Part shown: positions 1-64,000 of the stretch, piece by piece | How positions within the stretch are numbered: the first letter of the stretch is position 1 | Layout: each line of letters starts with the position of its first letter | NCBI GenBank assembly: GCA_965222115.1 | Contig: CBDCTJ010000001.1 | Span: 1-64,000 of the forward strand | Source of the DNA: Planctomycetota bacterium | GTDB taxonomy: Bacteria > Planctomycetota > PLA2 > JAEUHO01 | Length of the DNA stretch: 64,000 nucleotides | Reading direction: 5' to 3' | The notes under the pieces: model-generated | Seen by the model: only the letters and a program-made list of their open reading frames with translations | Database searches by the model: none | Told to the model about the DNA's origin: nothing | Made by a program: the position numbers and the translations under genes

Positions 1-1085
1 TTCTCCGCAAAGAGCTTGGAAGCTAGGTCGTGTGCGGACTTCCAGTGACCTTTCACTGCGCGCGAGTCGCTTAGGGCACTCTTAGGCGATGTTTTTCGAA
101 AGAGTCGAAGAAGGTCTTCTACAGAATTCACGGAGCGAAGCTGCGACAGATAGGCCAGCAGCCTTAACTCTAGGACATTGGTCTCGGCATCGTCGTCAAC
201 GAGCTTGCCGTTTTTGTCTCGCGTTGCGTCAGGTGTTGTCCCTAGCGCTTCGCCATGTCTAATGAGATAGTCGAGCAGTTCGGGTAACCGCACGTTCTTG
301 ATTTCTATAGGCGCCGGCATCGTACTGAGATTGCCGCCATCCCAGATGGAGGCGAAGACGACGTAGGTCGTGCCCTCCCCACCACCTTCCTGTGGCAGCC
401 GATTCAACGAGATACCCTCCAACGGCTTGAATCCTCCGTCGGCCTCACCGTCGAGAGGAAGTTCGGGCGTGATCCAGAATTTCATATGCGGATTGGCCTT
501 GAGGTATGTGTCGGTAAACACGAACCACGCAAGCTCAATCTCGTCGTCGTCGTCTCTACTCGGACGCAAGCGTTGTCGCCCTCGACCCCTCATTCGTGTA
601 GAGCTCCTTTTTCATGAAGGCAATCGCTTCTTCGATCGTCTTTGGCAACTTGGGATCGGGTTCGCCCTCGTCAGATAATGCGGGGAATACCGTACACGTC
701 CCCTCAATCCCGAGAACGTTCCGCCCCATTCTTTGGTCAGTGTTTCCCAGTTTCGCTGAGTCCAAGCCAATACCGAATCGCAGCTCTCCGTCACATGATG
801 CTGTCGTCCCCACGGCAGATAGGCGCTCCGGTAAACGAAGTAGTGTGTTTTCCCTTGCCAGTGGCCTGCGACTCCTTCGAGGGAGTCGTCTTGCCCGAGG
901 GCTTTCCCCATGGCATCGGGGCTCGCTCGAAGCGTGGGCGACTCATGGCTGGGAGCGCTCGACTCTATCGCGACTATCTCTGTTCGCCCTTCGTGAGGAG
1001 TGCCAGATTCACGAGATTGGAACAGAACCAACCCGGTGGTCGTCACCAAGGCAAGTAGGAGCAGAAGCCAGGGCCATCGAGTCAT
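1..1085 (-). pseudogene. Exported hypothetical protein, frameshifted (at least 3 frame switches); 3' end runs off the window
   Basis: ATG at 1085 with a signal-peptide/TM N-terminus (MTRWPWLLLLLALVTTTGLVLF). Protein-like segments continue in successive frames: 813-556, then ~580-400 (DDDDEIELAWFVFTDTYLKANPHMKFWITPE), then ~395-1 (GRWWEGTTYVVFASIWDGG...), which is open to base 1. Could be sequence error rather than true decay. Confidence 0.5.
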
Positions 1086-1420
1086 TCGAAAAGGGTACTC
1101 GACCGCAATCTACTGATTGTCTTGAGAAAGACGACCTAGCAGTCGGCGCAGAACAGGTGCCGATTCGCTTCAATGCGACCACCGTGGTCGCCAGAGCTCC
1201 GAGGGCGGCTGGACCGTTTCGGCCCGATCGCCTAATTTGCTGGGTCCCGGAGCCGACGGAATCCCCTGCGGGTTTTTCTCCCTCTCCCCCCCATCGCGGG
1301 TACTGTTCGCCCCGTACAGAAGAAGTTTTCACCAGATAAAGACGGTTCCCCAATCGACCACGATTTGGTGGCGCGTAGTTCAGCATAGAACGCGGCCGCT
1401 CGATCGCAGGTGACAAGGAA

Positions 1421-1500
1421 GCCCGGTGATCGTCCGCCCAAGGTCAACACGGTGTTGACGCAGCGAATGCTCACCAGGGGCAACCACTTGGAGGACTCCC
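1421..1500 (+). promoter_or_regulatory. Structured rpsO 5' leader, candidate S15 autoregulatory RNA
   Basis: GCCCGGTGA (1421-1429) can pair with TCACCAGGGGC (1471-1481), enclosing hairpin GTCAACA-cgg-TGTTGAC (1443-1459) and GCA-gcgaa-TGC. GGAGG RBS follows. Confidence 0.4.
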
Positions 1501-1785
1501 ATGGCCGCGAAGAACGTGCCGCAAGAGACACTCGAAAAATCCGAGATCGTTGAGAAGTATCGCTTGGCCGGATCCGATACCGGATCCGCGCCGGTGCAGG
1601 TCGCGTTGCTCACGCATCGCATTCGTCACCTGACCGAGCATTTGAAGAAGTTCCCCAAGGACCACTCCACCCGCCGCGGTTTGTTGCGCATGGTCGGACG
1701 TCGTTCTTCACTCCTTCGCTACTACTCCCGCAAGGATCCCGGTGCCTATCGAGCGCTCATCAAGGACTTGGGGATCCGTAGGTAG
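1501..1785 (+). CDS. rpsO: 30S ribosomal protein S15
   Basis: [43 protein letters not shown] motif; GGAGG RBS; directly upstream of pnp. Confidence 0.98.
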
Positions 1786-1793
1786 GAGGACGA

Positions 1794-4186
1794 TTGTCCA
1801 AACATGAAGTGTCGATCGACGTAGGGAAAAAAACCCTCACGATCGAAACGGGCCGAATGGCGCGACTCGCCGCAGGCTCGGTTGTTGTTCGACTTGGCGA
1901 AACGATGGTGCTCACGGGCGCCTCCACATCCAAACCCCGCGCGGGCTTGGATTTCTTTCCGCTCACGGTCGATTACCGCGAGAAAACCTATTCCGCCGGA
2001 AAGATCCCGGGCGGATTCTTGAAGCGCGAAGCCGCGCCGCGACCCCGTGAGATTCTCACGATGCGCATGGCCGACCGTCCCCATTCGCCCGCTGTGGCCC
2101 AAGGGCTTTCGCGACGACGTCCAGATTCAGTCGTTTGTGATCTCGTTTGATCAAGAAAACGATCCGGATGTGCTCTCCATCAATGGCGCGGGTGCCGCAC
2201 TTGCGATTGCCCCCATGCCCTTCCTCGGACCCATTGGTGCTGTACGTGTTGGCCGTGTTAACGGCGAATTCGTGGCATTTCCCACCGCGTCCGAAATGAT
2301 CGAGTCCGACATCGACATGGTCGTGGCGGGCACGGCCGACGCCCGTAACGATGGTGGAAGCGGGCATGAACGAAGTGTCCGAAGAAGATGCCATCGACGC
2401 CATTGGCTGTGCCCACGACTGGATCAAGGACATCTGCAAGGGTGTCGAGAAGCTGCGCAAACTGACAGGCTGGAAGCCCGTTACGTACGAATCCCCGGAA
2501 GAGGACCTTGCTCCGCTTGATGCGGTCCGCGAGAAGTTTGGAGCCGCATATCGCGCGGCCATTGGCGAGCAGGAAAAACTGGATCGCAATCTCGCCAAGA
2601 AAGCCGTCAAGGATAAAGTCATTGAAGAGTTGGCCGTCGAAGAAGGCGAAGAGGGCTTTACGGCCGGCGAGCTTAAAGATGCGCTTTACAAGTTAGAGAA
2701 AGAGATCATTCGCGAGTCCGCACTCAGCGGTACACGCATAGATGGCCGCGCGCTCGATGAGATTCGCGACATTACGATTGATGTGGGGTTGCTTCCGCGT
2801 GCCCACGGTTCAGCGCTGTTCACGCGCGGCGAGACGCAGGCACTGGTCACGAGCACACTCGGCACGGGCCTGGACGAGAAGCTCGTGGACGGACTTCATC
2901 CTTCGTACAACAAGAAGTACTACCTCCACTACAACTTCCCCCCCATGTGTGTGGGCGAGACGCGACCCATTCGCGGACCGTCTCGACGAGAGATTGGCCA
3001 CGGCGCATTGGCCGAACGCAGCATGTTGCCCGTGCTACCCAGTATGGAGAACTTCCCCTACACCTTGCGTGTTGTGTCGGACGTGTTGATGAGCAACGGT
3101 TCATCGTCCATGGCTTCCATTTGCGGCGCCACGCTCTCCATGATGGATGCTGGCGTTCAGATTCGCCGACCCGTAGCAGGTATCGCCATGGGTATGGTCG
3201 AGAGCGACAAGAAAACGGTGGTGCTCTCCGACATTCTCGGCGACGAGGACCACGCTGGCGACATGGACTTCAAGGTCGCGGGCACGCAGAAGGGCATTAC
3301 GGCCCTTCAAATGGACATCAAGAGCACCGGCGTTACCCGCAAGGTGCTCACCGATGCCCTCGATCAGGCCCGCGAGGGTCGTATGCACATTCTGAAAGAG
3401 ATGCTGAAGGCCATTCAGCGCCCGCGTTCGGAATACAACGAACATGCACCGCGCATTGAGGTCGTGGAGATCAAGCCCGACAAGATCGGCATGCTGATTG
3501 GACCCGGCGGAAAGAACATTCGCCGCATTCAAGAGGAAACCGGTTGCACCGTGCAGGTCGATGACGGCGGCATCGTCAAGATCTTTGGTACCGACAAGGA
3601 GGCGGCGCTTGCAGCGCGTAAACAAGTTGAAGCGGTAGCGGAAGAAGCCACGCTCGACAAGATTTATGACGGCAAAGTCACGTCCATCAAGGACTTCGGC
3701 GCCTTCCTCGAGATCATTCCGGGCCTTGAGGGACTTTGCCATGTGAGCGAACTCTCCGACGGCTTTGTCAGCAACGTCGAAGATGTCGTAAAGATCGGCG
3801 AGATCACACCGGTCAAGGTGATTGCGATCGACCCCTCGGGTCGCGTCAAGCTCAGTCGCCGTGCGGCGTATCAAGATCTCGGGAAAGAAGATCCTGCAGC
3901 CGCGAAACTCGGCGAACGCCCCCCTCGTCGCGACGACGACGATCGTGGTGGTCGCCCTCCTCGACGTGACGGAGGACGAGGTCGTGATGGCGGTGGTCGA
4001 CGTGACGGTGGTTATGGCGGCGGACGTCCGCCTCGTCGTGACGGTGGCGGTCGCCCACCTCGCCGCGATGGAGGTCGTCCTCCTCGCCGGGATGGTGGCG
4101 GTGGCCCGCCTCGACGTGATGGTGGTGGGCGTCCTCCACGTCGCGATAGTGGTGGTCGCCCGCCACGTCGTGATGGTGGTCGGTAA
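1794..4186 (+). CDS. pnp: Polyribonucleotide nucleotidyltransferase (PNPase), split by two +1 homopolymer frameshifts
   Basis: ORFs 1794-2150, 2047-2520 and 2351-4186 carry consecutive PNPase motifs ([56 protein letters not shown] and S1 domains). Removing one C from CCCC 2079-2082 and one from CCC 2342-2344 restores a single frame. Confidence 0.95.
3919..4183 (+). repeat. Coding tandem repeat (GGRPPRRD)n forming the PNPase C-terminal tail
   Basis: About 8 imperfect RPPRRD(G/D/S)GG units after the S1 domain. Confidence 0.9.
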
Positions 4187-4214
4187 CCGCGGCACCGCGT
4201 ATGCATCAACGAAC

Positions 4215-4247
4215 AGGCGTGTCGGTATTTACCGGCGCGCCTTTTTT
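4215..4247 (+). terminator. Rho-independent terminator of rpsO-pnp
   Basis: AGGCGTGTCGGT-attt-ACCGGCGCGCCT stem followed by a T-run; overlaps the stop codon of the convergent secretin gene. Confidence 0.8.
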
Positions 4248-5629
4248 CGTCGGATGATCGGCGGCGGAAGCGCTCTCGGTTTCGGCGTGTACCGATGGAC
4301 GGAGCGCGGCGTCCCCGGCTGACGCACCGCCAAGTCCGTGGGCAATGTCTCCACCGACTCAACGCCGTGCATCGGCAGTTTTCGTGGCGCGGCTTGCAGA
4401 ACAACGACGTTCGGTTTCTCGTCGACGTCGGATCGTGTAAACGGAGTCGCACGCGAGAGATGATCACGCGCAGGCGTCATCATGCGCACGCGTAGCGCAA
4501 AGCACAGCTCGGCGACTTCCGCACCCTGGGCTCGCGCCGACAACAGCGCGTCCACCGGCGAAACAGCGCCAAGACCAGGTAGTCCGCGACGGTTTCGACT
4601 TCGCCCGCGCACGCGCACGCCGCCAAAGATGACGGTCAATCCATCACGAACGGTCAATCGCGTACGAACTTGTCGCGAGCGAAGCTCTAACGTGCCAACG
4701 GCAGCATTGGCGTCTTCTGATTCCTGGGGCAGCCGCATCCAGAGATCGAGTTCGATGGTGGCGCTATCGGAGCCAATGCGTACCGGCACGATGCGCACCT
4801 TAAGACCGAGCTCTTCATGCGACGTGAACACCGCCTCGTTAGGCGATGGCGCTCGAAACAGGAGTTGCGGAATCCGTCGAATTGAATCAAGCGTTGCAGG
4901 CACGCCCTCGGTGCAAATGAGTGAGGGCCACGCCACAAAGCGTGCATCACCCTCTTTCTGCAAGGCGCGCAGGGCATACTCAAACGCGCTGCCCTCCACA
5001 TGGCCCTCTGCGAAACCAAGCGTGGTTCCTTCGAACGGACGAGCGCCCGTAATCGTGGAGCGCAGATAGTCATCCGGATCGAACGTCATGCCAACGCCGC
5101 GAAATAGTCCATGCGGCCGAGACACCGGGTCTCGATCGAAGAAGAGGGAGCCCCCGCTTTGTCCTCGCTTGTCGTGCCACACTTCGCAGATCATGAGCGA
5201 GACTGAAACCTGCCGCGGGGGAATGTCGAGCGTGCGCAACGCGTCAAACGCCGCATACGCCGAGGCCTTTCGCGCGGCAGAGATAAGAACGCGATGGAAG
5301 CCTTCACGCCCTTTGCGCCCAACGGCAATCGAAGGATTCACGACAACACGTGGCGTTGTGAGCTTGACCTCCACATCGGGAATCGCAAAGCGCTTCAACG
5401 CCTCAGCGAGATCGGCCGCGGGACGAAATTCGGGCTGAAACACCATTTGCACCCGATCATCTTCGAGAGTGATCGGTATCTCGTGTCGCATGCGTGCCGA
5501 GGGCACAATGCGTTCATCGGCGAGCGGTAACAGGGCCACATGCTGATCTTCGACCGCCGCCGCTACGCCAGTCGGCGACCCAAGCCAACACACGAGGAAC
5601 ATAAGCGCGTAGGTGCCAATCCGCGTCAT
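4229..5629 (-). CDS. Secretin-family (GspD/PilQ-like) outer-membrane protein, short and divergent
   Basis: Signal peptide; LDIPPRQVSVSLMICEV, ALRALQKEGDARFVAWPSL, GLKVRIVP, TRLTVRDGLTVIFGG and GLPGLG resemble the secretin C-domain pattern. Confidence 0.75.
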   Translation of the reverse strand: MTRIGTYALMFLVCWLGSPTGVAAAVEDQHVALLPLADERIVPSARMRHEIPITLEDDRVQMVFQPEFRPAADLAEALKRFAIPDVEVKLTTPRVVVNPSIAVGRKGREGFHRVLISAARKASAYAAFDALRTLDIPPRQVSVSLMICEVWHDKRGQSGGSLFFDRDPVSRPHGLFRGVGMTFDPDDYLRSTITGARPFEGTTLGFAEGHVEGSAFEYALRALQKEGDARFVAWPSLICTEGVPATLDSIRRIPQLLFRAPSPNEAVFTSHEELGLKVRIVPVRIGSDSATIELDLWMRLPQESEDANAAVGTLELRSRQVRTRLTVRDGLTVIFGGVRVRGRSRNRRGLPGLGAVSPVDALLSARAQGAEVAELCFALRVRMMTPARDHLSRATPFTRSDVDEKPNVVVLQAAPRKLPMHGVESVETLPTDLAVRQPGTPRSVHRYTPKPRALPPPIIRRKKARR

Positions 5630-5646
5630 AGACAGGAGCGCCTAAG

Positions 5647-6063
5647 TCACTTGATGTGGCTGATCGTCTGCTGCGTGTAGTCGGGGATGTCGGGTGCTTT
5701 TTTGCGCACCTTTGTCACTGTGCCGGTCTCGGCCACGAGATCACGTTTCTGGGCCTTGGCCATTTTCTTCACGGCATCGCCAAAGCGGGCGGAGGCCTTC
5801 TTCATGAGGAAGTGATAGTCCACGTCCTTCTCGGTGAGGCCGCGGCGGAGGATTTCCTGATACTCGGGAATGTGACGATAGACCCGGTCGGCCGAGATGG
5901 TGCAGGGACGGCGGAAGAGGCAGCACTTGCCAAAGTAGACCTTGCTGGGATCACTGCAGCGGTAATCGCCCATGCCGGTGGAGACGGCCTGCGCGAGACC
6001 GGCGCACAAAACGAACGTAAGCACGAACGAGCTCATCACGCCTAAGCAACGCATTTTGGTCAT
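5647..6063 (-). CDS. Small exported protein with weak Skp/OmpH-like pattern
   Basis: Signal peptide ending AQA; ADRVYRHIPEY...AVKKMAKAQKRDLV...DYTQQTI resembles the Skp body without long coiled coils; ends 17 bp upstream of the secretin start. Confidence 0.6.
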   Translation of the reverse strand: MTKMRCLGVMSSFVLTFVLCAGLAQAVSTGMGDYRCSDPSKVYFGKCCLFRRPCTISADRVYRHIPEYQEILRRGLTEKDVDYHFLMKKASARFGDAVKKMAKAQKRDLVAETGTVTKVRKKAPDIPDYTQQTISHIK

Positions 6064-6527
6064 CCTGCGTTTGCCCGAAATCTCGTATTTGTCCGAAAAC
6101 GCGTATCCGTGCAACAACTCTCGTCTCCCTGGTTCCTACCGATTCCGCAATCGCGCCCCTCTGCGAGCGATGCGGATTCGCTCCCGACCAAAACCGCGCC
6201 AACGGAGTGTTGGACGGCGGCCCTATGGGGACACTTCCCTCGAACGTCGTGCCGATTCGACGCAGATCTTTCCTACTACTGATAGCTCGGTGCGAAGACG
6301 GTCGTTCTTCGTCAAAACTTGTGTATCGCGCTTCAAAATCACGCGTAACCGACCGCTTTTCGTAAAGATCATTCTCCTGGGCCGCATTACGAACTGGCGT
6401 AGTGCCAACAAGCACAAACGAAATGCGCCACATTCCGACACACGCCAAGCATGACTGAACGCATTGGCGCGAATGTTGTGGATCCACCCGCTTCTTAGGA
6501 GCCAGGCGAGTTTGACTGTTCGTAACG

Positions 6528-6560
6528 AAAAAGAGGATGCCGAGCGAACTCGGCATCCTC
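6528..6560 (-). terminator. Rho-independent terminator
   Basis: Minus strand GAGGATGCCGAG-TTCG-CTCGGCATCCTC-TTTTT. Confidence 0.9.
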
Positions 6561-6733
6561 ATTGTGAGAAGCAATCTGCTGTAAGCCTGAACGCTAGGCC
6601 CGTCCGACCCGTTCCCGTTCTGACCTCGCGCCGGCAATACAAACCCCGTCAGCCTGTGCCAGCCAAGACGGAGCCGAAACAAATCTCCTCGCGATCGAGA
6701 CCCGCCAGACCACCCGGCGATCATGTCTCGACA
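6528..6733 (-). ncRNA. Candidate ~200-nt structured non-coding RNA (or attenuated leader)
   Basis: Bounded by a TTGACA-N16-TATTCT promoter and a perfect 12-bp UUCG terminator; several internal stems; no well-supported short ORF seen inside it. Confidence 0.55.
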
Positions 6734-6738
6734 GTCAG

Positions 6739-6795
6739 AGAATACTGCAACTAACAAGTTTGTCAAGTATTGATTCCGAAAACTAACCAGTTTGT
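6739..6795 (-). promoter_or_regulatory. Leftward sigma70-type promoter with two operator-like repeats
   Basis: -35 TTGACA (6766-6761), 16-nt spacer, -10 TATTCT (6744-6739). AACTAACAAGTTTGT (6749-6763) and AACTAACCAGTTTGT (6781-6795) each contain the palindrome AACT-N4-AGTT and are 32 bp apart. Confidence 0.7.
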
Positions 6796-6838
6796 GAAAA
6801 GGCCATTCCGACCGGGGGAAAGGGCCTAGGATGCGGGC

Positions 6839-7795
6839 GTGAGCAAGAAGAGCTTCGCCAAGGTCCTGCGCGAAATCCGGCTACGGGTAGGCATCTCGCA
6901 GACCGAGCTAGGCGATCGCGTGGGCCTCACCGGCTCCTACATCAGCCAGCTCGAAAGCGGTCTGCGTCGCCCCCTTATTGGACGCCGCATAGAAGCGCTG
7001 TGTCAAGCACTGGGCGTCCCGCCCGACGAACTTCAAGAGGCCGCCGAACTCGAACGCAGCAGCCCCATTGTGCGTCGAAAGATCGAGGCCATGCAACGCG
7101 AGCGGCAGAAGGTCACGCGTGCGCGCAATCGATTCATTGCACAGATTCTCTTTCATCTCGCACACATCGACGAAGACGAAGCCCTTGACCTGTCCCCCAT
7201 TCCCACCGCGCAGCATGGCCTAGTTGAGAAACTCATCCGCCGCGCAAGCGATATGGACAGCATGAAACAGATCGAGCGGGAACTGAACTTGCTCTTCGAA
7301 GGCGTGGCGGCCAAAGACAGCGACCGCTTGATGCACACGCTCCCGATTGTCTTTCAACGATTGCGATCATCCACATCCGATTCGCTCCCACCCACCACCG
7401 TACTCGCAATGAACGACGGTGTGCGTGTCTTTCCTATCCGCGAGAACTTCACCGACGACGTAGCTGATCAGAACGTGCCTTCCGTGTTTGGACCCGCCGA
7501 ATCCGCCCCGACCACACTCAGCGAGAACGCGTTCTGGTTCCGTATTGCAAACGACGAGTCGTATCCACGCTACTTCAAGAATGACCTGGTCTTGCTGGAC
7601 CCCAACCATCCGGCCGAAGATGGTGATTGGTGCGTCCTTCGGCGCAACGATGCGTTTCACGTCCGCTTGTTGCGAAAACATGGAACGGATGTATCTGCAG
7701 AGTCGATTCGCCCAGACTTGGCACCCATAAGGCTCGCGGACTTTCGCAAGGAAGATGCGTTGGCGATTTTGGCGTTGGTGCGTTTGGATCCATGA
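6839..7795 (+). CDS. XRE-family HTH repressor with C-terminal degenerate S24 (LexA/CI-like) domain
   Basis: LREIRLRVGISQTELGDRVGLTGSYISQLESG HTH; FWFRIANDESYP...NDLVLLDP...DGDWCVLR...VRLL S24-like domain. Confidence 0.85.
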   Translation: MSKKSFAKVLREIRLRVGISQTELGDRVGLTGSYISQLESGLRRPLIGRRIEALCQALGVPPDELQEAAELERSSPIVRRKIEAMQRERQKVTRARNRFIAQILFHLAHIDEDEALDLSPIPTAQHGLVEKLIRRASDMDSMKQIERELNLLFEGVAAKDSDRLMHTLPIVFQRLRSSTSDSLPPTTVLAMNDGVRVFPIRENFTDDVADQNVPSVFGPAESAPTTLSENAFWFRIANDESYPRYFKNDLVLLDPNHPAEDGDWCVLRRNDAFHVRLLRKHGTDVSAESIRPDLAPIRLADFRKEDALAILALVRLDP

Positions 7796-7991
7796 GCCAG
7801 CGCCGCCGTGTCATCTCACTCTTCCCGTAGCTGAATCTTAATCTGAGTCCTTTTCCTGAACTTTTCCTTCTTCTTGAACTGTATCTAGTGAGTCGTATGG
7901 CCAAAGGGGAAACAGCACTCTCCCGGTGTTGAAGGGTCAAGGTCCGGCGAATGATTCAGATTCAGCTTCGGTTGAATTTTCTGAAGGAGGG

Positions 7992-9395
7992 CTACTTGCC
8001 TCCCAACCAACGTAGCCACGCCTTCGCCTGCGCGCGTCCTTCGCGGTCACTTGGGAGAGCCAGCTCCATAAACCTCCGCAAATGCACCTTGGCCCGCCGC
8101 GCGTCACGGAGCCGCGGCGGTGTCTCTGGATCGGCCAAGAGGGTGCCCAGGGCAAGATGTGCCTCGCGCATACTGGGATCCAGTTGCAGTGCTCGCTCGT
8201 AACCGCGACGCTCGGCCATGGGATCGCCGCCGCGCTCACGGGCCAACAACGCCAAATTGTAAACCGTGTCGGCGTCGGATGGTGCTAAGGCAGATGCGCG
8301 CGCAAAGGACTGTCGCGCGTCCTCGACATATCCCTTGGCGGCATAGATCACTCCCAAGTTGTAGTGGGCGCGGTGAAAGTTGGGATCCTGGCGCAGAAGA
8401 CTCTGAAACACATGGGCGGCTTTGTGGTGGTCGCCGCGATGCACATGCACGATGCCAACATTGTTCTGTGCCACACGCAGCCTTGGATCAATCTCCATGG
8501 CCCGTGAAAGATGCATGAGTGCTTCGCGATCCATGCCGAGCTGATCTTCCACAACGGCGAGATTGTTGAGCAGCGGGGCGTTGTTGGGATCTAGCTTGAC
8601 GGCTTGTTGATAGAGCGGCAACGCCTCGCGAAAACGCTCCTGTTCCGCAAGCCGCGACGCACGAAGCGCCACTAACTGTGCGCGCACTGCGCTTGATCCT
8701 CCCGTGCGTTCAATGAGCGCCATCAACTGCTGCTCGTTCGCTTCACCACCGTTGCCAACGCGGGCAAGGACCAAGTTCAGCGCAGGTGCCGCAAACTGGG
8801 GCTGAATCGCAAGCGCGCGTTCAAAGGCAACACTGGCCTCGCCCACACGACCTTGACGAAGGAGCACGGCACCGAGGTTGTTGTGGGCCTCGGGATGATC
8901 GGGATTGCTCGTAGCCGCTAAACGATAGGCCGTTTCGGCTTCGTACAAGTGACCGAGGCGTTCCAACACAACGCCGCGGTTGTTACGCGCGTCGGCATAG
9001 TTCGGACTGAGTTGCAGCGCCACGTCGAAGCTCTGGCGAGCAAGTTGCAATTCGCCGCGGCGCAACTGTGCGGCGCCTAAGTTGTTGCGGGCAACAGGAT
9101 CACCGGGCGCCAACTGCACCGCGCGTGAATAGGCGCTTGCGGCCTGTTCAAGTTTTCCGGATCGGGAGTACACGTACCCGCGCACCTTCCAGGCAAGTGC
9201 GTTGGATGGATAGAGGGCTACCGCAGCGTTCGCGGCACGATCGGCCTCGGCCAAATCGCCACGCTCCACCGCGGTAAAGGCCCGAATCATTTCCTCCGGC
9301 ATGGCCCCGGCCGACTCAGCGCGCTCTACAAGCGGCGCCGACAACACTGCCAAGGTCACGAGGAACTGCAGGAATCGTGTTGCGCCGACTGCCAT
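7992..9395 (-). CDS. Exported tetratricopeptide repeat protein
   Basis: Signal peptide; many TPR units (ARNNLGA, AHNNLGAV, AHYNLGVIY). Confidence 0.9.
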   Translation of the reverse strand: MAVGATRFLQFLVTLAVLSAPLVERAESAGAMPEEMIRAFTAVERGDLAEADRAANAAVALYPSNALAWKVRGYVYSRSGKLEQAASAYSRAVQLAPGDPVARNNLGAAQLRRGELQLARQSFDVALQLSPNYADARNNRGVVLERLGHLYEAETAYRLAATSNPDHPEAHNNLGAVLLRQGRVGEASVAFERALAIQPQFAAPALNLVLARVGNGGEANEQQLMALIERTGGSSAVRAQLVALRASRLAEQERFREALPLYQQAVKLDPNNAPLLNNLAVVEDQLGMDREALMHLSRAMEIDPRLRVAQNNVGIVHVHRGDHHKAAHVFQSLLRQDPNFHRAHYNLGVIYAAKGYVEDARQSFARASALAPSDADTVYNLALLARERGGDPMAERRGYERALQLDPSMREAHLALGTLLADPETPPRLRDARRAKVHLRRFMELALPSDREGRAQAKAWLRWLGGK

Positions 9396-9585
9396 AAATT
9401 GCTCTCGCCGATCGAGTTCTCAAAACTGCCTAGGAACGCTCCACTCGCGTGCCTTAGCGCGAGGGTGTCCTGGCCGGTGTTCGACCTATAGATTGCCGCG
9501 AGATTCGGTAGATCGTAGGACTTTGTTGTTCTACGCGTCGAAGTCGGCACATCGACGGCGCTGTGCTTCATCGGAACGCGTGAAG

Positions 9586-10416
9586 CTATCCATCGCCCTG
9601 ATCGCTGGGCGCCTCGTCCCCATCCGCGTCCTCGTCGGCTTCCAAGGACTCGAGTAGCGCCGAAAGACGATCGCGGGCCGCTTGCACGGCGCGAACGGGG
9701 TCGGCGATCTCGCCGTCTTCGTCCGTAAGCGGTATCTCGACCTCGGTGGCTTCTTGCGTGCCGACAAATCGCTCGATGAATTCCCGAGCGAGGCGCGTGT
9801 ATTCGTCCAACTGGGTAGCCTTCGGCAGTTGTCCACTCACGTCGGCCACCTTGCGACGATAGTCGGCGAGCGCCACGTGAGCCGCACGAGAACCCAATCG
9901 AATGCGACGGTTGCCATCGCAGGCAATGCACTTGGTTGTACCGAGACACACGGGGCAAACCGCGGACGTAGTATTGTCGCCCGAGGCGTTGCTGCCGGAT
10001 GAAGGGTTGAGCGCCAACCCGGTGCCACAACAATACCCACAACGCCCTCTACCCAGGCGGCCCACCACTTCCTTGGCCAATTCCTGACTCACGCCGATCG
10101 CCTCGGAAAAACGCTTCGTGATTTCGGGCTCTCCGAGTTTGGCGACGGCATCGCGAATGTAGCCGTCTTCCATTGCCGTCAGGCAGTACTCACACAGAGG
10201 GCTGTGCTCTTCGGGCGATTCGGTCCAGTCATACTCCGTCGCGCACTTGGTGCATTTGCTGCTAAATGGAGGAACAGCAAACCGGCACGATGGGCAATGC
10301 GCGTGGCGGCCTTCCCAAACAACATTGGGGCGATTGAGTGCGAGGGCACTCAACGTAATCAAGGCCGCCAAAATCAACAGGGTCAGAACCCACCACCGGG
10401 ACTGCTTCCGAATCAT
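9586..10416 (-). CDS. Membrane-anchored multi-CxxC protein (zinc-ribbon plus DnaJ-like zinc finger)
   Basis: N-terminal TM; CPSC, CTKC, CEYC, CGYCCGTG, CPVCLGTT, CIACDGN; acidic tail. Start placed at ATG 10416 (ORF open to 10533). Confidence 0.7.
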   Translation of the reverse strand: MIRKQSRWWVLTLLILAALITLSALALNRPNVVWEGRHAHCPSCRFAVPPFSSKCTKCATEYDWTESPEEHSPLCEYCLTAMEDGYIRDAVAKLGEPEITKRFSEAIGVSQELAKEVVGRLGRGRCGYCCGTGLALNPSSGSNASGDNTTSAVCPVCLGTTKCIACDGNRRIRLGSRAAHVALADYRRKVADVSGQLPKATQLDEYTRLAREFIERFVGTQEATEVEIPLTDEDGEIADPVRAVQAARDRLSALLESLEADEDADGDEAPSDQGDG

Positions 10417-10694
10417 CGCTCGCTCGATCCCTCCGATGGCGTGCCGCCGATTGGGGAAGCCTACGAAGGCCGGGCGAAGGAGCATGCATTGGCGGGAGCG
10501 CTCGGTCTGCCTCTGTAGCGGCGCAGCCAACACCCTACGAACAGCGGGGGCTCACAGGCGGCGGGATTGGACGACCCGGCGCAGCACATTCCGTCAAATG
10601 TGAAGTTTGATTGAACATGCGCCCGCGTCTCGATGGATCGCCGATAGAGTACGGAGCGTTGCCAAACGGGGTAACACTTCAGGAGACATCGCAC

Positions 10695-11387
10695 GTGCCA
10701 TTGGGTAGCCCATGGGCCGAACTACTGCTTTGCGCGGTCTCGTTTTGCGTGGGTGGCATCCCCTTTGGCTGGCTCGTGGCACGCTTGTTCAAGCGCGTTG
10801 ACCTGAGAAATGTAGGCAGCGGAAGCACCGGAGCCACGAACTGCGCGCGTCAATGGCAAGGTAAGGCGAGCATTGGCATCTTCATCGGGGTGTTTGCACT
10901 GGACTTTGCCAAGGGACTTTTTGGCGCGCTGTTTTCGCTGGATATGGCGGATGCACTCGGCGTCTCCATGGCGTCCGCGTCGTCGCCCATCACACTGCAA
11001 GTGCTGTGCGGCATGGCGGCCGTCCTCGGCCATATGTTTACGCCCTTCCTAGGATTTCGCGGAGGCAAGGGCGTGGCCACCACATTTGGCGTTGTCACAG
11101 CGCTGGCGCCGCTGTCGTCGTTGTGGGGACTTGGCGCGTGGGGCATTCTTGTTGCGCTCACGCGGTATGTGAGTCTGGGCTCCTTGGTCGCGATGATCAG
11201 TATGCCTTTTACGTATTGGGCCGATCACGGCGAGTCGGCATTTACGAAGTACCTGGGTGTGTGGATCCTGCTCACGGTGATGGCCGCCGTTGTGGTGTGG
11301 CGCCATCGCGCCAATATCGGGCGTCTCCTACGGGGCACCGAGCGACAATTCGGTCGGCGCGCCCGCGCCAGACAGGAAGCGCTCTAA
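10695..11387 (+). CDS. plsY: Glycerol-3-phosphate acyltransferase PlsY
   Basis: GGIPFG, DLRNVGSGSTGATN, LDFAKG, GHMFTPFLGFRGGKGVATTFG, HRANIGRLLRGTE; AGGAGA RBS before GTG 10695. Confidence 0.95.
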   Translation: MPLGSPWAELLLCAVSFCVGGIPFGWLVARLFKRVDLRNVGSGSTGATNCARQWQGKASIGIFIGVFALDFAKGLFGALFSLDMADALGVSMASASSPITLQVLCGMAAVLGHMFTPFLGFRGGKGVATTFGVVTALAPLSSLWGLGAWGILVALTRYVSLGSLVAMISMPFTYWADHGESAFTKYLGVWILLTVMAAVVVWRHRANIGRLLRGTERQFGRRARARQEAL

Positions 11388-11463
11388 CAAGTCGCAGGAA
11401 TCGCCGCGGTGTTGCGTATCGTGCCTGCACAACCGTTGAACGCAGGCGGAGACACCAATCCTC

Positions 11464-12510
11464 GTGGCTGATCCTTGGACCGACGCGGAACGACCTCGTG
11501 CGACAGTTGTCGTTGGTGATGGCGGCTGGGGAACCGCATTGGCACTTGTACTCCATCGCAGCGGACGCGAGGTTTCCATGTGGTCCTATGACCCGGACTA
11601 CGCGGCCCACATGCACGATACGCGGGCCAATCCGCGCTATCTGCCGGGCGTTGAACTGCCGCGCAATCTGCGCATCGAATCGGACTTGGCCAAACTTCTA
11701 CCGGGCGCCACGTTGCTCGTCTCCGCCGTGCCGTCCAACTATGTACGCGCCGTGTGGTCGGGTCACGCACGGTTGATCCCCGAATCACTGCCCATCGTCA
11801 CTGTAAGCAAGGGACTTGAAAACGGAACGCAACTGCGGCCCTCGCAAGTCTTGCGAGATGTGACCGGGAGCAATCGACCGATTGCAACGCTGTCGGGCCC
11901 AAACATTGCGCGCGAAGTTGCTGCGGGGCAGCCGGCCGCCACGGTGGTCGCGTCCGACGACAGTCAACTCACGCAATCCGTTCAACAGACGTTCCACTCT
12001 CCCGCGTTTCGCGTGTACTCAAATGCTGATCCCGTGGGTGTGGAGTTGGGCGGTGTATTGAAGAACGTCATCGCACTGGCTGCCGGTATGTGTGACGGCA
12101 TGGACCTTGGCGTTAACGCAAAGGCGGCACTCGTTACCCGCGGCGTTTTGGAAATGGCGCGTTTAGGGGAAGCCTTTGGCGGGCAGCGCCGCACGTTCTT
12201 TGGCCTCTCGGGTTTGGGCGATCTATTTACAACGTGCGAAAGTAAGAACTCACGCAACCGCACGTTTGGTGAACGCATTGGCCGCGGAGAACGCGTCGAT
12301 GACATTTCCGCGAGCATGAACCAGGTCGCGGAAGGCGTAAAGAGCGCACGACCGGTTTACGAACTCATGCTCAAACACAATCTGACGCTTCCCATTTCTC
12401 GCGAGGTGTACCGCGTGATTCACGAAAACCGCTCGCCCGCCGAGTCGGTTCGAGAACTGATGGAGCGACACCAAAAAGGGGAAGACGCCGACCTCTCATT
12501 TGCGTCGTAG
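11464..12510 (+). CDS. gpsA: NAD(P)H-dependent glycerol-3-phosphate dehydrogenase
   Basis: VVGDGGWGTALA, SKGLE, LSGPNIAREV, GVELGGVLKNVIALAAG, GLGDLFTTC, SRNR. Confidence 0.97.
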   Translation: MADPWTDAERPRATVVVGDGGWGTALALVLHRSGREVSMWSYDPDYAAHMHDTRANPRYLPGVELPRNLRIESDLAKLLPGATLLVSAVPSNYVRAVWSGHARLIPESLPIVTVSKGLENGTQLRPSQVLRDVTGSNRPIATLSGPNIAREVAAGQPAATVVASDDSQLTQSVQQTFHSPAFRVYSNADPVGVELGGVLKNVIALAAGMCDGMDLGVNAKAALVTRGVLEMARLGEAFGGQRRTFFGLSGLGDLFTTCESKNSRNRTFGERIGRGERVDDISASMNQVAEGVKSARPVYELMLKHNLTLPISREVYRVIHENRSPAESVRELMERHQKGEDADLSFAS

Positions 12511-12968
12511 GTAGATCCCCCGTGACAGGCCCATCCTGAGCCACCGTAGACCGAGACGGAAGACCCGCAGGACGCCGAGCCTTCGCCTTCGCAACCCATG
12601 AGCACTAAGCCCGAACTATTCATGAACTGGGGCAAATCGCGCGCTTCATGAATAATCCGGGCTAGGGGCACGCAAGCCCCAGTGACATTCTCTTTCCAAT
12701 TGTTTTCCACATAGGAATTGTTCGAAATTAGGCAAATGAAAGCACGCTGCGCGTGTTTGGGAATTGTGGATCTTGTCGCCAAGTGCCTATAGAAACGTGA
12801 CTTAGACTCAATCGAGTGTTCTGGAAAGAGATGGGAATCTGGATTCCCATAAACGTGCGCAGCTTGCTCCACACGTTTTCCACAATCGCGAAAGGCGCCC
12901 GAGCGAGCTTTGTAAGTCGAATTTTCGCTCTGAAAAAGATGGAAACAATGAGCCTTGGGGATCGGGGG

Positions 12969-14498
12969 CTAGAGAAACTCGTAACGGTTGAGACCGAGCA
13001 TCCGCATCTTGTTGTAAAGCGTGCGTCGATTCATTCCCGCATGCGCCGCCGCGCGACCAACGTGCCCCTGATAGCGCATGAGTACGCGGCGCAGATATTC
13101 GTATTCCATAGCCTCTCGCACGCGCGTCACAACCTCTTGCATGGGCGCTTCGATATCGAACTCAGGCAATTCGGCAATGATGGGATCCACATCGGATCGA
13201 ATACGGGGAGGCAAGTGTGTCGCACGAAGCAAGGGGCCGGCACCAAGCACAAGCGCGCGTTCGATCACGTTCTTTAGCTCACGCACATTTCCCGGCCAGC
13301 GGTACGACAACAAACGCTCCGTACAGTCGGGTGCGAAACCAGCGATGTCGTCGCGTCCCATGGAGACGGCGGCCCGTGAACGAAAAAGTTCCGCAAGCAT
13401 CAAAATGTCTTCAATTCGGCGTCGTAGCGGTGGAACGTAGAGCTTCGTGCCCGTGACGCGGTGCATGAGATCCGAACGAAACGTGCCGCGGTTTACCGCG
13501 CGTTCCAAGCTTCCGCTCGCGGCCGCAACGATGCGAACATCTACGGTGATCAGTCTGTCACCGCCGACCGGCCGCACTTCACCCGAGTCCAAGACGCGCA
13601 GAAGCCGAGTTTGCATGGCGTCGCTAATGGATGCCAACTCGTCAAGGAAAAGGGTTCCTCTGTCGGCAAGCTCGAAGTAACCCTTGCGCGCGTCCTTGGC
13701 TCCCGTAAAGGCACCCTCGACGTGCCCAAAGAGTTCACTCTCCAACAGCGACTCAGACAACGCGCCGCAGTTGACAGTAAAGAACGCTTCCTCGTGACGC
13801 GGAGAGTGTCGGTGAATCGCTGCCGCAACAAGTTCTTTGCCGGTCCCCGTCTCGCCCTCGATTAACACGGACAACGGACTTGCCGCGACTTCGGGGATTA
13901 CGCGCAGCAGACGCTTCATCTTTCGACTGCGACTCTTTAGGTCGGAGAAACGAAGCCCATGAAGAGGGGTCTGCGTGCGGTCTTCGAAGCGATCAATGTC
14001 GCCAACGGTCGTCAGTGCGACGCGTTCGTCAAACTTGCGCGTGGCATGGTCGAGGGCGGCCACAAGCAAGCCAACTTCTTCTGGCCCAGCGTCCTCGGGT
14101 GGATAGGACCACACCGATACTTCGGGGCGTTCCAGTTGCATCATGTCGCGAAACGAATTGACAAGACCTTCGTGTTCGCTGGGTTCCAAGACAAGTGCGG
14201 CAATACGCTGCGATGTGACGCCTTCCGCATCCGTCGCCGCTAGTGCCACGGTGGCCTCACCACAGTTCGCAACCGATTGCGTACGGAGACCGCATCGCTT
14301 AAGGCAGCGACGCAGTCGTGCGCGACGGTTTCCCGCCTCGCCAATCAGCAGTACCCTCGGTCGCTGCAACTCCACCCCTCGAAGATCGTTCGACGACGTT
14401 TGCTCTTCCCCACGCGCCGCGATACGTGCCGCGCAAGATGCGCGGGACCGTTGCCGTCGCCCGTGGCTCTCCACCGTAGCCGATATGCCCCTCTCCAA
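12969..14498 (-). CDS. Sigma-54-dependent enhancer-binding protein (AAA+ / Fis HTH) with degenerate receiver-like N-terminus
   Basis: GETGTGKE, ESELFGHVEGAFTGA, GTLFLDE, WPGNVRELKNVIER, C-terminal HTH; exact start uncertain. Confidence 0.92.
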   Translation of the reverse strand: MERGISATVESHGRRQRSRASCAARIAARGEEQTSSNDLRGVELQRPRVLLIGEAGNRRARLRRCLKRCGLRTQSVANCGEATVALAATDAEGVTSQRIAALVLEPSEHEGLVNSFRDMMQLERPEVSVWSYPPEDAGPEEVGLLVAALDHATRKFDERVALTTVGDIDRFEDRTQTPLHGLRFSDLKSRSRKMKRLLRVIPEVAASPLSVLIEGETGTGKELVAAAIHRHSPRHEEAFFTVNCGALSESLLESELFGHVEGAFTGAKDARKGYFELADRGTLFLDELASISDAMQTRLLRVLDSGEVRPVGGDRLITVDVRIVAAASGSLERAVNRGTFRSDLMHRVTGTKLYVPPLRRRIEDILMLAELFRSRAAVSMGRDDIAGFAPDCTERLLSYRWPGNVRELKNVIERALVLGAGPLLRATHLPPRIRSDVDPIIAELPEFDIEAPMQEVVTRVREAMEYEYLRRVLMRYQGHVGRAAAHAGMNRRTLYNKMRMLGLNRYEFL

Positions 14499-14652
14499 TC
14501 AAGTCCTCACGCGGGTCTCAAACTGAGCGAGCAAGTACAAACGCGCAATACGGCTCGCTACTCTCAAGGACGTTCCCAAATCTAGAAAATGCCCGCCCCA
14601 GCCCTCCCATTCTCTCCGAATCTCAGTACACTCGCCGCGCTATTCCATCGAC

Positions 14653-14729
14653 CGGGGCGTGGCGCAGCTTGGTAGCGCGCTTGACTGGGGGTCAAGAGGT
14701 CGCTGGTTCGAATCCAGTCGCCCCGACCA
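14653..14729 (+). tRNA. tRNA-Pro (anticodon GGG)
   Basis: Acceptor CGGGGCG/CGCCCCG-ACCA; anticodon arm CTTGA-CTGGGGG-TCAAG; T-arm GGTTCGAATCC; 77 nt. Confidence 0.98.
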
Positions 14730-14731
14730 AT

Positions 14732-15076
14732 CTATCTGGGGGACGGAGTCCCCCAGACCCCCTACGCTGAAGGGCGGTGGAATGATGACTGAGAGCCTCA
14801 ATACGAATTGACCGCGAGGAACGTAACTGGGCGTGTTGTTGTTCTTGATTGATGTCTTTTCATTTCTCGACGTGGACTCGAAACTGGAGGTTTTCATCCC
14901 CCAGACCCGCGGTGTGCATTCATAGAATCGCAATGCCAGCCCCGGTGCGTGTCGATCCATGGGGTCATCTTAGTTCTAAGACCCTCGTTCCTATCCCGGG
15001 GGCAAGCCCCCGGACCCCATTGCTAAAGGGCGGTGGGAAACTGATTGAGAAGCTCAATATCGATTGTGGGCGCGAG
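14732..15076. repeat. Two degenerate ~87-bp direct repeats (14732-14818, 14991-15076), each with a GGGGG/CCCCC hairpin
   Basis: ctatc-TGGGGGACGGAGTCCCCCAGACCCC...AAGGGCGGTGG...TGAGAGCCTCAATA vs ctatc-CCGGGGGCAAGCCCCCGGACCCC...AAGGGCGGTGG...TGAGAAGCTCAATA. Confidence 0.75.
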
Positions 15077-15240
15077 CGCACGCAGGCGCTCGAAGCACAT
15101 GCTGTCATCCGGAGACGAGCGCGCTGGTCGACTAGGCGGATTCCGCGAGTGCCCCACTACGCCCAGCGCTGCTTTAGCCTCAACCCTCGATCTCTCAAAC
15201 GCCGATAAGCGAGTCGCACGGCGCAATCCGGAGATGGACG

Positions 15241-16143
15241 ATGTACGCGGCGAAATTTCTGCTGATGCTCTGCCTAACGGTCACTCCAATCGGATGCGGG
15301 TGTGGCGGAAACGAAGAGCTTTGGGACTATTCTTCCGAAAACCCAGCACCATGGTGTCGCGCGGCTTGGTTGATTGAGAACACACCAAACGGCTACACCA
15401 TCTCAGCAGTAGATCTGGACACGGGCACTAAGACCAACCTTCAACATGACTATCAAGGAGGAATGAACGCCCTAGGTTACAGCCAAGTCGATCAGCGGAT
15501 GTATGGGGTCGATTGGAGTACGGCATCAACCGACTCGCTGCCGCTCCTTCGCCTCACAATGGAGGTCAATCCGATTCGAGTTGAGCGATTTGACATCCCG
15601 ATTCCAACTGCGCTCCAAGGCCTCGTGCGACCTGGTTCCTATGTGGGCGACGTGAGCACAGATGGGTTCCTCTACCTACATGCTGGTTCCGTAAGTCTTC
15701 GGGACGGAAGCGGGCTCGTACGAGTCGACGTGAATCCGTTTTCACTCGGCTATCTCAAAGACATGGAGTTCATTCCCTTCATTGGTACTGATATCACGTC
15801 ACCCAATCACAATGTAGTACAGTACGGAGATTGGGCTTTCTCGCCGATTGACGGACTCGTGTACGTCTTGGCGTTTGCCGGTCGATCTACAACACATCTT
15901 TGGCAAATCAATCCACTCACAGGGCTTACCATCGACCTCGGCGAGACGGCGATCACAACAACCGGCCGTTTTGGCGGTGTCTATATGGTTGGGCAGTACA
16001 CGTATTGGCTCCACAACGGGACCGGCGAGATCTGGCGGATGGACTTGTCTGATCCAATCAGCGCACCAGCGACCGCGGAACTGGTCAGTCTCGGCGATCC
16101 ATCGTCAGCGAATGACGGGGCTCATTGTTCAGGTGGCAGTTGA
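15241..16143 (+). CDS. Putative lipoprotein with beta-propeller repeat (DUF6923-like)
   Basis: Lipobox-like IGCGCGG; NALGYS..DQRMYG, YVGDVSTDG, DWAFSPIDGLVY, FGGVY, NGTGEIWR, SSANDGAHC; paralog of 53401-54300. Confidence 0.75.
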   Translation: MYAAKFLLMLCLTVTPIGCGCGGNEELWDYSSENPAPWCRAAWLIENTPNGYTISAVDLDTGTKTNLQHDYQGGMNALGYSQVDQRMYGVDWSTASTDSLPLLRLTMEVNPIRVERFDIPIPTALQGLVRPGSYVGDVSTDGFLYLHAGSVSLRDGSGLVRVDVNPFSLGYLKDMEFIPFIGTDITSPNHNVVQYGDWAFSPIDGLVYVLAFAGRSTTHLWQINPLTGLTIDLGETAITTTGRFGGVYMVGQYTYWLHNGTGEIWRMDLSDPISAPATAELVSLGDPSSANDGAHCSGGS

Positions 16144-16183
16144 ATGAGCTAGCGCCTCGCTCGTACGCAACTAAGGGGAGAAG

Positions 16184-16399
16184 ATGATGCCGACGGGGGC
16201 CTTCTTCGAAAGAGAAGAGATCGAAACTCGGTGTGCAGAATGGAAGGTCCTAGTGCTTGGTGTGGACAAGCGACCGCCGGACATCAAACACATTCGACTC
16301 CTGGAGGAGTACTATCTCTCCGCGATCTCAAGCGACGTCCCAACTTCAAAACGGCGTGTCGGAGGGGCAAAGGCCTTGCCTTTGAACCGGAGATCCTGA
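16184..16399 (+). CDS. Small hypothetical protein or gene remnant
   Basis: AAGGGGAG RBS before ATG; stop codon lies inside the dispersed repeat. Confidence 0.3.
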   Translation: MMPTGAFFEREEIETRCAEWKVLVLGVDKRPPDIKHIRLLEEYYLSAISSDVPTSKRRVGGAKALPLNRRS

Positions 16400-16449
16400 G
16401 TAAGCACAAGCGGACCAAAGGTCCGCGAAGTGCGCATCGAAGGGCCGAA
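16391..16449 (+). repeat. Dispersed REP-like hairpin element, copy 1
   Basis: AGATCCTGAGTAAGCACAA-GCGGACC-aaa-GGTCCGC-gaa-GTGCGCATCGAAGGGCCGAA; flanks are identical to 57140-57198. Confidence 0.85.
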
Positions 16450-16573
16450 CTACAGGGGCCGTCATCTGGAAATCGGTTCAGCGTCCTATGGCTCCGTGTT
16501 GACGAGTCGTAGCACGAAATCATCGTTCGTCGAGATTGTAGAATCGTGCTCCTCGTACGTAAACACTGAGTCC

Positions 16574-16837
16574 CTACGGATAGCTTGACCTTCTCATAAA
16601 CAGGCGTTGAACGCCATCAAGCAACGTACCCGCAAGCATGGGTCCCATCATGATCGCAAATGCAACGTGTTTCCCGCTTGGCCTTGAAACAAACTCGGCC
16701 ACGTCGATTTTCCAACCTTCCAACGGCGAGTAATACACATACGCAAGGAAGGGCAACAGAACGAGCGCATCAAATAGAAAGCCGCCGATCATTAGGCACT
16801 TGGCCCAGCTGTCCAATTTCGATTTCTTGGCTTTCAT
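16574..16837 (-). CDS. Small two-TM membrane protein
   Basis: 87 aa, basic N-terminus and two hydrophobic segments. Confidence 0.6.
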   Translation of the reverse strand: MKAKKSKLDSWAKCLMIGGFLFDALVLLPFLAYVYYSPLEGWKIDVAEFVSRPSGKHVAFAIMMGPMLAGTLLDGVQRLFMRRSSYP

Positions 16838-16884
16838 TTAGCTTTCGACACGGAGCAGGTGTGAAACGAGACCACGAACGCGTC

Positions 16885-18783
16885 CTACGCCTCCAACAAC
16901 CGCTGCGCCACACGAACTAGATCCGCTTCTGTAAGAAGCCCAATCAGTTTGCCTTGCTTTACAACCGGCATGCCGTGAAGGCCGTTAGCTTGCATGCGAA
17001 GGATGGCCTTGCTGGTATCGGTGTCGGGGGTAAGGGTTTCGACGTCGCGACGCATGATCTTGCCGATTTGGAGCGTTTCATCCGTCTTGTGACTTCGCAT
17101 GGCTTGGAGCAAGTCAGAGACGGAAACCATGCCCACCAGTTCGCCGTCCTTGTTTTCAACGGGTACGTGGCGAATCTGCTCCCAACGCATCATCGCCTCG
17201 GCGAGGCTCACGGTGTCGTCTTCCTGCACGGTGAGCAGATCGGTGGTCATGATTTGGGAGACTTTGCGATAGGCCGCAGTGCGGGGGCCGCCTTCGGGAA
17301 TATCGACGGGATCCCACTTATGGACCGGCACGCCAACCTGCTGTTTCTCAAGGTAGGACTTAACGATCCACTGCAGCGCTTCGTCCTTGGGCATGCGGTC
17401 GCGCAGGCGATTGAAACCGGTCATCATCCAACGCGAGCCCGTCTGTCCGTTGGCCACGCGTTCGCCAATAAGATCCAGGAGGCGATTCGTCTCTTCCTTG
17501 TCTACGCCCGCCGTGGTCAAGCCCTTTGCCGCAAGTGGCAGTGCCAAGAGAATCAACTCATCCGCTGAGCGCGCATGACCGTCCACCCAGTGAAGGGAGG
17601 CGCGCATGCCGGTGCTTGCTGCAGCAAAGAAGTTGGTGTGGCAGTCGTGGAACGGCATACGTTCGCCAACGTCGCCAAACTCTTCAACGATGCCGAGTGT
17701 GAGACCGAACAAGAACGCCGCGTTGGCAACACTGTCGATGGCGGTGGGACCGGCAGGCAGCGGTCTGTTCTCAATACGCAAGTGCGGTTTACCGCCCCCC
17801 ACGCCGTAGCACGGTCGGTTCCAACGATAGATCGTTCCGTTGTGGAGTGCCAACGCACTCAATGATGGAATTTTGCCTTCATCCAATAGCTCGTGAGGGT
17901 TTGGCTCGCCGTCATCCATGGGCAACACGGCGCGGAAGCGCGCAATGTCCGTGCGGATAACTTCGAGAATGCCGCCTTTGCTCCACGCATCGCCGAAGTA
18001 CACCCGTGGGCGGGCGCCGCGCTTGAGGTGATGATCCTTGCGGGTGTCCACCGATTGACGGAACAGGGCAATGCGCGTTTCTTCCCAAAGACGCGCGCCC
18101 ATCAGAAGCGGCGAGTTGCCGGCACACGCAAGCGCCAGACCCGTAGCCAGCTGCATGGCGTTGTACACCGCGGAAAATTCATCGGGTGCCACTTGCAAGT
18201 GGAGCTGGAACGACGTATTAAAAGCCTCGAGCAAGATATTGTCATGCGTTGCGTGCAAGCTGTCGGTGCCGCGAATGTTGATGCGGAACTCACCATCGCG
18301 CATGGCGAGCACGCGCTCATTCATGGCAGCGTAGCGTGGGGACGGCGTCATGTGGTCGAGGGTGAGGTGTTCCCAACCAAGCGTGGGCAAGATGCCCATG
18401 GCAACCACGTCCACGCCGTGACGTTTCGCCGCGCGACGCACTACGCCAACGTGATGTCGAAGGTTTCGCTCCAACTCGGTAAAGCAGGCTCCCGTCAACT
18501 CAAGCGGCGCGAGCGCGAGTTCAAGATTGAATCGCGCCAACTCGTTCTGGTAGACGCTCCCGTCGCCCCCCAACGCTTCCAAAATTTCCACACCGCGCGG
18601 CGCGGGCCGCCCGTGCTGATCGATCAGGAAGAGTTCTTGCTCCATCCCGATGCGACGGATGCCGGTCTCAAACAGACCCTCGCGCAGCATGCGTTCAAGG
18701 GCGTCGGCTTCTGTGACCAGGCGCGCCTCGAAACGCCGCAAGTCTTCGGCACTATCGGTAAGTTTGATGTCGTGACGGCCCAT
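16885..18783 (-). CDS. Glutamate-cysteine ligase family 2 (GCS2-like) protein fused to a C-terminal CBS pair
   Basis: IGMEQELFLID, ELARFNLE, GILPTL, NTSFQLHLQ, HNGTIYRWNRPCY, HLRIENR; C-terminal CBS domains (IRHVPVEN, LIGLLTEADL). Confidence 0.9.
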   Translation of the reverse strand: MGRHDIKLTDSAEDLRRFEARLVTEADALERMLREGLFETGIRRIGMEQELFLIDQHGRPAPRGVEILEALGGDGSVYQNELARFNLELALAPLELTGACFTELERNLRHHVGVVRRAAKRHGVDVVAMGILPTLGWEHLTLDHMTPSPRYAAMNERVLAMRDGEFRINIRGTDSLHATHDNILLEAFNTSFQLHLQVAPDEFSAVYNAMQLATGLALACAGNSPLLMGARLWEETRIALFRQSVDTRKDHHLKRGARPRVYFGDAWSKGGILEVIRTDIARFRAVLPMDDGEPNPHELLDEGKIPSLSALALHNGTIYRWNRPCYGVGGGKPHLRIENRPLPAGPTAIDSVANAAFLFGLTLGIVEEFGDVGERMPFHDCHTNFFAAASTGMRASLHWVDGHARSADELILLALPLAAKGLTTAGVDKEETNRLLDLIGERVANGQTGSRWMMTGFNRLRDRMPKDEALQWIVKSYLEKQQVGVPVHKWDPVDIPEGGPRTAAYRKVSQIMTTDLLTVQEDDTVSLAEAMMRWEQIRHVPVENKDGELVGMVSVSDLLQAMRSHKTDETLQIGKIMRRDVETLTPDTDTSKAILRMQANGLHGMPVVKQGKLIGLLTEADLVRVAQRLLEA

Positions 18784-18884
18784 GGTCGCGTCATGCTATC
18801 CGCGGAGGCCATGCGAAGGAAAGCAGCAACCCGTTTCTCATCGGATACCCTAACGGACGTAGGATTCGGCGTGCGCGCCGAGCG

Positions 18885-19319
18885 TTGGAGCCCCGCATGC
18901 GCCGCGATGCCCAAACCGCATTGCCACTGTTTCTACGCGTTGCAATCGTCGTTGGGTGTGTAAGTGCCGTCGCGGGCATGGCGGGTGCCGTGTTTCTTCA
19001 TCGCGAAGTGGACAAGCGTCCCCCCGATTCGCTCAACGACCGTCCCAGCGCCTACATCCGTGTGGTGTGGGCAGGAGACGCACCGCCCGATTGGCTAAAC
19101 ACGATTCAACTCGAGGCACAGTGGACGACCGCCGACGGAACACGAGGGTCTGAAACAGGTGCACGTCTCGGCGATGGCCTGAAACACACCTATGGTTTCG
19201 CAAAGGCGCCGATGGGAATTCCTCTCACGCTGGTGATGAAGGCGGAGGGTCGCGCAACGCAAGAGAAACGGTTTCGGTTACAACCGTTTCATACGCTTGT
19301 GTGGCGTTTGCGAGAGTAG
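18885..19319 (+). CDS. Hypothetical membrane-anchored protein
   Basis: Single N-terminal TM; fills the gap between flanking genes. Confidence 0.6.
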   Translation: MEPRMRRDAQTALPLFLRVAIVVGCVSAVAGMAGAVFLHREVDKRPPDSLNDRPSAYIRVVWAGDAPPDWLNTIQLEAQWTTADGTRGSETGARLGDGLKHTYGFAKAPMGIPLTLVMKAEGRATQEKRFRLQPFHTLVWRLRE

Positions 19320-19325
19320 TCCGGT

Positions 19326-19733
19326 CTATGCGGCGGACTCGTCTACCGTCGCCGATTCCAACCGTTCTGCAATCCACGCACGGATCTCATGCGTCTCGCA
19401 GGCGCACATTCCATCGAATGCGGCGCGGACGTCGGCACGTACACGCGGTTCGCGATCAGCAATGGCCGACAGTATTCTCGCCGCCAAGAGACGGACCACG
19501 GTGTCGGCGTCATTGCGACGTAGCGTGCATGTGAGCGCGGGGACCGCGTGTACACCCAACGCCAAGAGACGATCAACCACTTCTTTGCCCACGCGGACAT
19601 TCCATGGGCTGTAGGTGAGGAGTGATGCAAGGGCGCGCGCCTCTTTGCTGCGCGGATGGCGCCGCCTTCCCGCGGACAAGACTGGCATCGCCTGTTGCAT
19701 CTGTACACCCATTGCAATGCTCATATCGTCCAT
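19326..19733 (-). CDS. Hypothetical HEAT-like protein
   Basis: LLALGVHAVPAL...VVRLLAARILSAIAD; operonic with the mazG-like gene and rsmG. Confidence 0.55.
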   Translation of the reverse strand: MDDMSIAMGVQMQQAMPVLSAGRRRHPRSKEARALASLLTYSPWNVRVGKEVVDRLLALGVHAVPALTCTLRRNDADTVVRLLAARILSAIADREPRVRADVRAAFDGMCACETHEIRAWIAERLESATVDESAA

Positions 19734-19757
19734 ATGGGCCTAGCAGCCAAAGCACAA

Positions 19758-20105
19758 TCACCCCATGCAATCGGGTGCATCCATCACCGCACGCAGATGG
19801 ACAAGTCGATCACCCAGCTCGTCCCGCCAACCGGGTGCTTTGCGACGCAATTTCTCAAGTGCACGGTCGGCGCAGGCATCGAGCGACACATCAAATCGAT
19901 CGCAGAACTCAGCAAGGGCGAGTATCAGGTCCCCCACTTCGTCTTCGAGTGCGTCGCGATTGAGTTTGCCCGTGTACATATGATCGAGAACACACCGAAC
20001 GAGTTCGCCGCTTTCCTCACAGAGTGCCAATGCGGCGCCTGCGCGCGGATGTTCGATACCCTCGGTGAGTTTTACGACAGTGGATTGAAAGGCTGAGATT
20101 TCCAT
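19758..20105 (-). CDS. MazG-like nucleotide pyrophosphohydrolase (single domain)
   Basis: LCEESGELVR...LEDEVGDL..AL acidic motif. Confidence 0.85.
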   Translation of the reverse strand: MEISAFQSTVVKLTEGIEHPRAGAALALCEESGELVRCVLDHMYTGKLNRDALEDEVGDLILALAEFCDRFDVSLDACADRALEKLRRKAPGWRDELGDRLVHLRAVMDAPDCMG

Positions 20106-20116
20106 AGCGCGCAATC

Positions 20117-20737
20117 CTACGCGCGTGGTGCGTCGATACGCTCAAACACAATCAGGCGCTGCCGGCGATGCTCGTCGCCCGGCACGACATCGGGACATGG
20201 ACGCAGCCCATGATCGCGCGCCAAAGTTTGCCCCGCCTCACGTTCCGATTCGACGCGCTCGCTGTCTTTCCAATGAACAACCCGACCGCCCGGTGACACG
20301 AGAGGCGCCGCCAGCGCATTGACTTCTGCTATTGACGCCACGGCGCGCGCAAGAACGAGGTCACTCATACTGAGCCAGTCGCTGTGGTCGTGCTTGAGTT
20401 CGCGAACATCACACGACGCCACATCAATCCGCTGCGCCAACTGCGGACCCAGGCACGCCGAGATGGCTCGCGCCTTACGAACCCGTCGCTCTACGAGCAA
20501 TACGCTGGCAAGCGGCCAGATGCATGCTGCAACGAGGCCAGGAAATCCATTGCCACTCCCCACATCAACAATGCGACGCGGAGGCACTCCCCGAGGCCAC
20601 GTTCCGGCAACCGTCAGTGAGGGCAGTACCAAGACGTCAACGGCCGCTTCAAGTGTCTTGGCGGCCGTGACGTTGACAGGCTGGTCAAGTAGGCGCGCGA
20701 GATACCCACACAGCTCATTCGCCGCACCCGGCGGCAA
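20117..20737 (-). CDS. rsmG: 16S rRNA m7G527 methyltransferase RsmG (GidB), divergent
   Basis: IVDVGSGNGFPGL, LLVERRVRKA, VLARAVA, LVSPGG...WK; true start may lie up to ~60 nt upstream. Confidence 0.8.
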   Translation of the reverse strand: MPPGAANELCGYLARLLDQPVNVTAAKTLEAAVDVLVLPSLTVAGTWPRGVPPRRIVDVGSGNGFPGLVAACIWPLASVLLVERRVRKARAISACLGPQLAQRIDVASCDVRELKHDHSDWLSMSDLVLARAVASIAEVNALAAPLVSPGGRVVHWKDSERVESEREAGQTLARDHGLRPCPDVVPGDEHRRQRLIVFERIDAPRA

Positions 20738-20836
20738 TGGCCATCCGTTGGCTCTACTAGCACGTGTGATGCGGTGTGCTTCGTGGGCTACGGCGTCCAG
20801 AATACACCTCTCGCCAAGCGCGGACTACGACGCGGA

Positions 20837-21661
20837 TTAGGAGGCGGCTTTGGCCTCGGCGCGCTTGCGAGCCGCTTCACGTTCGCGGCGCAACTGGACG
20901 CCGCGCAGCGCTGCTTGACGGGCAATCTCGCGCAACTCCGCCTCGCGGATCGTGCGGTAGGCACGAAGCTCATCCGCCTGCTTCCATACGTCACTTTCCT
21001 TTTCGACGCCTTCAAGGGGAGGAACGCTAGGTGCAGCGGGCTGCACGGTGAAGTCGTATTCACTTGCGACGGACGCCAAGATGCCGCGGACTTCATTGAT
21101 CACGTCGTCATCGCCACACCAGAGGCCGATGAATCCACCGCCACGCAAGGCGCGAGTGACAACCATGCAACGGAAGCCGGGCGTATCAGCGATGAGGAAC
21201 TTATAGTCGCGCATCGAACTGGGCAGTGGCAACTGCTTGACTTTGCCAAGGCGCGATGCGGGCGCGGGACGCCCCGGACCGCGGAAACCGAAACACTCTG
21301 CCGTGGCCGCAAGTTCACGCAGCGCACGGGCGCGCTCACCAATGCGTTCGAGGGTGGGCAACGTCGTAAAGATCGTGCCGCCTTGCCGCTCGTCACGCAC
21401 CGTGTCTTCAATGTCCATTTCAGCCAGGCGCAGTTCGCGCGGGCTCAAGATCAACATCGTGCCCGGTGGAAGCGCCGTCTTGCTGAGTGCATCTTCAACG
21501 GGCTGAGGCGAACGCAGCGAGCCCGGATCTTCGACGCCCAGTGTGGCCAGGGCGCGCTCAACGGCATCGAAGGCGCGATCCAATGCGGGGAATGCGCGCG
21601 GTCGCTGATCGAGCTGACGAGCGACATCGGTAAACAAGGAGTTGGGAAGGGGGCGGATCAT
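20837..21661 (-). CDS. Stand-alone DICT-like sensory domain protein
   Basis: IEDTV..., RALRELAA, YKFLIADTPGFRCMVVTR, FIGLWCGDDDV resemble the DICT pattern; C-terminal coiled coil. Confidence 0.6.
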   Translation of the reverse strand: MIRPLPNSLFTDVARQLDQRPRAFPALDRAFDAVERALATLGVEDPGSLRSPQPVEDALSKTALPPGTMLILSPRELRLAEMDIEDTVRDERQGGTIFTTLPTLERIGERARALRELAATAECFGFRGPGRPAPASRLGKVKQLPLPSSMRDYKFLIADTPGFRCMVVTRALRGGGFIGLWCGDDDVINEVRGILASVASEYDFTVQPAAPSVPPLEGVEKESDVWKQADELRAYRTIREAELREIARQAALRGVQLRREREAARKRAEAKAAS

Positions 21662-22060
21662 TCAAACCTCAATCAAGTCGCAAAGCGGCCGGAGCGCGCT
21701 TCGCACAGTCAACTATGTTTGCCAAACCAGAACAGGCCCAAGTAGGGAACAGGTCCAAACGAGGAAGCAGGAACGGGATTGGGCAAACGATTCCGAACGT
21801 GCAACACCGCTGGAGTCGCGCCCGCCCCATCGCTTGGATTCGTGCCCAAACGGTGGAGTTGGCCTGCCCCGACTTGCGCCGCAAGTACCGTCTCTACGCC
21901 TATTGACGCCGAGCAGTTAGTTGGGTTTCGCCATCAATCTGACAAAATGTCACGAATTTGGATTCAATTTCTATGTAAATACCTGTGAAAAATGGACTTA
22001 TGAAAATAGTATAAGTTCTGCAATAACGCTACGTTAGGGGCGATATGCGGCCGGAGACGC

Positions 22061-23209
22061 TCAGGCTGGGACGCCAAAGGATTTGGCGGGTACCGCTTTC
22101 TCCGCCAGCCTCTCCTGCACCGCGCGAACGATGAAGGGCCACGTCACCGTGGCATCGGCAAGCACCTCGCTGTACTTCCCGCCGTGGCGATGATCGACGA
22201 ACTTCCCCCAGGACACGCCTTCGCTGTAGGTGCAGCCCGAGAGCCCGCCCCAATGAACCGGTTCGGGGCAGAGCCGGACACCGTATTGGAACTGACGCAA
22301 GGGAATCTCCTTTTGCAAGCGCACACGCATGATCTCGATGTAGGGCGCGACTTGTTGAGCCCAGTTGCGAGGAACGCCCCCGCCCACGGTAAAGATACCA
22401 ATCTTCGGTGCCGCCATCACTTGGGCGGTGTACTGCTCAAGGTCTTTGAACGCATCGTAGGTTGGATAGTCACGTCGTTCATCGCGGCATCGACGTTGGT
22501 AGAGCGCAATATCGAGCCCGATTTCTGAATCCGTAAGCGCGGGCACAAACACGGGGACGCCCTTGGCGGTGGCGGACTTCAAGATGCCACGCCCCTCGAC
22601 GTTCGCCGTGAGCCACTCACCGAGCAAACGATGAAAGTCGGCACTTGAATACACCAAGTCACGCGGCATGGCTTCGAGCACCTCGTACACAATGCGTTCA
22701 ATGTCGTCGAGACTCTGCTCCAACTCGAGCGTGTCGTACACACGATCGTAGCCCTTATCGTAAAGCTCCTGATCCGACATGTGAGGCGCGTATTTGAAAT
22801 GGGAACGGCCCGTTGCTTCCACAAACCCATGCGCCATGAGCGCGCCCGTGGACACGATGGATTGAATCCACCCGGCGTCGATCATGTCGCAAAGGACGAG
22901 CCCCATCTTGGCAATCGTCATAGCACCGCTGAGCGTGCACACCACCATGCACTCGGGATCGAGAATCATGGCTTCCAAGACGTCGGCAGCTTCGCCCAGC
23001 GATCGACCGGCGAACGCCGTCTTACTAAGCGCACGAACCAGATCGTCGGTGGACGACACAGTTCTCAAGTCGAGCGGCTCGAGCGCCTCCAAGCCATCGG
23101 AGACGCCGTCATGGAGCTTTCGAATCTCTTCAATGGGCGCGTCTGAGGCGGCACCGTCGCCGGACGCGGCGCCCTCGTGGGCATTGGGGCTGTGGGGACA
23201 TGACGTCAT
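22061..23209 (-). CDS. Deoxyhypusine-synthase-like protein (probable polyamine/homospermidine synthesis)
   Basis: IVSTGA, GYDRVYD, PVFVPALTDSEIG, GGGVPRNW, WGGLSGCTYSEGVSWGK (catalytic Lys retained), ADATVTWP. Confidence 0.92.
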   Translation of the reverse strand: MTSCPHSPNAHEGAASGDGAASDAPIEEIRKLHDGVSDGLEALEPLDLRTVSSTDDLVRALSKTAFAGRSLGEAADVLEAMILDPECMVVCTLSGAMTIAKMGLVLCDMIDAGWIQSIVSTGALMAHGFVEATGRSHFKYAPHMSDQELYDKGYDRVYDTLELEQSLDDIERIVYEVLEAMPRDLVYSSADFHRLLGEWLTANVEGRGILKSATAKGVPVFVPALTDSEIGLDIALYQRRCRDERRDYPTYDAFKDLEQYTAQVMAAPKIGIFTVGGGVPRNWAQQVAPYIEIMRVRLQKEIPLRQFQYGVRLCPEPVHWGGLSGCTYSEGVSWGKFVDHRHGGKYSEVLADATVTWPFIVRAVQERLAEKAVPAKSFGVPA

Positions 23210-23387
23210 GCCGTCTCCAAGATGGACGCGCGGAACGCTACGCGGGGTAGTGTCGCTACCGATCCATCGAAGCAAAGCGAAACCGGTCCAGTCGGTCGTG
23301 AACGCGTTCGTCCGGCGTCGAGGTCGAAGAGGCCAACATGAAGGTGTTCCGCACGGGAACCAAGCTCGATTGGCTTGGTCAGGTGCC

Positions 23388-23501
23388 TCAGCCTCCGCTC
23401 AAGCGACGAATCACGATGTAGGCGGTCGCCGCCACAATCACTGCGACGACGATCCACATAAGGCGACTGTCACGCGACGCGGGGGAAGGGCTTGAGCTCA
23501 T
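23388..23501 (-). CDS. Small single-TM protein (37 aa)
   Basis: GAGG RBS; MSSSPSPASRDSRLMWIVVAVIVAATAYIVIRRLSGG. Confidence 0.5.
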   Translation of the reverse strand: MSSSPSPASRDSRLMWIVVAVIVAATAYIVIRRLSGG

Positions 23502-23607
23502 GGTCGTTTCGCCTCGCTGACGATGGCCTCTTCGTCTTGCTGCATACGTGGCCGCTGAGTGTTTGACGACCGCTTGCAACCATTGCCGAGCGAGATGTCG
23601 AACAGCG

Positions 23608-24639
23608 TCAGTATACGCGCGCCGACGCGATCAAACTAAAGGGCTGAACAACGACTTGCCGGGCCGAACTTGCGGTCTCAAGCACAATGCGCATCCACAC
23701 CCGGCGAGATCCGCTCGGGCCCACGACCTTGAACTCAATGCCACTGGGCGTCCACATCGTCGGATCGTCGGACGTAAACACCGGGCGGCGGTTAAAATCG
23801 TTGGGGAGATCGCTATCCGCCAACTGGATGTCGGCGTAGACCAGCAGACCGCGCTCGCTCACGGTGACGTCTTCTTCGATCGTCATGTCGGCAAGTGGCG
23901 TCGCAGAGACATTGCCCAGCGCATCTGAGGGAAAGAAACTATTGGATAGCTCTCTGGCGCTGTCCCAGAGCACGTCATTGCCGTAGCGCGAATAAAGATC
24001 CTGTACGACGGACTGCTGTTCTGCGGGATCTTGAATCGCTCGAACTTGGGAGTAGCTCGGATAGATCTCACTACGCCAAATCACCAAGTCTCGAGAGAAT
24101 ACGCCCGCCGGGTTCACGCCGGGCATCACGTTTACATTGGTGAGAGAGGGATAGATGCAGACGAATCGATAGGTATCAATCAGAATCGTTTTACCCGTGG
24201 CCGGATTGGCGACCGCCGGCGCTGGATCGGAGTCCCGAACGAACAACAGAATATTACCGGTCTGTGGTTCCGCAGGATCGTCAATGCTCAGGGTGTGCGT
24301 GGTGGGGTCGGTGATCGGTAAACGTGCACCGGGAAGTACCGCATCGCGAGACAGATCAAGCGCGTCGAAGTAGGCCTGGCCGACCGCGTCGCGATCAAAC
24401 ATGCGCCGACTTTCGGAGACGATCTCACGCATGCGATAAATCGCGCGCTGCCCCTTGTCGGCCAACCGTCGCACGGCGTCGGCCTGAAGCGACGCCTTGT
24501 TGGATTGATCCATGGTGCGTTCCATGATCAACGCCATTGTGCCAATGAGGGCGACGACGATCGCCATCTCGACCAACGTGAGGCCGCGTTCCGACGCCCG
24601 AAAGCGCCGCGTCGGCGTGCGAGGGCTAGCGGTCCACAT
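23608..24639 (-). CDS. Prepilin-type N-terminal cleavage/methylation protein (PilW/GspJ-like)
   Basis: RG|LTLVEMAIVVALIG class III signal peptide with Glu5; overlaps the stop of the upstream gene. Confidence 0.85.
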   Translation of the reverse strand: MWTASPRTPTRRFRASERGLTLVEMAIVVALIGTMALIMERTMDQSNKASLQADAVRRLADKGQRAIYRMREIVSESRRMFDRDAVGQAYFDALDLSRDAVLPGARLPITDPTTHTLSIDDPAEPQTGNILLFVRDSDPAPAVANPATGKTILIDTYRFVCIYPSLTNVNVMPGVNPAGVFSRDLVIWRSEIYPSYSQVRAIQDPAEQQSVVQDLYSRYGNDVLWDSARELSNSFFPSDALGNVSATPLADMTIEEDVTVSERGLLVYADIQLADSDLPNDFNRRPVFTSDDPTMWTPSGIEFKVVGPSGSRRVWMRIVLETASSARQVVVQPFSLIASARVY

Positions 24640-27600
24640 AAATCTTCTCCATGTGATGCGCATAGTGAAGCGGCTCGGTCACGCGATGCGCCTCAATGCG
24701 TATGCGATACGACCCTTGCGGAAATGCATCGGGGGGCGTCGCCCATGTGTAGGTTTCGTTGCCGCCATCAACGACATCGGACCGCGTACGAGTGGGATCG
24801 GGCGTTCCATCGGTCTGGCGAGGAAGCTTGCCCGGCAGTTCATAGTCACCGGTAAGCATATTGCGCCACGTCGTGCCATTGTCGGGGCTGTACAAAAGCA
24901 AGTAGCAGATATTGGATTCGTCTTGCGTAAACGTATCGGCGTAGGACTCGGTGTACTTGCGACCGTCCCAACGCTTCCATTCCGTACTCCACATCACGTC
25001 GATGGTGGCGGGACTATCGATTTCGGTGAGCAACGTCGGCGACTCAATCGACACGCGCGGCAGTTGCTTGATGCGCGACGGATTGCCCGTTTTCCCCGAT
25101 GTCAAGAAACTGTGGATCAGCGTGACCAAGCTATACCGCGCCATGAAGGCCGAGCCGGTTTCAATGGTTTGTGCAATGCCATTGACGACGACGTAGCCTC
25201 CGTGCGTATTGCCAAATGTGTCCGGCGGTGAGGTCAAGCGAACCAGACCACTTCCCGTCGAGCCGCTGGGGTGATTATAGAAGGGCGTTACTAGGTCTGC
25301 GACAAAGCGCGGATATTCCGTGACGTGCGAGAACTCATCACCGGGCACGGTCTCATTGAGTGCCAGCCCAAAGGGACGGTTGATGTAGACCGAGTCGGGC
25401 AACGGGAAACTGTAGTTGGCCGAGAGTTCGGTGCCCTCGCTGTCAAGATTGCCCCAGCCATTGGAGAACCGGTGATGGAATGTACTTGTACTTGTACCAA
25501 TGTTGAAGAACGACGTGCAGCCGCTTCGCTGCACACGGCACTGCGCCGGAGTCAGATTGGTTCCGCGAGGTAGCTGCGCGCCGGGCATGTCTTGACGACG
25601 ATCCAAATGGAATTGTCCCGCCGTTGTGCCTTCGGCCGCACGCATGTTGCCCCACGGTGCCCACTGAGTTGTATACACGCGGTCGTCAAAGATCTCGCCC
25701 ATCCATGGCTTGGACCACCATGAGCCACCGCTTCGAATACTGGCGTTGATGCCCTGGTTCGAGCGCACGTACTTCAGTGTTCCGCGAATGGAATCGGTGC
25801 CGAGACCCGTAATCGTGCTTTCATAGACATCACCCGCGAGTCCGAACGGTCGCCCGTCCATGGGAATGCTGTTACCGTACCCGTTGGCCGAGTCGTAGCC
25901 GACGTCGCCACCAATAGACATATAGTAATAAGAATAGCCGGTGAGCGTCGTGTACACGGCTTGGCAGCGTGTAACCGCCGTTCGCAACCAATACATCAAT
26001 CGTGGCAGATCGTGCCCCGATGCGCGGTTGTTACGCCAACCATGCTTCATGCGCGTGGTATCGAATGCCAACCAATCGCTGGCAAAGTCGCCCGCGCCAT
26101 TTCGGAAGTCGTCAAAGTACCAGTTGTATCCATGGGCCGCTGTCGTCCCCTGCGCGTCCGTATCGGCATAGGGCGAGTGGCGGGGATCCCCAATAAACTG
26201 GTACCGCTCGCTAAAGGGCACAGTCTCGATTGTGGCGTGGTAGTAGCAATGGGCACGACTCAGATTCTGAGGCTGCACGCGCACCGGCCAGCGCGTACCG
26301 GTCGCCAGGTTGGTTCCAAACCGGGTTTCGATGGATATGCGTTTGTCGGTTGCATCGCCATTGTTCGCGCCAGGCGGCATCGCTAGATTGGCCCGTACCG
26401 CAAGTGGCGGCAAGGTGATGCGCCAACGCGCTGTATTGACGGGCGTGGTCACCGACGAATACAAGTCGCGTTCAAAGCGATCGGTCCCGGTAGCGGTGTC
26501 CGGCGTTGGGCAGGGGACATAGTCCAAGTCGTACAGGCGGCAGGTGCTCTTTAGGCCGCGACCGCCGGCTTCATTGCACTCAAGCGGTGTGCCGTAGAGC
26601 TCCAGCAGGGTTCGTTTGCCCACGGCGTCGTAGCGGGCCACGTAAAACATCTCACCCTTCTCGTAGCCTCCGTCATGAACGCCGTTGCCGTTGCAGTCAA
26701 AAAGAACTTCAGCGTCGTCCCACGTTCCGTCGCCATCTCGGTCTAGAAACGGCTCGCCATAGTCAGCGATGTAGGCATCTGTCAAGACGGAGTTGTTGTA
26801 GTAGGTAACGTCCCACGGCTTGTAGGCAGGCGCAGGCGAAGTCGTGGGTGGATCCCATTTTCCGTTGGCGTTGTAGTCCCAATAAGGCTCCGCGTTGTCC
26901 CACACACCGTTTCCATTGGCGTCGGTGTAGGGCTCGGACGGCCGGTGGCGATCGTATCGACCGTTTCCATTCTTATCGTCCAACAGCTCGCTGGTCTTAG
27001 TGTGATTGCCGTCGCCATCGACTTCGTGCCACGGATCCTTGGGGTCACGCACGCCGTTGCCATCAAGATCGAGGAACTCCTCCTGAACCTGTCGAATGCC
27101 ATCACCATTGGTGTCGGAGATCTGTTCAGGGAGCGATACCGCGTTGGCCCAATCCGTGTAGTCTTCGGGCACCGAGTTACCGTCCGTGTCAACACCACCC
27201 GCGAGCATCTTCAACGTCAATGACGGCGACGCACTCGCATTGATCGCGCCCGTGAAGTCGCCTCCGGGAATGACCAACGAGATCGGAATGCTTGCATCGT
27301 GCGCAGCATTCCCATTCCAATCGTGGAAGGCTTCACCGGGATCACGGGTGCCACTTGCGTTGATGTCGAGATAAGGTTCGCCAAGCGTCGTCCACTGTTC
27401 CGCACCTGCTGTCCCATCAAACAGGGTCTTGTAGGCATACACACGGAATGCGGGGGTATCACTAGCCGTGGCGTTTCCGGCGACGCGAAGCGGGCGCAGA
27501 AGCTCAGGGTGGGTTACAGCGCGCCAACCGGGTCGAGCGGCCGGGATCTTTGCCGCATCACTGTAGTTACGAACCGGTGGCATCGGCAATAACTCACCGT

Positions 27601-28792
27601 GAAGATTGACGAGAATGGCGTTGCGATATTTATCGGGATCCAGAATCATGCGATCCAACAGGAGTCGCCATGTCGGTGTCTCGTCTTCATCAATTCGGTT
27701 GGCGACGCGGTCTTGGAAACGCGCTTCGGCTTCGGGATGCCGCATGCAGTTGTTGTGCATATCGGCGAGCGCGTATGGAACGGGATTGCCAATGTCGTAT
27801 TGCCCGTTGCCGTTGTCGTCGTCGTATGTTTCGCCGGGATCACGTCGGCCGTTGCCGTTGGCGTCGTTGAAGGTCTCGGGCGCGATCATGCCGTTTGCCC
27901 AACTCGGTGACCATTGCCCGTCCAAGTTGATGTGCCCGCCAATCTTGTCGGACACGTAGTAACGCCCCGACGCCGATCCTGCGGGCATGGTGCCGGGATA
28001 TACATACGTCCACGGGGCAGTTGCACGGCTGTCACGAATCTTATTGGTGTATGGAGCGTACTCTTCGTCTCGTCCGTAGCCGCTCTTGGTGATCCAATGC
28101 GTTCGAAACTCCAGGCCGGGATTTCGGTTCTCCATTTCAATGAGCGCAGACTCAAAGAAGGGTTGGATCGCTTCCATGTGGACCCACCAGCCCGGAATAT
28201 TCTCAATGGCGAGCAGGTAAATGTCGTGAACCTGCGTGGATGGGTATGCATCCCCGGCGGTGCGAATAATGGCAGACACATCGGCCATTTTCTCGCCGGG
28301 TAGCGTGACGCCTCGCCGTGCGCGAAAAATACGTACGGTGACGACGCGAAGATCACGCGCCTGAATGCCGTTGAGGTGGCGCACCCAAATTTGTCGATAC
28401 CAGCGCCACACACCGGAGTCCATGGTGTTTCTTGAGATGGGGCCGTCAGCGGGCGCAAACGCGCCGGGGTCGGTGGGATCAGGCGCGATGGTCAGATTGG
28501 GTTGCCACGTAATGCCGTCATCGAATCCATCGAGATCGGCAGCGACACCGCCGCCGCCCTCAACGAACGTCTGCATCTCCGTGATGATAGCGAGTGCCTT
28601 CTGGCGTGCGAAGATGCGGTCTTGGGTCCAGCGCGAGTGGTCCGAACTGCGCGTGACGTAGGCGATGCCCGCCATGGATGCAACCACGAGCAAGACCATT
28701 GCGATCAAGACTTCAATAAAGCTAAAGCCGCCTGTGTCCCGTCGCGTCGAGCGTGACGCGAGGGCCAGAGATGGATGACGGTCGTAAGCCAT
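24626..28792 (-). CDS. Giant (~1388 aa) prepilin-type protein with Ca-binding-like DxNGNG repeats
   Basis: GG|FSFIEVLIAMVLLVVA class III signal; about 12 E-x-[FYW]-x-D-x-[ND]-G-[ND]-G-x-x-D motifs; GAGGAG RBS before ATG 28792. Confidence 0.88.
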   Translation of the reverse strand: MAYDRHPSLALASRSTRRDTGGFSFIEVLIAMVLLVVASMAGIAYVTRSSDHSRWTQDRIFARQKALAIITEMQTFVEGGGGVAADLDGFDDGITWQPNLTIAPDPTDPGAFAPADGPISRNTMDSGVWRWYRQIWVRHLNGIQARDLRVVTVRIFRARRGVTLPGEKMADVSAIIRTAGDAYPSTQVHDIYLLAIENIPGWWVHMEAIQPFFESALIEMENRNPGLEFRTHWITKSGYGRDEEYAPYTNKIRDSRATAPWTYVYPGTMPAGSASGRYYVSDKIGGHINLDGQWSPSWANGMIAPETFNDANGNGRRDPGETYDDDNGNGQYDIGNPVPYALADMHNNCMRHPEAEARFQDRVANRIDEDETPTWRLLLDRMILDPDKYRNAILVNLHGELLPMPPVRNYSDAAKIPAARPGWRAVTHPELLRPLRVAGNATASDTPAFRVYAYKTLFDGTAGAEQWTTLGEPYLDINASGTRDPGEAFHDWNGNAAHDASIPISLVIPGGDFTGAINASASPSLTLKMLAGGVDTDGNSVPEDYTDWANAVSLPEQISDTNGDGIRQVQEEFLDLDGNGVRDPKDPWHEVDGDGNHTKTSELLDDKNGNGRYDRHRPSEPYTDANGNGVWDNAEPYWDYNANGKWDPPTTSPAPAYKPWDVTYYNNSVLTDAYIADYGEPFLDRDGDGTWDDAEVLFDCNGNGVHDGGYEKGEMFYVARYDAVGKRTLLELYGTPLECNEAGGRGLKSTCRLYDLDYVPCPTPDTATGTDRFERDLYSSVTTPVNTARWRITLPPLAVRANLAMPPGANNGDATDKRISIETRFGTNLATGTRWPVRVQPQNLSRAHCYYHATIETVPFSERYQFIGDPRHSPYADTDAQGTTAAHGYNWYFDDFRNGAGDFASDWLAFDTTRMKHGWRNNRASGHDLPRLMYWLRTAVTRCQAVYTTLTGYSYYYMSIGGDVGYDSANGYGNSIPMDGRPFGLAGDVYESTITGLGTDSIRGTLKYVRSNQGINASIRSGGSWWSKPWMGEIFDDRVYTTQWAPWGNMRAAEGTTAGQFHLDRRQDMPGAQLPRGTNLTPAQCRVQRSGCTSFFNIGTSTSTFHHRFSNGWGNLDSEGTELSANYSFPLPDSVYINRPFGLALNETVPGDEFSHVTEYPRFVADLVTPFYNHPSGSTGSGLVRLTSPPDTFGNTHGGYVVVNGIAQTIETGSAFMARYSLVTLIHSFLTSGKTGNPSRIKQLPRVSIESPTLLTEIDSPATIDVMWSTEWKRWDGRKYTESYADTFTQDESNICYLLLYSPDNGTTWRNMLTGDYELPGKLPRQTDGTPDPTRTRSDVVDGGNETYTWATPPDAFPQGSYRIRIEAHRVTEPLHYAHHMEKIYVDR

Positions 28793-29032
28793 GAGAACTC
28801 CTCGTCCCGCTGTGACTCCGACGGCAACGCGAAACGACATCGCGATCGGGGTACAGAACGACAGTGCTCTATCGGCGATTTCCCTAAGGCTTCGTGAGCA
28901 GGAAATGGGCACAGCGGGAGGCGTTCGAGGGCACGCACGCTGGACGCCACTCCCTATCGGACGGCACGCATGCCAGACACCAGGCGTTCTGATTCCCGGC
29001 CGCGCGTACGCGGTCGATTTCGTGCTCGGGGA

Positions 29033-30424
29033 TTAGTCGTCGTGGCTGAAGTTCGTCACGCGCCGGAGACCACCAATGTGGCGTTCGTCTGGACGGCCAT
29101 CGCGAAGCTTGGGTAGCGGCTTGTAGGGCGCCTTGGCGAAACGATACTGACCCAGCTTGCGCATAATGAGCGTGGACATGCGCTCGTCGTACTCAACTTC
29201 AGAGAAGTCACCCGCGGACCCGTAGACGTGTACTGCTTCGGTGGCAATGATCTGCCCGCGGAAGTAGGACGGCCCGTTGATATAGACCGACCCTTCAACA
29301 AAGATCATACCTTGATAGAAGCTGTTGGAACCGGTCTGAATGTGCAGATTGCCCTTGACCACCAGAATGCCTGAACCCCGCAAGGGGCGATCCACGGTGA
29401 AATAGGGATTGCCCTCGATGTACACCATCGCTGAATCGGGCATGCGATCCGGAAGCCCGTTTACCGGATCGGACGTGGCGATATCTGACATACCGCGAAG
29501 TTGGTCGTGGGACACGCCAAAGATATCTGTAACGCTTCCGCGGTAGTCCGGGACGGGAGTCAAGTCGCCGTAGATTTCGGCGCCGCTGTTCGTAGGGACA
29601 CCCGACAACTGCCCAAAGCCGGCGGCCGAATAGTGTACGACGCCCGCAGCATCGGTTCCGCCGCGTATACGCGCGTTGTTGCCAAAAACGATGTCCGAGC
29701 CATTCGTGCAGCAAACCGCCGCCTGCGCAGGCGGCGCGTAGGCAAGGCGTCGAATCTCGGTCTCAAGGGTGGCAGACGCAACGCGCTCGTTGGGCAATTG
29801 GTCAACCGGCACGGCTTCATCGCGAATGCGATACACCGATCCCCGACTGTGAAGTATCCAGTTGGCACCGAATCCAAGTACGTCGCGCGCATTGCTTACG
29901 TCACGCGTGCCGGTTGCGGCATCCCATCGACCGTTCGAGTTGAAGTCGTCGTATGTGTCTTCGAGGGGATTAAAGACCCCGTCGCCGTTGGTATCGGTCC
30001 ACGTTTCTGCGTCTTGCGCTTTCAAGACCTCATAACGACCCCAAAAGCCGGGGGAAATTTCAAAGGTCCGAACCAGACCCACGTTGGGATCTTCGGTTTG
30101 ATTTACGGGAGGATCCGCTGCCAGGTCGAGCTGCGGTGCAAAGCTATACACCGGTTGAACTTCTTGGCGCCTGAACCACGCATAGGCGTCGGTCAGGCCG
30201 GCGCGGGCGACTTCACGGGCATGACCCGTAGCCGAAAATTCCACGTCCGTGACGCGGTCAAGCGATTTGGTTTTCATCAGACCGGCGCCAATGATGCCCA
30301 TGATCATGAGCATGGAGATGGCCGTCCAAATGAGTACAACGCCTTGTTCGTTCGCGTTGCGATAGGTCGCGCGCGGTGCCGATTCCGCGTGCGTAGGAAA
30401 GAGAATGGTATTGGGTATTTTCAT
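29033..30424 (-). CDS. PilX/GspK-like pilin-type protein
   Basis: NEQG|VVLIWTAISMLMIMGIIG (no Glu5); AREVARAGL helix; two DxNGDG motifs; C-terminal GILVVKGNL beta-helix-like repeats. Confidence 0.8.
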   Translation of the reverse strand: MKIPNTILFPTHAESAPRATYRNANEQGVVLIWTAISMLMIMGIIGAGLMKTKSLDRVTDVEFSATGHAREVARAGLTDAYAWFRRQEVQPVYSFAPQLDLAADPPVNQTEDPNVGLVRTFEISPGFWGRYEVLKAQDAETWTDTNGDGVFNPLEDTYDDFNSNGRWDAATGTRDVSNARDVLGFGANWILHSRGSVYRIRDEAVPVDQLPNERVASATLETEIRRLAYAPPAQAAVCCTNGSDIVFGNNARIRGGTDAAGVVHYSAAGFGQLSGVPTNSGAEIYGDLTPVPDYRGSVTDIFGVSHDQLRGMSDIATSDPVNGLPDRMPDSAMVYIEGNPYFTVDRPLRGSGILVVKGNLHIQTGSNSFYQGMIFVEGSVYINGPSYFRGQIIATEAVHVYGSAGDFSEVEYDERMSTLIMRKLGQYRFAKAPYKPLPKLRDGRPDERHIGGLRRVTNFSHDD

Positions 30425-30805
30425 GGGATGTGGTGACTTCAGGGGGTTTCTGCTCGCGAACGACCCTCGTTTCATTTCGATTCGAGGGCCCACCGCAGAG
30501 CAAAGGACATTTGCAGTTGCCTTGGCAACGATCACGTGCACCGGGGAAGGCGGGGTAGGTGCAACCCAGCACCCAGACCTACGAACCTCGTGTTCACGTA
30601 ATCTGCCGGGCTCTCATCGACCGCCGCCGGCCCCCAAGTTGAGCCCATTCACTCGCACGCCTGGACATTCGCAAACAAGATGCTAAGTATTTGATAATCC
30701 GATGGTCCCAGATTGCGTGCGGGCCTGATCGAGTGAGGGGGAATGCCACGCGGCCCCCTACTATGGCGCCTCCTCGCTCAGATTGGCTTGGCGAGACCGT
30801 GACGT

Positions 30806-32170
30806 ATGAATGCCTTTCGGCAATTGACGGAGAGCTCCGTGCATCGAACGACGAATTCCAGTTCGTGGTGGCAGATGGTCGCCGCCTTTTTACTCGCCCT
30901 TGGGTTGCTTGCAGTTCCCGCGCTTGCCGACGACGACAAACCTGCCGGTGAAGTCGCCGAAGAAGAGAAGACTGATTCCGACAAAGAGGAAGAGGCCGCG
31001 CCCAAGACCATTCAGTGGGTCAAGGGGCTTGAGGATGGCCTCAAGGTTGCCAAAGAGGGCAACAAACTGGTGTTCCTCTACTTCGGTCGCGAAAAACCCG
31101 GCTGACCGCCCTGCAAAGCACTCGAGAGCCGTGTGTTCTCCAAAGATGGCAGCAACGAAATCAGCGATAAGTACGTAGCCGTAAAGCTCCTTGGCGGTGA
31201 CGATCTCGACGACGAAGGCAAAGCCGTTTCCAAGCGCTACGCCGTGCGTGGCTTCCCCACCATGCTTGGCCTCGATAGCAATGGCGCTGTACTTCAGTCG
31301 AGTTTTCCCCGATCGACCGAGGGCATTTTGACGGCGATGGAAGCCGCTGGAAAGGCGAAGGAGAAGTTCGCCGAGAAGCTCAAGGCGTTCGAGGCCAAAA
31401 AGGACGACGCCGACGCACAGCGCGACATGGCGGATCTCTACATTGAGCGTCGTCAGATGGAAGAAGCACGCCCTCTCCTGGAAGGACTCGCAAAGAAGGG
31501 TGAAGCCGACGACCTCATCAAGCTCATGAGCTGCTTGAGCGCACTTGAAGACAAAGAGGCCGCCAACAGTGTGATGGACACGCTCATCGAGAAGTTCCCC
31601 GAGCATGAGCAGTACGCTTCGTGGCGAATCACGAAAGCCATTGGCAACTTACCAAAGCCCCAACGTGGACTGGATCAAGAAGAAAACATCAAACGCTTGA
31701 CGAAGATCATCGAGTCGGTAGAGCCACTACTCAAGGACACCAAGGAAATGCATCACCATGCAATCCACGGACAGCTCATGGGTATGAAGGCCAATCTTGG
31801 CAAACATGAAGAGACCGCGATTCACGCCGAGTGGATCATCAAGCACGCGCCCAAGAGTGAGCATGCTCCTCAGGCGCTACTCATGTCTGCGATCTCCGCA
31901 ATCACAAAAGCGCGATCCGAGGATGACCTTAAAGCCGCCGAACGGGCGCTCAAGCTCTTTGAGCAACTGGCTGAGGAGCACCCGACTACGCGACCGGGCA
32001 TGATTGCTGCCCAACGTGGGGTTCCGCAGGCCAAGCAAACGGTGACGCTGATTCGAGAGAAGCAAGAGGCAAAGGCCAAAGAAGAGAGTGCCAAGGAGGG
32101 TGATGCCGAAGTAGAGGACGGCACTGAAGAGGACGCGGATAAGCCCAAGGAAGATGATCCAAAGAAGTAG
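30806..32170 (+). CDS. Exported thioredoxin-fold + TPR-like selenoprotein (UGA 31103-31105 = Sec; UPPC motif), 454 aa
   Basis: ORFs 30806-31105 and 31133-32170 are in the same frame. Read-through gives IQWVKGLEDGLKVAKEGNKLVFLYFGREKPG-U-PPC-KALESRVFS...YAVRGFPTMLGLDSNG, a complete thioredoxin fold. Signal peptide ends VPALA. Confidence 0.88.
31111..31152 (+). promoter_or_regulatory. Candidate bacterial SECIS element
   Basis: GAGAGC-cgtgt-GTTCTC hairpin (31124-31140); loop starts 25 nt after the UGA with G at loop position 2; possible lower stem CTGC/GCAG. Confidence 0.55.
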
Positions 32171-32209
32171 CCGTCCACGCTACCGCAAACGTACTTCATG
32201 AAACACGCT

Positions 32210-32251
32210 ACGCGCGCTTCGCACCACGGTGCAAGGCGCGCGTTCGTTTTT
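32210..32251 (+). terminator. Rho-independent terminator between convergent genes
   Basis: ACGCGCGCTT-c-GCACC-ac-GGTGC-AAGGCGCGCGT followed by tcgTTTTT. Confidence 0.7.
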
Positions 32252-32263
32252 GACTCTTCGGAC

Positions 32264-33262
32264 CTAACGCGCGTTGCGAATAGCCGTCAAGGCTCGCCGG
32301 ATTTCAACTTTGATCATCTTCTTACGCCACGAATGGGTGTGATCCGTATTGTCGAGTGGCTTCGCGGGACGCCACGCACTCGATGCGATGGCTTCAACAG
32401 CGTCATCCGTAAGCTTGGTTCCGATGAATTCTTTCGTCGCCTCGTCACATCGCACAGGCGTTGACCCCACCGCATTGAGCACAATATCCAAGGATTGAAC
32501 TTCGGGCGCCTTTGCATCCCGAGCAAGCTCCGCGCGTACAGCGACGGCCGCAACAGGAAAGTCGAACGAGCCTCGTCGCCGCACCTTGCGATAGACCGAG
32601 CGCATGTTGCCTTGCGAGGGAATGCGGATTGCCGTCAGCACTTCGTCGTCGCGCTTGGCGAGGTAATTGATCCCGTCATCCTGAAACAACGCATCCATGG
32701 GAATCGTTCGCTCCCCTTCGGGTCCCACCAATGTGACTTCCGCGCCCAGCGCCATGAATACCGGCACGGTATCGGAACTGTTGACGGCCCAACAACGCGG
32801 GCTGGACGGCGCCACCCAACACGTGTCGCCTTCGCATTTCATGCAGAAGTTAATGGCGCGGCGCCATTCGTAGTTCTGGTTGTAGTAGTTGCAGCGAGTG
32901 TCCAAGCACACGTTGCCGCCTATGGTGCCCATGGTGCGAAGCAGGGGCGTGCTGATGGATCGAACAGCCGTGGCGAGCGCCGGAAGTTGCTGACAAAAGT
33001 TGTTGTCGCGCTCAAGTGTACGCAACGTGGCGGCTGCGCCCAACGTGGTAGCGCCGTCGCGCTCCACGTGAATCTGACGAATGTCGCTAACGCCCCGCAG
33101 CGACACCACAACCCCCGGCGTTTGGTGCCTGCGCTTCATGTTCGGAAATAGATCCGTGCCACCAGCCACGACGCGCGCACGCGGACCTTCACTCGCAAGG
33201 ATATTCACTACGTCGTTCACGCTTGTGGGAGCGTGATAGGCGAAGGGCGGCAGTCGCATCAT
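32264..33262 (-). CDS. hcrB: Xanthine-oxidase-family FAD subunit with extra [4Fe-4S] loop (4-hydroxybenzoyl-CoA reductase beta-like)
   Basis: VAGGTDLFPNMKRR; MGTIGGNVCLDTRCNYYNQ...FCMKCEGDTC...RCWAVNSSD Cys-rich insert; RRRGSFDFP. Confidence 0.8.
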   Translation of the reverse strand: MMRLPPFAYHAPTSVNDVVNILASEGPRARVVAGGTDLFPNMKRRHQTPGVVVSLRGVSDIRQIHVERDGATTLGAAATLRTLERDNNFCQQLPALATAVRSISTPLLRTMGTIGGNVCLDTRCNYYNQNYEWRRAINFCMKCEGDTCWVAPSSPRCWAVNSSDTVPVFMALGAEVTLVGPEGERTIPMDALFQDDGINYLAKRDDEVLTAIRIPSQGNMRSVYRKVRRRGSFDFPVAAVAVRAELARDAKAPEVQSLDIVLNAVGSTPVRCDEATKEFIGTKLTDDAVEAIASSAWRPAKPLDNTDHTHSWRKKMIKVEIRRALTAIRNAR

Positions 33263-35739
33263 GAGGAAGCCACCTTCTTTTTGCGGCGAGGTGCCGTTCC
33301 GTCGCCCCCCTCGTCCTGGGTCTTTACGCGCATGGTTTTCGTGATGCCCATGTCGGGCATGGACTTGGGACCGTAGCGCTTGCTGCTTGACTGCATGGCA
33401 CGCAGTACCTTGTCGGGAGTAATAGGGATCTCATCGATGCGCACGCCCACGGCATCAAAGATTGCATTGGCCACGGCAGGCATGATGGGCAAGAGTGGTC
33501 CCTGACCAACTTCCTTGCCACCAAAGGGTCCTTGAGGATCGGGATCCTCGACCAGGTACGTAACGACATCGGGCATCTCGTGCGTCGTCGGACTCTTGTA
33601 TTCGAGCAATGACGGAATCTTGTGTACGCCGAAGCGATTGCCTCGGTAGGCCATCTCTTCCATGATGGCTTCGCCGAGGCCCATATAGACGCTGCCTTCC
33701 ACCTGCCCAATGACCGACATGTGATTGAGCGAACGGCCGATATCGTGTGCAATCCAAATTGTGCCCACCTTGACATCGCCCGTCTCTTCATCGACATCCA
33801 CTTCAACGACGGATGCGCTGTAGGAATAGGCGGGCGACGGACCCACGCCGGCACCGCGATAGCGACCCGGTGTTGGCGGCGGTGTATACGAGCCGGCCAC
33901 GGCGATCGTTCCCACCTTCGCTTCTGCAAATGAAACAGCGTCGGCGAAGGACATGCCGCGTTCGGGATCTTCCACGTCGTACACGCGGTTGTCGGCAAAT
34001 CGAAGGCGTTCCACCGGTACGTCGAGGTGTGTTGCGGCCACGCCCGCAACCTTCACGCGAGCTTTCGTTGCAGCTTCAATCGCGGCATTGCCAACCATGA
34101 GCGTAACGCGACTGCTGTAGCTGCCAAGATCAACCGGCGTGAGCTGTGTGTCGGCCACGTGGACGCGAATGTCGGTGAGGTTTACGCCCAGAACTTCTGC
34201 GACACAGGTCGCAAGCACCGTGTCGCTGCCCTGCCCAATCTCGGTTTCCCCACAGAGCACCGCAACGCCGCCGCCGCGATCCAACTGAACCGTTACGCCC
34301 GAGTGGGGCATGTTGTTCCAATAGATGGGAAGTCCTGCGCCGCAGATATAGGACGAGCATGCAATACCCACGCCTCGCCCACGCGGCAGCTTGCCGTACT
34401 TGGACTTCCAGTCGCTGCCCTCAACAACCTTTTCAATGCACTCGCGCAGCCCCATGGTTCCAATGCGAAGCCAGTTGGCGGTAACGGAGTTTGGCGGCTG
34501 AAGTTGTTGGAGGCGAAGTTCGGCGGGGTCCAATCCCAGTCGTGTTGCGGCGCGATCGAGCGACACTTCAAGTGCAAAACGAGGTTGGGGCGTGCCATGG
34601 CCGCGCTTGGGACCACACGGCGGCTTGTTGGTAAATGTGCGCACACCGTCAAATCGGTACGTGGGTACTTTGTAGGTCACGGTTTGCAGCGCACCCGTGT
34701 AGTAGGTACTCGCGACGCCGTAGGAGCCATAGCCCCCACCGTCAAGCAACGAGCGAAAATGCATGCCGGTGATGGTGCCGTCGTTCGTGAAGCCCATCGT
34801 GCATCGCATTTGCACCGGATGGCGACCACGATGGCAGTAAAATACCTCTTCGCGCGTCAAACAGATCTTCACCGGACGCTGCGTCATGAGCGCGAGCTTA
34901 GCAACCGCGATCTCGTGATTGAACGGATCGCTCTTCCCTCCAAATCCCCCACCATTGGGACACGCAATGACGCGAATGTGGGAGCGCGGCATGTCCAACA
35001 CTTTCGAAAGCGCGCGGTGCAGGTAGTGGGGCGTCTGTGTAGATGACCAAATCGTTAGGCGGCCGTCGGCATCGGGATTAGCAAGTGTCGCGTGCTGCTC
35101 GATGGGTAGATGCGTATTGCCCTCGTAGAAGTAATGATCATCAAGCACAAAGTCTGCCGCTTCGAGCGAAGCTTCGACATCGCCAAACTGCATTGAAACG
35201 CGCTTATGTACATTGCCGTCGTCGCCATAGTCGTGCATGGCTTCTACGTCATTCTTAAGCGCCTTGGCGGGCGAAAAAATGCCCTCAATTGGTTCATACG
35301 CCACGCGGATGGCATTCATGGCGTCGAAGGCCGCCTCTTCGCTCGTCGCCGCCACGGCCGCGACGGGATCGCCAATAAAACGAACTTTGTCAAGCGACAA
35401 GGCATGTTCGTCCTGTGAGACGGGCAAAATGCCAAACGTTGTGGGCAATGTTTCGCCGGTGAGCACGGCGACGACGCCGGGCATTGCTTCCGCAGCACGC
35501 GTGTCGATGGAGAGAATGCGCGCGTGGGCCACATGACTGCGATGAATCTTGCAATGCAACATGCGAGGCAACGACAGGTCATCAGCGAAACGCGTTGTGC
35601 CTTTCACCTTGTCGAAGGCATCCACCTTGATGGGTGAACCGCCAATCAACCGGTAGCCTTCCTTCAACTGCTGCGCAAGGCCCTCCTTGGCGCCGGCATC
35701 CGGGGATGGGCTGGCCTCGTCGGGAGCGTTGGCACTCAT
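33259..35739 (-). CDS. hcrA: Xanthine-oxidase-family molybdopterin subunit (4-hydroxybenzoyl-CoA reductase alpha-like)
   Basis: STQTPHY, GGGFGGK, HRGRHP, PCGPKRGHGTPQ, EIGQGSDT, DLGSYSSRVT, GQVEG, GPFGGKEVGQG. Confidence 0.8.
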   Translation of the reverse strand: MSANAPDEASPSPDAGAKEGLAQQLKEGYRLIGGSPIKVDAFDKVKGTTRFADDLSLPRMLHCKIHRSHVAHARILSIDTRAAEAMPGVVAVLTGETLPTTFGILPVSQDEHALSLDKVRFIGDPVAAVAATSEEAAFDAMNAIRVAYEPIEGIFSPAKALKNDVEAMHDYGDDGNVHKRVSMQFGDVEASLEAADFVLDDHYFYEGNTHLPIEQHATLANPDADGRLTIWSSTQTPHYLHRALSKVLDMPRSHIRVIACPNGGGFGGKSDPFNHEIAVAKLALMTQRPVKICLTREEVFYCHRGRHPVQMRCTMGFTNDGTITGMHFRSLLDGGGYGSYGVASTYYTGALQTVTYKVPTYRFDGVRTFTNKPPCGPKRGHGTPQPRFALEVSLDRAATRLGLDPAELRLQQLQPPNSVTANWLRIGTMGLRECIEKVVEGSDWKSKYGKLPRGRGVGIACSSYICGAGLPIYWNNMPHSGVTVQLDRGGGVAVLCGETEIGQGSDTVLATCVAEVLGVNLTDIRVHVADTQLTPVDLGSYSSRVTLMVGNAAIEAATKARVKVAGVAATHLDVPVERLRFADNRVYDVEDPERGMSFADAVSFAEAKVGTIAVAGSYTPPPTPGRYRGAGVGPSPAYSYSASVVEVDVDEETGDVKVGTIWIAHDIGRSLNHMSVIGQVEGSVYMGLGEAIMEEMAYRGNRFGVHKIPSLLEYKSPTTHEMPDVVTYLVEDPDPQGPFGGKEVGQGPLLPIMPAVANAIFDAVGVRIDEIPITPDKVLRAMQSSSKRYGPKSMPDMGITKTMRVKTQDEGGDGTAPRRKKKVASS

Positions 35740-36284
35740 TAGACGTCTTCCTCACCGCGCATACGCGCCGCCGCAAGTTCCACCGCCTCAAAGATCTTGA
35801 GATACCCCGTGCAACGACAGAGGTTGCCGGACAGCTCTTCTTTGATGGTGTCGCGGCTGGGATTCGTGTCGGATGCGAGCATGGCCTTCGCTACAAGCAA
35901 GAATCCCGGCGTGCAATAGCCACACTGTGCGGCACCAAGTTCCGCAAAGGCCTGTTGCAATGGATGCGTACCGTTGACGCCGGCCATGCCTTCCACAGTT
36001 TCGATCGAAACGCCATCGGATTCCAAGGCCAGGCGCAGGCAAGAAAGTTCTGCTTCGCCGTCGATCAAAACGGCACACGCGCCGCATTCACCCAACTCGC
36101 AACCGTGCTTGGTGCCCGTGAGACCCATATCTTCTCGAAGCACTTCGAGTAGCGTCTTGTGTGGAAAGAACGACACGTCCATGGATTCACCGTTGACCCG
36201 AAACGTGCGCTGTACTTTTCGCAGGTGACCTGTGTACGCATCGCCCGCGGGCGTCGCATCAACTGCCGCACCGTGATCACTCAT
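35739..36284 (-). CDS. hcrC: Xanthine-oxidase-family 2x[2Fe-2S] subunit (gamma-like)
   Basis: GTKHGCELGECGACAV, SCL, AQCGYCTPG, GNLCRCTGY. Confidence 0.8.
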   Translation of the reverse strand: MSDHGAAVDATPAGDAYTGHLRKVQRTFRVNGESMDVSFFPHKTLLEVLREDMGLTGTKHGCELGECGACAVLIDGEAELSCLRLALESDGVSIETVEGMAGVNGTHPLQQAFAELGAAQCGYCTPGFLLVAKAMLASDTNPSRDTIKEELSGNLCRCTGYLKIFEAVELAAARMRGEEDV

Positions 36285-36951
36285 CTGCGACTCCCCGTGA
36301 CGTCTCGCGCGCGCATGCGGTGTTCACCTCAACAGACCAACCGCGCAGCAGCGGCTCGACCAATCCAATAATCAAGTCGTTGGGGGTCCAAGTCCCCTCC
36401 GGACGCCACCACACCACCGTCCAGTTCAAGCAACCGAGAAACGCGAGCACTGCAAGCTTCACGTCCATCGGAGAGAACGTGCCGGCATCAATTCCCTGCT
36501 GAAGCATGGTACGCAACAGGGATTCGTAGCGGTTGCGCTTGGCTACAACGTCTTGCAACCGTTCATCGTCGAGCGCATAGAACTGAACATGCGCTGCACT
36601 TCCGCCAAGTGTGTCGAGCGTCGTGTCCAAGTGCACACGGGCCATCTTTCGCAGGCGCACTTTTACGGGTGCGGGATCATCAACCAGCGACTCCGCCGCG
36701 CCAATCAGCGAACTCAGCGCAAAGACTTGGCACGCGTAGAGCAGTTCCTGCTTGCTGGGGAAGTAGTGATAGAGCGCACCCGGGCGAATGTTCAAGCCGG
36801 CCGCAATTTCGCGCATGCCCGCACCGTGAAATCCCTTCCGTCGAAATACGACGGCGGCACGGCGAAGAATCTCCATGCGTCGGGCCTCGAAACGGCTGCC
36901 CTGATCGTCGAAATCGTCTCTCGAGGGGGCGAGGGGGTCACTTTGAACCAT
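36277..36951 (-). CDS. TetR/AcrR family regulator (KstR2/PaaR-like C-terminal domain)
   Basis: ILRRAAVVFRRKGFHGAGMREIA...ALYHYFPSKQELL; GCLNWTVVWWRPEG; overlaps the hcrC start. Confidence 0.92.
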   Translation of the reverse strand: MVQSDPLAPSRDDFDDQGSRFEARRMEILRRAAVVFRRKGFHGAGMREIAAGLNIRPGALYHYFPSKQELLYACQVFALSSLIGAAESLVDDPAPVKVRLRKMARVHLDTTLDTLGGSAAHVQFYALDDERLQDVVAKRNRYESLLRTMLQQGIDAGTFSPMDVKLAVLAFLGCLNWTVVWWRPEGTWTPNDLIIGLVEPLLRGWSVEVNTACARETSRGVADE

Positions 36952-36964
36952 GGTTCAAAGTTTA
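36940..36964 (-). promoter_or_regulatory. Perfect 22-bp palindromic operator over the tetR start codon, with adjacent -10 box
   Basis: ACTTTGAACCATGGTTCAAAGT (36940-36961) is its own reverse complement; minus strand reads TAAACT-N7-ATG. Confidence 0.8.
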
Positions 36965-37037
36965 GCGCGGCGCCCACACCCGTACGAATCGGGACGGACG
37001 GGACGCGCGGGACGCGCGGCAAATTCGACGAACGCGC

Positions 37038-38144
37038 CTATTTCTTGGGCACCGGGCGAAACGAGAAACTGTCCAGGAATGCTCGAAACATGGATCGACC
37101 CGCCGCCTCACTGGCCACGGGCATCGTCGCTTTGAGTCGGTAGCAGTGTTTGCCCCGCTTGGTGATGGCCATCATGATGAACTTGTCTTCGCCGCCGAGA
37201 TTGGCCTTGGCTTCCAGAAGATACCCCGTGCTGCCAGCGACTTCACCAGTGACAACCTTGGCCTGGCCCGACTGCTCCTTGACGTAGAACGCCTCCAATC
37301 GATCGGCGTCTTGTTCGGCTGTGCCATTGAAGGGAATTCGGTAGATTCCGAGTGTGGGCTGGGCACTGGTCTTGCCTTCAAAGTCCACAAAGTGGTTTTT
37401 GAACCGCGGCATGACGACCGCGTAGTCCTTGGGATAGCGACACGAAAAGCCGCGTATGTCGTCTCGGTAGGCGCCTTCACCGGTGGGTCCGGATCGCTTC
37501 TTTTGTGTGAGCTTCACGCTCTTGCGCAAGGCCTCGAGTAAGGGACGCACGCGAGACCAAAGTGTGGACCGGCAAATGCCATACAGCAAGAACTCGCGTT
37601 TGTTGGTCAGATAGTACGTCGCGTTGATTTGGTAGGAGATGGGCGGTGGCTTTACGCCATCCTTGGCGGCTCCTTGCACGACATAGGCGGCTTCGACGAC
37701 GACATGGGGAATCGGCACGTTGGCGGACGGGGGAATGGTGACCAGCGAACTGATCTTTGCCTTGCTCGATTTGGCCCAATCGGCCCGAATCATGGGGCCT
37801 AGCGCTTCAAGGTTTTGCGCCCGGCGCGGACGAACGCTCAACGTGGCCTCGGGACCGCCCTTGACCTTAGGGTCGTAAAATGTCGCAAGGCGCTTCCATG
37901 ACTTGTCCGCAGCCTTATCCACAGTGAGTCGCCACGACGCGGGTGTGACCGCCTCAATGCCCTCGGAGGTGCTGCGAAACTTCTTGCCCTTTGCGGCACG
38001 CTTCGCGGGCTTTGCGGGGGCCGACTCACCATCTTCCGGAGTACACCAGGCCGTGCCGGAACCGGCGATCATCATCAGCCAGGCGCATAGCATCGCGGTA
38101 GGAAACCACGCAACGCGGCGCGCTTTGCTTCGTCCCCATTCCAT
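37038..38144 (-). CDS. Exported hypothetical protein with two PsbP/DcrB-like domains
   Basis: Signal peptide; FRSTSEGIEAVTPASW and YRDDIRGFSCRYPKDY domain starts; FRAFLDSFSF end; start uncertain. Confidence 0.65.
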   Translation of the reverse strand: MEWGRSKARRVAWFPTAMLCAWLMMIAGSGTAWCTPEDGESAPAKPAKRAAKGKKFRSTSEGIEAVTPASWRLTVDKAADKSWKRLATFYDPKVKGGPEATLSVRPRRAQNLEALGPMIRADWAKSSKAKISSLVTIPPSANVPIPHVVVEAAYVVQGAAKDGVKPPPISYQINATYYLTNKREFLLYGICRSTLWSRVRPLLEALRKSVKLTQKKRSGPTGEGAYRDDIRGFSCRYPKDYAVVMPRFKNHFVDFEGKTSAQPTLGIYRIPFNGTAEQDADRLEAFYVKEQSGQAKVVTGEVAGSTGYLLEAKANLGGEDKFIMMAITKRGKHCYRLKATMPVASEAAGRSMFRAFLDSFSFRPVPKK

Positions 38145-38386
38145 CGACTCGTGCACGGGGTCTTGGCATCGAGGGGCGGCATCCGTCATGAGTGACTCCA
38201 ACCTTTCCTGTACGTGCCTCGCTACCCATCGCGGCGGCTCGGGGCGTCCCGGCATGTGGTTACGAGGCTAAACAAGGGTACCCAATCCTGGCAAAGCCAA
38301 CGAAGGCTCCCCGATTCCCCCCACGCCCAACCGTAGCCGCGCAGATACTCTCCGGGACGCCCGTCCCCCGCGTTTTTCCTCCGGAG

Positions 38387-40429
38387 ATGCTCGTGCTTCC
38401 CGAACTCAGCGTACTCCTCGCCGTACTGCTAGGTCTGCGGGCACTGCTACCGACTGGATTCGATCCCGTCACGTCGCCACTTGGGACGGTGGCATGCTGC
38501 CTGATTGGGCTTGCTGGTATCCGCATGACCACGCGGCGCGCCACATTGGCCATGGGCGAGGGGATTCCCGACTTGGTGCCGACCGCGGGACGCGTCATGC
38601 GAATCTGGGCAGTGATTGCGTGGTTTGCCGCACTGCAGTTTTTCGATTGGGGCGCCTTTGTTGAAGGGAACGTGCCGCGGATTTTGTGGATTGCTCGCTA
38701 CGTCGTGCTCTTTGTCCCTGCGGCGGTGTTGTTCTCGTTCGCCTGGTCGAGTCATCGCGAGTTGATGATTGCGGGAATGGGGTTGGAGCAGCGAGCGCGT
38801 GGTCGTGTGAACGCCATCCGCGCCGGTCTACGACGCAATGCCATTGCGCTCGTCCCACTCTTTATTGTCATCGCCTTCGTGGATGGGCTGTGGGTGGCCG
38901 GCGAACTTGGCATCGCACCGCTGCGCACGGCGTCGCAGTGGTTAGAACACATGCCACTGATCACGCTGGCGATCTTCTTTGGCATGACATTGCTGGCGCT
39001 GCCGTTCTTGCCCGCGTTGGTGTGCAAGCTCGTCAAAGCCAAGTCGTTGGAAGCGGGCGAACTTCGAAGCATGCTGGAGCGGGGCGCGGAACGTATCGCG
39101 CTCCGTTACGGCGACATCAAAGTGTGGCCGACCAAGCGACGTATGCTCAATGCTATGGTGATGGGTGTTACGCCCAAGAGCCGTACGATTCTGTTTACCG
39201 ATGGCATTCTCGACGCCATGCCCCACGATGAGTTACTGGCGGTGTTCTTTCACGAGGCGGGTCACGCCAAGAAGCGACATCTCGAACTCTACCTGCTGCT
39301 CTTCTTCTGCATGTCAACGCTGTTTTACCTCTTTCACAACCAGTTGGTTTCGTTGGGTATCAGCCCGGATGTGCTGGGCATCGTGTTCTTGGCGTTGCTT
39401 TGGTTTGGCCTACTGGGCTGGGTCAGCCGACGCTTTGAACGCGACGCCGACTTTTACGGCGCGGATCATGCCTTACCCGAACTCGTGGACGACCCCGAAC
39501 CCGTAGCGACCGAGGCAACGCCCGATGCTCCAGGTGCACCGTCGATGATGCGGGCACTCAATCGCATTCGACAGGTGTCGGGTCACGGTGTGAGCCATCG
39601 CCATGGATCGGTGGAGTCGCGCATTAACGCCATTGCCGAGTACGCCACACGTGAAGAGGCGCGCGAATCGCATAAGCGACTGCTATTCGGCATGCGTGCC
39701 CTCGCGGTGCTTTTGACCATTGGCACGGTGGCCATGGTGATCTCGCGACTCCCCAGTGAGACGCGTATTGCGCGAGCACACATTTTAGCCTCGGAAGCCG
39801 ATCGACTGGCGGATGAGGCGCGACAAGCCGATGGCGATGCCGGCCAAACGAAATGGCTCAAAGCGGCTGACGGCTGGGCTGGCGCCGCAACCACCCTGCG
39901 CGCCGAGGGGGCCGATCTGGACGGCGAGCAAGAACTGCGACTCTCCCTCCGAGCAGCAGACGCCGCATTGCGTTGGTCCGAAGACCTGGCGAACGCAAAA
40001 AGACTCTACGTGCGGTGCCTCGAAATCATCTCGGACCACGAGGAGCAGAGCGGAGGGCAGGTTTCAACGAGCAACGCCCTTCGACGCTTTGAGTGTTGGA
40101 TCGACTTGGGACGTATCGCAGCGCGTGAACAAGATTGGACCTTCGCGGATCGCTACATCAAGTTGGCTGAGCGCGGACTGCAGTATGACCTCACCGAATC
40201 GCATGGACTCGACCGTGAAATCCGAAGCTATTTAGGCGAGCGAAAGCGACTGCTCGACGCCACCGTAGAGTTACGACAGGCGCTGCTGGATCAAGTCAAC
40301 AACCCGGGCGCTGTAGACGTGGCGCGCAAGGAACTTTTGGCGCTCACCGAGACTACGCCCACGGGCGAGCATTGGCTCGACCTCAAACATGACGCCGCCG
40401 CCGAAGCCAACGCAGGCTTGTCGGACTAA
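38387..40429 (+). CDS. M48 (Ste24/HtpX-like) membrane zinc metalloprotease with helical C-terminal extension
   Basis: Multiple TMs; LNAMVMG, ILFTDGIL, ELLAVFFHEAGH (HExxH), SRRFERDAD, HGSVESRI. Confidence 0.88.
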   Translation: MLVLPELSVLLAVLLGLRALLPTGFDPVTSPLGTVACCLIGLAGIRMTTRRATLAMGEGIPDLVPTAGRVMRIWAVIAWFAALQFFDWGAFVEGNVPRILWIARYVVLFVPAAVLFSFAWSSHRELMIAGMGLEQRARGRVNAIRAGLRRNAIALVPLFIVIAFVDGLWVAGELGIAPLRTASQWLEHMPLITLAIFFGMTLLALPFLPALVCKLVKAKSLEAGELRSMLERGAERIALRYGDIKVWPTKRRMLNAMVMGVTPKSRTILFTDGILDAMPHDELLAVFFHEAGHAKKRHLELYLLLFFCMSTLFYLFHNQLVSLGISPDVLGIVFLALLWFGLLGWVSRRFERDADFYGADHALPELVDDPEPVATEATPDAPGAPSMMRALNRIRQVSGHGVSHRHGSVESRINAIAEYATREEARESHKRLLFGMRALAVLLTIGTVAMVISRLPSETRIARAHILASEADRLADEARQADGDAGQTKWLKAADGWAGAATTLRAEGADLDGEQELRLSLRAADAALRWSEDLANAKRLYVRCLEIISDHEEQSGGQVSTSNALRRFECWIDLGRIAAREQDWTFADRYIKLAERGLQYDLTESHGLDREIRSYLGERKRLLDATVELRQALLDQVNNPGAVDVARKELLALTETTPTGEHWLDLKHDAAAEANAGLSD

Positions 40430-41670
40430 TCCGACTTCTCATCGTGGTCGTTTGACTTACCGTCGTTGGGGTCGATCGGCACTTCGTTGCTTCGCATCAG
40501 CGTCACTGCGGGCCCGCCGGCCACACCAAGTGAAACAATGTCGCGCGCACTTTGAATGACGGCACCGATGCCAACAAAGGGCGTCGAGGCATCGCCATCG
40601 GCAAAGCTGGCACACGTATCAAACCACGTGTCGATTTGAAGATCGTTGCGCGCGGTGTGTGCCTGGAGCTTGGCCGCCCGTGGGTCATGCACATCCTCAA
40701 ATGGCCCCATGGCGATCGCAATCTCCGAGTCAGGCTCTTCGTCATCGCGCGGAGAGATCACTTGCGGCGTATGCGGCGTGGCTGCGTAGAGCGCCGGGCC
40801 TGCGATGCCCTCCAGTCGGGTCCACGAAGGATCCGACTCGTGTCTTACGACCAGGAGCACATGACCCACGGTGCCTTTGATCCGAGCAAAAAGTTCGCCC
40901 ACACTCTTGGATTCCGCGTGCGCAACGCGTGCCGCTAGGGCGAAAGTCTGTCCGCCCCCAAAGCCCGACGACTCTGCGTTTCGAACGGGAAGTTGCGCCA
41001 ATGCGTAGGCCAAGCCGTCTTCCCGGATCCCGGCAAGTCCGCCAAGCGCACCGGGCCATGCCAACGTAACCGATTCCATTTCACCAGTTGGTTTGCGATG
41101 CAACAGGAGCAGATGACGTCGCATGAACGACACGTCGTGCCCAGACCACCACACGCGCGCATGAACACATGTTGACGTGGCACGTGCTGCCACCGCGCCG
41201 CTAAGTCCTGTTCCCATGCCCATGTAGCGCAACGCGTCGCGCATGAACTCAAGCCGCAACAGCTCTTCTTCGGCTACACCGCAGCCTTCCGCCAATCCCC
41301 TGAGCTCAGAACGAATACGTTTCGGAAGCCAGAGTTCACTTTGATCGACAAGCATGTCTATGAACTCATCCAAGTCGCGTATGGGACCTTTGGACGGATC
41401 GCGACCTCGGGTACTCCCCAGGGTTTCTTCCAACATGCGTTTACGCCACGTGCGAAGAATCAACTGAATCTCGTTGCGCAACACACGTCCATGTTGCAAT
41501 CCCATCTCATAGGGACTGCCGTGGAGTTCCAACACGTAGGGTCGATCGGGGCGAGAAGCCGTATCGTTGCTTGTAGGTGCATCGCCACAGCCAGACACGA
41601 GCACACCGAGACCCACAAGAAGACTCCCAAGCGTTGTTTTTAGGAGCAGACGCACCACCTCATTGTTCAT
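40426..41670 (-). CDS. Lipoprotein, C45/acid-ceramidase-like Ntn-hydrolase fold, probably degenerate
   Basis: Lipobox LVSGC; LELHGSPYEMGLQHG, ELRGLAEGCGV, WPGALGGLAGIREDGL. Confidence 0.7.
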   Translation of the reverse strand: MNNEVVRLLLKTTLGSLLVGLGVLVSGCGDAPTSNDTASRPDRPYVLELHGSPYEMGLQHGRVLRNEIQLILRTWRKRMLEETLGSTRGRDPSKGPIRDLDEFIDMLVDQSELWLPKRIRSELRGLAEGCGVAEEELLRLEFMRDALRYMGMGTGLSGAVAARATSTCVHARVWWSGHDVSFMRRHLLLLHRKPTGEMESVTLAWPGALGGLAGIREDGLAYALAQLPVRNAESSGFGGGQTFALAARVAHAESKSVGELFARIKGTVGHVLLVVRHESDPSWTRLEGIAGPALYAATPHTPQVISPRDDEEPDSEIAIAMGPFEDVHDPRAAKLQAHTARNDLQIDTWFDTCASFADGDASTPFVGIGAVIQSARDIVSLGVAGGPAVTLMRSNEVPIDPNDGKSNDHDEKSD

Positions 41671-42004
41671 GGAGCCACGCCCAAGGTGGGTATGGATTCA
41701 CGCTTGGACGATGGCGACAAAACGCGAGTCAGGCAGACGCAAACTCGCGAATTTGAGGTCAGAGCGGGCACGCAATTCGACGATCTGACCTGCCTAATCT
41801 GAGGTTTGGCAGTGCATCCACTAACGCCGTCAAATTCAGCTTACTCGATGGGCATAACAATATGATTTTCAGATACTTATGACGACACAAGGAAAGCGTG
41901 CGTCCCCATGTTTCCGGTCGGATATTGGGCCCTAACACGCTAGACTTTGCACTCCCATTGAGGGAGCAATTTGCCCCCTGGTTGAGCGGAAGAGGCACGA
42001 GTTT

Positions 42005-44584
42005 ATGGCGGAATCCGACGAGAGCACCAGCGGCGCAGCCGACGAGCGCGTCCTGGACCTCGACATCGCCACGGAATTGAAGCGGTCCTATCTTCGATAC
42101 GCAATGAGCGTGATCGTTGATCGCGCGCTTCCCGATGTGCGCGATGGGCTCAAACCTAGTCAACGCCGCATTCTTGTAGCGATGAACGACCTCAATCTCT
42201 CGCCCAGCCGCAAGACATTGAAGTGCGCCAAAGTTGTGGGCGAAACGATGGGCAACTATCACCCGCACGGCGACCAAGCCATCTACCCCACGCTCGTGCG
42301 CATGGCACAAGACTTCAACATGAGCGAGCGCCTTGTTCAGGGACAAGGCAACTTCGGAAGCATCGACCGCGACCCGCCCGCGTCCATGCGATACACCGAA
42401 TGTCGCATGACGCACGCCGCTGTGCAGTTGCTCGACGATCTCGATAAAGACACCGTCGAGTTTCGTCCCAACTACGACGAGTCGCGGATGGAACCCACGG
42501 TATTGCCGGGGCGTTTCCCAAACCTGCTCGTCAACGGTGGATCCGGTATCGCCGTGGCCATGGCATCGAGCATTCCGCCACACAACCCCACCGAAGTTGC
42601 CAACGCGATTCTAGCGTCGCTCGACAATCCCGAGATCACCATTCCCGAGATCATGGAGCACATCCCGGGCCCCGATTTACCGACCCATGCGCGCATTTGC
42701 GGCAAGAACGCCATTCTCCACGCCTACACCACCGGACGTGGCTCCATCGAAATGCGCGGCCGCACCGAGATCGTCGAATCCAAGCGCGGCGGCTCCAAAA
42801 TCATCATTACCGAGATTCCGTATCAGGTGAATAAGGCGTCGCTGGTGCGCAAGATTGCCGATCTAGCCAATTCGGGCCGTGTGCCGGGCATCTCTGACAT
42901 TGTGGATGAATCGTCCAAAGAGATTCGCATTGTTGTCAAGATCAAGCGCAGCGAAGACCCCGACATTGTGCTCAATCAGCTTTATAAGTTCACACAACTG
43001 CGCGACACGCTAAGCGTCATCATGATTGCGCTCGTCAATGGGCGTCCCGAACTCTGCAGCATCAAGCAACTCATCGACGAGTATATCGACCACCGAATCA
43101 TCGTCATTACGCGTCGCACGCAGTACCTGCTGCGAAAGGCTCAGAACCGCAATCACATAGTAGCCGGGCTCATTAAAGCGCTCGATCTCATCGACGAGAT
43201 TATCGCACTCATTCGCGCCAGCGCCGATCCCAAAGAAGCCAAAGCGGGCCTTATGGAACGCTTCGAGTTTTCGGCTGCCCAAGCCGATGCCATTTTGCAG
43301 ATGCGGTTGCAACGTCTCACCGGACTGCAGCGCCAGGAACTCGAGGCCGAACACGAAAAACTCAATGCAGAGATTGCCGAGTACGAGCGCATTCTGAGCG
43401 ACGAGGCCAATGTGCGCGCCATCATTCGCGAAGACATGGAGGCCATGAAAGCGCGCTTCCCTCAAGAGCGCCGCACCGCCATTGAAGACAGCCAGAACGA
43501 CTACACGTCACTCGATCTCATCACGCCCGAGAACGTTGTGGTCACGCTTTCGAGCGAGGGCTACATCAAGCGCACAGAACTCGATGCCTACCGCAAGCAG
43601 CGTCGAGGCGGCAAAGGCATCAAGGGCACCGAGTCGAAAGAAGGCGACTTCGTGGAGCAGTTGCTTGTAGCCAACACCCACGACCTCTTGCTCTGCTTTA
43701 CCGATCGCGGGCGCGTATACAAAGAGTACGTCTACATGCTTCCCGATCTCGGTCGCTACGCCAAGGGCCGCGCCATGGTCAATCTCCTCAACCTCGATGA
43801 GGGCGAACGGGTGCGCGCGATTCTTCCCGTTCGCGACCTTGAGGGCGATCGGTCCATTCTGTTCGCCACGCGTTCCGGCCTTGTCAAACGCACGAAACTC
43901 AGCGATCTCCAGAACATTCACAAGGGCGGCATCATTGCCATTTCGCTGGTCGATGACGACTCACTCATTGACACCCGCATCGTGTCCGGCACCGACGATG
44001 TGGTGCTGGTGTCGGCCAAGGGCATGGCCATTCGCTTCCAGGTGGATCAGGTACGCGCCATGGGTCGTGTTGCGCGCGGCGTACGCGGCATCAAGTTGCG
44101 CGACGGCGATCACGTCGTGTCGATGGCACTGGCCAACGACATCGATGAGGGCCAACAAGGCACCCTATTGACCGTTACCGAAGGCGGCTACGCCAAGCGC
44201 TCAGCGTTTTCGGAATACCGCGCTCAATCACGAGGTGGATTGGGTCTGCGCAACATTAGTGCGGGCGGCCTCGATAAAAATGGCGACGTCGTCGCGGCGC
44301 GCGCGGTGCTCGACGGGGACGAGATCATTTTGATCACGGAAGGTGGCAAGTCGATTCGCATGGCGGTGGGACCCGAACAGTTCCGCGTCATTGGCCGTGC
44401 AACCGCCGGGGTACGCGCGATTACGCTTCCTGAAGGCGATCGCTTGGTCTCCATGGCCTGGGTCCGCCCGGAAGAAGACGACGACGCCGATAGCGATGGC
44501 GCTGATATGGATGGCGAGGGCGAAGCGAGAGCCGATACGAAGGCGGATAACGCGCCAAACGACGGGCCGGCAACCGCGGAGTAA
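42005..44584 (+). CDS. gyrA: DNA gyrase subunit A
   Basis: YAMSVIVDRALPDVRDGLKP, YHPHGD, SMRYTE catalytic Tyr, GyrA-box QRRGGKG, C-terminal pinwheel repeats. Confidence 0.98.
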   Translation: MAESDESTSGAADERVLDLDIATELKRSYLRYAMSVIVDRALPDVRDGLKPSQRRILVAMNDLNLSPSRKTLKCAKVVGETMGNYHPHGDQAIYPTLVRMAQDFNMSERLVQGQGNFGSIDRDPPASMRYTECRMTHAAVQLLDDLDKDTVEFRPNYDESRMEPTVLPGRFPNLLVNGGSGIAVAMASSIPPHNPTEVANAILASLDNPEITIPEIMEHIPGPDLPTHARICGKNAILHAYTTGRGSIEMRGRTEIVESKRGGSKIIITEIPYQVNKASLVRKIADLANSGRVPGISDIVDESSKEIRIVVKIKRSEDPDIVLNQLYKFTQLRDTLSVIMIALVNGRPELCSIKQLIDEYIDHRIIVITRRTQYLLRKAQNRNHIVAGLIKALDLIDEIIALIRASADPKEAKAGLMERFEFSAAQADAILQMRLQRLTGLQRQELEAEHEKLNAEIAEYERILSDEANVRAIIREDMEAMKARFPQERRTAIEDSQNDYTSLDLITPENVVVTLSSEGYIKRTELDAYRKQRRGGKGIKGTESKEGDFVEQLLVANTHDLLLCFTDRGRVYKEYVYMLPDLGRYAKGRAMVNLLNLDEGERVRAILPVRDLEGDRSILFATRSGLVKRTKLSDLQNIHKGGIIAISLVDDDSLIDTRIVSGTDDVVLVSAKGMAIRFQVDQVRAMGRVARGVRGIKLRDGDHVVSMALANDIDEGQQGTLLTVTEGGYAKRSAFSEYRAQSRGGLGLRNISAGGLDKNGDVVAARAVLDGDEIILITEGGKSIRMAVGPEQFRVIGRATAGVRAITLPEGDRLVSMAWVRPEEDDDADSDGADMDGEGEARADTKADNAPNDGPATAE

Positions 44585-44794
44585 CGGGATCGCGGGTGAA
44601 CGACTGTGCAGTGCCCATTAGTCCCTGTTCGATGCGAATTCCCATCGATCGCCCTGAAATTGCCCAATCCATCGACGTTCTCATGGCGGGGCAGGTGTCC
44701 TCACCGGACCTAGAGCCGGATTTCCGCTAGACTTAGGTCATTCGAGTGGGTGCCCCCTGCCCGTCGAATCCACATCCTGATCGGAGTGCATTTT

Positions 44795-46657
44795 ATGCCG
44801 CTGTTCCCTGCTATCCGCACGAGATCCATTCATTCGTGCGCGCTCCTACTTGGTGCTTTCGCCCTTGTCATCACGACGGGGCTCTCCGCGGCTCAGGCCA
44901 AGGATTCGCTCAAACGCGAGTTCAAGACGAGCAACTTCACGTGGACCCTCCCGTCCGACGACTGGTCGTTTTCCGAGATCAGCGACAATGGACTGAAGCA
45001 GGCAGGCGGCATCATTGAAGTCACGTCGAGCGATCGTCATACCCGTGCGCTTGTCATCGTCAATGACTCGGGTGGTCTCAAGCCCGATGAGCGCCTGAAC
45101 GAAGTGAAAGAAGCCACGCGGCCATCGATTGAGACCGTCACGCACACCAAGGTCGTTGACAGCACATTATCGGGACGTCCGGCCAAGTTACTCCTCATGC
45201 AGGGTCACGCCCGCGGTGGCAAAGTCATCATTCATTTTCGTGGCTATTTGATAGAGAGAAAGGGCAAGTTCTACCACCTCAACATCACGTGCTACCACAA
45301 CTCACATCGCACTGCGACCGAGTCCATCGATCGTATGCGCCGCGGCTTCCGTCTCATCAAGGGCGCGGGCAAGGGCGAAGATGCGCCCGAGACCTTTGAT
45401 GAACTTCCCAAGGTCGACGCCGGTGCGAAAGGCGCAGGAGGCGAGTCGAACGATGGCGCAGATGGTGACGAGATCGAATGGCCCGAGAAAGGACCAACGC
45501 GGGAAGGCAACACCGTCATATTCCCGAAGCACAACTTGCGCTGGACGCTTCCTAAGGGTGGCGTACTGAAGTGGCAAGACCCCATGCCCGACGCATCCGT
45601 CGAGCCCGGCGAAAACGGTCAGGCACTCATCAGCGTCGTTGGCGAAGTTGAACGTAAGAAGCAGGAGTTTGAGAAGAACACGCCGGATAAAAATCGGTTT
45701 CTATTGACGCTCTACTCCGAGTTGGCGCCACCGGGCAGAAACACGGCCAAGGCGCTCCGCAGCCAGCAGATGCAAGAAAACGTCTCAAAACAGATCTTTG
45801 GGGGCAAACACCGGGCAGACAAGACCCAAGTGCGTGACACCAAGATCGGAAATTGGAAAGGCTCGTACATCAAGATGGTTGGCCGAACGAAGGATGGCAG
45901 TCGTCATCGCACGTTCCTCTACATGGAAACCATGCTCCAGGGTGTGATGTATACGTGGCAGGTGAACTTCATTGGCCACACCGATGCGCAGAAGTCGTTC
46001 GGCAAGGCTTTCGGAAAACTCGTGAAGGGCATCAAGTTTGATAGCACCGACGAGTGGATCGCGGGGCCCATCCTCGGCGTCGTCCCCGCCTTTCCGGGTA
46101 ACCGAGGGCAAGATCGAGAGAAGGCAACCGTCATCGAGAAGGCGCCCGGCGTTACGTTCAAGAAGCCGTCAGGCATAGCCGAACTGACGTTCCGCAGCGC
46201 ATTCAATCAACTTTTCTGTTTCGCCATCGAGGGACGATCCGAAGACAACAAGAATTATATCTACATGGATGTCCACTCCAACTGGATGCCCAACGTGCAA
46301 CAGAGTGGAAAGCTTGAGGACTTTATCGAAAAGCGAGCCAGCGACTGGGAAGCTGGCGGCGGCGATCCTCAGAAGGTCCCAAAGTCGAAGTTTAGAAAAG
46401 GCAAGTTTGGCGCAGCCAAGGGCTTTCAGTACGAATACGAAGGCACGCTCAACGGTGAGCCGTTTGTGGAACAGGGCTGGGCGGTGAAGCACAAGCAAAC
46501 CGCCTACTTCATCCGCGTTCAATTTGGTGGACCGGACGGTGAAAAGAACATGAAGAAACTCTGGAAGTCGGTCAGGAAGGGATTCAAGTTCCGCAAACTC
46601 AACAAAAGGGAACAGACGAGATTCAACAGAGAGATTCCAAAGACTGCCGGTCGGTAG
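44795..46657 (+). CDS. Exported hypothetical protein with three PsbP-like domains
   Basis: Signal peptide ending AQA; repeated NFTWTLPSDDW / NLRWTLPKGG / GVTFKKPSG domain starts ending in xxGF/I-K/R-F/L helices. Confidence 0.75.
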   Translation: MPLFPAIRTRSIHSCALLLGAFALVITTGLSAAQAKDSLKREFKTSNFTWTLPSDDWSFSEISDNGLKQAGGIIEVTSSDRHTRALVIVNDSGGLKPDERLNEVKEATRPSIETVTHTKVVDSTLSGRPAKLLLMQGHARGGKVIIHFRGYLIERKGKFYHLNITCYHNSHRTATESIDRMRRGFRLIKGAGKGEDAPETFDELPKVDAGAKGAGGESNDGADGDEIEWPEKGPTREGNTVIFPKHNLRWTLPKGGVLKWQDPMPDASVEPGENGQALISVVGEVERKKQEFEKNTPDKNRFLLTLYSELAPPGRNTAKALRSQQMQENVSKQIFGGKHRADKTQVRDTKIGNWKGSYIKMVGRTKDGSRHRTFLYMETMLQGVMYTWQVNFIGHTDAQKSFGKAFGKLVKGIKFDSTDEWIAGPILGVVPAFPGNRGQDREKATVIEKAPGVTFKKPSGIAELTFRSAFNQLFCFAIEGRSEDNKNYIYMDVHSNWMPNVQQSGKLEDFIEKRASDWEAGGGDPQKVPKSKFRKGKFGAAKGFQYEYEGTLNGEPFVEQGWAVKHKQTAYFIRVQFGGPDGEKNMKKLWKSVRKGFKFRKLNKREQTRFNREIPKTAGR

Positions 46658-46738
46658 TGGCGATCGCATATTGCACGCAGACACCCGGTGCATCCATGGG
46701 TTCAACCGTGCCGTGTGCTCTCCACCCCTGAGGTTGCC

Positions 46739-48109
46739 ATGAAACATAACTTGTCGCGTTTTGTATGTAGAGCATCAGTCGTTGTGTGTGCAGTTGCGTG
46801 CATGTTGCCGATAGCCGGTGACTGTCACGCACGCGAGTGGGACAGCACCGAACACAATTGCATGCTCATCATTCCCGACGAACCCGCGCAGTGGGAGTGG
46901 CTCAATTACGATCCCGCCTGGAAGAGTCGCAACATTATTCGAGGTGCGAAGCGCACAGTTGAGAAGCTCAAGAACGGATCCAGCGGCGCGGGATATGGCG
47001 GGTTGCTTCATCTCGCCAAACGCGACGCCCCGGAGGGCATGACGCTCGAATCCGCCGCCGCGGATACCAACGTGCGCAACTACATGCTTGTGCGTTTTGG
47101 CAACGCCGCGTCCAAGCTCTCGGTCGAAGAAGAAGACGTAACGATTCTGGGCGACCACCCTGCCAAATGCCTGCGGGTAAGTGGCAAGGCCAAGGGACCG
47201 GGCGGAAAGAAGCCGGTAGATTGTCGCGGTGTCCTCCTTATTACGATGGCCAAGGGCAAGCTCTATCTCCTGCGTATGTATGCGTGGCACACCGAAGCGG
47301 ATGAGGAGGGGATCAAAAACGACCTCGACACGATTGAATACGAGGGCCTTGAGATCTTGGATACGAAGGAGGCGACCAAGAAGGACGCGGGGCAACCCAC
47401 CAAGCCCGAAAACGGCGACAAAGAAGACGATGAAAAGGAGGACGAGGACCTCAAAGAAGAGTTCATTGAGAACGAAGAACAGAAGTGGAGCATCACCAAG
47501 CACAAGCTGCTTCGGGAGATGAAAATCACGAAGGCCGACCGCAAGCGTTTTGTGGTGCTTCGCTTTGGCCATGTCGATGACCATGGCTGGCACCAAATGG
47601 AGCTCTACGCCATTCCCAACAGCCGTGTCGTTAATGGGCAACAGGCGCCCCCCGAGGACCTGCGCGGTCGGATGACCAAAGACTGGTACAAGAAGTTCCT
47701 AAAGAACCATCCTGTGGGCGAGATCGCCCGCTACAAGTGGCCCAAGCCCTCAAAGCGTACATTTATTACATTACCGCATTACGACCGCCCAGATGACCGC
47801 ATCGTCGTATTCGATGGCAAAAAGAAGAAGCGAGACCCCGACGCAAGCACAGGCGACGTCATGAAACGCCTCAAGGTCGTTGAGAAAGTCAAGCGCGGGT
47901 TCATCGGAAAGCGTTTCAAAGCAAGTGAGGCCTTTCGCGGCAACATGCAAGGCAATCGAGAACGCGCGGGTATGGAGTGGACGTCTCGCTTTGCGTGGCG
48001 CACGCCGAAACACTCCTTCCGCCTCATCGTGAGCATGACGCGCGACGCCTACAAAAAGTATGGCGAGCCGTTGCGCCAGACCATGGAATCGTTCGAGATT
48101 CATAAGTAA
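46739..48109 (+). CDS. Exported hypothetical protein (PsbP-like domains with acidic linker)
   Basis: GAGG RBS, signal peptide, HNCMLIIPDEPAQWEW start, QTMESFEI end. Confidence 0.75.
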   Translation: MKHNLSRFVCRASVVVCAVACMLPIAGDCHAREWDSTEHNCMLIIPDEPAQWEWLNYDPAWKSRNIIRGAKRTVEKLKNGSSGAGYGGLLHLAKRDAPEGMTLESAAADTNVRNYMLVRFGNAASKLSVEEEDVTILGDHPAKCLRVSGKAKGPGGKKPVDCRGVLLITMAKGKLYLLRMYAWHTEADEEGIKNDLDTIEYEGLEILDTKEATKKDAGQPTKPENGDKEDDEKEDEDLKEEFIENEEQKWSITKHKLLREMKITKADRKRFVVLRFGHVDDHGWHQMELYAIPNSRVVNGQQAPPEDLRGRMTKDWYKKFLKNHPVGEIARYKWPKPSKRTFITLPHYDRPDDRIVVFDGKKKKRDPDASTGDVMKRLKVVEKVKRGFIGKRFKASEAFRGNMQGNRERAGMEWTSRFAWRTPKHSFRLIVSMTRDAYKKYGEPLRQTMESFEIHK

Positions 48110-48125
48110 GCCCGTCCGCACACAC

Positions 48126-49358
48126 GTGGACACACCACCCCTCGCATTTGATCGTTCGCACCCGGCACAGATTGCGCCCATGGAAGGGCTTCGTGGTGGT
48201 CTGGGCGGAACACTGCGTACAGTGCCCGAAGACTTTCGCGTTGAAGAGTTGCCCCTGTCACGCCCGTCGGGACACGGCAATATCACCAAGGCCCATGTGC
48301 AAAAGCGCGGGACCCCCACCTTCGACCTGCTGCTCTTTTTGAGCAAATCGGCCAAGCTCAGCGAACGTCGTATTGGCTACGCCGGTCTCAAAGACTCACG
48401 CGCGGTGACGTCCCAATACGTAACGCTTCCCAAGATTCCGCCCGCACGTGTGCGCGGACTTCGCGGCAGACATTTCCGCGTTTTGGCAGCCCACCGCGAT
48501 GGACGCCGGTTGCGCATCGGCCACTTGTTGGGCAATCGATTCACGATTCGCATTCGACACGTGAATCGTGAACGTATTGATGATGCGCGCACCGTACTTG
48601 AAACCATGGTGAAGCGTGGGTTGCCCAATGCCTATGGTGAGCAGCGTTTTGGCGTTCGCCAAGACGGCCACCGACTCGGTGAAGCACTTATCCGCGGCGA
48701 TGCCCAAGCATTCGTTGACGGCTTTCTTGGCAGGCCTTCGATCTATGAGCGCAATCCCTTGATTCTCGATGCACGCGAATACTACGACCAAGGCGAGATC
48801 GATCGCGCATGGAAGACCTTTCCCAAGCGCCATCGCGCCGAGAAGCGAGCACTCAGCACACTTCGACGGGGCGGTACACCGGAAGACGTGGTGAGTGAAC
48901 TGGGGACCGGTCAGCGAAAGATTTGGCTCAGTGCATGGCAGAGCTACTTCTTCAATGCGGTCTTGGACGAACGTGTTCGACAGGGCACCTTCGACAACTT
49001 GGTACCGGGCGACATCGCCTGGTTGCACGAATCCTCAGCAACATTTGTGGCGACGTCATCTGACGTTTCGCTAGCGCAATCCGGCGCGGCATCGCCCACA
49101 GGCCCCCTGCCGGGCGCTGCCCTTCGCCACCCTTCCGAACGCGCAGGTGACGTCGAACGTCGCATTCTCACTCGTGAGGCGTTTCAACCGATGGGCGATA
49201 CGCCGTCCACCATGGTGCCACGCGGCCTCAGGCGTCCGCTGCGCGTACCCATTCGAGAAGCCTCGCTCGAGGATCTCGGGGATGGCAGCGTCGTGGTTCG
49301 ATTCGTGTTGCCGCCCGGGAGTTTTGCAACCGTGCTCCTCGGCGCGCTCATGCAATAA
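48126..49358 (+). CDS. truD: tRNA pseudouridine(13) synthase TruD
   Basis: PEDFRVEE, IGYAGLKDSRAVTSQ, GNRFTIRIR, PNAYGEQRFG, SAWQSYFFN, FVLPPGSFAT. Confidence 0.96.
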   Translation: MDTPPLAFDRSHPAQIAPMEGLRGGLGGTLRTVPEDFRVEELPLSRPSGHGNITKAHVQKRGTPTFDLLLFLSKSAKLSERRIGYAGLKDSRAVTSQYVTLPKIPPARVRGLRGRHFRVLAAHRDGRRLRIGHLLGNRFTIRIRHVNRERIDDARTVLETMVKRGLPNAYGEQRFGVRQDGHRLGEALIRGDAQAFVDGFLGRPSIYERNPLILDAREYYDQGEIDRAWKTFPKRHRAEKRALSTLRRGGTPEDVVSELGTGQRKIWLSAWQSYFFNAVLDERVRQGTFDNLVPGDIAWLHESSATFVATSSDVSLAQSGAASPTGPLPGAALRHPSERAGDVERRILTREAFQPMGDTPSTMVPRGLRRPLRVPIREASLEDLGDGSVVVRFVLPPGSFATVLLGALMQ

Positions 49359-49467
49359 ATCGAGCACACGCGGAATTCGTGAGACGCGACACGCGTAAAT
49401 CGGGCGAATGCAAAAAGGTGCGCCCATCTGGCCGCGCGTCGCTTGCGGCGGGTACGCTGGCTGGGCT

Positions 49468-51048
49468 GTGAGAACGGTCGCAATCATCAACCGCAAAGGT
49501 GGCGTCGGCAAGACGACGACCGCCGTCAACCTGGGCGCGGCCCTCGCGCTTCGTGGACGGCGCGTGCTCTTGGTTGACTGCGATCCCCAAGCCAACTTGA
49601 GCGACCACGTAGGACACGGGCCGGAGAGTGTGGAACAGTCGCTCTATGAAGTGTTGGTTGATGGGCTCGATCCTACGTCGTTGATACGCAGCACAGCAAC
49701 CGAGAGACTCGACCTACTGCCGGCTCATCCCGATCTCGCGGCCGCCGAAGCGGAGCTCGCCGCGGAGATCGGTCGTGAGACGCGGTTGCGTCGCGCGCTG
49801 GATCAAATCGATAGCGATCGATACGACTGGGTATTGATCGACTGCCCGCCCAGCCTCGGCCTGCTCTCGCTCAACGCCATGGTTGCGGCGAAGGAGCTCA
49901 TACTCACGGTTCAGACGGAGTACTTCGCCATGCGTGGGCTGGGTCATGTGGACGAAGTCATTGGCATGGTGCAAGAGCACGTCAATCCCGAGCTTCGCAT
50001 TCTTGGCATTTTGGCCACGCTGGTGAACCCCGTGACGCGACTTTCCAAAGAAGTCCTTGAAGAGATTCGCGGACACTACGGCGAACTCGTGTTCAAGACG
50101 AAGATCCGCCAGAACATTCGATTGGCAGAAGCACCGGGGCATCAAACACACATCTTCGCGTACCAACCCAGCTCCGCTGGCGCAGAAGACTATCGTTCCC
50201 TCGCTGAGGAAATCGAGGGAGGTGTGGTTACGGCCGACCCGCCGAATAACAGTGCAACTGAAACAGCAACTGCAACCGACATCGACAGCGATGATGCAGT
50301 TGACGATGCCGCCATATCAGAAACAGACGAAACGGCGGAAAGCGAGCCTGCGAAAAAAAATAAGGAAGAACAGGAATCTGATTCACAAGAACTAGAATCA
50401 GAAACTCTCAGCTCAGAAAACTTCCCCACGGAACAGCATTCTTTAAGTGACGAAGATGAGCACGCGCGCTTTAAAACGACGGACGAGCTCGTCGTCGATG
50501 AGCCGAACACATCTGAGCCCGCCGAAAGCGACGACATCGAAGGCAGTGACGTTGAAATCGGTGACGTTGAAATCAGTGACGACGCCATCATCAGTGAACT
50601 CGAAGAACGCGAGAAGATTGGCGACACTGCCGAGGTCGATGACGATGTCAATTTCGAACACATTCGAGATTCGGAAGATTCATCAACAGACGCGAATGAA
50701 CTAGTCGAGTGTGAAGAACGCGCAGATCCCATCGACCACGATCATGACGCGGCGGAACACGCGCCTGTACATGACGAGTCCGATTCATCGAATCCACTCG
50801 ACGAAGCGGAGGGCACCAACGAATTGGCGGAAGTAGCGGAATCGGTGCCCACACTCACGGAGCCAATGGCTACCGATGCTGTGCCCCGCGCCGACGAACC
50901 GCGTCCGCCCGATGAGGTTGAGCCCAATGAAGTCGAGCTGAATGAAGTCCGTACCCCGGGCGCATCGAACGTTTTTGACGCCTCCGATCTGGCCGACAAA
51001 GCGCAGCGCTCGGCCCAATCGAGGCTCGACTCATTTAGAGCAGGTTAG
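49468..51048 (+). CDS. ParA/Soj-family ATPase with ~275-aa acidic disordered C-terminal tail
   Basis: NRKGGVGKTTTAVNL, LVDCDPQAN, IDCPPSLGLL, IRQNIRLAEAP; D/E-rich tail; no adjacent parB. Confidence 0.92.
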   Translation: MRTVAIINRKGGVGKTTTAVNLGAALALRGRRVLLVDCDPQANLSDHVGHGPESVEQSLYEVLVDGLDPTSLIRSTATERLDLLPAHPDLAAAEAELAAEIGRETRLRRALDQIDSDRYDWVLIDCPPSLGLLSLNAMVAAKELILTVQTEYFAMRGLGHVDEVIGMVQEHVNPELRILGILATLVNPVTRLSKEVLEEIRGHYGELVFKTKIRQNIRLAEAPGHQTHIFAYQPSSAGAEDYRSLAEEIEGGVVTADPPNNSATETATATDIDSDDAVDDAAISETDETAESEPAKKNKEEQESDSQELESETLSSENFPTEQHSLSDEDEHARFKTTDELVVDEPNTSEPAESDDIEGSDVEIGDVEISDDAIISELEEREKIGDTAEVDDDVNFEHIRDSEDSSTDANELVECEERADPIDHDHDAAEHAPVHDESDSSNPLDEAEGTNELAEVAESVPTLTEPMATDAVPRADEPRPPDEVEPNEVELNEVRTPGASNVFDASDLADKAQRSAQSRLDSFRAG

Positions 51049-51131
51049 CTTCCCCCCACGTCGGCGTGGGAGGAGCGATCAACTCTACAAATTTATGGGC
51101 ACTCAGGCTGGGTCCATGCCGTGCGCTCGTG

Positions 51132-53390
51132 CTACCGCAAACTTCCGTCTTCGTTCAGTGTGGCGTCGAGGTAACAGAAGTCGCTGGGGCTGGGTCCCGC
51201 GCTAACGCTCACCGGCGAAGCGCCGTCCGGATCTAGGACGGCGTTCCCATAGAAGCCTGCGGTAACTTGAATGGCATATCGCGGGTTGACTGCTGCAGGA
51301 TCGAGGGCGTCGGGATCGCCCCAGTCAGGGTCCAACCCGTATCCCAAATCGCCGCCCTCAAAGCGAATCCAACGGTTGAGTGACAACACTTCACCTGTCT
51401 CACGATCAATCACGGCGCCCGCGCGGTAGTGGAATCCATCGGCGGCAAACGCAATCTCATTCGCCTGTCCAACACGTGCGGCAGCGCCTCCCGTCACGCG
51501 CAAAGGCACATAAAGCTCTTTGGTGGAATCCGTTCGGAACATATTGGTGGCCCAATGCGATGTCTGCGCATCGCCACCGGTCAGATGTAGTGTCTGCCGC
51601 CAGGCACCTATCAATCCCGTGTCCGGGTTCACAGGAAACACCTGCACGCGATGCTCAGTGGGCGCACTTGCCCAGAGTTCTTCGTGGGGCGCGCCCGGCT
51701 CAAAGCGCACATCGCCCGCGTGGGTTACGGACATGAAATACTCGGTGCGCGTGGTGCCGTTTACGCTGAGTGGACGCGTTTCCGTACGCAATGTAAACGG
51801 TTCACTCGAAGAGACACGACGTACCCAGCGCAGGACTCCGGACGTCTCATACACCATGATCAGACCGCCGTACTCGTCGCCCGACGCTGCGATGTCTACG
51901 GTGCCTCCCACCCCATCCTCAACGGAAAACGCGGGATCACCGCTTGCCTCAAGAAGCACGACCTTGAAATTGTTGCCGCCAATGACGCGCGCCTCGTCCA
52001 CGCGACCTTGGCTCGTGAACACGGCAGCAGATCGCAACATGCGCCCATCCGTCTGGCGCCGCCGTATCTGAATGAAGTCGGCACTTCCTATGCCGGAATC
52101 GGGGAGTACGCGTTGCCAAGACTTCCCCGCATCGATGGTTAGCGTACCTTCGTAGATGATGGCGGAGAGCGGCTGACGGTTCGTGAGTTCATGCGCCGAG
52201 AGAAGCCTTCGCGTACCGGTTCCGTCCAACGTGGCCAACCACTTCAAATTGCCATCGGCGTCGTACCACGCATGCACGTCTCTGGACACACCACCCGTCG
52301 CAGGAAGCACTTGACTGTTTCCGTCCGCCGAAGGAAACGACACGTCTACGGTGGAGTTGACCATGCCTGTAATCGAGAGCGTGTTGTTGGTGTGGAACAT
52401 GCTGTCCGTGAGTTCAAATTCCGTGTCGGCCGAAATCATGTGTTGATACACCTGCGCGCCGGTATCGTCATAGCGCGCGAACACCACTGCCGACCCCACG
52501 GCGGGGCCGTTCACAACGTCGTCGGTTCCGTCGTTCGGCATGAGATGGGCCGTCTCACCCGACTGAAGTGAAAAGAGGTAGCCGCGGCTCCCGTAGGGCA
52601 CGGTTGCGGACTTGTAGGGCATCAGATGCCCCGTGTTGCGATATGCGTTGACCGTCCCCGATGTGCCCTCAACGCGCAGCGGGCAGCGGTGGTACCCGAA
52701 GCGACGAAATACGATGGGCGTCTCGTCCACAACATCGACGGACGCGCCGTTGGCATCGATCATCTTGAGTACGGGCGTATAGCTCGCTGCCGTCAAGATG
52801 CTCGCATCAACCTGGACCGTACTCGCTCCATCGCCCGATCCCGAGGTAACAAATAGCTGGTCGCCTGTGGTGCTCGGGTCGCCGTCCTCGTCGAGCACCA
52901 GATCCCACGTACCGTCTCCGCTGGCAAACACGGCGGACGCGGTGAGCCAGATGTCGGATAGTGGACTTACGGCAGCGCTCGATACACCGGTGACGTTGCC
53001 GTAGATGAGCGACAGCGGGTCGCCGATCGTCTGCTGAACACCGTCCGGCCCAACGGCCAGCAATTGGTAGGTTCCCGGCTGCGCACCGTTTGTGTCCCAC
53101 GGCACGTCGTAGCGACCGTTTACGCCGTTAACTTCACCAATGGCGATGCGGTCTTCAGTTGTCGCCAGATTGCCATCTTGATCGGCATAGAACGCCACGT
53201 GCCCGGAGCCCGTGGAGAAGAAGACGTCAACGGTGAGGTCTACGGTGTCGCGTAGGGGCATCGAGGTCATGGGGCCCGTCGCCGAGACCGCAACGTGATT
53301 GGATGAGGAACCGCTGCCACCACCGCCGCCGCATGACGCAAACGTCAAGAATACGCATGAGAATAGGAACGTTCGAATCATGGTGAGCAT
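51132..53390 (-). CDS. Large beta-rich lipoprotein, unknown function
   Basis: Lipobox FASC-GGGGGSGSSS; two Ig-like repeats containing DxDG motifs (YADQDGNLATTEDR / VLDEDGDPSTTGDQ); propeller-like C-terminal half. Confidence 0.8.
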   Translation of the reverse strand: MLTMIRTFLFSCVFLTFASCGGGGGSGSSSNHVAVSATGPMTSMPLRDTVDLTVDVFFSTGSGHVAFYADQDGNLATTEDRIAIGEVNGVNGRYDVPWDTNGAQPGTYQLLAVGPDGVQQTIGDPLSLIYGNVTGVSSAAVSPLSDIWLTASAVFASGDGTWDLVLDEDGDPSTTGDQLFVTSGSGDGASTVQVDASILTAASYTPVLKMIDANGASVDVVDETPIVFRRFGYHRCPLRVEGTSGTVNAYRNTGHLMPYKSATVPYGSRGYLFSLQSGETAHLMPNDGTDDVVNGPAVGSAVVFARYDDTGAQVYQHMISADTEFELTDSMFHTNNTLSITGMVNSTVDVSFPSADGNSQVLPATGGVSRDVHAWYDADGNLKWLATLDGTGTRRLLSAHELTNRQPLSAIIYEGTLTIDAGKSWQRVLPDSGIGSADFIQIRRRQTDGRMLRSAAVFTSQGRVDEARVIGGNNFKVVLLEASGDPAFSVEDGVGGTVDIAASGDEYGGLIMVYETSGVLRWVRRVSSSEPFTLRTETRPLSVNGTTRTEYFMSVTHAGDVRFEPGAPHEELWASAPTEHRVQVFPVNPDTGLIGAWRQTLHLTGGDAQTSHWATNMFRTDSTKELYVPLRVTGGAAARVGQANEIAFAADGFHYRAGAVIDRETGEVLSLNRWIRFEGGDLGYGLDPDWGDPDALDPAAVNPRYAIQVTAGFYGNAVLDPDGASPVSVSAGPSPSDFCYLDATLNEDGSLR

Positions 53391-53400
53391 CCCGTGTGGA

Positions 53401-54300
53401 CTAGTTGGCAAGCGCGCACCGCGCACCATCGTTTTGCGAGGACAGGGGACCGACTGACTCGATCCATGCATTCAGATCAATGTTGGTTGGGTCAGAGAGA
53501 TTGAGGGCCCAGATCTCACCCGTATCGTTGTCGCTCCAAAAGGAGACGCCGCTCTGAGAGACGTAACACGCACCGAATCGGCGGTCGGGCGCGATCGTCG
53601 TTCGGCCAAGGTTGATCGTCTCGCCCGTATCGGGATTGATGCGCCAGAGATCGGATTCGTGGTTTCCGCTAACGCCGGTCGCCTGCCAGTTCACCGAGTA
53701 GAGCTGCCCATCGATGGGGGAAAACAGCCAGTCCGCGCGCGTTCCTGGATCCCCGTCACCAGAGAACGTGCGCCACGCCAACAGCTCCATATAGGTCGCG
53801 CTAGTCGGATCCACATCAATGACGGCGAAACCAGGAACCCCGGTCCGTGTTATGTACAGCCGTCCATTCGTATCTACATCGCCTGCATAAAGCCCGAACT
53901 CGACAACGCCTTGAAGCGCTACAGGCACCGGAACATAGTGCACGTCCACTTGGATGGGTCGAGCCGATGGGTCAATCGCCGCGATGGCGAATGTGGTAGT
54001 GTCGGCGCGATCCTCGTCGATGGCGACGCCATAGATGCGATGATCCAGCGTGCTGAATCCGATGGCATTCAGACCGCCTAGATCATAGTCGTCAAGGACG
54101 CGCGTGTATCTGCCCGTATGCGGATCTACTTCGTAGAAGTCCGCCGTTGGGCCTTGAACGAGATAGCCCACATCGCAGGCATCAGGCGACGGGCTTGACC
54201 CAAATCCGCCGAAAAGACCCGTGTCACCGCCACACCCGCCTCCGCAGCTAGGGCAGAACGCGAGCGCAGCAACGGCGGCAAAGATCAACAGGGATTTCAT
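53401..54300 (-). CDS. Lipoprotein with beta-propeller repeat (DUF6923-like)
   Basis: Lipobox CPSCGGGC; NAIGFS..DHRIYG, YAGDVDTNG, DWLFSPIDGQLY, FGACY, SSQNDGARC. Confidence 0.8.
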   Translation of the reverse strand: MKSLLIFAAVAALAFCPSCGGGCGGDTGLFGGFGSSPSPDACDVGYLVQGPTADFYEVDPHTGRYTRVLDDYDLGGLNAIGFSTLDHRIYGVAIDEDRADTTTFAIAAIDPSARPIQVDVHYVPVPVALQGVVEFGLYAGDVDTNGRLYITRTGVPGFAVIDVDPTSATYMELLAWRTFSGDGDPGTRADWLFSPIDGQLYSVNWQATGVSGNHESDLWRINPDTGETINLGRTTIAPDRRFGACYVSQSGVSFWSDNDTGEIWALNLSDPTNIDLNAWIESVGPLSSQNDGARCALAN

Positions 54301-54467
54301 CGCAAGAACCTCCGACAGTCCCTATCGACGATCGGGAAGCTCGCTTGGAGGTGACGACGCACGCGCAAACGAATTGGGCGTACTCCCGTGTGCTTGTGTT
54401 GTTTGGTACGGCATTCGGGACGAGAAGTCTCGACGCCTCGTTCGTGGAAAAGGCTAAGATCTGCCTC

Positions 54468-55211
54468 ATGACCGGGCCGACTCGATCCATCACGCTGGTC
54501 TCGGGTGCATTGCGCCTCGACGCACGATTGCACGAACCCGCCCAAAATTTGCCGGAACGTGGTGCGATCGTCATCGCGCATCCGCATCCCATGCATGGCG
54601 GACACATGAATCACCCGGTGGTGGTGTGTGCAGCAGAGCGGGCGGCAGCAAAGGGGCTCACGGCGCTGCGGTTCGACTTTCGGGGCGTGCAGGCCAGTGA
54701 GGGTCGAACCGACGACATGGAGGGGCATCTGGAAGATTGGCGCGTTGCGCGAAATGACGTTCGCCGACGTGCGCCCGACGGTCCCATGATTGGGTGTGGC
54801 TTCAGCTACGGCTCGCGGACGCTGGCCACCGTACTCGCTCCAAATCAAACCCATCCGCCGCAACTCGATGCCTTGCTGCTTCTCGCGCCAGCAACGCGGG
54901 TGCCCACCACGCGCCGCGACTTTGGCAACTTGCTTTTGGGCCGACCCCTCTCGGAAGCCGCACGCGATTCGCGCGTGCTCGCCAATCTCGGTGCGCTGAC
55001 GCTCCCCACGCAAGTTTTGGTGGGTGAACTTGATGTGGTTGCACCACACGAAGAGTTGCGAGCGGCACTACCCAACCATGCCGCGTTGTCCGTGTTGCCT
55101 GGTCTCAACCATTTTTTTAGCAAGCACACGGGCGCCGGCGCGCTGCATAGCGAGAGCTTTGTTCCCGCTATCGATGGCGCACTCGACGCCTTGCTTCGGG
55201 TCAGCCAATAG
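54468..55211 (+). CDS. Alpha/beta-fold hydrolase
   Basis: HPHPMHGGHMNHPVV, LRFDFRGVQASEG, GFSYG nucleophile elbow, GELDVV, NHFF. Confidence 0.9.
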   Translation: MTGPTRSITLVSGALRLDARLHEPAQNLPERGAIVIAHPHPMHGGHMNHPVVVCAAERAAAKGLTALRFDFRGVQASEGRTDDMEGHLEDWRVARNDVRRRAPDGPMIGCGFSYGSRTLATVLAPNQTHPPQLDALLLLAPATRVPTTRRDFGNLLLGRPLSEAARDSRVLANLGALTLPTQVLVGELDVVAPHEELRAALPNHAALSVLPGLNHFFSKHTGAGALHSESFVPAIDGALDALLRVSQ

Positions 55212-55215
55212 CGAC

Positions 55216-56631
55216 TTAGCGATGTCGCGCTAGCTGTGCCTCCAGGGCCTCGCGAGACCGTGCATCTTGTGCCAGTGCAATGGCGCGGCGCAAGTAGGGT
55301 GCCGCGAAGCGCCCCATGGCGTCAAAGCTTCGCAATGCAGCCTCTCGGGTGGCTCTGTCCGGCGAAAGCAGATCAGACGTCATCGCCTTCAGCTTGGATT
55401 CCCGAGCGGGCGACAGCAGATCCACGCGCCCCACAAAGACCCGCTCAACGCGCCATGGCTTGGCGATTGCTGCCTCTGACAGCCGAGACGCCTTCTTAGT
55501 GTTATCGGCATTTCTCCTAAACGAGCGCTTCCGTAGTGTAGTGATCTTCAATGGCAAGATCCGATCGACATAGGCACGGGGAAGAACGTAAAGCAGTCGC
55601 AACCCCTCGTCACCGAGCCACCCGTGTTGCCACGTTCGCACCATGGCAAGTGCTTCATCGGTGAACAAGCCTTCTGAGACGAGGCGCTCTTTCATGTCGC
55701 GTACAATGTTCTCGAGTTCCTGTTTGTCGCGTTTGTCATTCATGCTCAAGACACACGTTCCGCCCTCCGCACCTTCGAACTCAGATACTTTCAAGATCTC
55801 GAATCCGATTCGATCGCCACGAACGCAGGCGAGAAAATGAAAGCGGACCGGCTCTTTGACGTTGCTGTTTTGGATACGAAGACGCACGCGCACCTTGTTG
55901 TCTTCTAGTGGTGTCTCCTCGAGTACGCGAATGGTCAAGGGCATGTTGAAGTCACCCAACCCGCGATAGAAGAGACAGCGCTCGTATTCACTGACGGTCC
56001 ACGACCCCGTCTTGTCGGCAATCGCCTTCTGTTCATCGGCGGGCAGGTCGCGCAACTTGTTGTGGTGGCACACGCGCAGGGCGTTGGCCTGAGTCTGACG
56101 GCAGAAGCGCCAGGGGTCGTCGGCGGATACCTTGGGAAACTCCGGTTCTTTCACGTCTCGCGAAAGCACCTCCAGGTCCTGACGGCGCCCCCACGTAATG
56201 GTGCCATCGCGAAGCGGTATGCGATCGACATCGGGTTTCTGGCCCTTGCCATTGACAACAAATCCGCTGCCGTTGGCCGACGTCGCCGCCGGATACCACT
56301 GCGTAATCAGACCCTTGGGGAATCGAACATTTACCCGCACACGACGTGCCTCGGGCGAATAGAAATAGATCACGGGCGTTTCCATCTTTGGCGACACGCC
56401 GGTCAGTCGATGCACGTCGCGCAGATGATGCACAAAAGAGGGCAAGTCGCGTTCTTCGTGTCGCAGCCCGTCAAGCGTCACACCATCGCTCCCTTGAACC
56501 GCGGTAAGCGTGCCCCACTCGTGGGCCTCCAGCGCCTCCCCATCCCACGACCGCTCCTTCGCATGGGCATCGGGCGCAAGTGCCAGCATGGCGGCAACAA
56601 ACAATGAAAACAGTGTTCTTCGAATCGGCAT
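55216..56631 (-). CDS. Conserved exported hypothetical protein
   Basis: Signal peptide ending AHA; HEWGT, KMETPVIYFY, ITQWYP, LFYRGLG, GLFTDEALAMVRTW, RVFVGR motifs. Confidence 0.8.
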   Translation of the reverse strand: MPIRRTLFSLFVAAMLALAPDAHAKERSWDGEALEAHEWGTLTAVQGSDGVTLDGLRHEERDLPSFVHHLRDVHRLTGVSPKMETPVIYFYSPEARRVRVNVRFPKGLITQWYPAATSANGSGFVVNGKGQKPDVDRIPLRDGTITWGRRQDLEVLSRDVKEPEFPKVSADDPWRFCRQTQANALRVCHHNKLRDLPADEQKAIADKTGSWTVSEYERCLFYRGLGDFNMPLTIRVLEETPLEDNKVRVRLRIQNSNVKEPVRFHFLACVRGDRIGFEILKVSEFEGAEGGTCVLSMNDKRDKQELENIVRDMKERLVSEGLFTDEALAMVRTWQHGWLGDEGLRLLYVLPRAYVDRILPLKITTLRKRSFRRNADNTKKASRLSEAAIAKPWRVERVFVGRVDLLSPARESKLKAMTSDLLSPDRATREAALRSFDAMGRFAAPYLRRAIALAQDARSREALEAQLARHR

Positions 56632-57139
56632 GAGCGCCTCCAGGGGTGGGTTTGCCCTACAAGACGCAGTGAGTCGCATTTCGTTATCGGTGAGGTGTGT
56701 TCCCTGTGGGCGCGCGTCTTGGGTGGTGGGACGCTGCTTGAAGAAGAAACTCTCACCAAGGAAAGGCCAAGGGCACCAAGCGAAAACGGGCGCCTAGACA
56801 CTCCCCTCATTGGGTTATCGAAGGGGAATGGCTCCGAAGGAGCCAAAGCTGATAGCGAAGGGTGAGGCTTCCGAACCCTGGTACATCGTGCCTCTCGAAT
56901 GGAAGCGCTCTGAAAGAGCGCAAGCGTTGCCGGACGTGACCTGTGAAGACGTGAAATGGGTAGAAAGCGGTGCGTTGCTCGAATGGGCACGCTAAGACTC
57001 TAGGACACGAAGGCGCAAGCGTCGGGGAGCGCCTCTTGGCAGGGGCAAAGTCGAATCCAAAAAGACGCCGCGACTGGAACTGAAAACACGTCAAGAATCG
57101 TGTCGGAGATTTGGCGGGTCGAAGACCCGACCAAATCGT

Positions 57140-57198
57140 AGATCCTGAGTAAGCACAAGCGAATCTCTGATTCGCGCGGTGCGCATCGAAGGGCCGAA
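57140..57198 (+). repeat. Dispersed REP-like hairpin element, copy 2
   Basis: AGATCCTGAGTAAGCACAA-GCGAATC-tct-GATTCGC-gcg-GTGCGCATCGAAGGGCCGAA. Confidence 0.85.
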
Positions 57199-57615
57199 TC
57201 AAGAGGTGCGTTGATCGACATTGTTCGACTACCTCACATTGCTCATTCAACTTCATTGAACACGTGACGACCCAACGTCGACGACGTTGTCAATCTTGCC
57301 ACGGTGCGCTCCGGGTTGGCATGAGGGTACGTATCGTCACGCTGCGGCACGTGAGCAATTGCTATCGCCAGTCGCACCGCACAACAATGACAACTGCCCC
57401 GCAGGGCCGCGGATCACAGCGCGGGGTGTAGCGCAAGCGAAGCGGCGCGGTACCCTGGGTCAGCGTTAACCCATAAGAGACCCGCCCTGACAGGGCGGCG
57501 GAATCGTAGTGCGCGCAGTTGCATTCACATGCCGTCATGCGTCCGCTCAACCGCCCGCACACCCGAGACGACTTGTGTAACGCACGCGTGTCGGTTGTGT
57601 CACACACGAATTTAT

Positions 57616-59038
57616 GAGTCTCCTGCTCTTCATGTGGGTCATGGCAACTTCGGATGGAGTTCGATGCCGCCGTTGCACAGGAACAACATAGAGATCAGCG
57701 CCTTGGCGCTGTGAAATCCGTATGCTCGTCGAGCCACCATGCGGAGCCGATTGTTGATGCCTTCCACGATGCCGTTGGTCATGCGGCAACTGATGTAGGC
57801 GATGATGCCATCGAAGTGCTCCCGAAGCGTTTTGGCCAATCGCACGAACTGTTTGAGTTTGGATCGCGACGCCCAAGCCAGCCACTCACGAAGGGCGCGC
57901 CGAGCTCGCTTCGGTTGAAGGTAATCCAGTGCCGCACCAAGCGACTCCTTTAGGAGATAAGCGCGATACAGCTTCTTGTTCGTCCGCTCGATCTCGCTGA
58001 GCTTGGTCCGCTGCTTCGAATCGAGGTCACAGTAGTTCTTTAGGATTGCGTAACGCGAGTAGAAAATGAACCGACCTTGATCAGTGCCTCGAAGTTCTCG
58101 TAGCTGTTCGCGGCGTACTTCATCGAGTGCCACGCCTGCTAGCTTCTGGATGTGAAAGCGATCGAATACAACTTGGGCTTGAGGGATGTGTGTCGCAATG
58201 GCTTTGCGGTTCCATCCCGCCAGATCCGTCGTTACACCTTCGATCTTGGCAGCGTCCTCCGGCGATATCTCTTCGAAAAACTTGCGTAGCGTCGCTGAAT
58301 CCTTCCCTTCGGCTGCCCACACCACGCGGCGACGATCGTGATCGACAACCAACGTAATGAAGTTGTGTCCGCGAAGATGGCTGAACTCATCCATGCCAAT
58401 CCAGCGCAGATTCGAGAGTCGGTCGGGATCCTGGCGTTTCGCGACGACACGCGTGACGATGGAACCAACCGTTCGCCACGTCACGCCCATTTGGACTGAG
58501 ACCTGCGTCTTGTCCGTCGTTCGAACTAAGTACGCCACCATTTCCTCGAAATCCTTTGTGAATCGGCTCTGAGCCTCAGCCCACGGCACTTGCTCGGCTC
58601 GCACGCCGCAACGGGAGCAGTTCACGCGACGCGGTGAGTATCTGAACCACACTCGCGTAGAACCGATCCCCAGGTGGCGCCAAAACCTAGATCTCAGCCG
58701 ATCGTAGCCCGGGGCCCTTTCCCCACACCCACTGCAACGAGGCAGGCGATGGCGCGGAGACACCGTGGCGATCACGCCACGCAGCGAAAAATCTACCGAT
58801 CGGACGTACATCCCCGGGACATCGATCATCCGATGCAATAACGTGGTGGCGCGCATGGGGCTCCTCTGTTGATTTGTCGATTTCGTAACCAACAAAGAAA
58901 CATGAGTCCCGTGGGCACCTCTAGGTTGTGACAGCCTGTTCTAACAAACATCATTTCTTTTCCTGCCGTCCGCGCCCTCTTAGGGGCGGCAGGACAAGAA
59001 ATCGCAAATGTACGACCCACACAAAGAGCAGTAGAGCC
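57616..59038 (-). mobile_element. ISL3-family insertion sequence, 1423 bp
   Basis: Terminal IRs GAGTCTCCTGCTCTTCATGTGGGTC / GGCTCTACTGCTCTTTGTGTGGGTC (20/25 match); 8-bp target duplication GAATTTAT at 57608-57615 and 59039-59046. Confidence 0.95.
57639..58856 (-). CDS. ISL3-family DDE transposase
   Basis: Zinc finger CSGC...CSRC, IGMDE, VTTDL, VFDRFHI, TNGIVEGINNRLR..ARRAYGF. Confidence 0.96.
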   Translation of the reverse strand: MRATTLLHRMIDVPGMYVRSVDFSLRGVIATVSPRHRLPRCSGCGERAPGYDRLRSRFWRHLGIGSTRVWFRYSPRRVNCSRCGVRAEQVPWAEAQSRFTKDFEEMVAYLVRTTDKTQVSVQMGVTWRTVGSIVTRVVAKRQDPDRLSNLRWIGMDEFSHLRGHNFITLVVDHDRRRVVWAAEGKDSATLRKFFEEISPEDAAKIEGVTTDLAGWNRKAIATHIPQAQVVFDRFHIQKLAGVALDEVRREQLRELRGTDQGRFIFYSRYAILKNYCDLDSKQRTKLSEIERTNKKLYRAYLLKESLGAALDYLQPKRARRALREWLAWASRSKLKQFVRLAKTLREHFDGIIAYISCRMTNGIVEGINNRLRMVARRAYGFHSAKALISMLFLCNGGIELHPKLP

Positions 59039-59355
59039 GAATTTATGCAACAAGTGTTCACAACAAACGGTGTTCCAAACTCGCAAAGCCGCAAGCAAGC
59101 TATCTTTGAGCGTGATTGACGCGTCGTTCACACGCGGTGTGCTGTTAAAAACACGATTGTTTTCTTTGTAAAAAACGTTGAGAAATTCCGCGCCACCGGT
59201 TGCGCATGTCTCTACTGTCGGTCTTGCGCTGTCGAGAAGCACGCGCGAGTCGCCGTGTTCCTCGTTTTCTCCGCAACGAGCGACAGTCACACATATTGGG
59301 GTACGTATCCGCGCCAATCGCGGAGTGGATAGCGTCCCCGGTTAGGGGGCACACC

Positions 59356-60591
59356 ATGGCCAACGGCACATTGAATAAGAAGGGGAATCGCGAGCCAATG
59401 CGAGGCCACGATCGTGAAGTTGGTTCCTCGGGTCGCGTTGATCGCGCGCAGAAGGTGAGGCGCGCTGCACCTGTCGCCGGTGTGATGCTTGTGGCACTTG
59501 TAGCAGCGGTGATCACCGCAGCGCCAACGCCGTACGAAGCTGACTTGGCGCTTTTGTCCAATGTCGATGCTCAGAAGCGCCAAGACGCAAGCGATCGGTT
59601 GGGAAAGGGCGGTAGCAAGCAGGCCACAAAGCTCTTGGACGAACTTGCAGGCAAACACTCCGCCGTCACACGCGCCGGTCTTGTGCGCTCCCTTTCAAAG
59701 CTACCTGTGAGTGGTGATCACGTAAGCGCACTTCGTGATCTCTTGGCGAGTGACAATGTGAACATTGCAGCCAGCGCAGCGCTGATTCTTCAGAAGGCGC
59801 CAAAGGCGCGCGACAAGCTCGTTGCTGAGCTTGCAGACGTTCTTGCCGATGATCGCGTAGCCGATGGCGTCAAGGCTCGTGCAGCGCGTGCGCTCAAGGG
59901 AACCACGGGCGCGGGCGCAACGGCCCTGGAGGCCGCAGCGGCAAGTTCCGGGCTCACGAAACTTGCCGCCATTCGCACGCTTGGGTTCATTCCAACGTCT
60001 GGCCCCGGCAAGCTCGCGACGATCGCCACGGATGAAGAACGCGAAGATCGAGATCGAGTTCTCGCAATGCGCTCTCTTGGTGAAGTCACGGGCAGCAACG
60101 CAAGTTCGGCATCATCCGAGCTCAAGACGCTCGTGAAGAGCACATCGGGATTCGTGCGTGAGCACGCAACTGCGGCATTGAGTGCGAGGGGCGAGTCCGG
60201 AAGCACTTCAACGTTTGTCACACTTGCGAAGGACAAAGACGCGCGCGTGCGGCTGGAGGCACTGCGTGCGATTGAGAGCGCAAAGGCAGTTTCAAGCGAG
60301 AAGTCTACGGTCAAGACGTTGCTATCCGATTCGGATGTTCGCGTGCAAGAGCTTGCCTTGCGTCTCGCTGCCGCTGAGAAGCCGTGGGACTTGTCCGACG
60401 TCAAGAGCACATTCGTTTCCGAGCTTGGATCCAAGAACTTCAAGATCCGTCTCGGTGCTGCCTTAGCGCTTGCCGCGTATGGCGACAAGGGCGGGCTTCA
60501 AACCATGAAGACCGACAAAGATTCCTCCACCAAATCCGTCGCGGCCCAAGCCAAGGCTGCGTACGACCTCATAGACAAAATCGAAGAGTAA
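59356..60591 (+). CDS. Exported/membrane-anchored HEAT-repeat protein
   Basis: N-terminal hydrophobic segment; repeated D...VR..A..AL HEAT units. Confidence 0.85.
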   Translation: MANGTLNKKGNREPMRGHDREVGSSGRVDRAQKVRRAAPVAGVMLVALVAAVITAAPTPYEADLALLSNVDAQKRQDASDRLGKGGSKQATKLLDELAGKHSAVTRAGLVRSLSKLPVSGDHVSALRDLLASDNVNIAASAALILQKAPKARDKLVAELADVLADDRVADGVKARAARALKGTTGAGATALEAAAASSGLTKLAAIRTLGFIPTSGPGKLATIATDEEREDRDRVLAMRSLGEVTGSNASSASSELKTLVKSTSGFVREHATAALSARGESGSTSTFVTLAKDKDARVRLEALRAIESAKAVSSEKSTVKTLLSDSDVRVQELALRLAAAEKPWDLSDVKSTFVSELGSKNFKIRLGAALALAAYGDKGGLQTMKTDKDSSTKSVAAQAKAAYDLIDKIEE

Positions 60592-60647
60592 GGCGCAACG
60601 CATCACCGAAAACCATCAAGCAAGGCGTGAGCGAGATTGGGGTAGAC

Positions 60648-63600
60648 ATGGCTAGCAAGAACAGAAACAGTCGAAAGCGTTCAAAGAAGGACAGCCGCCC
60701 GATAACGCCTCGCCCGTGGGTGCATACGCCTCTGGGGCTGGTTGCCGTAGGGCTTGCAACCTATGCGCTAGCATTCCTCGTGCTGACCGGTGGCCGTCAT
60801 GTTCTTGCTGAGGCGGCGCCTCCAAGTCCGATCGTCATCACCGACTTCGGTATGAAGGACACGAGCACCACAGGAAATCCAAAGGAGTCGTACAACTTGG
60901 CCGGGCAGGCTGGCGGCATCTACCAGGTCGATAACGCGAACCGCCATGCGGTTTCGTTCACGTCACTAAAGCCCGCCCACTCCAACAACGCGGTTCAGCA
61001 GATTGATTTGGATGAGACTACCGGGGATGTCATTTACGGTGCGAACAACGGTGAGATTGTTCGCGTCGACATGACGACCAACACGTCAACCACTGTCGGA
61101 ACGGTTTCGGGTGCAGATTTCAAGGTAGCCGCGGCCGACAACAACTCCTCAAGTGTGGATGCCTGGGCGATCGACGCGAATACCAACTCGCTTTATGAGT
61201 TCAAATCCAGTGGTCCGTCGGTACTCGGCAATCCCTCGTTTGGTCAGGGGCCGACCGAACTTGCCGGCCCCAAGCCTGGCAACAATAACGTCGTAGCCCT
61301 GGGCGACGGTTCGGCTGAAATCTATCGCCTCGATGTGACGCTCTTAGTTGACTACGACGACACGTTTGCCGGTGCCAATGTCGAGCCGACCGGGCTTGCT
61401 GTGGCCGATGCCGACTATTGTTACGTATCGATCAATGACGGCTCGACGGCAAAGGTACTGCAGGTTGACTTGCGAGCATCGACCTTTGGATTTGTGACAC
61501 CTGTTATGGGGACGTACTCAAACGTGAGCGCGGTGGACATTTCTGTGGCCGGCCCGTGGGTCACGGTGCTCATGTCGGACAGCACCAATAACGAGACGAC
61601 CGCGCGCGTGTTTGACGTGGGTGTTCCAAGTTCGCCGCTTTACGTGGGCAGCGTGGACTTGTCGTTGGGATATGAGGCCTATGGAGGATTAACCACGCAG
61701 CTCGGCGAGGGCGGGACCCTTGAAGATCTGGAGTTCATGTGGGCCAATCTCACTCAGGACATGAGCGTTACGACGGGTCGTGATGTTGAAGGCGAGTGGA
61801 CATTGGGGTCTGCGAGCAGCGTCCCTCCGGGCGGCGTGTTCCCCACGATCACGGCGGCGGCATCGGGTGCCTACGGCATGGAAGCGCTCACTTGCGTCTG
61901 GCCGTGTCCTCCATTTGGACCCAATTCACAAGGCCCCGTTGCCGGCCCCACGCCACCAGCCCACACCGCATCCACGCCCCATAGCGTTCAGCTCAGCACG
62001 GGCGAAGAAGTGCTGATTCACCGACTGGTTTCGATTCCCGGCCGCGGTATGGATCTTGACCTCACGCTTACGTACCGATCGCGGCGAGATTTTGCGGGCC
62101 GATATGGAAATAGCTGGTTCCTAAATCAAGACGTGCGGATGAAGACCGAGACGAACGGGGATATGACGTATCAGAGTCCATACGGGCGCGTGGATACCTA
62201 CGTCAAGAGTGGGAGCACGTTCATTCCGCCCACGCACTACGACACCACGCTGGCGCCGTCGGGATCTAACCACACCGTTACCGACCGATTGGGCCGCGTG
62301 AGCACGTTTAATGCAAGCGGGCAGCGGATAAGTCTGGCTGATCGCTATGGCAATACACACTCCTATACCTACACGGGCGACAAGCTGACTCAGATCACGG
62401 ATTCGCTGAATCGCAACATTTCGCTCAACTACAATGCCTCGGGGCGGCTCTCAAGTGTGGTTGACTTCGGCGGCCGCACGTGGACATTTTCCTATAACTA
62501 CATGGGGGACCTCCGGACGATCACGAGTCCGGCTTCCACACAGTTTTCCTCGGGGCGCACGGTGCGCTATTCCTACAGCGCCAATCACGCACAGACGCGC
62601 TTCAAGTCGAACCTGATTCACGTGGAAAACGCCAAGGGCGAAGTCGTTCAGACGCTTGAGTATGACGAGAACGACATGGTGGTAGAGGAGTCGCTTGGGC
62701 CGGGCGAGTACACAATTTCGTATGACGTTCCCAACAAGCGGACGACCGTCGTAGACCGCGCGGGAAATACAACGCGCTGGACTTTTGGTTCCTTCGCGGT
62801 GCCCACAGAGAAGAAGGTCTATACCAAGGGGCTTAGAACCGGAGAGCCAACGGACTTCACCACGACGTACACGGTGAACGCAACCACCGGCATGACCACG
62901 GCTGTGGTGTATCCGCGCGGCAACAGATCGGACTATACGTATGACAGTTCGCTCAATCTGACGGAAGTCCGGCACCGAACGACAGATACCAGCACAAACA
63001 GTGGAACGGACCTCGTAACCTCGTACCAGTACACCGGCCAGTACAACCAAGTGAGCCAGGTCACCGATCCCAAGGGCAACGTCATGTCCATGACGGTGGA
63101 TTCCTCCGGAAACACAACGGCCATTACGCATCCGTCTGTGACGCAGCCGACAAGCCAGACCATCGCAGAGACTCTTGTTTACGATTCGTATGGGCGCATC
63201 ACGTCGGCAACCGACGCGGAGAGTCGCGTAACGAATTTTGTGTATTACACATCTGGTTCCCAAAATGGATACTTGCACAAAGTCATTCGTGATCCTGGCG
63301 GGCTCGCGATTACAACGACATTTCAATATGATCAGTATGGAAACGTAACCTCTGTAGCTGACCCGAGTGGCGCCACCACGACGATCACGGTGGACGCCGA
63401 AAACTTCGTTACCCAGATACAAGCGCCTACGCCGCTTAACTACAAACGCAAGTTCACCTACGATGCCAATCGAAATCTCACGCTGCTTGAAACGGAGAAC
63501 CGCGACAAAGACGGTGTGCTTGATTCCACGACGCCTTGGATTGAGACGAGCTATACGTATAACGAAATGGGCTGGCGCTTGACGGCGACTCAGGATCTGA

Positions 63601-64000
63601 CGTCGTCAAGTCAAGCGGTAACGACATATGAGTACGACGGCGAGGGCAAGGTCACCAAAATTCAAAGCCCGACGGGCGAAGAGACGAAGATCGAGTACGA
63701 CGAGCGGGCGCTGCTTTTCAAACTTACGCGGGGCTACGGCGCGTCCGAGGCATCGACGATTCAAGTGGACTACGATGCCAACGGCAATCGCAGCAAGACG
63801 ATCAATAGCGAAGGCGACGCGACGAATTTCACGTACGATCTCTTTGACCGCGCGACGAAGCGAACGAACGCGCTGAGCCATTACGTTTCTTGGACCTATG
63901 ATAAGAACGGAAACGTACTGACGGCGGCAGCCTACAACGCCTCAAATGTGCTCCAAGCTAAGACCACGAATCACTTTGATGAGGTGAACCGGATCTGGAA
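60648..64000 (+). CDS. Rhs/YD-repeat protein (N-terminal TM, propeller-like region, DUF6531-like domain, YD repeats); 3' truncated by the window edge
   Basis: Not in the ORF track because no stop occurs before the edge. ATG 60648 MASKNRNSRKR...; SVQLSTGE...IPGRGMDLDLTLTYRS...YGNSW; many YD repeats (YDSYGRITSATD, YDQYGNVTSVADP, YDANGNRS). Frame checked at 62031 and 63900. Confidence 0.93.
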   Translation, partial: MASKNRNSRKRSKKDSRPITPRPWVHTPLGLVAVGLATYALAFLVLTGGRHVLAEAAPPSPIVITDFGMKDTSTTGNPKESYNLAGQAGGIYQVDNANRHAVSFTSLKPAHSNNAVQQIDLDETTGDVIYGANNGEIVRVDMTTNTSTTVGTVSGADFKVAAADNNSSSVDAWAIDANTNSLYEFKSSGPSVLGNPSFGQGPTELAGPKPGNNNVVALGDGSAEIYRLDVTLLVDYDDTFAGANVEPTGLAVADADYCYVSINDGSTAKVLQVDLRASTFGFVTPVMGTYSNVSAVDISVAGPWVTVLMSDSTNNETTARVFDVGVPSSPLYVGSVDLSLGYEAYGGLTTQLGEGGTLEDLEFMWANLTQDMSVTTGRDVEGEWTLGSASSVPPGGVFPTITAAASGAYGMEALTCVWPCPPFGPNSQGPVAGPTPPAHTASTPHSVQLSTGEEVLIHRLVSIPGRGMDLDLTLTYRSRRDFAGRYGNSWFLNQDVRMKTETNGDMTYQSPYGRVDTYVKSGSTFIPPTHYDTTLAPSGSNHTVTDRLGRVSTFNASGQRISLADRYGNTHSYTYTGDKLTQITDSLNRNISLNYNASGRLSSVVDFGGRTWTFSYNYMGDLRTITSPASTQFSSGRTVRYSYSANHAQTRFKSNLIHVENAKGEVVQTLEYDENDMVVEESLGPGEYTISYDVPNKRTTVVDRAGNTTRWTFGSFAVPTEKKVYTKGLRTGEPTDFTTTYTVNATTGMTTAVVYPRGNRSDYTYDSSLNLTEVRHRTTDTSTNSGTDLVTSYQYTGQYNQVSQVTDPKGNVMSMTVDSSGNTTAITHPSVTQPTSQTIAETLVYDSYGRITSATDAESRVTNFVYYTSGSQNGYLHKVIRDPGGLAITTTFQYDQYGNVTSVADPSGATTTITVDAENFVTQIQAPTPLNYKRKFTYDANRNLTLLETENRDKDGVLDSTTPWIETSYTYNEMGWRLTATQDLTSSSQAVTTYEYDGEGKVTKIQSPTGEETKIEYDERALLFKLTRGYGASEASTIQVDYDANGNRSKTINSEGDATNFTYDLFDRATKRTNALSHYVSWTYDKNGNVLTAAAYNASNVLQAKTTNHFDEVNRIW

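What the first reader, a model, noticed from the sequence alone, without database searches (positions are those of the whole stretch)
30806..32170. Hidden exported selenoprotein: thioredoxin UPPC motif + TPR-like domain split by an in-frame UGA
Seen: two annotated ORFs share a frame. The only stop between them (TGA 31103-31105) falls at the first, nucleophilic Cys position of a thioredoxin CxxC (FLYFGREKPG-TGA-P-P-C-KALESRVFS). The cis-Pro loop GFPT lies in the downstream ORF, so neither half is a complete fold. A hairpin GAGAGC-CGTGT-GTTCTC has its loop 25 nt downstream with G at position 2. Established: bacterial SECIS hairpins lie just 3' of the UGA with a G near the start of the apical loop, and UxxC thioredoxin folds are a common selenoprotein class. 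Inference: a 454-aa signal-peptide-bearing redox protein with a helical TPR-like interaction domain, divergently adjacent to the pilin cluster and possibly involved in disulfide handling of exported proteins.
Basis: partly seen in the sequence, partly recalled or inferred. Interest (0 to 1): 0.9.

Follow-up and report, generated by a model that had tools for sequence, protein, structure and literature searches.

The report
Exported thioredoxin–TPR selenoprotein, split by annotation
The two "genes" are one 454-residue exported redox protein in which an in-frame UGA encodes selenocysteine at the active site; it belongs to a Planctomycetota family that public gene catalogues routinely cut in two.

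Summary
ORFs 30806-31105 and 31133-32170 share a frame. The only stop between them, TGA 31103-31105, is the first position of a thioredoxin UPPC motif.

- **Conservation:** Of the 12 full-length orthologues found among 40 genomes of the same order, 9 have TGA at this codon and 3 have TGC or TGT. More distant Sec forms occur in three other families of the phylum.
- **SECIS:** A hairpin fitting the published bacterial SECIS model follows the TGA in all 9 Sec orthologues. Its synonymous sites are frozen. Across 16 Sec homologues, 4 of 8 pairs change on both sides.
- **Machinery:** tRNA-Sec, selA and selB are present.
- **selD:** It is frameshifted within the last 1.2 kb of a contig. Contigs from public reads point to assembly indels.
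- **Genetic code:** TGA is otherwise a normal stop in this genome.
- **Structure:** An AlphaFold model (pLDDT 84.9) shows one thioredoxin fold spanning the TGA, followed by a TPR-like domain.

No NCBIfam selenoprotein model reaches its cut-off, and a 2026 inventory of 119 families lists no Trx-TPR entry. I read this as a new variant of the UxxC thioredoxin-fold selenoproteins. Its role as a periplasmic thiol-disulfide reductase or chaperone is inferred, and the link to the pilin-like cluster is weak.

The parts
30806..32170 (+). One coding sequence of 454 codons plus the TAG stop, read with UGA 31103-31105 as selenocysteine
   Evidence: It is collinear over its whole length with 8 orthologues, and profile matches of 390-554 bits were found in 12 genomes.
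30806..30928 (+). Predicted Sec-type signal peptide (residues 1-41). The hydrophobic core is MVAAFLLALGLLAVPALA and the inferred cleavage is ALA|DDD.
   Evidence: Read from the sequence. All 9 aligned orthologues have an N-terminal hydrophobic segment, and three have a lipobox-like ...AC|G. No signal-peptide predictor was available, so this is inferred.
31007..31393 (+). Thioredoxin-fold domain (about residues 68-196), which spans the UGA
   Evidence: Pfam Thioredoxin_2 scores 28.2 bits against a cut-off of 27, over residues 82-159. In the AF2 model the beta-alpha-beta-alpha-beta-alpha-beta-beta-alpha elements cover residues 71-196, at pLDDT mostly above 88. Foldseek finds the DsbD C-terminal domain 1vrs_E (TMt 0.70) and DsbH 2ju5 (TMt 0.66).
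31103..31105 (+). UGA read as selenocysteine (U100), the N-terminal nucleophilic position of the U-P-P-C motif (31103-31114)
   Evidence: This codon is TGA in 9 of the 12 full-length orthologues of the order and TGC or TGT in the other 3. It is also TGA in 7 more distant homologues.
31124..31140 (+). SECIS-like hairpin: 6-bp stem GAGAGC/GUUCUC and loop CGUGU (31130-31134), 24 nt after the UGA
   Evidence: The six core pairs are paired in 54 of 54 cells across the 9 Sec orthologues. Across 16 Sec homologues, 4 of 8 pairs show changes on both sides. Synonymous sites are frozen. The hairpin fits the bSECIS model quoted in PMC13188914.
31256..31258 (+). cis-Pro codon (P151 of GFPT) of the thioredoxin fold, downstream of the UGA
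   Evidence: Invariant in 9 of 9 orthologues. Present in 57 of the 60 best database representatives; the 3 without it are fragments that start further downstream.
31409..32116 (+). All-helical TPR-like domain (residues 202-437)
   Evidence: Pfam TPR_6 scores 30.9 bits and TPR_19 scores 27.0, both over their cut-offs. The AF2 helices 202-437 have pLDDT mostly above 90. Foldseek finds BamD 3qky, consensus TPR 8chy and the OGT TPR domain.
32117..32167 (+). Charged, low-confidence C-terminal tail (residues 438-454)
   Evidence: pLDDT of 48-60 in the last blocks. Poorly conserved in length and sequence among the orthologues.
29033..30541 (-). Divergent upstream neighbour (502-aa ORF, no family match). 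Behind it lie a 1428-aa and a 351-aa protein with weak prepilin-type N-termini.
   Evidence: No Pfam or NCBIfam family. The 1428-aa protein scores 19.9 bits on N_methyl, below the 21.2 cut-off. The 351-aa protein scores 16.3 bits on TIGR02532, exactly at the cut-off. The 502-aa gene lies next to the orthologue in 8 of 11 other genomes of the order, and in 0 of 9 more distant loci.

Best explanation
30806-32170 is one gene for an exported selenoprotein of 454 residues.

**Recoding.** During translation, SelB carrying Sec-tRNA(Sec) recognises the hairpin at 31124-31140. It then decodes UGA 31103-31105 as selenocysteine instead of stop. This is inferred from sequence comparison and has not been shown biochemically.

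**Architecture.** The product has four parts:
- a signal peptide (a lipoprotein signal in some orthologues);
- a short disordered linker;
- a thioredoxin-fold domain of the DsbD-C-terminal / DsbH / Thioredoxin_7 type, with active site U100-P-P-C103 and cis-Pro151;
- a TPR-like helical domain of about 240 residues.

**Likely function (inferred, about 50%).** It acts as a periplasmic thiol-disulfide oxidoreductase working in the reducing or isomerising direction. The selenolate of U100 attacks a disulfide or an oxidised cysteine in a client protein held by the TPR domain. C103 then resolves the mixed selenenyl-sulfide. The oxidised U-C pair is probably re-reduced through one of the two DsbD-type membrane proteins encoded in the genome.

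**Annotation.** Gene callers stop at the UGA, so public catalogues hold only the C-terminal 345-residue piece.
For: **Sec/Cys pairing**
- Full-length orthologues were found in 12 of the 40 genomes of the order. Nine have one in-frame TGA and three have none.
- The TGA sits at exactly the first Cys codon of CxxC in all nine. The three others have TGC, TGT and TGC.
- Seven further Sec homologues occur in three other families of the phylum, within a sample of 401 genomes of which 15 had a match.

**Conservation across the stop**
- Invariant residues lie on both sides of the TGA: Y92, G94, C100, C103, E107, D133, P151.

**One fold**
- The AF2 model has mean pLDDT 84.9 and pTM 0.71. U100 sits at the N-terminus of helix 101-111, and strands on both sides of the stop belong to one Trx sheet.

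**SECIS**
- The hairpin has a 5-nt loop, a 6-bp stem, G-U at loop positions 2-3 and a 24-nt spacing. These meet the bSECIS constraints given in the Fig. 2 legend of PMC13188914.
- Among the 9 Sec orthologues, 36 columns have an invariant amino acid with more than one possible codon. A single codon is used in 3 of the 4 hairpin columns against 4 of the 32 others (Fisher p = 0.018; related genomes are not independent).
- The loop Arg codon is CGT in 8 of 8 orthologues that have Arg there, against a 15% CGT share overall.
- Across 16 Sec homologues, 85.9% of cells pair and 4 of 8 pairs change on both sides. Only 2 of 500 shuffles reach the covariation score.
- In the four Cys forms I could locate, 13 of 24 core cells pair.

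**Machinery**
- tRNA-Sec scores 71.6 bits and ARAGORN calls it SeC with anticodon tca.
- selA scores 480.7 bits and selB 346.6 bits.
- selB was found in 39 of 40 genomes of the order and selD in 38 of 40. In 35 of those, selD itself holds one TGA.

**The genome uses Sec elsewhere**
- TGA-interrupted Redoxin (UGPC), AhpC-TSA (UKPC), deiodinase-like (119.5 bits) and ArsC-family genes were found. Each has a hairpin at a similar distance from its TGA.

**TGA is not reassigned**
- It ends 718 of 2361 long open frames.

**Database signature**
- Of the 60 best representatives (E <= 1e-30), 33 begin just after the Sec position and 17 are full-length with CxxC.
- The window's own entry is the 345-aa fragment.

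**Possible reductant**
- The genome has two DsbD_TM genes, at 158.5 and 85.1 bits.
Against: - **selD is broken in this assembly.** The match is 150.6 bits with 5 TGA and 1 TAA inside and several frame changes. If that were real, the cell could not make selenophosphate.
- **The repair evidence is indirect.** Logan contigs from two runs of one study, which may be the source sample, show 0-2 substitutions per piece against 52 indel differences (12 listed, 40 not shown). Only three of those indels could be applied.
- **Folding energy is unremarkable.** z = -0.39 for the stretch. The hairpin alone folds at -6.2 kcal/mol, above the -7.5 limit of the bSECIS model. Only the longer 60-63-nt fold, at -11.1 to -11.4, passes.
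- **No covariation among close orthologues.** Within the 9, no pair changes on both sides. The frozen hairpin also overlaps the conserved peptide E-S/N-R-V-F-S.
- **No RNA family match.** Rfam gave nothing relevant.
- **No direct evidence of the product.** I have no reads at the TGA, no RNA and no protein evidence.
- **Function is untested.** Redox direction, clients and the DsbD link are all inferred. No DsbA-family gene was found with PF01323 in a genome that is 90% complete, so an oxidase role cannot be excluded.
Confidence: 0.87

Rival explanations
1. The strain has lost selenocysteine synthesis because selD is a real pseudogene. This gene and the other TGA-containing genes would then be recent relics that terminate at UGA, leaving a 99-residue fragment and perhaps an internally started 345-residue TPR protein.
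For: selD at C1:654443-655201 is the only selD-like gene over the cut-off, and it is interrupted by several frame changes and stops. A GTG at 31133 could start the downstream ORF.
Against: - The damage consists of indels only, with high identity wherever the frame is right.
- It lies in the last 1.2 kb of a contig. The whole final 2.7 kb differs from contigs of two runs by 52 indels and only about 5 substitutions. Both runs agree with each other against the assembly.
- Applying the three shared indels raises the SelD match from 174 to 236 bits.
- selA, selB and tRNA-Sec are intact.
- At least five TGA-containing genes keep open, coding-like frames on both sides of the TGA.
- selD was found in 37 of the 39 other genomes of the order.
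Confidence: 0.05
2. The TGA is an ordinary nonsense mutation or a sequencing error (TGC/TGT read as TGA) in a Cys-type thioredoxin-TPR gene.
For: Cys forms of the same orthologue exist in three genomes of the order. One base separates TGC or TGT from TGA.
Against: - The same codon is TGA in 8 other independently assembled genomes of the order, which are only 28-41% identical in protein. It is also TGA in 7 more distant homologues.
- Both flanks are under evident purifying selection.
- A conserved hairpin follows the TGA only in the Sec forms: 54 of 54 core cells pair, against 13 of 24 in the Cys forms.
Confidence: 0.02
3. There are two separate genes: a small exported 99-residue peptide and an independent 345-residue TPR protein, as the gene catalogues have it.
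For: The public protein collection holds the 345-aa product as a gene call. In addition, 33 of 60 family representatives start at the equivalent point.
Against: - Neither piece is a complete fold. Strands and helices 71-130 and 136-196 form one thioredoxin domain across the stop.
- The 345-aa piece would lack a signal peptide and the active site.
- Full-length single-ORF Cys forms exist (17 of 60).
- The start points of the truncated calls simply follow the first ATG or GTG after the TGA.
Confidence: 0.03
4. UGA is read through here by something other than the Sec machinery, either a reassigned code or near-cognate Trp/Cys insertion.
For: Some uncultured bacteria read TGA as Trp or Gly (recalled, not tested by a call).
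Against: - TGA ends 718 of 2361 long open frames.
- Only one TGA in the genome has 50 or more coding-like codons on both sides.
- Homologues have Cys at the position, never Trp or Gly.
- A dedicated tRNA-Sec, selA and selB are present.
Confidence: 0.03

Closest known systems
'Thiol:disulfide interchange protein' selenoprotein family (PF13098, UxxC) in Table 1 of the 2026 prokaryotic selenoproteome review, PMC13188914 (section 7 read)
   Same: Both have a thioredoxin-fold domain that matches Pfam Thioredoxin_2 (28.2 bits against a cut-off of 27). Both have a UxxC motif with Sec at the N-terminal nucleophilic position and Cys-containing homologues.
   Different: This protein carries a signal peptide and a TPR-like domain of about 240 residues. 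It is confined, so far as I searched, to Planctomycetota. The Pfam score is marginal. I could not fetch the review's representative sequence (WP_011366075.1), so no direct comparison was made.
DsbD C-terminal (gamma) domain, DsbH, and Thioredoxin_7-type periplasmic reductases
   Same: These are the closest solved folds and sequences for the Trx domain:
- Foldseek finds 1vrs_E (TMt 0.70, rmsd 3.2) and DsbH 2ju5 (TMt 0.66).
- The profile search against PDB finds 2kuc 'putative disulphide-isomerase' at E = 3e-9 and DsbD C-terminal domains at 0.003-0.007.
- All are exported, with a CxxC and a cis-Pro.
   Different: It has no DsbD membrane domain; NCBIfam DsbD scores 26.2 bits against a cut-off of 330. 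It has Sec instead of Cys, and an added TPR domain.
CnoX/YbbN chaperedoxins (Trx domain linked to a TPR domain; abstracts of PMC10998233 and PMC8129009 seen in the listing)
   Same: Both have the same two-domain logic, a thioredoxin fold followed by a TPR domain. There are Pfam TPR_19 and TPR_20 hits. Some family members have [S/D/N]xxC in place of CxxC (5 of 60), which recalls the SQHC of E. coli YbbN named in the PMC10998233 abstract.
   Different: - CnoX is cytoplasmic and works with GroEL and DnaK; this protein has a signal peptide.
- No YbbN or CnoX chain appeared among the 60 PDB sequence matches shown, of 97 found, nor in the Foldseek rows shown (ranks 1-49).
- The resemblance is therefore one of architecture only, and not one of membership.
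NCBIfam thioredoxin-type selenoprotein models: VPGUxxT family types 1 and 2 (NF041382, NF041383), Trx7/PDZ (NF041199), TsoB (NF045694)
   Same: These are the nearest curated selenoprotein models, and they match weakly over the Trx N-terminal half.
   Different: All are far below their cut-offs: 27.3 against 350, 20.5 against 275, 17.4 against 300 and 22.3 against 805. The motifs also differ (VPGUxxT and CxxU against UPPC).

Membership tests
Bacterial selenoprotein gene (UGA decoded as Sec) | The in-frame UGA aligns with Cys in homologues (a Sec/Cys pair) | tested here: met
   The three orthologues without TGA have TGC, TGT and TGC at the same codon. In addition, 17 of 60 database representatives are full-length with CxxC.
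Bacterial selenoprotein gene (UGA decoded as Sec) | The UGA is conserved at the same codon in other organisms | tested here: met
   9 of the 12 full-length orthologues in the order, and 7 more distant homologues in other families of the phylum.
Bacterial selenoprotein gene (UGA decoded as Sec) | A bSECIS hairpin: 3-9 nt loop, 4-16 bp stem, G in the first two loop positions, 16-37 nt from the UGA, MFE <= -7.5 (Fig. 2 legend of PMC13188914) | tested here: met
   The loop is 5 nt (CGUGU), the stem is 6 bp and the spacing is 24 nt. On energy, the hairpin alone gives -6.2 kcal/mol, while the 60-63 nt fold gives -11.1 to -11.4. The energy criterion is therefore met only for the longer fold. Conservation and covariation are shown.
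Bacterial selenoprotein gene (UGA decoded as Sec) | selC, selA and selB in the genome | tested here: met
   tRNA-Sec scores 71.6 bits and ARAGORN calls it SeC(tca). selA scores 480.7 bits and is split across the end of contig C1 and the start of C7. selB scores 346.6 bits.
Bacterial selenoprotein gene (UGA decoded as Sec) | An intact selD (selenophosphate synthetase) | tested here: inconclusive
   selD is present but frameshifted in the assembly. Read-derived contigs indicate indel errors at this contig end, and three shared indels raise the match from 174 to 236 bits. The full frame was not reconstructed.
Bacterial selenoprotein gene (UGA decoded as Sec) | Selenium is actually incorporated at the UGA | not testable with these tools
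   This needs 75Se labelling or mass spectrometry.
Thioredoxin-fold thiol-disulfide oxidoreductase | A CxxC-type motif at the N-terminus of helix alpha-1, a cis-Pro loop, and a Trx beta-alpha topology | tested here: met
   In the AF2 model U100 lies just before helix 101-111 and P151 just before strand 152-156, with pLDDT of 88-97 over the domain. C100, C103 and P151 are invariant. Pfam PF13098 is over its cut-off.
VPGUxxT thioredoxin-like selenoprotein family (NF041382 / NF041383) | Score over NCBIfam's curated cut-off, and a VPGUxxT motif | tested here: not met
   27.3 bits against 350 and 20.5 against 275. The motif is [GTQK]UPPC in the orthologues.
Trx7/PDZ (seleno)protein (NF041199) | Score over the cut-off, a CxxU motif, and a PDZ domain | tested here: not met
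   17.4 bits against 300. The motif is UxxC, and Pfam finds no PDZ domain.
CnoX/YbbN chaperedoxin | A cytoplasmic Trx-TPR protein related in sequence to YbbN | tested here: not met
   The Trx-then-TPR architecture is present. However, the protein has an N-terminal signal sequence. No YbbN or CnoX chain was among the PDB sequence or fold matches shown.
DsbD (thiol:disulfide interchange protein) | Full-length DsbD with a membrane domain; NCBIfam NF001419 over its cut-off | tested here: not met
   26.2 bits against 330, matching only the C-terminal domain. The DsbD_TM genes lie elsewhere in the genome.

The most novel reading that the evidence does not exclude
This is a previously unrecognised selenoprotein family specific to Planctomycetota: a periplasmic 'seleno-chaperedoxin'. 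A TPR client-binding domain is fused to a DsbD-gamma-like Trx domain whose nucleophile is Sec in most members. About 33 of 60 representative clusters appear to be Sec forms that are truncated in the databases. In this reading it would protect or reduce cysteines of exported proteins, possibly the neighbouring pseudopilin-like proteins, under oxidising conditions. That would make it the envelope counterpart of cytoplasmic CnoX.
Probability: 0.25. Interest if true: 0.6.

Novelty: new variant of a known kind. Interest (0 to 1): 0.45.

Why it matters
- **Annotation.** A whole family is wrong in public catalogues. About half of its representatives (33 of 60 at E <= 1e-30) are stored as N-terminally truncated proteins. 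These lack their signal peptide and active site, and no curated model currently rescues them.
- **Biology.** It adds an exported, two-domain (Trx-TPR) type to the UxxC selenoproteins. It also shows that this order of Planctomycetota uses Sec almost universally: selB was found in 39 of 40 genomes, and selD was found in 38 of 40 and holds a single in-frame TGA in 35 of them. The genome studied here carries several envelope redox selenoproteins.
- **An evolutionary series.** The family contains Sec, Cys and [S/D/N]xxC forms side by side. That makes it a natural series for asking what Sec buys a periplasmic oxidoreductase.
- **Limits.** The mechanism of recoding is standard, and new Trx-like selenoprotein families are found regularly. 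The finding is solid but not surprising to a specialist.

Tried and rejected
- **Rfam** (E up to 10, 30000-33000): only a chance snoRNA match. This says nothing about the hairpin.
- **Folding energy** of the stretch: not different from shuffles. I dropped it as an argument.
- **Covariation within the 9 close orthologues**: none, because the hairpin is nearly invariant. More distant Sec homologues were needed.
- **The search for homologous proteins**: it returned only the window's own 345-aa fragment and two weak hits, because only the 8000 candidates sharing the most words were scored. It was of no use for Sec/Cys pairing.
- **The search for related loci with alignment A1**: it failed because no stretch was conserved enough. 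Rerunning with the 5-row alignment A2 gave 6 loci, all Planctomycetota MAGs, and 4 of them were the same genes as G-handle loci.
- **Promoter and terminator scan**: no sigma-70-like promoter and no terminator after the gene on the + strand. Uninformative for this phylum.
- **Second own-genome match** C7:721006-721677 with 2 TGAs: I found no Trx-like U/CxxC context there. It is probably a match to the helical repeats in another frame, and I did not follow it further.
- **Sec/Cys form against presence of the Sec machinery:** no contrast is possible. The three Cys-form genomes also have selB and selD.
- **Synteny as a clue to function:** the divergent 502-aa neighbour is kept in 8 of 11 other orthologue loci of the order, but in 0 of 9 more distant homologue loci. 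Shared ancestry explains this as well as function does.
- **Cys-form hairpin control**: my motif pattern located the site in only 4 of 10 loci. The 6 not located (L062, L066, L067, L068, L094, L098) were left out of the 13-of-24 count.
- **Read laying**: the two runs come from one study, are held as contigs only, and may be the source sample. They say nothing about expression, and I did not lay them on the TGA.
- **Literature:** two full-text searches found no paper joining a bacterial selenoprotein with a TPR domain. Supplementary tables were closed, for example S9 of PMC4807772, which lists planctomycete selenoprotein candidates. Those tables, or the supplements of the papers behind the review's Table 1, could already list this family.
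Full report
**1. The observation**

The window holds an ORF at 30806-31105 (99 aa, ending ...FLYFGREKPG then TGA) and an ORF at 31133-32170 (345 aa) in the same frame. Reading 30806-32170 with TGA as U gives 454 residues with a single recoded codon, U100, in the context GREKPG-U-PPC-KALESRVFS. The GFPT cis-Pro loop (P151) lies downstream of the stop. The hairpin GAGAGC-CGUGU-GUUCUC lies at 31124-31140, with 24 nt between the UGA and its loop.

The hairpin is not exceptional by folding energy: z = -0.39, and 63 of 200 shuffles fold as well. Rfam finds nothing relevant.

**2. Is the TGA more than a chance stop?**

I trained a codon-usage score on this genome's long ORFs. I then asked for every TGA with at least 50 coding-like codons on both sides. 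The 4.55-Mb genome has exactly one such site, and it is this one. TGA otherwise ends 718 of 2361 open frames of 300 codons or more, so the code is not reassigned.

**3. Homologues**

- **First search.** A search of 41 related genomes with the read-through protein found matches in 28. The best full-length ones carried '1 TGA' inside. Translating the loci showed the TGA at exactly the first Cys position of the CxxC.
- **Alignment.** A 9-sequence alignment (A1) is collinear from the signal peptide to the C-terminus. Residues Y92, G94, C100, C103, E107, D133 and P151 are invariant, so conservation runs across the stop.
- **The order.** With the A1 profile, all 40 genomes held for the order were searched. 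Twelve have a full-length orthologue (390-554 bits). Nine of these have one TGA (G000, G001, G004, G008, G011, G022, G042, G043, G044). Three have none (G003, G009, G020), and they read TGC, TGT and TGC.
- **The phylum.** In a sample of 401 genomes of the phylum, 15 have a match at E <= 1e-20. These include full-length Sec forms in three further families.
- **Organisms.** Named records found in genome contigs are all Planctomycetota or Planctomycetia MAGs.

**4. The public protein catalogues**

The word-indexed collection holds only the 345-aa C-terminal piece of this gene. A profile search of 1.84 billion representatives gave 60 proteins at E <= 1e-30. After alignment to the profile they fall into these groups:

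| Group | Count of 60 |
|---|---|
| Begin just after the Sec position, typically MFS..., MENRVFS... or V.LENRVFS... | 33 |
| Shorter fragments | 3 |
| Full-length with CxxC | 17 |
| [S/D/N]xxC | 5 |
| CxxS | 1 |
| Neither cysteine | 1 |

For four of the truncated entries I hold the DNA, and it has TGA at the site (L090, L091, L093, L097). For the rest, Sec is inferred from the truncation point.

**5. SECIS**

The 2026 review PMC13188914 (passages and section 7 read; Fig. 2 legend) gives the bacterial model:

- a loop of 3-9 nt;
- a stem of 4-16 bp;
- G in the first two loop positions, mostly followed by G or U;
- 16-37 nt between the UGA and the loop;
- MFE <= -7.5 kcal/mol.

The hairpin here has a 5-nt loop CGUGU, a 6-bp stem and a 24-nt spacing. 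Its energy is -6.2 kcal/mol alone and -11.1 to -11.4 for the 60-63-nt fold.

*Close orthologues.* All 9 Sec orthologues have the hairpin at the same place, and the six core pairs are paired in 54 of 54 cells. They show only one-sided A-U/G-U changes. The hairpin overlaps conserved residues, so I looked at synonymous sites:

- The 9 Sec orthologues have 36 columns with an invariant amino acid that has more than one possible codon.
- A single codon is used in 3 of the 4 hairpin columns against 4 of the 32 others (Fisher p = 0.018).
- The loop Arg is CGT in 8 of 8, against a 15% CGT share overall.
- Related genomes are not independent, so these figures are rough.

*More distant homologues.* Adding the distant Sec homologues gives 16 sequences. 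Then 85.9% of cells pair and 4 of 8 pairs change on both sides, for example C-G to G-C at the stem top. The covariation score is reached by 2 of 500 shuffles, and all slid registers score lower.

*Cys forms.* The four Cys forms I could locate pair in 13 of 24 core cells. Six loci were not located and were left out.

*Other candidates in this genome.* Their hairpin loops, each containing GU, begin at a similar distance downstream of the TGA.

**6. Machinery**

- tRNA-Sec scores 71.6 bits, and ARAGORN calls it SeC with anticodon tca.
- selA scores 480.7 bits and is split over the end of contig C1 and the start of C7.
- selB scores 346.6 bits.
- Across the order, selB is found in 39 of 40 genomes and selD in 38 of 40. 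In 35 of those, selD holds one TGA, so SelD is itself a selenoprotein in this lineage.

The exception is this genome's selD. It scores 150.6 bits with several frame changes, and it lies within the last 1.2 kb of contig C1.

I used the single run search and the single read-laying run here. Two runs of one study hold the stretch as contigs. Their pieces carry 0-2 substitutions each, apart from one short piece beside a skip joint that has five, but many gaps. In all there are 52 indel differences, of which 12 are listed. The two runs agree with each other against the assembly at 1748, 1849 and 1854 of L019, which lie inside selD. Applying just those three raises the SelD match from 174 bits (46.5% identity) to 236 bits (57.0% identity).

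I conclude, as an inference, that the contig end carries assembly indels and that selD is intact in the organism.

**7. Other Sec use in the genome**

A relaxed scan gave 144 sites. The credible ones are:

- a Redoxin-type protein with UGPC (L084);
- an AhpC-TSA/Redoxin protein with UKPC (L085);
- a deiodinase-like protein with SYTUGPF (119.5 bits, L086);
- an ArsC-family protein with UxxC (L087).

Two further sites (L088 with FG-GAP repeats, and L089 with no family) are uncertain.

**8. What the protein is**

- **Pfam:** Thioredoxin_2 (28.2 bits, cut-off 27), TPR_6 and TPR_19 are over their cut-offs. Thioredoxin_7, Thioredox_DsbH and TPR_20 are below theirs.
- **Model:** AlphaFold2 on A1 gives mean pLDDT 84.9 and pTM 0.71. 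It shows a low-confidence N-terminal helix 19-35 and linker 37-63, a canonical thioredoxin fold over residues 71-196 with U100 just before helix 101-111, and an all-helical domain over residues 202-437.
- **Fold search:** Foldseek matches the helical part to BamD, consensus TPR proteins and the OGT TPR domain. It matches the Trx part to DsbH (TMt 0.66) and the DsbD C-terminal domain (TMt 0.70).
- **Sequence search against PDB:** the profile finds a 'putative disulphide-isomerase' 2kuc (E = 3e-9), a Thermus thioredoxin, DsbD C-terminal domains and TXNDC12.
- **Export signal:** the N-terminus has a hydrophobic core and ALA|DDD. Three orthologues have a lipobox-like AC|G.
- **Redox partners:** the genome has two DsbD_TM genes. 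No DsbA was found with PF01323 (the genome is 90% complete).

From this I infer a periplasmic thiol-disulfide reductase or isomerase with a TPR client-binding module.

**9. Neighbourhood**

The gene stands alone on the + strand.

- *Upstream, divergent:* a 502-aa protein with no family, then a 1428-aa protein (N_methyl 19.9 bits, below the 21.2 cut-off) and a 351-aa protein (prepilin-type domain exactly at its cut-off).
- *Downstream, convergent:* a TetR gene and a molybdenum-hydroxylase operon.

The 502-aa neighbour is kept in 8 of 11 other orthologue loci of the order, but in 0 of 9 more distant loci. The three upstream proteins have 3, 12 and 1 cysteines as read. The pilin link is therefore weak.

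**10. Comparison with what is known**

- **Curated models:** no NCBIfam model reaches its cut-off. The nearest selenoprotein models are far below theirs: NF041382 at 27.3 against 350, NF041383 at 20.5 against 275, NF041199 at 17.4 against 300 and NF045694 at 22.3 against 805.
- **The review's inventory:** Table 1 lists 119 families. [quoted passage not shown] The word Planctomyc does not occur in the paper.
- **Planctomycetes:** PMC4807772 reports Sec machinery and selenoproteins in the phylum (passages read). Its candidate table is a supplement that I could not open.
- **Architecture:** the Trx-TPR layout parallels cytoplasmic CnoX/YbbN (abstracts in the listing). No sequence or fold match to YbbN appeared.
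- **Literature searches:** two searches found no description of a bacterial Trx-TPR selenoprotein.

**11. Verdict**

This is a genuine selenoprotein gene that has been mis-split by annotation. It represents a Planctomycetota family that mostly uses Sec.

- Kind: a new variant of the known UxxC thioredoxin-fold selenoproteins.
- Confidence that it is a Sec-decoding gene: about 0.87.
- Confidence in the proposed periplasmic reductase/chaperone role: about 0.5.
- Interest: 0.45.

Noticed in passing
L084 (G000:C7:2027845-2028981) and L085 (G000:C3:119769-120752): Two further TGA-interrupted genes encode exported Redoxin/AhpC-TSA (ResA/TlpA-like) proteins with UGPC and UKPC motifs. Each has a helical, lysine-rich C-terminal domain that weakly matches the C-terminal part of NCBIfam NF041382. 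A hairpin follows each TGA.
   Followed up: partly
L086 (G000:C1:255070-255885, minus strand) and L087 (G000:C3:297310-297669): L086 is a deiodinase-like protein with an EF-hand and SYT-U-GPF (PF00837, 119.5 bits). L087 is an ArsC-family protein with GT-U-SSC. Both are interrupted by one TGA and are probably selenoproteins of known families.
   Followed up: partly
L088 (G000:C7:2599830-2601242, minus strand) and L089 (G000:C7:1528367-1529554): L088 is an FG-GAP-repeat protein with VPGVW-U-CASS. L089 is a family-less exported protein with ACT-U-GPAW near its C-terminus. Both have coding-like sequence on both sides of a TGA, but whether they are selenoproteins is uncertain.
   Followed up: no
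L019 (G000:C1:652943-655637) and L009 (G000:C7:1-2829): selD is riddled with frame changes in the last 1.2 kb of contig C1. selA is split between the end of C1 and the start of C7, so these two contigs are neighbours. Read-derived contigs differ from this contig end by 52 indels and about 5 substitutions.
   Followed up: yes
G000 contig C6 (48116 bases): Contig C6 has 39.7% G+C against 55-59% for the other six contigs. It may be a binning contaminant or a mobile element.
   Followed up: no
L031/L064, L032/L065, L035/L063, L037 (genomes of sister family f2); also L033, L036, L042 and L071: A related, shorter subfamily has the motif FAYF[TS]RSY[AS]P-U-PPC (L071 reads R-U-GPC), often as two tandem copies. 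It has its own hairpin, GA[G/A]GGC-GGN-GCC[C/U]UC, at the same distance from the TGA. The A-U to G-C change is compensatory.
   Followed up: partly
P0031, P0039, P0041, P0043, P0058, P0051, P0047: Full-length members of the family have lost one or both redox residues ([S/D/N]xxC, CxxS, or neither). This recalls the SQHC of E. coli YbbN, and it suggests that some members act without a dithiol or selenol-thiol pair.
   Followed up: no
window 32264-36951, minus strand: This is a convergent operon of a molybdenum hydroxylase: FAD-binding subunit, 826-aa MoCo subunit, 2Fe-2S subunit, and a TetR regulator. The FAD subunit also lies next to the orthologue in G011, G009 and G020.
   Followed up: partly
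window 22061-23275, minus strand: A deoxyhypusine synthase homologue (PF01916, 250.1 bits) lies next to the pseudopilin-like cluster.
   Followed up: no
G000:C7:721006-721677, minus strand (L070): This is a weak second match of the family profile (74.9 bits) with 2 TGAs inside a very long stop-poor frame. I saw no Trx-like CxxC context there.
   Followed up: partly
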